Origin: Oikopleura dioica
Taxonomy: Eukaryota > Animalia > Chordata
Assembly (NCBI GenBank): GCA_907165135.1
Contig: OU015568.1
Span: 11,036,001-11,100,000, forward strand
Direction of reading: 5' to 3'
Length of the DNA stretch: 64,000 bases
Positions 1 through 64,000 of the stretch are shown here, in pieces. Within the stretch, counting starts at the first letter, position 1. Each line of letters begins with the position of its first letter. Below the pieces are notes generated by a model. That model did no database searches. It was not told where the DNA came from and saw only the letters and a list, made by a program, of their open reading frames with translations. The position numbers and the translations under genes are program-made.

Positions 1-40
1 AGGACGTTGGCGACCTTGAGAACTTTGAATCTGACTCGTT
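1..40 (-). pseudogene. Partial duplicate of the RPS23 3' coding region (RVRFKVLKVANV), running off the window
   Basis: Minus strand reads GTC AGA TTC AAA GTT CTC AAG GTC GCC AAC GTC versus GTC CGA TTC AAG GTT GTC AAG GTC GCC AAC GTC in the intact RPS23 about 1.5 kb away. No upstream RPS23 exons; in-frame TGA about 10 codons upstream. Confidence 0.55.
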
Positions 41-121
41 TATTCGGATTTTTCGCATAAATTCATGGTGTTTTGTATTTTATTGAGTAAAGATTTCGGT
101 TCGACACCAAACAACAAGAAA

Positions 122-1080
122 TCAATTCATAGTGATGTTGACGAGAGTCCGGTGGTCGTGATCCGGTGCTCCAACTTTATGTCCTCTGACATAAAATGTG
201 ACGCGTTCTTTTCCCTCGCCGACTGTTTCGCTGCATTTGTTGTCCAAAAAGACCTCAGCTCCTCTCTTCGGACAATCGTCGTACTCATCAAATATTTTTA
301 CATCCACAGAGAAGCCACCATTCCCTTAGCGAAACATTGGTAGGATAGGACATGTTATATAATTTATACCGTGAATAAGTTTTCCATTGTTTTCCAGCTG
401 AATTTCATAGTTGTGCCTTCCTTTGTAGTACCTGTTCCCCTTTTCGTATTCTTCTCCGTGCACAAAAAGTCTCCAGCCGTCCTTCTTGACATCAACATTC
501 ACCCATGAGTCTAGCTTATTTGAGATTTCGTGACGGAAAGTTTTTATTCAAAGAATCAAAAATTAAAATCTCCTTCCTTTAGATGCACACTAGTTGCTCC
601 TTTAATCAAAAAATCCAAAACATTTCCAATAGTTTCTTCATTCATTAATTGATCATATCCATATCCGATGCTGTCTCTATGCCCGTAGCCATTCATGCCC
701 ACGTTTTTCGTAAGTTCCTTCAGTTTTTTGACACTTTCTTAAGAAAGAATAATGATCAAGGAAGATGAACTGTTAATACCTGAATAATTCTTTCCCAATT
801 CCATTTCTCTGATGAAAGCGTTAAGCTCCCCCTCCGCCCTGGCATTCTCTTGTTGCTTGAGTTTGAGATCATCTTTTGCTTCCTCGACCTTCTTCTTCGC
901 TGCTTTTTCTGCTTCGACGGCCTTTTGATGCGATTCTAAAGCTCCTGCTTCGGCTACTTTTGCACAGTCGGCAGCATACTTGAGTCGAAAAAACTCTTCG
1001 TTGATTTCAATTTTCATTTTCTTCTCAGCTCTTTCATCCCCTCGATCCATTCCTTTTCGTTTTCCTTTGTTCGTGTCCAT
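122..1080 (-). CDS. Orphan multi-exon protein with N-terminal coiled coil, function unknown
   Basis: ORF 739-1179 (charged coiled coil from MDTNKG at 1080), GT-AG intron near 740-780, GA-AG intron 515-576, open exons, terminal ORF 122-307 and an AATAAA just downstream. One junction near 320-380 is unresolved. Confidence 0.55.
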
Positions 1081-1459
1081 ACCTCGTTCTTTTTTTATAA
1101 AAAAGCTCCTGTCTGTGTAAATTTTTGATGAAGAGTAAATTAAAACTCTGGCACTTGGAAAACTCAGTTTACTTTTCAATTAGTCTAGAAAAATGCGGTA
1201 AATGTGGATTTTAACTTGCCTTCAACAAAATAAAACTGGCTATTCTCAACAAGGTCTTAAAATCTGACTCACAGTCCATTCATACCGAAAACGCATTAAG
1301 TTCCTCTGCCCACGTGAGGATCAAAAATTGATACAGTAGCTCTACGTAGATTTTTTACTTCAATAGAAAATATTAGCAACGGAAACAGTTTTTTTCGTTC
1401 TCCTTGGGCTTTATTTTGAAATTCAGTCATAAGCTTTGATTGAACAGAGAAGGAATCAT

Positions 1460-1983
1460 TTATGATCTTGGTCTTTCCTTCTTGCCCTTGAAGAGTGCCA
1501 GGAGAGAGACGTTGGCGACCTTGACAACCTTGAATCGGACACCGGGAATATCACCGACGGCGTGACCGGATCGACCGAAACCAGCGACCAGAACCTGAAA
1601 CGGAAATGATAACAAAAGAGAGAGAGTACGAATCAATACCTCGTCGTTCTCTTCGATGTAGTTGAGGCAACCATCATTGGGAACGAAGGCAGTGATCTTC
1701 TTTCCGTTCTTGATGAGCTGAACTCGGACGCACTTGCGAATGGCGGAGTTCGGCTGCTTGGCCTCGACACCGATCTTGTCAAGGACGATTCCTTTCGCGT
1801 GGGATGAACCTCCGAAAGGATTGGCTTTCAGGGCGGTTCCAAGGTTCGCCTGGAGATCGAAGTTACTGTCAAACTATTGAAAAGACGGGAAGTTACCTTT
1901 TTGTATCCAAGATCGGCCCAACGCTGCTCACGTCGTCGATTTCGCATCTTTCGAGCGGTTCGGATTCCACGTGGCTTTCCCAT
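1460..1983 (-). CDS. RPS23: 40S ribosomal protein S23 (uS12), 3 coding exons
   Basis: Spliced translation [29 protein letters not shown]|[70 protein letters not shown]|[44 protein letters not shown]. Two short GT-AG introns. Confidence 0.98.
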
Positions 1984-2199
1984 TCCTGGGAGATTTTTGA
2001 GTTAAATCGATCTGAAACAAAACCTTGTTAGTTCTTATTCTCTCCAACGCACTCCAACAATTTTGACACTTCTGACAATCTCTAGTAAATAGAAGAAAGT
2101 CCAGCTTATAAAAACAGTTTCGAGATTTCGATTTTTCTTATTTCAAATACGAAAAATAAATTTACAAGCTGTAATTTGAGGAAATACCATTACTGAAAG

Positions 2200-2700
2200 A
2201 AATAGCGTCGACCCACAAAGCATAGTAAGATTACGTCACCAACTCGGGTGATGATTGGCTGGCGCGGCGCCAGAGAGATGAGTCATTTTACGCGTGTGGC
2301 TCATCCGAGAGAGCTTTCTCGGATTCGATTTTTCTCAAAATCGCCCGAGGAGAACTCCTCGTCCAAGGAATTGGCGAGAAAATGGGTCAAGCTGGAAACT
2401 GAGTGTCTCAATTTCGGAGCTGGTTAGCGAGTAGTAGCTTTGGACGGGGTCGGGCTGATTCGGAGCGCTGCGAAGTGCGAGAGGGAGGCCGGGCCAGTGG
2501 CTGACTGCGCCACTGAACAAAAAAATAAGAAACCAACCAGAAGCTCGTTTTATGTCCCGAGCGCTGCAGCGAGAACGCCGAAAACCCGAAAAAATAGAGA
2601 GGAAAATCCCCGTCCAGCAGAGAATGTAGAAAACGCTCGATTTGGGAAAGAAATAGAGTCAATTTTGAAGCAGAGAAGAAACTATTTTTACGGTAAGAAG
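2200..2700. promoter_or_regulatory. Divergent promoter region between RPS23 and the zinc-finger gene, with a probable non-coding first exon ending at a GTAAG donor near 2690
   Basis: GC-richer island with ATTGG (CCAAT) box between head-to-head genes; donor at about 2691 and acceptor TTTCAG at about 3351 upstream of ATG 3384. Confidence 0.45.
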
Positions 2701-3383
2701 CATTCCTTTTATTTCACAGTTTGCTGTTTGCTGAAAAAAACTCTGTTTTTAGAGAAAATTCCACGAAAATGTTAGTTTTCTCTTAATAACATATGAAATT
2801 ATAAAATATTTTATTCTCACTTGTTAAATCTGAATCGAATTTGATTTGTATGTTATAATAGCTATAGAATGGTTTTAAATGAGAAAATACGAAAAAAGTC
2901 ATCAAATTTGATATTGAATTTGTGTAATAAATCGAATTTTATGCCCGTCAAATCTCTTAAAGTCAACCATTTATAATGAAATAATCCATAGACTCTCATT
3001 TTGAGGCTCAAAGAAGCTCAAAAATGGCTCACTCTCGCGCGATCTCAATCTATATTTTCGACAACATGTTTTCCAATTGGCCGAATTCGCCCTTATCCTC
3101 GCCTGGGCCACGATTTTTTTTCTTTGTCCCGCGCTCGGAACTCTTCCCCTTCACGCTTATTGATTTATTGACCTTTGTGTCCCTTTCAATTCGTGTTAAT
3201 TGCTCGTTTTTATGATTACGAAGGAGAAAGTTCCGAAATCGCGTAAATTCAAATTTGAGTCCTTTTCGCCTCATTTTCTATTTTGAATTTCGCGCCAACT
3301 TATCACCCTCTATTTTTAAAAAATTGAAATTTTCTAAGAATAGTGTTTCAGTCTCTTCAAATTCAACTGAACTTGCCAGAAAA

Positions 3384-6288
3384 ATGCCCGCCGCTCAAGA
3401 ATGATTTCGTGGCTGCTGGAAAGGTTTCTTTGAACCCGCCAATATTCCTCCCAAAAAGTATTAGCTTGACACCTCTCAATCTCGCAGCTACTAATTAGTA
3501 CCCTTCCTCTCATCTCCTTCCCGCGTGTACCGAGAACATTAATTTAACGATGCCCAGTCTCCAGTTGCGACGAATGGCGCCTCCGCCCGGAACAGCCGAC
3601 AATAAAGCGGAAAACAAGCTAGATGATTGCCCCTCGCAAACGCCATCGAAAGATCAACGTAAGATGAACTCGTCAAGCTTTGATCTAACATAATTCTAGC
3701 TCCAAAATCGAAAAGCGGTTCAAAAGCCCGAAGAAGCCCAAGAATACACCGCGAAGAGCGTTACGACCCTTGTCTCCAATCCGACGAGGAAGACGAAGAC
3801 GACCATTTGCCCACTCCCGAACCTGACAAGAAAAAGAAGAAACTGTTATAGAACCGAAACCCCAGACCTCAAAATACCCAGAACCTATCGGTGATCCAAG
3901 GGATGATCCATTCTACACAAACGTCGCAGATTTCCCTTCGGACTCAAGCTCAGACGAAGAAGATGAGCAGGAGGATAACGACGATGATGATCATCAACCG
4001 ATGACATCTACGCCTCCGAGGTAAAGATTTTTCTTCATGATAAAATCAAGCTCTTTCTATAAAGTTTAAACCGGTCTCTTCTGATCCTTCTCTTTATGTT
4101 TTTCCGCTATCGTAGCTTTTTCCCTCTTGAAATGTTTCTGAATAAGACAGGACTAAATATTTGCTCATTCATTTCAGAGCGGATTTTTTAACTCGGGGTA
4201 GTACCTAGTCACGGTGTAAAAATTTTGACACGCAGGTGCTACGGGCAACAAATTCGCGTTTGCCATCAGATGCAGCGCCCGTTATTTCAATTTTCGCGAT
4301 TTTGGAAGAGAAAACAAAGAAAACCCTATTTTGAATATTTTGACGAAAAGAGAATAGAGGACCTCTATTAGAGGTAAATAATTTACCGTAAATTAAGTAT
4401 TTTAAATTAAACGACTTTCTTTTGGGAAAACAGATGATATCTACGACAAAAACTAGAATAGAATAAAATACACTTTGCGGTTGTTTTCAGCCCTTTTTCG
4501 ATTACCATTAACATCGTAATTACAGTCCCGCTTACGAAGAAATGGTGAGCACCTCGATCGAGAGCGAGCTAAAGATGCAGAGTTTCTCGAACACGCTAAT
4601 CCTAGCCTCGGGCAAGCTCAAGATCGAGCTGTCATCCTCTCAATCACCTGAACCTCCGCCCGGACCGCGCACCAAAAATGGTCAGCGAGTGTGCCGCTAC
4701 TGCGGTATCTTCCCCGAACATGTCCGAAACGTAAGTACCGCCCACTTTCAAACACTTAATTCACTCTTTTCCAAAGATCTCTGCCCATGAACGCGCTTGT
4801 GGATCGAAAAGAATTGCATGTCAACACTGCGACAAAACGTTCAACAGTCACAAGCCTCTACAGAAGCATATGCGACACATGCACGGCGCAGAAATCACCC
4901 CTGAAGTTTCCCAGCAAATTGCTGCTTCTAAGACGCCTATCATCAAAGAAGAGCCTCAAGACGAGTGGCAAGAAGGTGAGCTAACTCCCAACTCGCGCAG
5001 TCGCACTTCTTCTCCGCTCGAAACGCCCAACAGTAGAACTTGCAAGCAGTGCGGCGATGTTTTCCCGAACCCAGCCGCGCTGAGACAACATACCAAGCTA
5101 GTGCATGTCAGTCTCGTAGGCTACGGAGACTCACCCTCAGCCTCGACGCCGGAAACTAACGCTAATAGAAGTCTCCGGCGGAGAAATGACTCGATGAACT
5201 CGAGCTGCTCGCCCATTTCGCCGATAAAATCGCCGCCGAACAAACGAACTCGCTACCCTCAAAATCAATCAACACCTCAAAGTCAAAATCACAAGAGCTC
5301 GCCCAAGCTTGCCAACATCAAAAAAGAGCCAGGATCGGAAAAAAGGTCTCAGAAAAAATTCCAGTGCGAACCATGCGGAGACGTTTTCAATTCCGAGGCT
5401 GGACGACTGCTCCATATTCAGAAATATCATTCCCCTGCCAATTATTGCTGCCACATTTGTGGAAAAACGCGCGGCACAAAGTTCGCTCTCAAGAGGCATT
5501 TGATGAAATGCCACGACTGGACGCAGGAAGAGATCGACGAACGCTACCCTGATGGTCGTAAGCTTCGCAAGCTCGGCATCGATCATAACGCTACATTCCA
5601 CGAAATGCCCTCGCTCATGACTCGTTACGATAGAACTCCCAAGCCGCTGAGCCACGATATCGCCCGTCTGGAAGAACTCTTCGGTAAGCGCTTTGATCAT
5701 CGATTTTTCGATTTGAATAACACTTAAATTTTAGTTCTGAAAAGACGATCAAGCCTTGATAGCGACGAACAAAAAGAAAATGAATCTATCGAATGTCAAG
5801 TGTGCGGCAAGGAGTTTGACGATCGCCGAGAATTTACGCTCCACGTGACCAAGAAACATCGGGCGAAATTTCGCAGGACCGACGGCCGAAAGATCCAGCG
5901 GCGAAGAACTCTTCCACTCTCCAGGTAAAAGGAAGCGAGTCCAGTTATTTCCAGTTAATACGGCGCTGGAAGGTAAATTGAAGGGTTTTGAACTGTTTGC
6001 TTTAGGACGGATGTTGACGCTATGGAGAACTCGTCCGAATCGTCGAATGACACTATTGACGGCTTCCCGTGCAGATATTGCGAGAGGGTCTTGACCACTA
6101 AGGCGAATCGTATTGTTCATGAAAGATTGCACACTGGCGAAAAGCCATTCCAGGTAGAATTTCGTTCAACAAGTATCATTAAGTTTAACTGTTATTTTTT
6201 CTAGTGCACAATCTGCTCCAAAGCATTCCCCTGCTTTACCTACCTGACAAGCCATTTAGAAATGGCACACGACATGCTCAAAGGTTGA
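3384..6288 (+). CDS. Multi C2H2 zinc-finger transcription factor (about 8 dispersed fingers)
   Basis: Fingers such as CQHCDKTFNSHKPLQKHMRHMH, CKQCGDVFPNPAALRQHTKLVH, CEPCGDVFNSEAGRLLHIQKYH, CHICGKTRGTKFALKRHLMKCH, CQVCGKEFDDRREFTLHVTKKH, CRYCERVLTTKANRIVHERLH-TGEKPF, CTICSKAFPCFTYLTSHLEMAH; acidic N-terminal exons; GT-AG introns. Confidence 0.85.
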
Positions 6289-7524
6289 GCAGCCTAGTAT
6301 CTTCCCTCTTCTTTTTAGTATCTATTGTTGCTTAGCCAGAAAAAATATTGATCACTGTAAAAATATTATATTTCCTGAACATAGCTAAACGATGTCAAAG
6401 AACATTATGTACCTAAAAGTAACTCAAGCTTCGCCTTCTCAAAAATGATTCATCAGTCCAGACCAGGTTTCGACTTTCTTCAAGTTCCCGTTTCAGACTT
6501 TCACTGACTTGTAACTTTACTGTTATTTCAAGAAAAGAACCTAAAGTAAAAAAAGAACTATCCAACTTTGTAAATTTTATATTGCTTCTATCGACTCTAT
6601 CTCTTTTTTCTGCTTCTTCTGAATTCTTATTTCGTTCCAACAAATAAAATTTCAACGGCTTTCTTTTCGAAAGCCCAAAAGATCCTCCTCGATGATTTCA
6701 TGAAAAGACCTTCATTTAAAAAGCTCCACCATTTTTGGGCACACTTAAAAAAAACCTGTTTAAACCACGTTGAAGGAAATTTATAACCACTCGAATTAAT
6801 GTTACCATTGCTTTATCTAATGATGTGTATTAGCTGTCTCTTTGCAGACATCATTAAATAGCTTGCGCAGGAAAAAATGATAACCAAAGCATTGACTGAA
6901 GACGCATTTTTTGCGAAGTTGAGGGATTTTGCGCCAGAAAGAGCAGTCACGTGCTTCATTCCTCCTGGTCATGAGTTACTCCTAGACTCAAAAACATATC
7001 TGTTTATCACTCTTGCACCACCACTTATCGGTAATTGCCCATCGTCAAGAAGGTTTCATTTGAGTACTTTTTATAGAAAAAAAAACTAAGAAGAGATCAT
7101 TTTAGAGGAGAAATTTGACCGTTAAATTAGTTGATAAATTAAATTTCCCTAAAAATCTTTGTTAGCTAAAAAGGTAAATAATATGAAATAGCCAGATTTA
7201 ATTTATTCTAAATATGAATAATTATTCTGAGTAAATATACAGAAGGCGTAGGCGCCTGTGTTCACTCAAAGGTGAAATTCTTACTCAAAGATTTCTTTTC
7301 CCCGATTTTATGCTCACTATTTTGGAAGAAAAATAAAAGACAATCGCTCAAGTCGTAAAATAAAGAAATTTAGAAGTTGAGAAAAGCACGTGATTGGCTG
7401 AGCCGAGCCGAGAAAACAACCGAGAGCGCTCTGTCTGGAGGAGCTTCAGAGAAATTAACAAAATTAAGAAGAATTGAAGCAGGATTTTTTACAAAAAGAA
7501 GTAAAGAAGAGAAGAAAAGAGGAC

Positions 7525-9457
7525 ATGTTCTCGTCTTTTTCGGGAAATCTATCGGGAGTAACAAATTGGATTTCTGAAAGTTCAAAGGCAAGATTAGATT
7601 AATTAGATGGACGATAACACTTATCATTTAAAATTCATGTTACCTTAAAAATAAGATAACAGTTCCCTATTCGAACGGGCGATGTCTTTGGGGATGTCCT
7701 CATCTTGACGGATTCTAGAGCTCTATGCTATGTCAGAAATCCGCTAAAATAGGGACATCCCAGAAGAAATCACCCGTTTAAATGGCGATACCCTTGCATA
7801 AAATCATTGTTTTGATTTGAAAGTTGTTGGAATTTTAATTTTAGCAAGCTGCAGATGCAGTGTCAAAAGGAGTCAATGACCTGAACTCCGGAATTACCGG
7901 AATGATGAAGGAAGAAGACAAAAACAAGCCGGTCGAGGATCAACCTCAATCCGAAAAACCATCTGAATCTGGTGAAGCCCCAGAATCTTCGACAGCAGCG
8001 CCAAATGCGACAGAAGAAAAAATTAAAGAAGTTTCATCGAAATTATTCTCAGACGTTTCGAGCGCTTGGGGACAAGCTCTAGGAAAGGCTTTTTGAGAGA
8101 AAGAGCTGCGGAAATGACTGATTTTCAAGTTGAAATTTTGAATTTGCTAAAATCAAACAATATTTCGCGGGCGCGTAGATTCCTTTGTGCGACTTTTGTG
8201 AGTTCTGTGAATTGACAAATCCGGTTCAAGAGCTTTTAAAATTATCCACTCTCTTTTTTTTTCTTTCTTTCGCTTTTAGCCCTAAAAAGCTTTCGGAAAA
8301 ACGGCGATCGAAAAGGTGGAACAAAACGAGCTGGTGAAGCAAGCTACAGTAACTGTTACTGATGTGGCGAAGAAAGGGGTCCAGTACGTCGAAAACGCCC
8401 CATTGATCAAGGATTTCAACGAGGAACAAAAGAAGTTTATCAGGTTGGAGAGTTTTTTAGCCCTGCCACTATTGATGGTCTGTTTCTAGCGAAAATAAAA
8501 CCACGGCGGAGAATAAAACGCCCTGGACAGGGTATAAAAATGAGGAGGAGCTCAAGGATCAGATTTTGCAACTGTCAAAGGTAAGATTTTTCATTCAATG
8601 GAGAAAAATAAAACATTTTTCAGGATAAACGAAACTTCCTCCGAGCTCCCCAGCTGGAGCCCTATTCGAGTTCGACTACAAGCAATCGCAGCCAATGGCC
8701 CTTGCTCTGCTCGAAGTCGATTCTTCGTTGAAAGAAATGCGCTTCCAACTCGTCCCAAAAGTCTCAAAGGAAGAAGATTTCTGGAGAAACTACTTTTACA
8801 GAGTGTCGTTGCTCAAACAGAACGCAGAGCCGCTCGAGGATGAGCCAGTTGCCGAAGCTCCTGTTTCCGACAAAAATGATGTAAAAAAATTCGAATTAAT
8901 TTCTAGAGCTCGTATTTACGCACGATTCTAGCTCAGTACTGAAGACGCAGAGCTGAATTTGGACGAAGAATTCGCCAGTGAAGAAGTGGGAACTAAAACG
9001 GACGAAATTCCTCAGTGGGAAAAGGAATTACAGGACGAGTTGCAGGAATACGAAGTTGTTGAGGGCGAGGAAGAGGCAAATGGAGAATGGGAAAAAGGTA
9101 AGAGAGCAAGCCGAATTTGAAAAGGAATAACGCAAGAGCGCCTAGATAAATCTGATGAGCAGCTTTTCAATGGTAAAATAGCAATACTAGATGATGATAC
9201 AGGCATAATATTGCTCGAAAAGGCAATATTATCGGTGAAAAAAAAATCAATTTGCTAACAACAAACAAGTTAAATTTTCAATAAAAATAGAGTAATCTTA
9301 CTACTGGTAGCATTCTTCATTCAGAGAAAGGGTGCTTGAAGAAGTTGATTATTGAAAGCCTGTAACCGCCTATTTTCTAGAGCTGGAAGACATGCTCGGA
9401 AACGACCCCGAAAGTTCCCCCTCCGAGTCCGCCAAGCCTCCACCATCGGGCTCTTGA
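7525..9457 (+). CDS. SYAP1: Synapse-associated protein 1 (BSD domain, Sap47 orthologue)
   Basis: [18 protein letters not shown]-terminus, [26 protein letters not shown], and BSD core [28 protein letters not shown]. One -1 frameshift in a C-run at about 8648. Confidence 0.88.
7674..7778. mobile_element. 105 bp hairpin/MITE-like inverted repeat in SYAP1 intron 1
   Basis: Left arm aacgggcgatgtctttggggatgtcctcatcttgacggattct pairs imperfectly with the reverse complement of the right arm (aacgggtgatttcttctgggatgtccctattttagcggatttct); central palindrome AGAGCTCT. Confidence 0.65.
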
Positions 9458-10352
9458 GTTCAACTGCGAGTTCTACAAAATCTGACGAAGTTTGTATACA
9501 AACCTTTCCAAAGTTTTAACCTACCCAAACACTTTTTTTAATCTAACCCCTCCTATTCGCCATTTTTTCGTTAAATCTTGCAAATTCAAAGAATTCAAAA
9601 AGTCTCTCAACTGTTATCATCAGATTCTCGTTTAGGCCTTGCTTACAACCACCTGCTATTGATAATTATTGATTAATTATTTATTTTTAATTAAGTTTGC
9701 GAAAGGGGTGTTTTTTCGCTTTGTTCTTGGTATTCTGATGAATTTTTTTAATACTATGTTCCTTGTTCAATTTCTTATTCGTTCAAGAATTCATTCTTCT
9801 ACCTATCTATTCTGAAATTTCATTATCGTGGAAGACCAGGGAAAGACACACAACCAGCCGGTGAAATTCCGAATTCAAGCGTTTCAAAGCTGAACCTGTT
9901 TGACCTCCATCAGGCTTTCTAGCTTAGAAATCAGCTGTTTTCTAATAGATATTTAAAAAGAAGAGGGGTTAGAAAGTTTGGGGAAAATTTTTGATTCGTT
10001 AATTTATGCCGGTGCATTCCCACGGCTATTTAGGTTGATATAATTCGAGGATAATCTTTTTCATTTCGTTTGGTGGGCGGGTGGCTCTGCCCGCGGCCTC
10101 CTGCTTGGTTTACGGTATCCTGAGCTGGTTTCGTGTGTCTCCCGGTTCTCACCAATTTGCGGTCGCGCTCTTTTTCAATTTGAAAATCTTTGCGCCAATT
10201 TTGTTCTAATTCATTCAGAGATGTGCTAAACGTGTGCCCAAGCGTCCAGTCCAACTAGAAAACGGCCAAAGCGAGTTTCAAAACACGAAGAAGCTAACGT
10301 AGAATTACATCGAATAGAGCACCGTCCGAGTGACTGAAGAAAAAACGGGAAA

Positions 10353-11793
<1,441 letters not shown>

Positions 11794-12594
11794 CAACCGT
11801 GCTTTCAGCAGCAACATTCTAGAGGCCCAAATTTCCTGTGCAATTTAAAAGTATTCTATCCTTTCATACCCTATTCATGGATATTTAACAATTCTTTTTT
11901 AATAATCACTAATATCTATTCGAGGAATTCCTTTCACAAGCAATTTCGAGCTACAAAAATTGTAAAAACACTCGCGGTAAAAATTTCATATTTTTTATCC
12001 CACCAACATTTGCCTATCAGTAAAAAGTAATTGTTCTGATTAAATTACTGCAACACCCCCTTCATTAAAAATATTATTATTAAATATAACGAACAGGGCC
12101 TTTCCGATTAATGTAGCTAGAAAATATTTACTTGATCACGTGAGAGGTGGCCGTGGACTATTTTATTATTTTCGGGGATCGGACAGTGGAGAGACAGGAC
12201 TTTACTGCACCCTCTGGTCCCGCGCTAAAGTGTAAAAATTAATTTTCCTCCGTCCAATCATTGAATACAAATCTCATCTCCAATTTCTGTTAAATAGTTC
12301 AAAAGACGACCTATATAAGAAGACTCACTTACCCGTATAATATGCTCCTTTATATTTACTATTTGGTGTTGTAGCCTTTGAACGCTGTTCTCTCAAACAT
12401 AATAAAGTTTGATATACAAAATTTCACTACTTAGAGTATCCAGCTTGTTCGAGTGTTATGCCAGCTGGTCCTTAGTCAATTATAATTTATATACGCAGGC
12501 TCGGAAAATTATGCAGAAAGCAGAGTTAGGGTCATGAAAAACCAATCTTCAAACAATTCTGTAGGAGTATTTTTTTCCTATCAGTCAATCAATA

Positions 12595-14952
12595 GAAGGA
12601 GAATCGCATCATACGTTATCGACAATTGAATGAACAAGAACTAGCTAGAAAAAAGAAGAAAAGCTTTCATCCGTTCGACGCCGCGGAAATCATTTCAAAT
12701 GATCAAGTAGAAGTGATGGATTTTTTCAGAAATATTTTTGCAGGGAATAAATTGAAACTTGCCGAAGTAGAGGAATTTCTTGCTGACTACTCAAAAAATC
12801 TTAAAAGGACGACAACGAGAACGCAGAAATGCCGACTGATTCAATCATTGGAGAGACATGATTTCGAAAAAGATAAAACACCACAATTTTGGAACTGGTT
12901 TATGTTTAAAAATTGCAGTAGTGGTATAAAATGCCATGTTTACAATGAAAATAATCAAATTATGGAAGAATTCAATGCGACGGAATTCCAACAACATTTG
13001 ATTTGTGACTTTGCCGATGAGGATTTACTAGAGAAAAGAATTTGTCGATGGGAAATCAAGGAAGAAACAGGTGACTGGGAACGGTCTGGTTGCTCGAACG
13101 GGGAGAGGCCCTTATTACTGATGAGACGATTAAACATGATGTGAAAGTCAGGTTTCACCCGTTCGACTCGGGACTGTTTACCGATTTTTTGCCCGTTGAA
13201 GATGTTGATTTCAAAATTCACCTTCACACAGGTTCTTTGTAGATAAGTTTCATAAGTTTTTCAACATTTTGCTATGGCTAGATTATCAAAAAGCGACCAA
13301 GAAGAGGAAAGACAAACGAATACCTTCTCATAAAAATGTCGTCGAGCATTTGGTCAATATAGAAATTTTTGCTAAAGTGGATAAAAATGATTGTTTGGGA
13401 TGGATTACTATTATGGAGAGAGCTGATTCAAATTTGAGGGAAGCATTGCGAAAAGGAAGCCAGGCAAAAAACAGCCTGACTCTTTTGGAGCGAAAGAAAA
13501 TTGCGATGGACATAAGAGACGGCCTCAAGTATCTATTCTCTATTGATATCTGGCATTTGGACAAAAAGTTGGAAAACATTTTACTTTACAAAAAGAAAGA
13601 TGAAATTGTGGCTAAATGGATTGATTTTGGGCTTGTAATGAACACATCAATGTCAGAGAGTTATCGTCAAATGGGCTACACACGACGCGGTTCTAAATTC
13701 ACTAATCATTTCTCCCTCTGTATGTGTGATTTATTAAATATTATTCTCTAACGAAATATTAGATTGTGGAACTCCCGGCTTTTGTTCGAAAGCTCAGATC
13801 ACGGCAGCTGCGCGGGGACACCAGGACAGCGCACTTGACTTGCGGAAGATCTTTTTCTTTCTTTTCTGTGGATGGAAAGCAGCTTGGTCAATTTGTTACA
13901 AACCAATAAATGAGACTGAAAGGTTGCAGATAGATACTGACTTGAAAAAATGTAGACTCGATTGGCTTCTAAAGAAACCAATGCAGACAAATGACAATAT
14001 GCCAGAGTATGAAGACTTCCGAAAGATCAATGGTATTTTACATTTACCCCCGCAATGCGTTGCAGATTTCGATGATGAATGGATAACAAAGTCAATAAAT
14101 ATGGCTCAATTGAAGATGCAACTGACAAGGAACTATTTCTCGGACTTTCAATGCCTAACAAAGAATGTTCTTGACCAAAAAGACACAAACTTATGCGTTC
14201 CGATTTCTGTTTCGGTGCTCCTTCGCTTTGCTATCAAAGACTTTGCAATGAAATCCGCTGGAGATAAACGGGCTCTGCAAAATATCGACAAGATATTTTC
14301 GATTGAAAAAATATTAACTGTCATGGTTATGCATGTTTATCCAAGAAGCTTGGCCGGATTGAATGCAAACCCGAATAACGAGGAGAAAGAAAATCAGCTT
14401 TGCGGGATTGATATGCTCATTGAAAGATTGTGTGCTCCTACATACTCGGATCCTAGTGGTTGGGAAATCATAAGAGATTATATCCAGGATTACTATTCTT
14501 CTGATACTGGGTTTTTTACTGGAACATATTGTTCTTTCAAAGAAGGTTTATTTAATGCGTCTGTAAATATAACAGTCATTTTAGTAATAATCCACGAAAA
14601 CTATCAATTCGAACAACCACTAACAGTTACTGGAGCATATTTACACCAAAACGGGGTGGTGATATTTCATCAAATGGTTGTTGATGGGATTGTCAATTCA
14701 AATTACATCATACAGAGTTCTGACCCGCATTCAGGAGCGGTTTTGCGAATAGCTCAAGACAGAGCTTACTATGCTAGCGAAGCTTATTGCAGATCATCTA
14801 TTGATAGCTCAGTGGGACTTTGTCACAATCAGGAAAACGGCGTATCTATGATATTGGTGAACGAGCATGTTAATGATACTGTGGTGCTCATGGAACATGA
14901 AGAATGGTACCTTGAGCCACATGCATATTTGTTGCGGCTTGTGCGACAATAA
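12595..14952 (+). CDS. Atypical (non-RD) protein kinase fused to a C-terminal papain/C39-like Cys-His domain
   Basis: Kinase motifs WITIMERADSNLRE, HLDKKLENILL, WIDFGLV, then after a GT-AG intron (about 13720-13762) YCGTPGFCSKAQ continuing in frame into ORF 13840-14952, which has DQKDTNLCVPISVSVLL and FHQMVVDG...YIIQSSDP. -1 frameshift at a G-run near 13077. The 5' end is uncertain. Confidence 0.7.
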
Positions 14953-15097
14953 AGGTATCGCAATTCTTCCAGTCTGTTTTTAATTAATAATAAAGAGTGA
15001 ATCCTCGATATTCTCAATAAGATTCTGACAAATTATTCAGCAGGAAAGGATAATTTTCATTTTGATAGAGCAAAGCAAACATAAACGATTTTATATC

Positions 15098-15931
15098 ATG
15101 ATCAAAGCGCATTTAGTCACGATTCGTGATGATTTTCAACAATCTCGTGCGAAATTTGAAAATCGCATGCAAAGAAGATTTTTTCCGATTTGTATTTTTT
15201 TTCTTGAGAGATAAAATTTGCACCAGAACGCGATGTTGACTCTCGTCGATCTGATTGACGAGAACCGTGAGTTATGAGATATTTTTTGCCAAGGAAATTT
15301 TAAATTTTTATAGTTTCGCTTGAAGGAAAGATTGTTGACTTGCTGGAAGCAGAGATGTCGGCGAGGAGAGAGCTTCTTCAGGAGAAAAGTCAGCGCCAGA
15401 AAGTAATGTTTGGGTTCGTTGAGTTTTTCTCGACAATTTTAGATCGAAGCCTATGTAGACACGCTTCAGGAATACATCCGCCATTTGAAACGGAGGAATG
15501 AGATTTTATCCAACGGGTTGGAACGCATTTTCAGTTTATCTTCCTTCAAGCTAGTCTTCTATGTTTTCACCCGAGAAAAAGTAGCCCAGCAGACATATGA
15601 GCGCTCAACAATCCTCAACGATCTTAGGGAGCTCAATCTTGAAATGACATCTGTTCGAAAGGAGAAAGAAGATTTGAAGAAGAAGCGAGAAAAGTCAAAA
15701 GCAACTAGAACTGATCAAGATTGTCCAGTCTGCCAGACACAATATGGAGGAGAGAATGTCCTTGTTTGCTTCAAAACTTGCGGACATTGCCTTTGCTTCA
15801 CATGGTAAAAAGTAATACAAAAGAAAAACTCAAATTTCAGTGCGAAAAATATCACAACTTCGCCACTCAGCCACTGTCACATTTGCCGCCGAGAAGTTTC
15901 TCAGAGTTCCATTCTCAAAATATTTATGTAA
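15098..15931 (+). CDS. Coiled-coil plus C-terminal RING-HC finger protein (putative E3 ligase)
   Basis: Spliced C-terminus CPVCQTQYGGENVLVCFKTCGHCLCFTCAKNITTSPLSHCHICRRE...KIFM*; upstream heptad-rich exons. 5' exon junctions only partly resolved. Confidence 0.75.
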
Positions 15932-18900
15932 ATAAATATCCTTCCCTTTTCTGATCGATAAAAATTAAGGTTTTAATCTGACATTGTCCACTCAAGACAT
16001 ATCGCTTCTTCGATTTTTATTTCAGTTGCATTGTAAATTTGCGACGCGCTTGACGTTTTTCGGGAGACAGGGCGACCGGTTGGTGTTCTCGCGGCGACAA
16101 CGCGCGACCGCCTGGCTGGAGCCCGCATATCTACCGCGCAGCCCCAGAATATAACATTTTACTCAGATTTAAACTCTTGTCATAATAGTTTATTGTAGCT
16201 TCAAGAAATTCAGGAACTTCTCACAAACGAGCAAAAAAAGAAATATAAACAAAAAAAAATAAATACAAAAATGTACTAAACAGAATCATCGTTCGATTAT
16301 TACGTTGGATTCTTTCGGAAATTTACGATCATTCTTTGGATGATAAAATTTTATTTCTTGAAAAAGTTAATGGCCAATTAAGTCGTACTATCACTGTCGG
16401 CAGAAAAGAAGGTGACATTTGGTTTGCCAAGTGCTCCCACTCCAGAATTAATGTGACATTAACAAGCGTAAAGTCCATTTTACCAAAGCCAAAATACTAC
16501 AAAGCCCAAAAACGAAGCTCTTTAGAAAAAATAAACAACAAGGATTCAAAGTGTACTTGATTTACAGACAGTTACAGTCGGCCTAGCATTTACAGAACGT
16601 GTGCCATCGATGAGAATCGTTGATACAGTAAGTTATGGAATAGTGATATTTGCGTTTCGAATCGCTTATCGTTTTTGAGCAAATAAAACGCGTCTTCGTG
16701 AGATGGGTAAGTCGAAAATAGGAAATTTCACAAGGATTTTTCTTTACTGCAATTTCCTCTTTTCAAGTGAAAAAACATGTCGTTATTCAAAGCTTTGTTT
16801 GGGTACTTAATTTTGATTCAGACTGATTAGACTGGCCTTTTTCCCTTCATTGCATACAATACGTTTCTTTGGAGCCAAACAAATTGACATGAACAATATT
16901 ATCTGTCTATCACTTGTGTTATTGAATTACATAGCACTTCCGTTTCGACTTTGAGGAACAATCGAGGTTACTTTGCTGGACACACAGACTTAGCGTTGCT
17001 CCCTGCTCCGTCCCGTCTGGTCTCTGTCCATCTTGTGGAGCATCGACAAAGATGGAGCAACCCGCTCGTACGGCTAGGGCTCCATTGATACTACTCCATC
17101 CACGGTTGTATAAAATAGAAGGTGCGCGTTGTGTGGCGCCCCCAGTTGCCTCCGCCAATCGGGACATCGCAGGCGCCACTCTGGCGCCAGCAACTTCGAA
17201 AAAGACACCTTAATTCGCCGCCCTAGCTCACGCAGTATTTTAACTTACAACTTTCAGCTATTATCCCCAACTATACATTACTCAAGGGTTTATACACAAA
17301 TCCACGGGGAGGAGAATAGGCACACGTTTTGTGTATGATAATGTGTTTTCGCAATTCACTCTTAAAATAAGCGATTCTAACGCACAGCTCTTATTACTAA
17401 TAAGGTATTAGTCTCCAATAATGGTATGTCAATTGGGAATTAAGAACCTACAATAATTAAACTGCCCTACAAACCTACGCTACGGAACTGAATACTCTAA
17501 CATTTGTACGTGTCCTCCTTACAAGAGCTCGCATATTCGCGCACGTGATCCCGAATCGGATCTCACCACAAGTTCCGAGAGTGCCGAGTATGATGAATGA
17601 TGCGCCGGAAGCGGAACTCTCAACGCGACTCTTCAGCCTTTTGTCCATCTCTGCATAAGTTCTCTCACATCCGCTGCCAAGGAGAGATTCGCGCAACAAG
17701 CACGACGGACTAGTGTACTCAAATAGAACTTGGTGATAGACTTGCCGATTTGTTCGTTAGAAACATAATGGCGAAAGTGATTCCCTATGTGTGCCTAAGG
17801 TGCCATTATTACGTTTGGCGCGACCAGGCAGTGCCAGGCGAGGCGACGCGACGACTGGAGCCCGAAGTCAAATACTCCAAGGTCGATCAGAATGCTTCAC
17901 CATTCAATGGATACTTCAAATGTGACAGCTAGAATCTTTCAAGAGGATAAAGTTCAATCAACATAAAGTGGTCTCTTTCTATGGTTCCGGTAGAAGAAGG
18001 AACAAGACTTGTTCAACAAGTCGTTAGCTCCGCTCAAAACCCCTGATGGACTTCCTTCACGCTGATTTCGATAGCAAGTCATTAGGAGCAGGGAAGGGCC
18101 AATTAGTGGCCTCTTTAATTAGCTCAAAAATCAACCGACTGGTCGATTAGAGCTCACCGCGGCGCGCCACTCTGTCCTTCTCCTGTTCTCTATTCTTCCA
18201 AACAAGCTCCGTCCAAACTGTGCGTTGAAAATATACTTTCAAGAAAGGGATGTTTTTATGATGAATTCCTGCGGCCGAGGGATTTCTATGCTCACTCGCC
18301 AAACCTAAGAAAATGGATAAAGCCGACCGCAAAGCTTGAAATCACCCTGAATCGAAAAGGAAGCAGTTCGCAAGCTGCCTTGAAATGGAGAACTATCTCT
18401 TATCGATGCTTCTTTTTGACTATACGGAGCTTGATACGAGTATTTGTTATCCCAATCACTCACGAAGAGTTTGAGTTGTTGCTACACGCTTCGTGCAAGT
18501 ACTCAATTTCCGGCGCGTGTCAATTTCCGACTCTCTCTTTCATTTATTTATACAATCAATAATCCTTCCCTCTCTCCCTTTTCTATTTTGTGCTCCCTAA
18601 TTCAGCCCAAAAAGAGCGCTAATTCTTTGGTGCCACTTTCACGGAAACGAGACGTAAAGGATGCCACTTGACTCGGAGGAGCTTCCGGCGCGCTACTTTC
18701 CGGCCAATTTTATGCTAATGCTAAAATTCCTAAGCGATAGCGGAAATAGCGAAGTACCTCCAAGAATTCAAATAAACATTGCTCGTGAGTTACGCGCGGT
18801 GATGAGCTACCGTACAAATTGATTTCGATTTCACTTCAAGTGTTGTTTATAATAACTGGGTAATATTGCGTCAGGCCAAGGTTAATTGGGTGCCTTCCGG

Positions 18901-20478
18901 TCTGGATCATCCTATTTCATGGATCTGTATTTTTAGCCAAGCAAATACATCTTCAAGAAAACAGCTTGTGTGGCAGTATCGAAAGCAATGCTAAAATAAG
19001 TAAGTATCTCTAGTAGAAAAAAGATTTCAGGAGCATCACTTTCCTTATTCGAAAATATACACCACCAGTTGGTTGGACGTTTTGGTGGCTACTGCAAAGG
19101 TAACTTTGGCCTGTGCGGCTCCGGTCGTCTGGCCCGGTCGTCGGCCGCGCAGTAGTACCAGACGGCAAGGGGGACTCAAGGGACCCATCTCGGAGCTAAG
19201 GGGCTCCATGAGCAGATCATCTGAGCATCACAAAACCTCCTCCACCCTCACTAAGCGCTTCCGCCCGTTCAAGTGGGCTCTGTCATAATTGCCGCCCCGG
19301 ACAACCTCATTTTCAAAATCAGCTCTTCCGGCACTGAGATCCTCTGCTAGTCAAATCTCTCGACATTTGTGAGAAAATGGGTCGTCTCCATCGAAATATT
19401 CAAGCATCAACTTCTATTTTCAAAACAAAAAGTTGATTTTTACCAAACCGGGGCGCCATAAAATGCACATTTATCCTCTTTTTGACAAGTTGCGCTTTGC
19501 ATTTTCGCGTTTACTTATGTCTCTGAACCTATTTGTTCGTCCCCTTGTTTCCAAAAATAAACAATAAAGCCATCACACGGACCGCACAAACAATATAAGA
19601 CTCTGTTTTGAGGAAGATTTGCATTCCAAAGGTCCATTTCACGGTCGCTCAGGCAAAGAACGATAAACGAGTTCTTTCTTCTCTTTCTTAGAAAGTCATT
19701 TTCAACATCAGTTGAAAGACCTTTCATAATTTTAAGTAAATTTTTGGGAGAACAAGGTGATAAATCTGAAGAAACTTTCTCTTTGAATTGAAATGTCTTG
19801 TCTGAATCAAAACGATCTAAAGATTCAACGCTGAGCTTATCCTAGAATGATATTTACGAAGTATTATGAGAGAGCCGTACCCAAAATATTTGGCTGGACA
19901 CATTGGACTCGATGCCGTCTGCATCGCGCGTTCCAGACATGGCGGCACCACCGTCTCCGGTGTCCAATATGCACAATCACGTCTTAGACCCACTATCTGT
20001 CACGCTAATGACTAAAATTTGAGTACCTTCAAGTATAAGATGACTTTTTATATTGTAAAATAAAAATTCAAAAAGAAAAATTCTTCGAAGAAAAAAGGAC
20101 AAAAAATATTTTTCTCGACTATTTACAGTAGAGAAAATTTGAAATCAAGGAAGAGAACGATTTATTAAATTATAAGTGACTATTATTCCCTGATATTTCA
20201 GCTCAGTAATGAACAAGTAATGAAAGATCAAGAGAAAAAGAGTAACAGGTGGCTCGCGCTCTGAAGCTCTTGAAAACAGGTGGCGCTACTGCGCCCAACC
20301 ACTAGGCAGTTGGCTCCAGCTTGGCAGCTACTCTAAAACGACGAGACAGACCTTTTTCTTCTTTCCCAAAACGGAGTTAACAGTTTATTCGTTCCTATCT
20401 TTTAACAACAAACATTGAGAACAGAAAACAAGAGAGTACAAAACAGTGACCAGAGATTTTTATGAAAAACGGAAGAAA

Positions 20479-23400
20479 ATGTTCAGAAGAAAGAAAGAAC
20501 ACTGGCTGCTGAGTATTTTGATATTGCCACTTGTTCATGCCTATGGACCTATTTATACAGAAGGAACTACAATCACTCACAGGAACGGTGCTTAGAATTT
20601 TAAAGAGATTTGAGGGAAATTGATCATTTTCGAACAGAAAACTTTGAGTTAAAAAATAAGAGATCAAAAGAATTACCTCCGGATGATCATGATTATTTTC
20701 GAAGATGAAAGAGCTCGTAAAAGTGATGTCCTTTATGTCGACAGGTAGTTTCCTTCCCATGAGTAAAGGAATAGGGATATTGTGCGAATTTCGGTTTTTG
20801 CGTAATTCCATTTCCGTCGGCTATAAATCCTGTAGTAAAAAACGAGTACATCACACATCTGAGCTCAACTTGGCCTTTTGATCTTTTGAGCCGCTTTACG
20901 TAAAAATTATAAAACAAGTGAATTTATCGTTATTTTTTCACGCTTATCCCTGGCAAGCCCTTTCTTGATTTTTTACCGCGGTGTATTTATTATAGATGTG
21001 AAATGTTATGCTAAACATCACTAACATGAGACGCTATAAGGTCAGGAGAGGAGCCAAACAACGATTTAAAATTTCACCTTTCTTGGCTTTGAAAATATAT
21101 TTTTTTCTTTTCAATAAAGGTCAAATAGAATTTACAATGAAAAAATCAAATAACTTCTTTCTTATTCAAAAAAATTATTCAAATCCATTGATGCGTTTTT
21201 AACGAATTCAATGAAAAATCGGAAAATCAAAGCTAAGCACCTCGAAACAGGAGTATCAGAAGCGTCGGCCCCGAACGACAAAGAATAAAAGAAGAACTTT
21301 TAAACGCACTTGGCATTCCCGCTTTATGGAACACTCGATCAACGAGGAATACGGGCCCTGGTATCGCGACGGATCCGACCAAGAATTCCTTTTCGATTTT
21401 CATGCTCGACATGTACAACAAAATCACAGAGCCGAAAATGGGAGGGTCGACAGAAATCGCGGTTTTGAGTAAACCTGCGTTGAAAGTCAGGAAATCGAGG
21501 AAATCTGGATCGATTCCCTCTTCCAAGGTAACACTCTCAATAAAACAATAATTCAATTTTTACCTTGCTATGAAGCAATAAGCAAGCCTCAAAACAATAA
21601 GTCATATTTAAAAAACAAGTTCGCCAAGCTTATCAAGATTCAAGTGTACCAAGGGAAGTGAAATCGGAATTAATTGTTATTGGCATTTTACCGGGCCGGG
21701 GTCACCGTTTTCTTATTTTGGAAGTGCCACAAGAACCGGATGTACAATTCGCCATATTATCACATAACAAGCTTTTCCATAAGTGACAAAATAAATGAAC
21801 CACCACTTACCAGTCGCGTTTACTTGTTTTCTCTCTTTCGAAAACAACAAATTATCAACACGAGGCCTAAAACGGTCTCCTCAAGCCAATGAAAATAAAT
21901 ATTTTACGTGCGCATGACGGCGTAATCACCTCCTTTATCCCCATAAATCAGGGCCAGAACGGCAGGTCAGAAGGTTTTCTTTGCCAAGACGTTTCTCAGA
22001 CCAGAAATTGAAAGAACTTTCTATGTAAAATTGACCCCGTTTAATAACATTTGAAACAAATAAAAAGAAAATAATGAATCAATCATCGTAAAATAAGGAC
22101 TTTTAAAAATTCCACTCAAGATTTATTTGTCACTTCCGCTGTAATCCATTCCAGATTACAACCTTCGACCTCCTGAGAACGCGCTTTCTTTCGCGCCGGA
22201 AGTATCCCCCGTTCCCAGAAACATCGAAAGGGATGAACATTCTTGTGGCCTAGTGCTTTGCGCCCTTGTCAAAGGCTCTGTTTATTGAGACAGGAATAGT
22301 TTTTGCAAGACGCATTGCGCCCAAATACTTCCGATTAAAACCTTTCGCGCTGTGTTTGCCTTCTTCCGCTCTTTGAGGAATTCTAGCGCTTTGATAAGCC
22401 GAGAACTTGGAACAGAGTAAAAATAATATGCATTCGTGGAAGAATTCTAGCCCTTCTGCTTTGTTATAAACCGGATCGAAGATACAAGTAATATCAAATT
22501 CATCAAATGACTTGAATAACTAAAAATTTGAAATTAACCACTTCCGCCAAGTCATAAGCCGGTAATTTAAATGCGCTTGATTCTGATAGATCCGACTATC
22601 CGTTGTCAAGTCATTTTCATTGCTCGCGCTTCGACAGAAATATGGTTATAAAAGTCCCCAATTATGGAAATTTTATCGAGACCACCCGAGCAGATCAAAG
22701 CTCAAGTGTAATCCACTGGGAATGAGTTGTGTTAGCTGGCATAAGCTCGCATCGAGAGGAAGATCTCGATACAATCGCGAGCAACAGATTTTCCGCTCAA
22801 GTGGATGAAGATTTACTGACCGAGTCAGACGTAAAAACTCACTCTGTCAGCCTGTCAGAGCATGTTGCCCTTGATAAATATAGACCATTATTTTTAGCTT
22901 CAAAAGACGACTAAAAGCTAGATTTATGAATTTCCGGTTTTGTAGCATTCAAACTTTACAATCCGCGTTTTTAGACTTTCCTCTCAAATATGGAGCTTTC
23001 CACCGATGATTTGCGCGATCGAAGTGACCGAATCGTCACCATCCTGGACTCCTCTGTCACCCGTCAAAAGTCAACAGGTAAAACGACTCTGCCCCTTCAT
23101 GATGATTAAAATTGTGATTTTTGCTCTTGAGCCTGTCAAAATCCAAATCCAATTGAAATAACATCGCTAAATCTCAGCCGCCGGAAGTTGCCAATTTTAA
23201 TATGATTTCAATTCAAACGAGATTTTTCTTAGACGATTTCTTGTTAACAACAGACTTGGTATTAAAATCGTCTGGTTTAAAGTACCGGAAGCAATTTACA
23301 CCACTTTGGTGGCGGCTTGCGGTGCTCCGCCCACAGAATCAAAGTCGGTGTCTTTTTTCTTTTTGCAGCAAAACTTGATCGCCGCTTTAGAACTGATCCG

Positions 23401-25555
23401 TGCCACGGGTATATCTTTGCGTATTTGATTAAGTGGCTTAGCCGTAATCTCGTTGATTCATTATTTTGGTTTCCGGGAGCGCGCGGAGAGCTTCCGCCGG
23501 CGACGCTGCGACGCGCAAAAATCGGAAGTGGATACCCTAAAGCTACTTTCGCGGTTAATTTTCGAAGGATACTTATACAGAAAAAGAGTTCGCCGCACTC
23601 TCGAATAATAAATACAAATGCCCAGATTAATCGAGTTCAGGAAGTTTAATTCGAATATTTGTAGTGGAAGAATTTGGCAAGAAATTCCTCTTCACGATGA
23701 AAAAAGACGACGATCGTGATCTTTATGCGTCCTTGAGGTGAGTTCATTGATGTCGAACACTGTTCAAATACTCTTTTAGAATTTTCAAGGCGTCGGCAGA
23801 TGTCGCCTTCGTCGATTCTTTTGGCAATCAGACGCTGAGTGTCGTCGCTTCAATCATCAATCCGGGCCATGGTGGAACGTAAGTCAACTGGGGATGAAAT
23901 GATTTAACCGGGGAATTTTGGTAACGTGGCGAATTGACGTCATCTGCTCGCTTTTGTAGTTGCCATAATCGTTGTTGATTTCCATTTATGAGCAGCTCGG
24001 CGCTAAAATTCACACCACTAATCTTATCTGTTAATTGCTACCTTATAAGGATACAACTCATTGCTCTGAATAATATCCAAACAAACAAGTAACACTTTGT
24101 TTAATTCAGTTTCCACCACGACACGATTTCGATACTAAAAGTCAAACCGCTCGACGAAGGCTGGCTTGAGATTGATCTCACAAAAGCTGTCATCACTTGG
24201 ATGGATCATCCTGAGAGAAACCAGGGCATTTATTTGAAAGTTCTCGATCACCGAGGTAAGCAAGATGAAATCATTTTCTTTGAAATTATGATTCAAAGGA
24301 TGACTTGAAAACAACGAAGAGTACAAATTCGAAATTTCTAAAACTTTCATTTTTAGCCGAACCACTGCCCCTAAAACATGTTGGAATCGACCGTGTAGAG
24401 GAAACAGAATTCATCCCATTTCTCGCTGTATATATCAATAACAAGGACAAAAAACTTCACCCTGAAAATTCAACCAACCTTCCACAGGCTGAGCACGAGC
24501 GCACCACCCGCGCAGCACGAGAATATTCTGAGTAAGTACTCTAGGAAATGAAATTTTTACCATCGACAACGAAGATAGAAATAATCGTTTGCAGGGGCCA
24601 TAAATCACAGTTAACCTCTTCCCTGCTGAGACTGCTCGTTTCTCTGGAGCGCGCAGGTGGATAATTGGGCCACCTGCTCAGCATCAAACTGTTTCCTCTG
24701 GCTCACTTTCTCTCGAAGAAAGAAAAGCCGAGCAGCTCACACATGCAAAAATATAAAAAATATGGCAGTTTTTGTCAGACCATATAAGTTCGCTCTTGAA
24801 ATAATCTTCTATTTCGTTATTCATAATTCATCATTTTTACAACCTTCTTTTTTAGCTCCGACTCTGGAAACGCATTTTCGGACGATTCTTCCGACGACGA
24901 TAGTTTCTCATCAGATTCGTCTGCTAGAAGAACGCGAAGAAAAAGCAAAAAAAGTCGAAGAAAAGGAAGCCGAAAACGAAAGAATAAGAATCGAAACAAG
25001 CGCAAGAAGAAGATCTGCGGCAAGGAGAAATTCTATGTGAATTTCCGCGAGATCGACTGGGGGGTAAGCATAAAAAGAAAACAAGATTTAGTGACCACTT
25101 ATTAGCGTCCAACGAGTTTAGCTTCGTAATAAGCGCGTTATCGAGTTCGCAGAAGTCCGGAAACATTTTCCGGAAGGCAGCCGTTACCCCGGAAATTATA
25201 GTCTACGAGAGTAGATCACATCGTGTCTAAATCATTTCTTCAGGATTACATCTTGGCTCCAGAGGGTTATCCAGCGTACAAGTGCAGCGGAAAATGCTCG
25301 CTAGAAAATGTGGGCAAAGACGATGTTCCGATGACCAATCATGCGATCATGCAGGCGATGATGGCGAATATTGTAATATATTTCAAATAAACTTTGCGTT
25401 CTAACTTGAAATTGAAGGATAAACGCATCGAATGCCCGAAATGCGCACCGCTGAAGCTCGAAGCGATGACCATTCTGTACATGGAAGAGGACACGAGGCG
25501 TGTAACACTTCGCAAGTACGACGATATGGTGGTGAAGAAGTGCGGCTGCCATTGA
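20479..25555 (+). CDS. BMP ligand, BMP5/6/7/8-type TGF-beta family precursor
   Basis: Signal peptide MFRRKKEHWLLSILILPLVHA; prodomain motifs IKEELLNALGIP, FMLDMYN, EGWLEIDLTKAVITW...PERNQG; furin site RTRR; mature domain CGKEKFYVNFREIDWG-DYILAPEGYPAYKCSGKC...TNHAIMQ...CAPLKLEAMTILY...YDDMVVKKCGCH*. Long introns. Confidence 0.92.
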
Positions 25556-26395
25556 AAAAAGCCTTCGTACTCCTAAACTACTGTGTTGCGGCTGAAGGAA
25601 GACAAGCCGCACAGTAGCCATCTACCTCGCAGAACGGAAGCCGATGAGCCCAGTCTTGACTAGTCGCGTCTATTTATTTCACTGTATACTTTCTTTCCTG
25701 CACTCCAGTAACGATACAGTAGGTACAAAATTATGTTATCACTCTCTATCTATTACCTCACCAAAAATCATCGTCGAAAAACCTCAAGTTCAGTTTCACT
25801 ACTCTCTTCCCTACTGTGTCATTAGAAAGTTAGCTTGACTTGTAAATAGTTTGTATGACAATCTTTGTACATAGCTTTCAATGTTTTTAATTTATATTAA
25901 ATATCTATAAATAAGTAATTATTTAATTTGCTTTTTTGCACACGAAACCTGCCAGAAGTTCAGTTATGTTATCAAACAGGATTGCTTTGAAGCTATAAAT
26001 CGAGATCCTGGAATAAAAATATTTCTGTCGTTGAATTTCTCTCATTGAGCTTGAAATAAAGGATCTTTGTTGTCTCCTGCGAAATAAACTTAGATGAAGT
26101 TGAGGACCTGAAGTTGTCATTGACAACTTGTCGAATGAATAACTCCAGGTCGAATACAGCCACGGTTACAAAATTATAAAAAAATATATTATGATGATGG
26201 TACTATAACAGTTGGTAATTTGCAGTTAGAATAAATTTGCTTAGAGACGAGATTCGGCTTTTCGTTGCAAGTCCTGAAGGTCGGTCTGCGAGAGTTTAAG
26301 ATCGCTTCGTGTGTTGACGCAGTCTCGGTTCATCAAGTCGATCATTTCAGGGGCGCTGAATTGATATGATTTTTTTAAAGAGATTGACTAGTAAT

Positions 26396-40925: not shown

Positions 40926-42290
40926 ATGAGAGCTAAACGAAGAATTGCAACTATTCTGACAGGGGTTCTAGGAATATCTGTTATTTGTGGACTTGTAGCG
41001 GTTGCTATTTTTGGAATCGATAGTGTCTACCAGGAAAATAGGAAGACGACGTCCATATCGAGCTCAACCAGTAATGATTATATTCACAAAAACATTCGGA
41101 TACTAACCAAAACCTTAGCATCAGATACTGTTTCAAGTACACTGTCAACCGTACTTCAAGCCGAATCATCAGTAGCACTGACGATTTCAAGCTCAACTAG
41201 TAGTAATTCTTGCAAAGATTTGATTTATCATCGCTGTTTCAGGCAACGCGGCAAAAACAGAGACAAATGAATTTGAAACCGAAGCAACTACTAAAATCAA
41301 TACAGAAGAACCAAGCACAACAGGCTCCTCATCTTCAATTATTCCTACAACCTTCGATTTATCAACAGAACCAATACCTGAACAAACAACGAATAACCAA
41401 AAAATAACTTCACTAGAGCCATTGTTAACAAGTACCGAAGCAAAGCCAATTTATACGTCATCAACTACTACGACGATCTCTTCTTATCCATCTTTACGGG
41501 ATTGCCAGATTTTCTGCGAGCGAGGCACTCACTTTTCTAAGAAATTTTTACGGAGTTTCTTATAGGTGACTGCTCGGATATCCTCGGCAGTGGAACGTTA
41601 GAAGCCTGCACAAATGAACATGATGATTGCTTTGAGTGTTCACAACAAACTGATAGTACAAAACACTGCCACGGGTTTTGATAATTCCCTTTTCATAAAA
41701 AATATTTTTAATCATTGAATTAACCCCTAAAAGCGTCAAGTCAAAACTGGGAATCGGACCAAAAGTATGCGAAAATCTTTTCCAAGAGCTTGGAACTTCA
41801 GACAAATGCTCTGAACATACCACGTGCGAACCTATCCCACAAAAAAATAAATTCACCACTCTCTACTAAAAAAATGATAGCAATGCAAACCAATCACTAC
41901 AGTAGAAATCTCTCTCGTCATAGATGCCCAGTTTGGAGCTTGGCACTTGTGTTATCTAAGTAACGCCACTCTAACTTCGGTCGATCGCCTATCAACGTGC
42001 AGCAAGGATATAATTACGTCTAGATCATTTGAGGCAGATGTATCTTTTTAAATGTACGTTCGACAATTTCAACAAGATTTTCAAGAAAAAAATACTGTTT
42101 CAGTTGTAAGCTGCCTGCTTCTACGTTTTATCGGCTTATCGTATTCAATTTCAACATGCTGTTGCCCGAAACGTGCTCAAATCTATTTACCCCGACAACA
42201 GTGAAAAATGTTATAACATTTCGTTCCCTAAAGTTTTCTAAAAGCTTCGACAAAATTTATGTTATTGAATATAGCACGGATTAAAGACGG
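40926..42290 (+). CDS. Type II membrane Ser/Thr-rich protein with Cys-rich C-terminus (paralogue 2)
   Basis: MRAKRRIATILTGVLGISVICGLVAVAIF parallels paralogue 1; Ser/Thr-rich exons; Cys-rich exons (CSDILGSGTLEAC...CFEC). 3' end uncertain. Confidence 0.55.
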
Positions 42291-42781
42291 CCTTCGAGAC
42301 CTAATCTAATAAGCTATTAAAACAAGAGGGATTTATTTAAGGTTTGAAGTTATCGAAATACAGGGGTTGATGTTCTGAGAAGCAATTTTCTTTGAAAGAA
42401 ATTGTTTTTTTTTTGACAAATTTGCTTCACAAATTGCTTTAAAAATAATAGGCCTTTATTTAAGGTCGCTTCCTCTGTAAACCGTTGAGCGGATCTGAAT
42501 GCGATTCGCCCACTTTGCACAAACGTAGGCCGAAAACGAGCGCCGCTGAGATATCATGCACAACTCCGCGAGTCGAGTTCTAGCACCACCACGCGGAGCG
42601 AGCCACGCGTTTTTGCCCCGCACGCGCATTTCTGTCCTACATAACCTATGCATAGCTAAATCGACCCTAAATGCAATTCTTTCTTTTCTCCGGCAAAAAA
42701 ACTAAAAGAGAATAAAGAAGAAATAATTTGAAGAAACAACTTCAAAGAGACTTTTGATAAAGAAAAAAATTAAAGAAAAAA

Positions 42782-45700
42782 ATGAAGATATTTTGGTTCG
42801 CTGCGATTCTCAATAATGTTGGCGCTTTTATGGACTGCTCAAAAGGGTCTGATTCGGCAAAATCGAGCTTGGAGTTTGTTGTGACTCCCTTTTTCCCAAG
42901 GCGAACTGCAAGAGTTGTCCAGTGCAAATATACGTACGTACGGATTAATATACTTTACCAATAATTTGTCAATAAAGCTTTATGCTTGAGTCAAAACTCG
43001 AGAGTGAAACCTTTTGAAATTTAATTTCTTCATCACTTATTATTATATTAGCCTCAAAGCCCCAAATTGTCGGTCATTACATTGGCATCCATAACCCTTA
43101 CCCTGAACGTGACCCTTAACCTTAACTGGCCTCTAAGTAAACAAAATGATCGAAATTTAACAGAAAGTTTCAATTCATGGACTCTGAGTTATTTTGTCAT
43201 CAGATTATATTTACTACAGACATTTTTAACAAGCTGAAAAACACGTGTTCCGGCTTGGCGGCTTGACCCTGTTGACTGACAATTTACAAAATTCCCACAT
43301 TATCAAACACAAAACACAACTGTTTTAAAAGGCCTTTTCCTTCAAAAGTTGATAATATTTGCAAAATTCGTTCTGGAAAATTCATTTTCAAATTCCATTT
43401 GCATAATTATTGTCCGCCAATCTGTCCAACAGGTTCAAGTTGACGTGAGGATTTCCAGAATCTTTTCTTGCTTCTAAATTTTCTCCAATATCCGCATCTT
43501 TTTACATTCTTAAAGATTGATCAATCAAAAGTTTAACATAAAAAATTTTGAACAGGCCTCTAGAATGTGCGATAAGGCACCAGAAAGTCGTATCTTTAGC
43601 CTTGTTTATCAAATTTTAATCGAGGGGAGGGTATTTTTGCCAATGATTTATTCGTAGATAATATAAATTATCATAACCTTTTTTGGTCCCATTGAAACGG
43701 GGCACATTTGAATAAACACTCTAGAACTTTAGAACACCTTATGAAGACATCATAAGCGCCAAATTTTCATCTTCTTTCTCTTCTCTGCAAGTTTGAACTC
43801 ACCAGTTTTTCGCAACTTAATATCATCTAATTTTAGAATCATCTTTTTTAATTTTTGAATCCTCCGACAAACTTTTACGAGAGGACAATCTCAGAAACCT
43901 TAAAACAGCTAATTCGCCATTAGCCTGGGTCTTCGAATAGATTCATTTTCTTTAACGGAAAATGATAACGCTCGAGGTTTTTCTGAAACGTTATAAACTC
44001 TAATCTTTGATACTTCTCAAGGGAAGTCGTTCTTTCAATCGCTCAAAAACCATTATTTTTTTATGATCAGAACGTTTAGGCATTTTTCTAAAGTTGTTTC
44101 AGTAAGTTTTAATGCAATTATGTTCTGAAAGTAAAAGTCTTTTAGTAATCTTTGCTCTGCTCTCTAAGGAGAGTCTTATCCAAAAAAATCAAGACCTATT
44201 TAATAGCTGATGTTACGAGTAATCATTTGTTGCCACTGTCCTAAACTCTGGTTAAACTTTTAAATACAAGTTCGACACGTTTGTTTTTCCTTCTTTAAAA
44301 ATTTTAAGTGGCGCGTTAGTAATGACTTTTCCGCGTCGCTCAGAATCCCTTTTGCTCTGACAAGTGTCTCCGCCCCGCGGAAGTGCTCTTTTTTCACCCG
44401 TTCACCGAGAGTAGAATCCCTAAGCGTCTTTTTTGAAGACTTATCAAAATGACCTCAAGGATGTGATAAGAAACGCATTACCGGGAGTCCTATTTTTTTT
44501 TTGATTTTCGACTTTCAAAAGACGATTTTACGATCGAAACTTTTAAGGGGCGGGTCGACGAGAATCGGAATTTTTAAACCAATTTTCCCGAAAAACCCGA
44601 TTCTGTAAACATATTTTGACTTATCAGGTGAGAACAGAAGGGTATTTAGAAGACAGCGGCAACGAGTTTCACGAGTTTTTGCAGGAATTTCGTGCACTTC
44701 ATTACCAAATGTGGCATAAAAAAAATAGCGAAAAAATCGCAAAATTGCCAAAATTGCGATTTGGGGTCAACTTTGAGACACGATTACGCCCATTTTTTCT
44801 GGACAAAATTTTTTCTAGTTTTCGCCGCTGTATTTTTCAAACCCTTTTCTACTCACCTGACTAATCAGAATTTTTCATTCAAAGCTAGTTTTTCCGGAAA
44901 TTTGGTTGAAAAAATCCCGATTCTCGTCGACCTCCCCCTTAAGTTTGAAGTTTTAGCTCTGAGCCTTCTGAAAAATGTTCATTTCAGGATAACGTGTAAT
45001 TTCGGCGACTACATCAAGCTGATCCCAGATATCATCGAAATCCCGTGCAACGGAGACAATGGAATTTATGTACAAGAAAAGGGCGGAATGGCTGGCCCAT
45101 TTTGCGGGAAGAAACACATGCCCGCCTTTGTCTCAAAAGATGTTACAGTTGATATTTACATCAACATCGAAGCTGTAATTCCAGCTGTAAGTTTACTGAC
45201 TCTTTTTTATTATATTCAAAATCGATCATGGTTAGTGGATTCGTACCATTTCTGTTTCATAATATTTGAGTTCATCCGCGGTACTAATCCGCTCTTCCAT
45301 CATCTCTCTCTCGTTTAGAAGCGAATAAAATAAATACCCTCTGCGCGAGCATCCGGCCTCTCGCAATTTTCGGCAGCTACACCCTTATCTTTTTATCCGG
45401 CTAATAATTGGACTCTTACTGTTTCTCTCTAGAACGGTGCACGTGCGAAGCTAGGCTACAAAACTGTTTCAAAACCTGCCGGTCCACCAATCCGGGGTGG
45501 TCGCGGCTTGCCCGACTCGCTTAAATCCGGCCTAAATCGGCCAGATGCAAACTCCCAAACAGATCCGAACTTGGAGCGAAATAGGCAGTTACAAAAGTCG
45601 CAAGATGCCATGTACGAGGTTGAAAACGACCCAAGTGAATTCAGAAGAATGTATGACGCGAAGAATGCTAACCGTAAGTTCAGAGTACGAGGGCTTAGAT

Positions 45701-47028
45701 TTGTCAAGAGATTAAAGAGCTCCCTAGTAATCGGGTAGATCAACGGATTCGGGAGCGTTTTAGAGAGCGATATCTTTGATATTCATTGTAAAAATATATA
45801 GATCGGTAGATTGCGAAAATCTAAAATTTTGACAAACGCTTACAACTTACGCAGGCCTTATCAGTCAATGTGGCACTGCGGGGGATTATCAATTTGAAAT
45901 AACAGAGTGATACTGTCTATTAAAACAGAGAAGCCTCGTTGGTCGATCTGCTAGTTTTCGGAAGAATTGACAACTGACAGAGTGTGTTTTCTTCAAGATA
46001 AATTGTTTTACTTCAGTGACCGAAATAATTTTTTCACAATCACAAAAGTTCAAGATTGTTGACTTGTACGTTTTAGGCTGGATTTCTGAAACTTCCAACG
46101 AACGAGTCCAGCCCGTCAACACCTTTAACCGAGGTCGTGCTTACGATGATTATGGATCACGTGGACTCGATAGCGTACTTCTTTCGGGATCAAAGGATGG
46201 TCAAATGGCCAAGATGGCCGTTCCAGTTGTGGTTTTGATGATTCTCGTCGCCATCGTCGTTCCAATTATGCACCAACGCCGGCAAAAGATGAAGCAAGAT
46301 CTTCAAAAGGTAAATATCACCCGTTCAATAGTATTTATGCTATATTTAAAATAATTCGTGACGAACTAAGACATAAAAGAAAGAGTTCGTCATTTCGCGC
46401 GTGATTAATTTTCGAACGCGTTGGTTACCGTTTTCTATATTAAAGATCCAGCCAGAAGAAAAGAAAGCTCCAGCTGCAAGACCAAATTACTTGGATGATT
46501 TGAAAAAGGAACCTGATTTCATTCCCATCACTCCTCCAGAAACTCTCCAAAAGAAAGAAGAAGAAGCCAAACAGGTATTTCATAGTACAGTCCAAAAAAG
46601 TTCATAACAAGTTCGTTCTATCTAACTTTTAAGAATTCAATTTTATCTAAGAAAAACGCGAAAAGTACAGACATAATCAAAGTCCCTCCTGCTCCAGCAA
46701 ACACAATCTCCAACAAGAACGATTCCGGAATAGAAAAAACTGAAGAACAAGAACACAAGCCTGTTAAAACTATCTCCACTGAATCAAAAGATTCTCAAGG
46801 TACAATATTCCAGAAAACACAACATTTTCAAAGCTAGTTTCAGCGACAACCGCGCCTTCGATGATTTCTGAGGTGAAGTCGGAGACAACAACGACTATCG
46901 GTGTCTCTGTTTCTGGTCGCCCGGGTCGACCAAGGTAACGAAACTCGTTCAATTAATAAAATTATTCTCATTTTTTCTCATTTAGAAAAAGCTCGCAGCC
47001 AAAAGATGAGGATCGGCCTTCTTATTAG
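42782..47028 (+). CDS. Single-CUB-domain type I membrane protein
   Basis: Signal MKIFWFAAILNNVGA; CUB split by a 2 kb intron (VVTPFFP...QCKYT|ITCNFGDYIKL...GPFCG...TVDIYI); TM MAVPVVVLMILVAIVVPIM followed by HQRRQK; low-complexity cytoplasmic tail. Confidence 0.72.
43064..43285. mobile_element. About 220 bp MITE-like element with 13 bp TIRs and degenerate CCCTAA-like repeats
   Basis: aaattgtcggtca ... tgactgacaattt (1 mismatch); internal aacccttaccctgaacgtgacccttaacctta. Confidence 0.45.
44543..44942. mobile_element. About 390 bp foldback MITE flanked by TTAA (Kolobok-like)
   Basis: TTAA-ggggcgggtcgacgagaatcggaattttt... and ...aaaaaatcccgattctcgtcgacctccccc-TTAA; imperfect inverted identity extends about 125 bp inward (caggtgag...aagggt...acagcggc). 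Confidence 0.8.
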
Positions 47029-49890
47029 ATAAGAACATGAAACAACTGTTATTTATCTGTACATATTTCATCGCTTCAAAGTACCAAATAAAATCTCATT
47101 TTTTTCTTCTTAGATATTTTGTACTAATGTGTTCTGATAACATTGTTATCTTCATAATAATCGGCTGTAAAAATTCTCCTGTAACTTTCTCTCAGCATTC
47201 TCTTCTTTCAAGAAAAAAAATTAGTTTGCTTCAATATCGGGAGGTAATAAGAGCCCGTTCAAGATCGTTAGGCAGGGGTGTCGTGTTTGACCTTGGTCTG
47301 ATCTGAAGTGAGATCATCTTCCTGGAGAGGCGATCACCTGACCTGACCTGGCTCGCTGAGCGCTATGACAGGACTTTCTTCTTTGTAACAGAAAGTGAGA
47401 GATACTACTACATCATCACTGCGCGAAACAGAGAGAAGGAGAAAATAGAGAGAAGTGCTAGGTGCGGCGAGCCTCTTTGATCAGGCCAGCTGAGCAGTGA
47501 AGAACTCTTGGCACTTCCAAGCGCGCAAAGAAAAGTGCCGAAAACACATATATTTATTGCCAATTGGGAATTCGGAACTTATGAGTGGCAGCCTTGATTT
47601 ATTTTAACGAAGGTGAGAGTAAAATGATTTTTAAACTGAGATCGAAATGAAATCAACGAAGATTTTTTCGCCAAATTAGCTTTTTTTTCCTAAATCATAA
47701 TTATTTACCGAAAGCTGAAATCAAGGAAGACAGACCTCGTATTAGATGAAACTATTAAACAAGTCGGTATACTAAATTTGCACTTTCCGTTTTACTTCTA
47801 AACCATGCTTTGGAGCAGTTTATTGAGCTGAGACGGGTGCGACCTTGTTTTTCGCCACGGTGGACTTGTTTATGGTCCCATTACGGTGAAAAATCAAACG
47901 CCCCTGCCGATTATTACGATTTTATCGCCGCAGTTACGGTCCCATTCGGTAGTCGTCCGGAAATTGACAAAGAAACGGATCAAAGTTTCTTTCTGAGCTT
48001 TTCTGCGCAGATGTTTCAAGATATTGAGCTACACTTGATAAGTCGTAAGGAAAGATGCGCACTCTTGATTCAAATTGAGAATGTATCGTACTCTCCTCAA
48101 ACGCATTGCTCAGACTAATCCCGTCGGCGACAGAGTTATCCGCAGGATGGCATTGCACAAAAATAGCACTGAACGATGCTAGACATAAGAATTTTATTTT
48201 TCAAACTCGAACCAATATGATATTGGCAATATCAATTCTGTCACGAATCGGGATTCCCAGTGCTCAATTGTTTGAAGGAACATCTCCAAAATATTTGACT
48301 GATAAGAGCCTGCAAAGCAAGCGCGGCGGGAGATCCTGTGCGTCGATATCCCGCCGAGTGTCACCAACCGGTCAAGCAGAAAATTGGCTGAGTGAGTAGG
48401 TCAAACCGATTGCCCGGCGCGATATGCTGGCGCGCTCTGATCACAGCTTCGATAAGCAAAGAGGACAACAAACAGTCACGTGAGTTATCGGATCTCAAGA
48501 GGATGACGCGCCCATTCTTGAGACTCCCGTCCGGTGATAATTGACACTTCCTCCATTTGAATTTGACTGTAGAATTTCTGTTTGTGTTTTTGGAAGCGAG
48601 CTATCAATAAGTGTGAATTAACGTTTGAGGATTAAGAAAGAGGGTGAGGATCCGTAGCGCGAATCTTTATCAGTGGGAAGGGGCCAAGTGGTGAAAGAGG
48701 ATTACCGAAGATCTAATCAAGCTACTAAAGTCGAGGGGATGAAGCGCCTCGGAGGTTCAACCGTTCGGTTCGTAAGGTGCCGAACGGTTCAGATAGGACC
48801 GCCGCCAAAAGAGCTTTACTTACTGCAACAAGGCTTCGAATTCACATAGGCTTAGGTATTAAAATATGCATCTTTTTCAAGTACGTCAATAAATTATCAT
48901 CATCTTGGTCGGAAATCGCCGAGAAAATCGTTTCAAGTGGGCGTTGCGCTGGGCACACGCCCCAGGGCCACTTGATACGATAACCGCTTTGTATTAAAAT
49001 TTTAATATTATGTGTGCATACCGGTTGGTACAATTGGGTTCTATCCACTTTTGAATAAGCAATTTGTTCAAAGCAAAAAATCGATTTGCGCCTTTTCTTT
49101 TCTTCCGACCATGAATGAATAAGAAATAACATAAGAAACCCTTGAGATTGAGTCCGTTATTTCCTAAATGTCTGCCAGACGTCACTGAATATAAATTTCT
49201 TCAAAATTAATTCACTAGCAATCAGATTTTTACAGACGAAGAGTATGTATACTGTATACAGCTATTCGCGCCTACTGCGAGTCTAATGATGGATTAGCAC
49301 GCCCCTCAAAGGGAAAATTTCGATCATGAACGGGTCGCGCCGCTGTTGGTATTTTGAATTTGGCGCCAAAAAACGCGGTCGCACCGCGGGGCGTCTCAAA
49401 ATCGCCTTTCAGCCCCTGTAATGGGCGTTGACCGTTATGCCTGCTTGATAAGTTTACTCTTTCTAAAATCGGCCCTGTTTAGTGATCCGAAATGCATATC
49501 GAAAAACGGCAATAATTTTCGTTTATTTATTTTAGGATAGGCCTGCTTCATCAGAAGAGGCTACATAAATTCAGGAAATGTATTACGTCAACTAACCAGC
49601 TATTTGTTTGTTAAATCCGATATGATTTAGTATGCCAAGAAATTATGGTCTTCCTTTTCTTCTCTAGAACTTTTTGATGCAATTAAAATCGCTTTGTCCC
49701 TTTCTTTCATCCATACAAATGCAGCTAGAAACCGAGCGCATAATTTCTCCGCTCTAGCAGAAGCATTTCCGTTTTATCCGACTGCTTCTCCGACTTCCGC
49801 CTCTGTATCGGATAGCATATTTCTGTTCCGCTCAAGAGGAAATAACAAAACTGCGTGCGCCATTTCGCTGAATATCAGATTTGCTCAAAA

Positions 49891-51409
49891 ATGTCGTCGG
49901 AGCGAGACGGCGAAAAAGAAAGAAGAAGGATCAACCAGCTGGTTACGGACGCCAATCGTTGCGGTTGGCGCGGCGGAAACCGCCGTTCTTCCTCACCTGG
50001 GCGTCGCAATTCATAGCTCTTTTTGCAAATTGAGTAAGCTTATCAGAACAACGGGCCGCGAAAAAAGGTCACGTGTGAATTTTCTAGCCATGTTCCGGCA
50101 ACTTGTATTTCCGGTTGAACCAGAGCCAAATTTATCTGTATCATTTGAATGAAATGATATCATTGATATGATCCCTTGAATTTCGATCTGCATTTAAAAA
50201 AATGGCGAGTCATCATCACTTATCGCATTTTTTCCCAATATTTTGCTCTGAAATGCCTCTTTCGCTAACAAATTTTATCAGTGAAAAATTCTCGTGATGT
50301 TGAACTATCAGAATGATGAGCTTGTGATTTTACCGGATATCCAGGTGCTCCCACAGTCCGTTATCGAGGCTGTCGGTGAGAGTCCGACGTCCCGCGTGGC
50401 CCGACTTGTGAGTGCTTCTTTGCTGATAAGCAATTAATGATCCGGCTAATCAGCTGATTGTAGTAAAACTTGTCGCACAATTATTCTTTTGAGAGTATGA
50501 TGATTTTCTTCGTTAATCCCTTTTTTCTTCTTCCCACAGACATCTTCTCCTTCTCGTCATCATTTGTCTCTTGATAAGAAACTGCTGGTAAAGATCATTT
50601 AAAAACTATAAAACATATTTATTTTTCCTCATTTAAATATTTTTTGAGGGTTTTCCTTGCCATGTGATAAAAATAAAAAATCTGATCAATCTGATTAAGT
50701 TTTCAATTTCTGCACCCTGAAAAGGGCAGTTTACTCGAAACGCAACAAACCATAATTACAGGAATTCAAACCTTTGTTTGATCTCTCTGAACTCTATTCT
50801 GTAAGTTAACTCACTATTCCCTTATCATATTTTGATAATTAACAGATATTCCTATTTTTGAAGCCTTTGATAAGGCACTCTTTATCCAAACTAGTCTGGT
50901 CAATATTTCTAGAGGCACAGATAGACACAGCGAACCATAAGATCAACAGAATGACATACTTGTCACAATAATGAAAAAGTCAGAGAAGTTACATTCTTGC
51001 TAATTTAAATAAACTCGTACCAATTGAGTGCTTCACAATTTCTGACTCCTTCGACAGAAGGCGATTTTACTAAAACGGTTTCATAAGAGCCCATAGAAAA
51101 AGATTATTTTCCTAAAACCATAAGATCTGTCTTTCGGCATTCTTTCAGGTATTTTCGCAGGGAGGGGCGAAGTGAATGTAAATTTTGACACAATGATTAT
51201 TTTTACCGCCTTCGTTGAAAAAGGCATTCTAGATCCGAATCACAAGAATCAAAAAGTTAGATTTTCAGATGGATGAGCACGGGTAGCATTAATCCAAAGT
51301 AACTAGACAATATGTTTCCTACGTAGCTTATGAATTTTTCAACTCCCTACTGCGGAGTACACCATTCTCCAGAACGACAATCACCATAAACATGTTCTCG
51401 GACATCTAG
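49891..51409 (+). CDS. Candidate small multi-exon gene (about 80 aa), unverified
   Basis: Open, phase-compatible exons with AG/GT boundaries: 49891-49941 (MSSERDGEKERRRINQL), 50312-50407, 50540-50587, possibly 51269-51282 and 51373-51409. No recognisable domain. Confidence 0.28.
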
Positions 51410-51575
51410 AACCAAAATTTTTCTTCACCCAATTTAATCAGCCAAGTGACTTATCCATGTCTGGTACGAGTGCGCAGCCCCCACGCTAGGTTAGCTGTGT
51501 GTCTGCCGGTCCTGTCCTCTCTCACAAGATCTCCTTCACCAGGCGTCGGTTGATCACTTGAAAGCGAGCTCCCCC

Positions 51576-52140
51576 GAGTCCGATTTTCGATTGTCTAACT
51601 AACAGAATGGAGAGGATACGGGCCGGTTGGCAGACACTCGGTATCAAGTTTTGTACTTGGGGCCCATGCGGCCCCTCCAATACCCAATTTTACCCAAACC
51701 AATCGGTTTCTAGTGATTCTTAGACATAATCGGGCAGACCTTCTGTGTTTCATTGACTGTAAAGGTGGCAAATTTTTCCTGCACAAATGTACGGCAGGTT
51801 TGGTTAAGGGGATCCGTCACGATTTGGAAGTTTGTTTCGACTGGGCCGAGAAGCGCGCGCGGAGCTCTTTGAAGCACGGAGCCCCAAAAATCCGATCACA
51901 AATCAAAACGAGCTCCAAATTGACGCACCAAGAAGAAATAATATTTTTTAAAGATGGAAGGGATCGGCGCGTGCTTGCAGACCCGCTAAATCTCCTCCCG
52001 ATGAGATATTACCGATGACAAGTTTTGAGCAAAGGACCCTCTGCGTCGAGGGCTAGAAAAATTTGTTATCCTATAGATGAATGTTATTCTATTATGTAAA
52101 GCGTTATATGATGGCGATAACTCTTGTATTCAATAAAAAA
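51576..52140 (+). pseudogene. Spliced-leader relic followed by ATG and decayed intronless coding-like sequence (probable retrocopy)
   Basis: GAGTCCGATTTTCGATTGTCTAACTAACAG (51576-51605) matches the 3' 25 nt of the O. dioica SL exon as I recall it, with +T and a TAAC duplication; ATG at 51607; AATAAA near 52131. Confidence 0.55.
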
Positions 52141-55100
52141 TATGAGTGCGGAGGTTTTAATAGAAGCTTTATGGTATTTCGGAGTAAACAGTCCCGGGAA
52201 AGAGTCCCAGGATAGCAGAAATTGACTCGATCTCTATATCGAGTCTTAAAAACTCAATGGGTACGACAAAACAGCCAATTCGGTGATTTAGCAGTCGATA
52301 GACCCCTTAGTTCAACATTTCTTCTTTATGGCCTCCGTCAATAGCAGCTCTAGAATCGTCGGAAATGGCTCTTTCAACCGATGCTAAACCAAATCTATCC
52401 ATTTATTCTTTCCCCTTCCTTCCAGAGCCAAAAGTTGACGCCAGGAATATTCACATATCAAAGCGAGAATTCAACACCAAAATACCAAAAATACTAAATC
52501 CGACCACAGGCTGCCCAGGATTCGAGCTCATCAAAACCGCAAACTTGCATTCGACAAGTCAATGAGTAAATTCCGATGATACGCTCGGCGAAATTCGACC
52601 TTTTTTTCTTAGATCATGAGAAAGAAGTGGGCATTCTAGTGTTTTGCTTTTGAGAAAAGTAGCACCTCTTCTTCTGACAGCGACGAATTGGTGATTTTTT
52701 CGACGTCATTTCGATTTTACGGAAAAAATGGCGTTATTTCAAGTTCGTATTTCACTCCTCCTTAGCGTGGAAAGGAAAAAGCTCGATTTTCCGTGACAAC
52801 TCATTTGGAATGCAATTTTTAATAAATCTGGTACGTAATCGTACGTCTGGTAGTAAATCAGCATTAATTTTCAGACAAAAGAATCTTATTTTTTCCAATT
52901 AGAATATTTTTTTTAATTTTTAGGAGCTTCAAGAACCTGTTTTATGCTTTCAAAAATTATCGTTTTTTAAGAATTTAGCAAGGCGTGAATTTGATTGGAC
53001 TTATAAGTTGACAGATTTGCTAGTCTCTTGACTTGATTTTAATGAGAGCAGGTGAGAGAGTTATGATTTTTCCGGCTCGTAATCAAGCCAGAGGTACCGA
53101 AAGGAACGACGGGAAGGAATTAGAAGCAACGGCGGGTAGCGCATCTAATAAAAATGGGCCCCTTATCGTAAAAAGCAAGGCGGAATCGAAAGTCTGACAC
53201 GTTTATGACTTGTATTAACGTCTTTTGACAGCTACTCGTAAGTCGTGGATTCTACTCCGCAATCAAGAACATGGCATTTTTGCTGAAAAGATCCTGAGCC
53301 TTCATATTTAGCCGTAGAACTTTTAGAATCGTATTTTCTTTGGACTTATAAAGAGCCTTTTTCTCACCGCTGATCCGGGTATAGTTAGCCGGATTGGCAG
53401 TTGGTTCTTTATCCATTTTGTATTTATATCAAAAATCTCACGAATTAAGGATCTAAAGGGATGCCGAGCATTGGAAAAACGGGTCCGTCGGGTACCTCAA
53501 GCGAGACAAAAGTCGAAGTTGTATAAACAAAACACCAAAAACAAAAATCCAGAGCAGCGATCACCAAATCCTTGCATCACTCCTTTTTTTACAGGCACTG
53601 ATAAGAAAAATATCAACCCTAACGGATTTTTGGGAGATAAGTGTTTACTCCCGTTACTGGTATTTTTTCTACGAAAAATTTTTCATTCGCTTTAAAAAAT
53701 ATGGGGGCTTTTATTGTTTTTTCCGATTTTTAAGAGTTGCCTTATCATTAGCAAAGTTTGAACTGTTATTGGCTTGAAGTCCCTGATTTTCTTCGGCAAA
53801 GCCGTTTTTGATCTGCGTACAGTGAAGTGCGTTTAGATGGGATTCATTTTTGTAAAGAAAGAGTTTATGTTCACTTTATCCGATTTTATTCGTCGTGAAG
53901 CTTTTATTCGATTTTATTTAAACGCAACCATCCGGGCAAAAGACCCAAGAGCCACAGTTAACTGAGCGGGCTACGTCCTTAGTGTTCTTATATTACAAGC
54001 GATGGATTTTTAGGAAGTTGGTTTTTGGCTGCTTGATTATTTGAAATGAACAAGTGTTGATATGAAAAAGGGTTCTCGTTAATCGGAAATGGCTTTCAGA
54101 TGTCCCCACTCGAGTTGGCGGCCATTCTGCGTGTGCGATTATTTCAGAAATTTATTTTAACTTCTAGAACTCGACCACAAGGCACCACCACCATGCGCCA
54201 CCTGGGTCAATAAGGGTCGGGCGCGCAAAATCGAACGCTTTGAATCACATTGGGCAATATCTTTTATTCTCAAAATTAAACGATATTATCGTCGATATAT
54301 AAATATGAAATACATTTGTTCAAGATCTAGGCGAGTGAGCAACTTAATTTGTGTGATATTGTGTTTCCTGAATAAAGTTCTATTTGAGTTTATTCCAAGT
54401 AGAAGAGTGGAAATAGTAACTTGAGCCTTTTACAGGAAGATTTGGATTTTGATCAGATAATTATCAAGCTTCAGATTCCGTCGTGTTTTTTCTGAGAGAA
54501 GATTTTCCACTTGGGCTCAGAAGCGCGTGAAAATCTGTGTGAAAAGGCAAAGGGAGGCCGACGGAAAAAGCGATTAATCTTTTCCAAAAAGATGCTCACG
54601 ATCAAACGAGTGCGCCGAGCACAGGAGGCCAAGTACCACCGAGAAAATTCAAGTGGGCCAAGATTCAATCTTATTCTTTCTTTCGTGACTCGTTTTTACT
54701 TTTCAAATGTGAGGAACGGATTTTCCGGAATGTAATATATATTAAATCGTAGTCTGTGATAATTCGTCGGCCAAAATATATCGGTTGAAAAAACGTAGTA
54801 TTGTTTTGGTAAACAATGCGATTTGCGAGATGGCCCTGGGCGTGTGGCTCACAGCTGGCAGCTACTGCATTCGCTGCGTCGTTCTCGTGGCATTCAACAA
54901 CCGTCACTCTTCAATAATTCAAAATTGGACAGTTCTTCTTTTGAAAGTATTCCTTTTGAAAGAAGGGATTGCCCAGTTAAATTCAGAGTGAACGCAACTC
55001 AACTGTAATGACACATTACATTGTTCCGGAATAAGCAACTGGGGCAATTAACTGTTGCTCAAAAGATAGGGCCCAAAATGGGGCCTATTGTTGGGCACAA

Positions 55101-55768
55101 ATAGTATCTGATCGAAAAATTGGAAAATTACGCACCGCTTAACTTCTTACCAACTGCGAAAAAACTCGAAATTTCTTACAAATTCATCGAAAAGAGGCTG
55201 TTCCCAGAGTATGAATGCATAAATTATTTTCTTTGCGAGTCGAACGAGGTCAATATTTAGAAGAGAGCAGCCGGAATGGGCTTGAAATTCTTCGTAAAAG
55301 TATTCCTCGAGAGATGAAAGACGGCGCCGAAGCGGTGGCCTTGATCTCCCGCCGAGAATTTTCCCTTCCAATTTCAAAAATTCAAAAATGGCCCTTATCG
55401 CCCACGCCCTTCCCGACCGCGAAATTCTAAGGGGAGTAGCTCTGCTCAGTATATTTTCCGAGCTCATTAATTGTGAAATGTTATGACTAGCTCGATCTCC
55501 AGGAACAACGGAAGCTGCCCGAGTGAGCATGTTAAGATTAATCGGATTAAACTCTCGCTCTGAGACAATGGAGGAATCTATTCAATTTGCGATGAATCTA
55601 TTACCAACAAACACATTATCGCGAGTTTATTATTTTTACAGGGATAATAAAGCGGCTGAATTGCCATGAGCTCGCAATTTTGAGTTGAGAATAGAATGGT
55701 ATGAATTGGGAATCGTATAAAATATGGGGTCCCCATTAAAACGGGCCATTTTAACGGATTTATTATAA

Positions 55769-55862
55769 CTCGAGAGGGTACCCTTTTTAACGTTTTTTCC
55801 GAGGTGTTATGAAGTAACACGCCTGGGGCTAGAAAATCAGTTAAATAGGTAACCCTCTCGAG
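55769..55862. repeat. Short inverted repeat (14-15 bp arms)
   Basis: ctcgagagggtacc ... ggtaaccctctcgag. Confidence 0.4.
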
Positions 55863-57849
55863 AACCAATAACTTTGAGCAAATGATACATTAGCCGATAT
55901 CTTTTCAAAACTGATAGTGTCTCATGTGGTGCCATATCGAGGCTAAGAGGGCTCGCCCAGCCTTTCAAGGGGCCTTAGGAGGGGATGGGGTTTTGTTTAA
56001 TCGCCAAATTTGGGCATGAGCTGGGACGTTGCTCGTACCATTTACGGGCAAACATCCGACCCCGCTGAGGTCACATGACAGGCTAATTTATGGCTGCTTC
56101 ATTGCATATAAATTTAGGTGCACAAATACGGAAGAAGACAAAAAAGGGAGGGCCTGTAATTGAGATAAAAGGTGTATTTTGTGCGTTAATTAGGGAAACT
56201 TTGATTCTCAATTATCCGAAAGTGGTTTTCGTTTTGATGACATCTTCCGGTCTGGCTTGCCACCAAACGAACATGTTTGATGGACTCTGTTTCGGGCAAA
56301 ATAAAATCATTCTAGAGCAATCAAAACAATAATTCCTCCGCTTAGCTACCGTTTTTCCACAAAAAATAAATTTCGAAACATTTTCCGCTACAAGAAGGGG
56401 TATTTACTCGCGAATTGAAAAGTAGGGCGCGCAATTCAAAATAGCCAATTTGGCAAAAAAGGGTCTTATCGCTGAGAAACGGCATTTCTGGATGAACTCA
56501 CACGATTTTACGAAAGAGAGAAAAAAATGTAAATGTTTTCGAAAATTTCACGGAAGCAATTATATGGGCGCGAGATATTTGGGTCATAATTAGTTTCTGG
56601 GACGGATCGAGTTTTGCACTAACAATGCGATCCCATCTTTAATCCTGGCGTAAACATAAATTTAAATCGTCATCTTTTTGGTCAACAAAATATTCACTAA
56701 CGATTCCTTGCTAATGATTTCGATGAAAATGGTTCTGTTGGCGAGTTCCCAATCCAACGAATCCGTCTGCTGTCCATCTACCCGGCCTAATCAAGTGGTA
56801 GTATCCACTTGATTCGCTGCTAATTCCTCCTTTGCAAAATGAATGAGTTACGTTTAATTGTTTAGCACTCTAACTGCTTCTTTTCGCTTCCAGCTGAGCG
56901 GGTTAAGCATCCCTTCTGCTTTGCTTAATTCGAGCATTTCTCACGCCTTTCTTCGATTTTCCGCCTCTTTTGTTTTTCCTCCATCTCCGCCAAGAAAATA
57001 CTCACACGCCGAGCTTTTCAGCGGATTAGTAAGAAATCATCAATAGACCGAAATCATTCAATATCGCCTTTTGCCCGTAAACATAACTTTCAAAAGAAAA
57101 GTTCATTTTATAGTTAGCAATCTTCCATAAAAAAATATTTTTCAAGGTCCGTTTTCAATTATTTTTCTATAGCTTCGATTTTGATTTGATTCAACCGAAT
57201 TTGTGGGAGTGGCCCTTAGAAAAAATATATTGTACATTTTTCATTCCGAAGAAAATGATTTTTATAAAAATTATTGGTCCATAAAATTCCCTGGGAACAT
57301 TATCTTATGTAAAGACCATCTAATAATAGAAAACTCTAATGTAAGTATCAAAGAGATATCTTTTTTATCGAGTATTTTTATTAGCAGATACATCTATCTT
57401 TGAGACAATTGTTCAACAGGAGATACTGATAGTAAAAAAGGCGCTATCAGTTTGACTGAGGATATAGAAAAATATCATCTGTTAATGAAATGATACAGGA
57501 AGTTTATTATCAACAAGTACCCCGGAAGATAAGACTTCTCATAATATATTTTATTCTATAGTTTTAAAAGCATAAAGAATGCGGATAAAAATTTGATGAT
57601 GGAAGAAGTGTTCCCTTAACAGCTCGTAAAAGAAGCCAGCTGTCCTAAATTCTCCGGAAAGAGGGTTGAAGAAACCGTCGACGAGCGCGCTCGCGAGCTA
57701 TAGAATGACTTTGGCCACGTGATCTCACTCTTGCGCGCTTTTTTGCGGCGTTGCGCGCGTTCCTCGTCCGCGTAGATGGCTCGACAGCGCCATCCAGCCG
57801 CGAAGAGTGGGATTTTTGGAGCGCTCGCAGGCGCCACCTGCGGCCGCTA

Positions 57850-57960
57850 GCCCCTTTTGATGAAAAAAGTCCGCCCGCCGCGCACTTCGTTTGTTCTTGT
57901 CAGCAACCTGCATCTCGCAAAGAGAGACGAAAAATTTTGACGTTGATTGGCCGAAAAATA
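57850..57960 (+). promoter_or_regulatory. Promoter of the terminal gene: GC-box and CCAAT-type motifs
   Basis: ccgcccgcc near 57871 and GATTGG near 57946, about 150-230 nt upstream of ATG 58100. Confidence 0.4.
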
Positions 57961-58099
57961 AGAAAGATTTTCTGATTTCTTTTTCGATCTCGGAACTACC
58001 ACTTCAACAGATATAAATCATAACCCACCAGCATAGAGACAAAGAAGAAATAAACATCAAAGAAGCTACACAAAAGAGAGTCCTGCACTAACTGCAGAA

Positions 58100-59816
58100 A
58101 TGTCCGCGGAAATTCCTCAGGAACCGACAGATACTGCCGCAGATGAGCCTAAGGTAACTGTTGCTTACTTTTATATCCATTAAATTGTTTCTTCTTTATC
58201 AAAAGTATTCATTTTCGATCATTTAACTTGTTTGATATCTTTACCAATTCTTTGGTACACAGAGAAATTCCTCTCTTTTTTAATTTATTCTTTGAAAACT
58301 TCGGCTCTTTCTCCGGTAAAGGACCCAGCCCTGATTTAACCTACCTCCACCAGAACTCCCCATTAACCCCCTAAGAAATGGCAATATAAAATATCCAGCC
58401 CAAGTGCGAGGAGACCCATGAAAACGCCAAATTCTCGCCGCCACATGAATTGAACGGCCTGTTTGAGGCCAAATATTTGATCGAATAATTATGATAACCT
58501 GAGATCGAGGCGCTGCCGTCGTAAAAATCACTCGCGAAAAAAATATCCATTTTGCCCAGTCCTTAGAATTAAAATTGCATTCAATTTTCGTCCTAGTCAC
58601 GATTTTTTAAAAATAAGGGTTATCTTGGGCCAATAAAAAATCAGCCATTTCCAAATCTTATTGGATATTTTCTATTTAGGACTCGAAGAATCGAAAAAAA
58701 AATATTTTCTTTTTCTATTTTGTGGCCTGTCTTGGCCTGTATTTTGTTGAGAATTCACCCACGTGACTTTCCCGCAAATATTTTTCGCGCAAGAACAGTT
58801 TTATGTATACTTGGGTTGTCAAAAATTCACCATCCCTTTTTTTCGCGATCGGGGGCGATGATTTGAATGTTGGATTAGGTATCACCTTTTAGGATTATGC
58901 CTGGTTTTATGGCGGGTACTAAAAACAAAAAGAGCTGAAACCGAAATGGATAAAGACCTAGTCATTACAACTCGTGAAAACGATCTCTTTTCTTTCTTTA
59001 CTAGTTGCATTGCGTTTATTTAGCCTAATAGGATTGAAGGTACCTACCCTTAAGGAACGGCTAAGGGGACCTTAAGAGGCTGAAATAAGTTGGCTTTATT
59101 GAAAGCAATTCGCTTCCCTAAGTGAGCGAATCTGAATAAAACTTTCAAGGGTCGTCCACTTGAGCTGGGTACCACCTTATTGTCTACTCTTCTCTCATCC
59201 TTACTCTTTTGACTTCCGGAAGAATCACGCGGGTCATTTGGAATATTGGCGCGAAATTTTCCCTAATTATCGAAAATTATTTTTTCATCTTTTTATAATA
59301 ACCAATTAAAAGCACGCGCGCAATTCAAAAAGGGAAGTTTGGCATTTCAAAACTTCTATCTTTCCCAAACGGCCAAGTTTCATCCCTAAAAAGATGACTG
59401 TTGCCGTGAGATCGAAGTTTGAGTGACTGAAGCCTTGGTGAGAATTAGAGTTGACAAATGGCCGCTGTCTCGGGCCCGTCACGATCACCATCGATCATGC
59501 TCCCCGAATTACGCCGCGTAGTGTATTAATTAACAAATAAATATATAAATAATTGAACTAATCGAGCTTCTTTCTAGGTATTCCAAAACGTCGAAGACGA
59601 TGCCAACGTCGAGGACGATCAGGGCGACCACCTCTCTGATATCAAAGGCGATCTAGTCGATGAAGTTGACAACAAGGATTCACCAGGAGAGGTAAGAAAA
59701 AACTCCCCATATGGGCCATGTGGCCGCTTGAACGCCACTGTGCCGCACACTTGACCCGGTTGATGCTTACTAAAACTCTTCTTTTTAGAACAGCGAGTCC
59801 GGCGAAAACAAAGATG
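58100..59816 (+). CDS. First three coding exons of a long-intron gene with acidic N-terminus (incomplete in window)
   Basis: Exons 58100-58153 (MSAEIPQEPTDTAADEPK), 59578-59691 (VFQNVEDDANVEDD...SPGE) and 59789-59816 (NSESGENKD), all with GTAA/AG boundaries and compatible phases. Confidence 0.65.
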
Positions 59817-61563
59817 GTAAGTAAACAGTCAAGTACTCCAGCCCATCCTCGTTCCCCTCCTTTCCCCAGCTGGAACCGCCTGGCATTGATGACAGGCTAA
59901 AGAGGCTGAAATGCGCAAATTAATTTTGAGTTCGATGTCTTGCGCTTTAGATGACAACTGTCTAACATAATTCGCGCTAATTCGTTCGAATACCGAGTGA
60001 GAGAATGACAAACTTCCGACAAGCTCCGGACGCGGAGAAAAAATTTCAAAAGTCGCTCATTATTTTTGCTGATTATTCTTTCTAAAAGAGTAATTTTCAA
60101 AAATTTGAAATTTGGACAGATTTGTTTAGCTCTATGCATCGCTTATTTGCAAGTATCGATAAGGAACTTTTTTCGCGAGTAAATATCTTGTTTATACCAA
60201 CCCAGGTGCCTCTCCAGCTGCGGGATAGGACCCCCTAAGGCTGCTCTAGGCTCGCTCATCCCCTTAGTAAAGAAATCACTCTTTTCATTTTTAACGCGTT
60301 ACTTTTTAGAACGAAAACCGCTCAGTTTATACCCAGAAGGGCTCAGTCCAAATCTCTTCTCGCATACGCTCTTCAATCCTTCCTTCACGGTAATTTTTCA
60401 ACAATATTTTTTATCAAACGATAGGTCTGGAATCACCTGATCAGACAGTTTTATAACTTGATAAGATGAAGCACAGAAAGCTTTTTATCGATTTGATACT
60501 AAATGTTTTGTATAGAAATTTATTCAAAAATTCTCATTTTTTATCATTTTATAGCCCCTCTTTCAATATAATTCTTTTACAAAGTACATTTCCCACAATT
60601 CCTACAACAATGCCTTTTTGCGCTTGGGGACCTTTCAAGAGGAAAAACTGGATTAACCGCTCCTTACAAGCCCGTTTACATGCATTTTCAAAGTCCCGGA
60701 GCAGTTGTAATCGCCTTAGAAGTTGAGAAAAAATCGTCTGGCACAAAATGTTAATAACCAAACAATTGATTAACTCAGATTCGGATCAGCTGCGATCAGG
60801 TCAAGTTCCAAAAAATTCTTTTCATTTCTTTACATTTTGAATCTATATTGACCTGTCCTTAATTCTGTGAGATAATGCTCCTAAGGAAGGGGGTTATGAC
60901 GCGAGCTGAATTTCTCACGTGTGAATCAGAATTGACTTGAAAAGATTCCATAAATTTCCCCCGAGGAGCATCAAAATTACCATCAATTATTACAGAAAAG
61001 AATCGTTATTCGACGTGAAATTCAAAATTAAAAAAAGTTTCCATCGAGCATTTTGAGTTCAAAATTGTTTGTTCAGAATTTGAAATCAACTTATTTTTTA
61101 TTCTGGCCATCGATCAACGTCCCGTCCCACGTCGATTATCTGGCGTGAGCGCAAATTTGAGCCCTCTTTGGGCGATTTCCCGTTTTTTCACATTTTGAAG
61201 GCAAAATGAGGAAGAGGCCGGAAAATCATAAAACTTAAAGGCGGCGCAACTCATGGCACTTCTGATTGATGCCTGCCTAATTTTAGCCTAAATAGAGCGC
61301 GGCTAATTATTTACTCAGAAAATGGGAAATTTCAAATTGCTTGAGACAAGAATTTTTGTTCCTTTGCGCAAGTGGAAATGTAGAATATTTGCGCTAGGCA
61401 CACGTTGAAAGCTTTTTATCAGCGCACTCTGAAAGTTTACAATTCGGAGCGAAAATGTTCTCCCAACTGTAATAAGGTCACCTTCAAAGTTGCAAAAGTT
61501 TTAGTCCGGTAATTCCCCTCGTTGAGCATTTTCAAAAAGAAGTTGCCATTATTCCGCAACCTG

Positions 61564-61637
61564 TGTAGAAAATCTGAGTCAGGGTCCTGAATTTTTGCTG
61601 AAGCTCTTTCAAGACCCTGACTCAGGTTTTCTTTACA
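61564..61637. repeat. 74 bp hairpin with about 29 bp arms
   Basis: tgtagaaaatctgagtcagggtcctgaa versus the reverse complement of ttcaagaccctgactcaggttttctttaca. Confidence 0.65.
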
Positions 61638-64000
61638 GGTCGCCGAGTCCAGGAAGTTGGCCTTAGCCGTAAATTTGACCCCAATTACTCTCCATTAACA
61701 AAAAATGCTCCAGGATGTCCAAAAAAGATAGGGTTGCGGTTCCGGTTGTGATTTTCGCCCATCATTGCTTGTCACAGTGAGTCGAAACTCAAAACGTCTG
61801 GACGCATTCTCATGGCTATTCAATAACCCAACAAGCAAGCAACTGGGTGTGACGCGCTGGACAAAAAAGCTTGGTTGGAAAATGTACGGAAATGAAGTGT
61901 ACTGGTGTCCAGCAATTCCTTTTTGGCGAATTTTTGAGACTTAGTCAGATCAAAGCGGGCACCGCCGACCGCGAGCGGAAAGGAACTACTGCCGGTTCAG
62001 ATGCTAAGAAAATCCGACGATAATTTTTAAACGAGAAAAATCAACAGCCCCGTTGGATCGTTGTTATTCAGACAATTTCCGTACATTTTCGAATCTCCCC
62101 TTAGTTTTATGAAGAGACATCGAATCATTCCCAATCGGAAGCATTAAAACGCGGAAATAGCTGAATCAAGCTGTTTTTTGCCTTGTCTGACAAGTTTTAG
62201 TGCCTTGCCGCGGTTTTGCCGAATGATGATGTATTCGCGCATAATATTCGCGTTTTCGGCCGAAGTTTTTAAGATTTTTGGGAAAGCGCTCGGTGCATTC
62301 CGCACGGCGGGCAACTCAAACAATCCCGAAACGAGAAGAATGCTCCCCACTTTGGAGTAAATTTACACCTGACACGGTGGTGCAAAATTCACCACAGCAT
62401 TCCCACCAAGCCCGCTCCACACATTCCTACTGCATTCAAACCTTCTGACCCTTCCTATGGGACTCAGACGGTCATTTTTTCACCGGTTACTTACCCAGCC
62501 CCAAAAATTCGTGTCGTTGAATATTTCCATTGTTGAGTTGTTACAGTTGTTCGAATCCAAAATGACATTAGATCGCATTTTAATGCGAATAAATCATTCA
62601 ACTCTCTCCATTTTCACGAGCCGATAAACATAAAACTCCTTTCCTGATTGAATGCCCCCAGGCTGTCGCCCAAGCTGTCAGTTTAATTCAGACAAAGTGC
62701 AGTCCCAGTTCTGGAACTCGCTTATTGCCACCATCAAATATTCATCCCCGCAAATCGACACAAAGAAAAAAAGTAAACCAACCAGTGTTAATTTTTCAAG
62801 CGCCGCGCACGTGATGCATTTTGTATTCAAATTTGTATCCAAAGTAATACAGTTGCTACTCGATTATCTACTCGGACGTTGAGTACGTTTCGAGGGCCCG
62901 AGTTCTAGCGCCCGCGGATGAGTTTTTTGAGAGGGGAATTTTTAACAGCTGATTGAATTTAGGATAACCGAGGCTCTAAATTTGTAATTTATCGGATGAT
63001 TTCGATAGCCAGAAGAATTTGTTAACACTTGATAAAAGCTGCGCTTGAGAATTACAGACGCAAATCAACAGTGATACGGGCCCCACCCGGAAAGACGACC
63101 TGGCGTCATGTAATTTCACAAGTCACCAGTCAAGTATCCGGGAAATGTCCCATCGCTAGCTGGGTGGTCTTCTTTCTTCGCAGTGATGGGTGGGCCCGGC
63201 AGATAGAGTAGCCCTGCCCTCGAGCGGGTGGCACTTCTCCCACTCTCGACAAGGGTGTTATTAGATTCTAATTACGCATGGATTTTAGGGCTTCATTCTC
63301 AAGCCGCTCCCAATTTGTTTTATTTCTTTATAGTACCAATAGATAATTAACAAGTCGATAAACGCTTTCGAACAAAAACAAAAACCATGCTCAAGATAAG
63401 CCTACTAACAAAGGGGTTCACGTGGTTCCAATTTCAAGCTTTTTAAAATATATTTTAACATGTTTATTTTAGCTGCCGTATTTATCGAGTTTATATAATG
63501 GAGGACTTCCAGGTGCCACGCCAGAGCTCGGCAAAGAAGGTAAGAAAATGTCAAATTTACGGCGGCGTTTAGGAGCAAACAGATAGCCCAAGTGGTCGAT
63601 AGGCGTAAAAATGCGAACATGTTTGCGATTGTGTCTTTGCTCTCGGCTTAGAGGCAGCTTTGGGCACAAGCCGATAAGGGGAGTATGCCTTCCCGCGTCG
63701 AGAGTTCCAAGGGCGTCTTTTCAAAACAGTTCAATTTGTATAGTTTGGTTTTGATCAAACAGTAATTGCACAATCGCTAGTGATTGAGCCGGGCGGATTT
63801 CCGGGCCGGATCCGATTGTAAAATCCACAGGCGCGCGCTTTTGGGAGATTTTAGCCTGACCCAGGGCTCGAAAATAGTTTCTCCTTCAAGTTTTCAAAAA
63901 ATATAATTCCGAAACTAGTTTCAGCCGGAATCAAGCCAATGCTCCATCAAGAGTTCTCCCATATCGATTTCAAACTATTTCTTTAGGACTTATGCCCGGC

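What the first reader, a model, noticed from the sequence alone, without database searches (positions are those of the whole stretch)
12595..14952. Non-RD kinase fused to a papain/C39-like cysteine-peptidase domain in one polypeptide
Seen: a kinase with HLDKKLEN (HRD replaced by HLD), DFG and GTPGFCSKAQ (no APE) splices in frame into a 370 aa exon containing DQKDTNLCVPISVSVLL and FHQMVVDG...YIIQSSDP. Established: clan CA (papain/C39-like) peptidases have an oxyanion Gln five to six residues before the catalytic Cys at a helix start, a His opening a beta-strand, and an Asn or Asp after the next strand (DP in C39-like). Non-RD kinases are enriched among innate-immune signalling kinases. Inference: a lineage-specific kinase-protease signalling or defence module. 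Its last exon (about 1.2 kb, intronless) is atypical among the small-exon neighbours, and the motif FHPFD occurs twice in the N-terminal part. I know of no characterised animal protein with this architecture.
Basis: partly seen in the sequence, partly recalled or inferred. Interest (0 to 1): 0.78.

Follow-up and report, generated by a model that had tools for sequence, protein, structure and literature searches.

The report
Kinase joined to papain-fold peptidase
This is one divergent, probably damaged and apparently silent copy of a roughly 100-member, unstudied Oikopleura gene family whose single protein joins an unusual kinase domain to a papain-type cysteine peptidase domain that no domain database recognises.

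Summary
Window 12596-14952 (+) encodes a kinase core (Pfam Pkinase 3.5e-11; HLD..N, DFG, GTPGF) spliced through a 43-nt GT-AG intron to a C-terminal domain with no Pfam or PDB sequence match. An AlphaFold model of a paralogue's domain (pLDDT 84.5) matches only clan CA cysteine peptidases: all 50 top rows, best Z 9.8 to C1 enzymes and 9.2 to C39. Its Gln-x5-Cys and His-x15-Asn spacings equal papain's.

The fusion is not unique. The 64-Mb genome holds at least 129 kinase-exon and 141 peptidase-exon matches, lying side by side (about 100 genes). All database relatives are Oikopleura dioica proteins or marine metagenome fragments.

- The "intronless" last exon hides a 39-nt in-frame intron (14546-14584).
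- The family's conserved third catalytic residue is an Asn, which is Ser in this copy. It is not the Asp of "DP".
- The first FHPFD lies before the first ATG.
- A 14-nt out-of-frame gap (13082-13095) breaks the kinase N-lobe.

Four RNA runs show no reads over the gene. Yet dN/dS against a 97% identical metagenome allele is 0.15. This scan had already met the family on other DNA of this genome (s1-386991, s1-348280, s1-330350, s1-406145). Function is inferred only.

The parts
12596..13081 (+). Family-specific N-terminal region (frame 2). The first in-frame ATG is at 12716. No ATG sits at the paralogous start. The first FHPFD (12665-79) lies upstream of that ATG.
   Evidence: tblastn of paralogues P0008, P0021, P0042 and P0019 aligns their residues about 9-126 here. 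No Pfam hit.
13082..13095 (+). Out-of-frame gap (frame 2 to frame 1) inside the kinase Gly-rich-loop region. It is a deletion of about 10-16 nt relative to paralogues. The frame-2 ORF then stops at 13142-44.
   Evidence: Paralogues read W-(11-13 aa)-GGEA in one frame with no intron there. The window has 23 nt between the W codon and GEA, and the homology switches frame.
13071..13105 (+). Candidate 35-nt GT..AG cryptic intron that would restore the frame (..IKEET-E-ALITDET..) at the cost of the Gly-rich-loop remnant. Unverified.
   Evidence: Read directly from the sequence. There is no RNA support. Inference only.
13096..13231 (+). Kinase N-lobe remnant (frame 1): ERGEALIT.. VKVRFHPFDSGLFT .. 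FKIHLHT. An Arg stands where the beta3 (VAIK) Lys is expected, as in all paralogues. Holds the second FHPFD (13153-67).
   Evidence: tblastn to paralogue residues 134-178. The family alignment A5 shows a nearly invariant AVR. The beta3 assignment is by manual alignment; HMMs do not align the N-lobe.
13232..13281 (+). Intron, 50 nt, GT..AG, phase 1 (g|at gives Asp).
   Evidence: Sequence. Paralogues show the same frame change after ..HL/NL.
13282..13719 (+). Kinase core exon, from subdomain IV (HKNVVEHL) to the activation loop. Holds HLDKKLEN (13554-77) and DFG (13623-31).
   Evidence: Pfam Pkinase E 3.5e-11, 43.4 bits against a 31.7 cut-off, profile positions 75-161. The family profile hits CDK9, TTK and BRAF chains at 1e-7 to 1e-5.
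13720..13762 (+). Intron, 43 nt, GT..AG, phase 1 (t|at gives Tyr).
   Evidence: Sequence. Paralogue protein models read continuously across it. 7% of its positions differ from the allele, against 1.7-2.7% in the exons.
13763..14165 (+). Rest of the kinase C-lobe (GTPGFCSKAQ at 13768-; the CGWKAAWS alphaF-like motif) and the linker to the peptidase domain.
   Evidence: Translation and alignment A1. The equivalent linker residues 1-56 of the paralogue model have low pLDDT.
14166..14545 (+). Peptidase-fold domain, first exon part (helical L-lobe). Holds the oxyanion Gln 14176-78, the catalytic Cys 14194-96, and the family-invariant YPRSLAGLN.NP and SGWE motifs.
   Evidence: Alignments A2-A4. Model m15a724341741 puts the Cys at the N-terminus of helix 63-79. 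Gln 56/59 and Cys 56/59 conserved.
14546..14584 (+). Cryptic intron, 39 nt, GT..AG, phase 1, in frame and stop-free in this assembly.
   Evidence: Paralogue models lack these 13 residues. Allele L021 has a stop inside it and differs at 2 of 39 positions.
14585..14952 (+). Peptidase-fold domain, second part (beta-sheet R-lobe). Holds His 14668-70 and Ser 14716-18 at the family's Asn position (His+16). Stop TAA at 14950-52.
   Evidence: His 70/74 and Asn 68/81 in the family; the window has Ser. In the model the His lies in strand 200-212 and the Asn position follows strand 215-219.
14989..14994 (+). AATAAA, the likely polyadenylation signal.
   Evidence: Sequence only. No reads were available to confirm it.

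Best explanation
The locus is a member of a large gene family found so far only in Oikopleura (larvacean tunicates). There are about 100 copies in this 64-Mb genome. Each gene encodes one cytosolic protein with three parts: a family-specific N-terminal region, an atypical protein-kinase domain, and a C-terminal, highly divergent clan CA (papain/C1-C39-like) cysteine-peptidase domain.

Kinase domain (shown): the catalytic loop H-x-D-x-K-x-x-N and DFG are conserved. HRD is usually non-RD. By my manual alignment (an assignment, not shown by any HMM), an Arg stands where the beta3 Lys is expected.

Peptidase domain (shown): it carries Gln-x5-Cys on a helix N-terminus and His-x15-Asn on the beta-sheet.

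Inferred mechanism: the peptidase domain is a working Cys-His hydrolase of peptide or isopeptide bonds. Its activity or targeting is coupled in cis to the kinase-like domain, which acts as regulator, sensor or scaffold. The size and divergence of the family, its frequent broken copies and its mostly non-RD kinases suit a conflict, defence or reproduction role.

This particular copy is an isolated, divergent member (41-46% identical to its best paralogues over the full-length peptidase domain). It keeps Gln, Cys and His but has Ser for the Asn. It lacks the paralogous start codon and carries a frameshifting gap in the kinase N-lobe. It gave no reads in four RNA runs. Its 3' 1.5 kb has nevertheless been under purifying selection. 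So it is either very recently disabled or still expressed in some rescued or truncated form.
For: - Kinase: Pfam Pkinase above the cut-off. The family profile hits CDK9, TTK and BRAF chains. D, K, N and DFG are invariant in A5.
- Fusion conserved: at least 129 kinase-exon and 141 peptidase-exon matches lie side by side in the own genome. Full-length O. dioica models P0008, P0018, P0019 and P0042 carry both parts. A very divergent metagenome contig, L023, has the same kinase-then-peptidase order.
- Peptidase fold: AF2 model with pLDDT 84.5 and pTM 0.79. VIA-align against 48,161 chains gave 50 of 50 top rows in clan CA: C1 at Z 9.8-9.4 (rmsd 3.5-4.0, 149-161 aligned) and C39 at Z 9.2. The weak Foldseek top hits and the Atlas hits are also C1, C39 and DUBs.
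- Motifs: Gln-x5-Cys and His-x15-Asn are conserved at 56/59, 56/59, 70/74 and 68/81. Profile matches to aminopeptidase C align both the Cys and the His motifs. Peptidase_C1_2 is the most recurrent weak Pfam hit. ESM-feature neighbours are 56/100 Peptidase_C1.
- Selection: dN/dS 0.154, p = 6e-8, against allele L021.
- Lesions and silence.
Against: - No sequence method gives a significant match to any peptidase family.
- The model is of a paralogue (P0012:77-369), not of the window copy. The window's own model was poor (pLDDT 48).
- No biochemical data exist, and no paper on this family was found.
- An Arg at the beta3 Lys position would normally inactivate a kinase, so the kinase part may be a pseudokinase.
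- This copy lacks the Asn and is frameshifted upstream.
- No RNA evidence supports any splice junction.
- The defence or conflict role rests only on family size and pattern.
Confidence: 0.72

Rival explanations
1. This copy is a functional gene. The apparent frameshift is either an assembly error or is removed by a 35-nt GT..AG intron (13071-13105). The gene is expressed at a stage, sex or tissue not sampled.
For: dN/dS is 0.15 over 1.43 kb against an independent allele, which is far from neutral. No stop interrupts the three downstream exons. A GT..AG pair at 13071/13105 restores the frame. The gene's other introns are 39-50 nt.
Against: Homology to paralogues runs through both sides of the putative 35-nt intron, and paralogues have no intron there. 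Splicing it would delete the Gly-rich-loop remnant. There is no ATG at the paralogous start. Depth is zero in four RNA runs, while the gene 200 nt upstream has 35-83x. The allele contigs do not reach the lesion, and no other allele was found.
Confidence: 0.35
2. The C-terminal domain has the papain fold but is not a protease. It may be a deubiquitinase or UBL-deconjugase, a transglutaminase, amidase or acyltransferase-type enzyme, or a catalytically dead binding module.
For: Clan CA includes all of these chemistries. UfSP, ATG4, ZUFSP and viral PLpro appear at Z 6-7.7, and DUBs appear among the Foldseek rows. Strongly invariant non-catalytic motifs (YPRS..G.N.NP, SGW) suggest a specific conserved ligand. 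This copy lacks the Asn.
Against: The best structural matches are C1 and C39 endopeptidases. The Gln/Cys/His/Asn set and its spacing are those of papain, and these residues are conserved in about 84-95% of family representatives, which argues against a dead module at family level.
Confidence: 0.25
3. The kinase part and the downstream ORF are two separate genes or mRNAs that merely lie next to each other.
For: No transcript evidence exists for the 13720-13762 junction in this copy. Many database models are peptidase-only or kinase-only fragments.
Against: The kinase fold itself is split by that intron: the activation loop GTPGF and the alphaF-like CDW..WS motif lie in the downstream exon. The two parts lie side by side in about 100 paralogues. 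Several independent full-length models and a divergent metagenome contig share the order. No ATG or stop separates them in frame.
Confidence: 0.04
4. The family is cargo of a mobile element or virus, and its copy number reflects transposition, not host gene duplication.
For: High copy number, many broken copies, and earlier notes of transposon insertions in some copies.
Against: Copies are 36-59% identical at the protein level, which is old divergence and not a recent burst. They share host-type 39-50-nt introns at conserved positions. Many matches lie close together in a few chromosome regions. No transposase or terminal repeats were looked for or seen next to this copy.
Confidence: 0.04

Closest known systems
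Papain family C1 (C1A cathepsins/papain; C1B bleomycin hydrolase / aminopeptidase C)
   Same: Two-lobe fold with a helical L-lobe and a beta-sheet R-lobe. The Cys sits at a helix N-terminus and the His on a strand. The spacings Gln-x5-Cys and His-x15-Asn are the same as papain's Q19-C25 and H159-N175 (my knowledge of papain numbering). It gives the best structural Z-scores, 9.8-9.4. The motif v-DQ-x5-C-x2-S aligns with an Oikopleura cathepsin and with PepC's QKxSxxC and H-x-M-V-L. Like C1B, it has no signal peptide or propeptide.
   Different: No significant sequence match: Pfam C1 and C1_2 are not met. About 10% identity in structural alignments, with rmsd 3.5-4 A over only about 150 of 235 residues. 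It lacks the CGSCW and KNSWG signatures. It has its own invariant YPRS..G.N.NP and SGW motifs. It is fused behind a kinase.
Peptidase C39 (bacteriocin-processing domains of PCAT1 and ComA ABC transporters)
   Same: Minimal clan CA core, Z 9.2-8.6 with the lowest rmsd (2.9-3.0 A, 125-130 aligned). It has a Gln/Cys/His plus acidic-or-amide fourth residue at similar spacing. It works as a domain fused to another enzyme module.
   Different: C39 domains are about 130-150 aa, bacterial, and N-terminal to a transporter. There is no Pfam C39 or C39_2 match. The helical lobe here is much larger.
EDR1/CTR1-type Raf-like kinases with an N-terminal EDR1 domain (PF14381)
   Same: A papain-like-fold domain and a protein-kinase domain in one polypeptide. 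EDR1 is linked to disease resistance and cell death (PMC10318531).
   Different: The order is reversed: the EDR1 domain is N-terminal to the kinase. The EDR1 domain belongs to the transglutaminase/C71/C93-like branch. There is no sequence relation. The kinases are conventional RD Raf-like enzymes. They are not a 100-member lineage-specific expansion.
Non-RD kinases of innate immunity (IRAK, RIPK and plant XA21-type; established knowledge, Dardick and Ronald 2006)
   Same: HRD is replaced (HLD here; H-R/K/Y/C/F/H/S-D across paralogues), in a large, fast-diverging family.
   Different: No death, LRR or other immune-type domain is present. No homology closer than to generic kinases such as CDK9, TTK or BRAF. 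Arg stands at the expected beta3 Lys position. The immune role is untested.

Membership tests
Protein kinase superfamily (Pfam PF00069 Pkinase) | HMM match above Pfam's gathering score | tested here: met
   Exon C scores 43.4 bits against a 31.7 cut-off, E 3.5e-11, but only profile positions 75-161 of 263. Paralogues score 34.6-38.5 bits.
Protein kinase superfamily (Pfam PF00069 Pkinase) | Catalytic loop (H/Y)-R-D-x-K-x-x-N and DFG | tested here: met
   HLDKKLEN and DFG are present in the window. D, K, N, D and G are invariant across 11 paralogues. The Arg of HRD is not kept (non-RD).
Protein kinase superfamily (Pfam PF00069 Pkinase) | Beta3 Lys (VAIK) and Gly-rich loop | tested here: inconclusive
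   By manual alignment the family has A-V-R (Arg) at the expected Lys and S-E-G-G-E-A for the loop. HMMs do not align the N-lobe. In the window the loop region is hit by the frameshifting gap.
Clan CA (papain-like fold) cysteine peptidases | Papain-like two-lobe fold | tested here: met
   The paralogue model (pLDDT 84.5) gave 50 of 50 top VIA-align rows in clan CA, Z up to 9.8, 22 chains at Z >= 8. Foldseek found no match at E <= 0.001, but its weak top rows are also mostly clan CA. Atlas TM scores of 0.39-0.46 are to C1 and C39_2 clusters.
Clan CA (papain-like fold) cysteine peptidases | Catalytic Cys at the N-terminus of the central helix, preceded by an oxyanion Gln | tested here: met
   Cys63 of the model starts helix 63-79. 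Gln-x5-Cys is conserved 56/59. It is present in the window at 14176-78 and 14194-96.
Clan CA (papain-like fold) cysteine peptidases | Catalytic His on a beta-strand, followed by an Asn or Asp that orients it | tested here: inconclusive
   His is conserved 70/74 and lies in strand 200-212. Asn at His+16 is conserved 68/81 in the family. In the window the His is kept but the Asn is Ser (14716-18).
Clan CA (papain-like fold) cysteine peptidases | Cys-His pair within catalytic distance in 3D | not testable with these tools
   Model coordinates are not exposed. Only secondary structure and alignment ranges are returned.
Peptidase family C1 (Pfam PF00112 / PF03051) | Significant HMM match to the family model | tested here: not met
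   The window domain and six paralogues have no hit. Across 116 members, only 3 hit PF03051, best E 0.0036. PDB profile match to PepC has E 0.36. hhalign to an Oikopleura cathepsin exon gives E 0.75. It is therefore not filed as a C1 member.
Peptidase family C39 | HMM match, and a double-glycine leader substrate or transporter context | tested here: not met
   No Pfam C39 or C39_2 hit. The context is a eukaryotic kinase, not an ABC transporter. The resemblance is structural only.

The most novel reading that the evidence does not exclude
Larvaceans have evolved a previously undescribed class of two-enzyme intracellular proteins. In them, an atypical (Arg-for-Lys, non-RD) kinase-like sensor is wired in cis to a new family of papain-fold peptidases. 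The class has expanded to about 0.5% of the gene set (taking about 18,000 genes, from my memory of the published genome), as a diversifying innate-defence or genetic-conflict arsenal in an animal that lacks most canonical immune receptors.
Probability: 0.2. Interest if true: 0.85.

Novelty: new variant of a known kind. Interest (0 to 1): 0.52.

Why it matters
If the family is active, it would be a new clan CA peptidase family, invisible to Pfam, in a domain architecture (kinase followed by papain fold) with no characterised animal example. At about 100 copies it is one of the largest lineage-specific expansions in one of the most compact animal genomes. That makes it a candidate for larvacean innate defence, genetic conflict or reproduction, all of which are poorly understood. 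It also gives a natural series for asking two questions: how a kinase with Arg at the beta3 Lys position but an intact catalytic loop behaves, and how kinase and protease activities can be coupled in cis. This particular copy matters less. It mainly shows how members decay or diverge (a frameshifting gap, Asn to Ser, a stop-free in-frame intron that imitates a long exon) while still showing purifying selection.

Tried and rejected
- Pfam on each exon separately: only the kinase core hits.
- phmmer or hmmsearch of the domain and of profiles A2 and A4 against PDB sequences: nothing significant. EsaI at E 0.1-0.6 is judged spurious. PepC at E 0.36 is kept only as a motif-level lead.
- P0176 alone against the PDB: nothing.
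- AF2 of the window's own contiguous ORF with 31 paralogues: pLDDT 48, unusable. It was replaced by a paralogue with a 116-sequence alignment.
- Foldseek against the PDB: no E <= 0.001.
- hhalign of A4 against an Oikopleura cathepsin exon: only the DQ..C motif aligned, E 0.75.
- RNA: the index found no run holding the stretch, and four raw-read RNA runs gave zero depth over 12488-15025. No splice junction or transcript end could therefore be verified. The runs come from a strain 1-5% different from the assembly.
- Search for an allele covering the frameshift: the metagenome pattern scan found nothing, and the word search with the frame-2 ORF found only one 42%-identical paralogue. Contigs L021 and L022 start at 13431.
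- An upstream ATG exon spliced into 12596: I tried the obvious donor and acceptor pairs by eye and none keeps the frame.
- Bleomycin-hydrolase ancestry: PF03051 finds nothing in this genome, so it could not be supported or excluded.
- Transposon-cargo and two-gene readings were rejected for the reasons given under rivals.
- Joined spliced protein: not built, searched or folded.
Full report
**1. What is at the coordinates**

The window is G000:C1:11036001-11100000 of a 64.3-Mb, 19-contig assembly. Every named protein relative is from Oikopleura dioica. The introns are the tiny GT..AG kind typical of that animal.

On the + strand I read the following gene:
- 12596-13081, frame 2. The first in-frame ATG is at 12716.
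- A 14-nt stretch, 13082-13095, across which homology to paralogues jumps to frame 1.
- 13096-13231, frame 1.
- Intron 13232-13281 (50 nt).
- Exon 13282-13719.
- Intron 13720-13762 (43 nt, t|at gives Tyr).
- Exon 13763-14545.
- Intron 14546-14584 (39 nt).
- Exon 14585-14952 (TAA at 14950-52), with AATAAA at 14989-94.

**2. The kinase**

Exon C alone passes Pfam's Pkinase cut-off (43.4 bits, E 3.5e-11), but it covers only profile positions 75-161.

A profile of eleven paralogues' kinase regions (A5) hits CDK9, TTK, BRAF and PLK4 chains at 1e-7 to 1e-5. Again the match runs only from subdomain IV (HENVV) to just past DFG.

In A5 the catalytic Asp, the Lys and Asn of the catalytic loop, and the D and G of DFG are invariant. 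The residue between His and Asp varies (R, K, Y, C, F, H, S; L in the window).

Downstream, GTPGF and a CDW..WS motif (alphaF-like) lie in the next exon, so the kinase fold itself spans the 13720-13762 intron.

Upstream, I align S-E-G-G-E-A with the Gly-rich loop and A-V-R-V with VAIK. This is a manual alignment. It places an Arg where the beta3 Lys belongs in essentially all paralogues. That would normally cripple phosphotransfer, so catalytic status is open.

**3. The C-terminal domain**

Sequence methods give nothing significant:
- Pfam.
- PDB sequences.

The ESM-feature search put 56 of 100 neighbours in Peptidase_C1 clusters at score 0.92. This is a lead only.

The exhaustive HMM search of 1.84 billion representatives found 207 proteins at E <= 0.001. 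The ones I inspected all belong to the same family and most are short fragments. Two of them, traced to their contigs, come from marine metagenome assemblies, one of them labelled PRJEB4352.

With 116 of these sequences as alignment, AlphaFold2 modelled paralogue P0012:77-369 at mean pLDDT 84.5 and pTM 0.79. Residues 57-293 are mostly above 90. An earlier model of the window's own ORF with 31 sequences was unusable (pLDDT 48).

Structure searches with the good model gave:
- VIA-align against 48,161 PDB representatives returned clan CA cysteine peptidases in all 50 listed rows.
  - C1 enzymes (calotropain, xylellain, cathepsin B, Der f 1/Der p 1, falcipain, caricain) at Z 9.8-8.8, rmsd 3.5-4.1, 149-164 aligned.
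  - C39 domains (PCAT1, ComA) at Z 9.2-8.6 with rmsd 2.9-3.1.
  - Then staphopain, UfSP, ATG4, ZUFSP and coronavirus PLpro.
- Foldseek found nothing at E <= 0.001, but its weak top rows are the same families.
- The ESM-Atlas shape search gave C1 and C39_2 clusters at TM 0.39-0.46.

In the model the conserved Cys opens helix 63-79. The conserved His lies in strand 200-212. The conserved Asn follows the next strand.

The spacings Gln-x5-Cys and His-x15-Asn equal papain's Q19-C25 and H159-N175 (papain numbering from my own knowledge).

Across the 50%-identity representatives, these four residues are kept in 56/59, 56/59, 70/74 and 68/81 sequences.

Weak collinear sequence signals agree:
- The A4 profile aligns its QK.S..C and H.MVL motifs with the catalytic Cys and His regions of aminopeptidase C, 4k7c (E 0.36).
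- Peptidase_C1_2 is the Pfam family hit by the most members (3, best E 0.0036).
- hhalign against an Oikopleura cathepsin exon pairs VFDQKSTNLCVPIS with VKDQGQCGSCWAFS (E 0.75).
- A divergent member, P0176, reads HAV...VIKNSD, which is close to papain's HAV...KNSWG.

I conclude that the domain has the clan CA fold with a papain-type catalytic set. It fails the membership test for C1 and for C39 as sequence families. It is best called a new, very divergent clan CA family.

**4. It is a family, not a one-off**

The peptidase domain finds at least 141 matches in the own genome and the kinase exon at least 129. They lie in adjacent pairs, for example C1:16211357 with 16212131, and C2:12505042 with 12505865.

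Most peptidase matches are split in two by an intron, so this corresponds to roughly 100 genes. Many of the matches lie close together in a few regions: C1 15.4-16.6 Mb, C1 5.5-6.0 Mb and C2 11.6-12.7 Mb. Several show internal stops.

Full-length O. dioica models carry both parts. These are P0008 (692 aa), P0018, P0019 and P0042.

A metagenome contig (L023) encodes a member only about 24% identical to P0012. It also has a kinase ORF directly upstream.

Two full-text searches found no paper on the family.

The nearest published architecture I found is the plant EDR1/CTR1 type. [quoted passage not shown]

This scan had already met the family on other DNA of the same genome, and follow-ups reached the same reading (s1-386991, s1-348280, s1-330350, s1-406145). 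I tested the shared claims independently here.

**5. What is special, and wrong, about this copy**

(a) The "intronless 1.2-kb exon". Paralogue models read C.F.K-V.LN.NF.F.RPLTVTGAY. The window has 13 extra residues there, bounded by GT..AG (14546-14584, 39 nt, phase 1). In the 97%-identical allele on marine metagenome contig L021, that stretch contains an in-frame stop, and it differs at 2 of 39 positions. It is an ordinary small intron that happens to be stop-free and a multiple of three in this assembly.

(b) The third catalytic residue. The family's Asn (His+16) is Ser in the window (14716-18).

(c) The 5' third.
- Paralogues read EETGxW, then 11-13 residues, then GGEA in a single frame with no intron.
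- The window has 23 nt between the Trp codon and GEA, and the homology changes frame.
- The frame-2 ORF ends at 13142-44.
- There is no ATG at the paralogous start. The first in-frame ATG (12716) lies after the first FHPFD, which is therefore probably untranslated.
- The second FHPFD is the family's V-R-x-x-F-D segment.
- A GT..AG pair at 13071/13105 (35 nt) would restore the frame but delete the loop remnant. This is only a possibility.

(d) Expression. In four raw-read RNA runs (three oligo-dT bulk, one single-cell), depth is 0 from 12488 to 15025. The + strand gene that ends with a poly(A) tail at about 12412 has 35-83x. Reads there are 95-99% identical, so the runs come from another strain.

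(e) Selection. Between the window and allele L021 (window 13431-15393), the coding parts differ at 21.5 synonymous and 13.5 non-synonymous changes: dS 0.078, dN 0.012, dN/dS 0.154, and binomial p = 6e-8 against neutrality. By part, dN/dS is 0.06 for the kinase, 0.12 for the linker and 0.20 for the peptidase.

So the 3' 1.5 kb has been kept by purifying selection until very recently. Either the lesion is recent or an assembly error, or the gene is rescued or used in a shorter form. I cannot decide between these with the data at hand. My odds are about 55% recently disabled or silent, 35% functional, and 10% other.

**6. How it most likely works**

Shown:
- One gene encodes a kinase-fold domain and a clan CA-fold domain.
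- The catalytic-type residues of both are conserved across a large family.
- No Pfam domain other than the kinase was found.

Observed by eye, not tested: no signal peptide.

Inferred:
- The peptidase domain is an active Cys-His hydrolase of peptide or isopeptide bonds.
- The kinase-like domain controls or targets it in cis. It could do so by phosphorylation (the invariant YPRS Ser is a candidate site), by nucleotide-dependent conformational change, or as a pseudokinase scaffold.
- The family's size, divergence, proportion of broken copies and non-RD character fit defence, conflict or reproduction.

I give about 0.9 to the architecture, about 0.6 to catalytic competence of intact members, and about 0.2-0.3 to a defence or conflict role.

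**7. Limits**

- The good structure model is of a paralogue.

Noticed in passing
window 12300-12412 (+): The upstream neighbour gene ends with AATAAA and a poly(A) addition site at about 12412. It is well expressed (35-83x) in the same RNA runs that show nothing over the kinase-peptidase gene. All reads carry four fixed differences from the assembly (12321 A>T, 12357 T>A, 12378 T>A, 12392 C>T), so the runs come from another strain.
   Followed up: partly
window 14546-14584: A 39-nt intron is stop-free and in frame in this assembly. ORF-based reading and some database gene models (for example P0001, P0016, P0032) run into or through it. The allele L021 has a stop in it.
   Followed up: yes
window 12665-12679 and 13153-13167: The two FHPFD-coding stretches share 14 of 15 nucleotides (tttcatccgttcgac and tttcacccgttcgac). 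Only the second corresponds to a family-conserved segment. The first sits where paralogues have their start codon. This could be a micro-duplication or chance.
   Followed up: partly
G000:C1:11009940-11016334 (20-26 kb before the window start; loci L025, L029): Two canonical Peptidase_C1 (cathepsin-type) genes lie about 33-40 kb from this gene. This is probably coincidence. The whole genome gave only 19 exon matches to PF00112.
   Followed up: no
whole genome G000: Pfam PF03051 (Peptidase_C1_2, bleomycin hydrolase / aminopeptidase C) finds no match at E <= 0.01 anywhere in this assembly. A canonical bleomycin hydrolase may be missing, or may be split into exons too small to score.
   Followed up: no
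L023:801-2412 (marine metagenome contig, ERZ508537): This very divergent relative (P0176, about 24% identical to P0012) reads HAVTLYFEDQNEFVIKNSD, closer to papain's HAV..KNSWG. A kinase ORF lies directly upstream. The architecture therefore predates the O. dioica expansion, or exists in other larvaceans.
   Followed up: partly
P0148 (489 aa), P0041 (290 aa): Some representatives show odd joins. P0148 has a peptidase-domain fragment followed by a DnaJ domain (Pfam 2.3e-19). P0041 has two successive peptidase R-lobes. These are probably merged gene models or tandem copies.
   Followed up: no
window 15485-15808 (+): A downstream ORF ends in a Cys/His-rich stretch (CPVCQ...CFKTCGHCLC) that looks like a RING-type zinc finger. 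It is probably the next gene on the + strand.
   Followed up: no

Follow-up and report, generated by a model that had tools for sequence, protein, structure and literature searches.

The 64,000-nt stretch of Oikopleura dioica chromosome 1 analyzed here (the window; C1:11036001-11100000) contains a short piece, at 51576-51605, that is a genuine derivative of the spliced leader (SL) and lies outside any SL RNA gene. The best reading of the locus is an isolated SL relic, not a processed mRNA retrocopy of ~500 nt. We tentatively propose, at a probability of roughly 0.45, that a non-coding locus which already existed took up a young and short SL fragment, probably templated by RNA. The genome searched was the Okinawa O. 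dioica assembly OKI2018_I69 (64.28 Mb, 19 contigs; PMC8008620), and the features of the locus are collected in Table 1.

Table 1. Features at and around the SL piece (window positions).
Feature	Position	Strand	Remark
SL-derived piece	51576-51605	+	SL exon positions 16-40; terminal AG at 51604-51605
Junction A plus ATG ORF, 38 codons	51606-51723	+	ORF 51607-51723 including the stop; not SL intron
Open frame, 139 codons, no start codon	51599-52015	+	judged non-coding
G+C-rich island	51450-52050		G+C 0.42-0.59 against 0.29-0.41 in the flanks
AATAAA hexamer	52132-52137	+	followed by a run of 6 A only
12-mer, candidate target-site duplication	51561-51572	+	recurs at 51905-51916, 11/12 bases
Conserved block, 190 nt	51803-51991		candidate conserved non-coding element or exon; single-copy here

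The published O. dioica SL is 40 nt long (PMC6883708) and has the same sequence as the exon in the genome searched. An earlier reading of the window, made from the letters alone (hereafter the sequence-only reading), had quoted this leader in a version identical to the published one. It had also described an SL stretch followed by A-ATG, and had advised an alignment to the SL RNA. This alignment matched SL positions 16-40 to the piece with no substitution, a T-run lengthened by one extra T (51584-51587) and a TAAC duplicated in tandem (51596-51603), which is the match described. Directly 3' of the piece, an A (51606) and an ATG (51607) open the sequence AATGGAG..., which is unlike the SL intron. 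A model of the exon, built on sequence only and run over the whole genome, gave the piece 21.6 bits (genome-wide E 0.0096), whereas the noise ceiling was 15.6 bits. The ranking was headed by 49 perfect exons, followed by about 10 variant or truncated SL genes, a rearranged SL gene (L037, 31 bits), the window piece and a short copy on chromosome 3 (L034), and all matches ranked below this copy reached at most 15.6 bits. None of 100 shuffles of the window yielded an SL match, and the local alignment of 51300-52300 with nine SL genes and their flanks returned 24 nt as the sole match. In the own genome, the flanks on both sides of the piece matched only themselves. The lack of substitutions indicates that the piece is young, unless it is constrained, and we infer that it is evolutionarily young; under selection, it could be old. 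Furthermore, no substitution combined with two small insertions fits slippage-prone copying better than long neutral decay.

SL RNA genes differ clearly from the window piece. The SL 3' 25-mer was found in 53 exact copies and 3 near-copies by genome search, and the 14-mer core occurred 57 times, with 3/57 occurrences outside SL genes. In the SL genes sampled, the exon was preceded by a promoter block of ~95 nt (30/30; motif ...cgaaaatagg...tcgaaatcaagcacc...) and followed by the GTAAGAATCG donor and a pyrimidine-rich intron. 5S rRNA genes flanked the SL genes L003, L006 and L029 as inverted pairs at a distance of a few hundred bases. SL RNA genes have been described as 5S-linked inverted repeats, as far as the description is cited in a later paper (Ganot et al. 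2004, via PMC8008620); the 5S linkage is usual, not universal. Of the 25 nt that end the exon in these genes, the window piece contains 24, in the same order. However, no GTAAGAATCG donor (or any GT donor) or intron was found 3' of 51605, the promoter block and SL positions 1-15 were both missing 5' of 51576, and the 64-kb window contained no 5S gene. The sequence-only reading was therefore right that this is not an SL RNA gene, since there is no GT donor at the piece, and real SL genes carry 5S genes.

Lower-scoring or truncated matches of the SL model were also inspected. All kept the promoter, and all kept the intron except L048, where it is deleted after the exon. Truncated or variant SL genes are represented by L047-L050, in which the promoter block is likewise present. 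Among these, L047 (C1:10290089-10290124, minus strand) has an intact promoter and intron and a 2-nt insertion near the exon 3' end (TCTAGAACAG), indicating that exon-end variants of the leader exist. The rearranged SL gene L037 (C1:16148123-16148149) carries SL positions 14-40 with one change and ends in TAATAG; the reverse complement of the SL intron adjoins it, as would result from an in-place inversion of the exon. The copy on chromosome 3 (L034; C3:1583591-1583609; 20.4 bits, E 0.024) reproduces SL positions 21-39 exactly (19 nt). It is flanked by an 8-bp inverted repeat (GAAGCTGG / CCAGCTTC) and may lie in an open frame. A degenerate SL gene at the window locus was also considered, and rejected, as the likeness seen by eye to the 3' end of the SL intron or to its reverse complement was at noise level.

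Three SL pieces were found outside SL genes in 64 Mb, namely the window piece, L034 and L040. The last was obtained by the scan that the sequence-only reading had suggested, which sought SL 3' ends without a following GT throughout the genome. Judged by its sequence, L040 is a textbook SL-tagged processed pseudogene (L040/L041; approximately C4:14061054-14063680). After the full 40-nt SL at C4:14061054-14061093 (L041:1499-1538) come GG-ATG and a signal-peptide-like ORF. Over 1.4 kb, the body shares 92% identity with an intact gene, L042 (C1:10486891-10488338); the alignment begins at the acceptor AG of this parent, whose 37-nt GT-AG intron is precisely missing from the copy. The copy is frameshifted and hence a pseudogene. 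The next 1.2 kb of the body (L041:2936-4123) matches a second intact ORF at C1:9491000-9492230 (L043), ~1 Mb from L042 on the same strand, with a 10-nt overlap at the switch point in the copy (CCAGAAAGAC). This switch possibly reflects a template-switch chimeric cDNA of paralogues or a parent gene that was split by a later rearrangement. An A13 tract is located ~160 nt beyond the end of the similarity. Altogether, L040 indicates that retroposition of trans-spliced mRNA does occur in this genome. The window piece and L040 have in common the same SL and a junction in which SL...CAG leads through a few bases to ATG; SL promoter, intron and 5S gene are absent from both. In contrast to the window piece, L040 has all 40 SL nucleotides, a body of ~2.6 kb that is 91-92% identical to intact genes, a removed intron and the A13 tract. 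In the surroundings of L040, Ty3/gypsy-type RNase H and integrase ORFs were observed ~7-9 kb upstream on the same strand (L051:40-2174; C4:14052040-14054174), and a RING-finger ORF is located between them and L040.

Next to the window piece, no comparable body was recognizable. The sequence-only reading had described ~500 nt of coding-like sequence downstream of the junction, and this description did not hold. Pfam returned nothing for the 38-codon ATG ORF or the 139-codon frame, and the latter obtained a low recognition score from a protein language model. Codon-usage log-odds, trained on the long ORFs of this genome, showed no frame preference at the locus, whereas a control coding ORF showed one. 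The frame is also broken in a close relative (P0017, see below). We judged the region downstream of the SL piece to be non-coding. As the sequence-only reading had reported, an AATAAA is present near 52131, but no poly(A) tract was found 3' of it. The parent search that it had proposed returned self-matches only, whether the query against the own genome was the 721-nt locus, the translated frame or the first 205 nt 3' of the junction; for L040, a parent had turned up immediately. Likewise, the search for a target-site duplication gave one repeat (51561-51572 and 51905-51916), which is at chance level, with ~1.6 such pairs expected per 1.2 kb by our estimate. The second copy of this repeat falls within the conserved block. 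The G+C-rich island opens ~130 nt upstream of the SL piece and encloses it.

Other candidates at the locus were tried and rejected. A CBM14 or peritrophin-A-like domain was suggested by the Cys pattern of the frame, but the Pfam model was silent on this frame, and the domain is unsupported. A HMMER search returned CBM14-repeat proteins with E down to 3e-18, although single repeats gave 8-12 bits each; whole-sequence phmmer E-values to 1e-18 arose purely from adding weak matches over 8-18 tandem CBM14 repeats. The phmmer list also included a Sel1-repeat protein. In a six-frame scan of the genome with PF01607, 51 other CBM14 sites were detected, none of them at the locus. For a hidden non-coding RNA, Rfam gave nothing credible at E up to 10, and folds of 51560-51700 had z between 0.03 and -1.4. 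A repeat or retroelement at the SL locus was rejected, as the 10-kb neighborhood is unique, save for a small repeat near 55.75 kb. Since the locus is single-copy, the suggestion of the sequence-only reading that a retroelement carries the SL piece does not hold. This neighborhood contained no tandem repeats and no Pfam-recognizable ORFs, and no ORF of at least 110 aa was found from 55.5 kb to the window end. The segment from ~46 to 58 kb is without recognizable genes, and the locus sits in a gene-poor part of chromosome 1. Elsewhere in the window, a U6 snRNA gene was observed at 29015-29121 on the plus strand (Rfam RF00026, 110 bits).

Relatives of the locus were found by word-based protein searches, which returned metagenome-derived ORFs that are translations of related DNA. 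Eight of these ORFs (P0001-P0008; ENA, JGI and Logan) form two clusters and match the window at the conserved block only, with ~82% identity when translated in one frame. Their flanks are unlike the window, yet they are alike between the two clusters, and the clusters are closer to each other than to the window. In a published lineage tree, the Okinawa lineage split ~25 Mya from the Osaka and Barcelona lineages, which split from each other ~7 Mya (PMC11067885). Judged from these alignments, the cluster pattern fits this tree, and we infer that the metagenomic relatives represent other O. dioica lineages. The block showed no significant RNA fold on either strand (z 0.03 to -1.4) and no Rfam match. 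A further relative, P0017 (ENA), is a minus-strand ORF that runs from 51877 down to 51598 with ~90-96% identity to the window. P0017 can be aligned to the window only with two frame changes across 51700-51745, indicating that a close relative has frameshifting indels and that an ORF is conserved on neither strand. P0017 terminates in HSVS-stop, which corresponds to the TAAC duplication and the junction read in antisense; so, the close relative has both of them as well. Two further searches for relatives, a metagenome scan and a search whose query was the antisense ORF spanning the SL piece, gave no match.

Because the conserved block is single-copy here and common to distant lineages, it is probably old and native, as far as these comparisons of sequence go. 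The unconstrained DNA around it has diverged beyond recognition between lineages. A young SL piece and an old, native block could not have arrived jointly as one 500-nt retrocopy.

In the preferred reading of a short captured fragment, the source would be the 5' end of a trans-spliced mRNA or a free SL exon. During error-prone repair of a chromosome break, a short SL-bearing RNA or cDNA would have been used as the template, and polymerase slippage in the course of copying could account for both the additional T and the duplicated TAAC. The insert would measure between 30 nt and ~215 nt, the upper limit being set by the start of the conserved block, which would have pre-existed together with the sequence beyond it. 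If a variant of the source leader existed, it would end in TAACTAACAG and contain the extra T. The stop exactly at the exon end points to a spliced or cleaved SL-bearing RNA as the template rather than to an SL gene. As far as the work is cited in later papers, classical non-homologous end joining (NHEJ) is missing in O. dioica, which depends on microhomology-mediated end joining (MMEJ) instead (Deng et al. 2018, via PMC11067885; also PMC6635534).

Four other explanations were weighed against this reading. The sequence-only reading had proposed a classical processed retrocopy, in which a trans-spliced mRNA was reverse transcribed, truncated 5' within the SL and inserted, so that 51606 to ~52140 would be its decayed body. 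The part of this proposal that stood is that the piece is derived from the SL, that it ends at the exon 3' end, and that the mechanism is real, as proven in the same genome at C4:14061054. The junction exactly at the exon end, with the ATG one base on, also has the look of the 5' end of a real trans-spliced mRNA, and the AATAAA at 52132 agrees with an mRNA. However, the parent is missing at both the DNA and the protein level in the own genome, as are the poly(A) and a credible target-site duplication, and the coding signal is absent by Pfam, language-model score and codon usage. Moreover, a body decayed past recognition is incompatible with a substitution-free SL piece, the block that is single-copy here is conserved in distant relatives, and the G+C-rich island opens already upstream of the piece. 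We consider such a retrocopy distinctly unlikely. What the retrocopy leaves unexplained would be accommodated if a cDNA of the locus's own trans-spliced transcript (acceptor 51605/51606) had recombined back, with part of the SL replacing the end of the outron, which is the stretch upstream of a trans-splice acceptor. The lack of a parent elsewhere, of poly(A) and of a target-site duplication would then be expected, the native block downstream would be a downstream exon, and the ATG would directly follow the junction. In addition, the SL 3' end (CTAAC...AG) would itself serve as branch point and acceptor, the block starts just past an AG resembling a 3' splice site, and GT-AG pairs exist that join the ATG frame to the block frame. 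Nevertheless, 16 GT-AG combinations fit by chance, so that the spliced two-exon ORF model, whose exons were searched one by one, has no discriminating power; a single donor agrees with the block boundary, and P0017 carries a 1-nt indel there. A codon-usage signal is also absent. In-situ recycling of this kind appears unlikely. Its stronger form, a live trans-spliced gene partly overwritten by the cDNA of its own mRNA, with the relic CTAAC...AG as the current acceptor and the block as a downstream exon, we rate as somewhat less probable still.

An origin at the DNA level, as a fragment or decayed copy of an SL RNA gene, draws on the abundance of these genes (53 exact and 3 near 25-mers), which are rearranged in places (L037, L047-L050). 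Against this stands the lack of the promoter block, exon nucleotides 1-15, the intron and a 5S gene at the locus, whereas all SL-gene variants inspected keep the promoter block or intron remnants. A random piece of DNA would also end at the exon boundary in only ~1/100 of cases by our estimate, and this origin is improbable. The likeness could finally be due to chance, or to an ordinary branch-point and acceptor region that resembles the SL 3' end. Indeed, the SL 3' end is similar to a generic 3' splice site, and 13-base SL ends followed by a non-G occur at the background rate (2 found versus 2 in the reversed control). The window piece, however, matches over a run of 24 bases with one gap of 1 nt, and it has a genome-wide E of ~0.01 at 6 bits over noise and no counterpart in the shuffled windows (0/100), leaving chance very improbable. 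Therefore, we retain the short captured SL fragment as the preferred explanation.

A genomic SL relic is a built-in tag of the passage of DNA through mature RNA, and this tag has been well exploited in dinoflagellates. The tag also exists in O. dioica, where it is rare: the 64 Mb yielded a single clear processed pseudogene with an SL tag, as well as two orphan pieces, both short. This rarity indicates that mRNA retroposition is a minor force in the compact O. dioica genome. In our literature search, no report of SL relics or SL-tagged retrocopies in tunicates was found. The orphan piece of the window may report RNA-templated break repair in an animal without classical NHEJ. If, alternatively, the live overwritten gene were true, it would represent dinoflagellate-style mRNA recycling in situ in a chordate.

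Two known systems offer a comparison with the captured fragment. MMEJ is known for templated filler insertions in other organisms. As in the filler insertions of MMEJ and polymerase theta, the window piece would be a short insert from a foreign template with slippage duplications and without poly(A) or target-site duplication. In contrast to these insertions, it would have been templated in trans, probably by RNA. In dinoflagellates, retrogenes carry relic SLs at their 5' ends as a result known as 'mRNA recycling' (PMC6050394, PMC5585692, PMC12014239). The dinoflagellate relics are abundant, often stacked, and located on recognizable coding retrogenes in families. Unlike this, the 64 Mb of O. 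dioica contain only three SL pieces that are not part of SL genes, and the window piece is without a recognizable body or parent; SL relics are too rare here for the dinoflagellate-style recycling signature that the sequence-only reading had seen in the locus. Similar to the dinoflagellate relics, however, the window piece is an SL exon in genomic DNA that is truncated at its 5' end and whose exon 3' end abuts sequence other than the SL intron.
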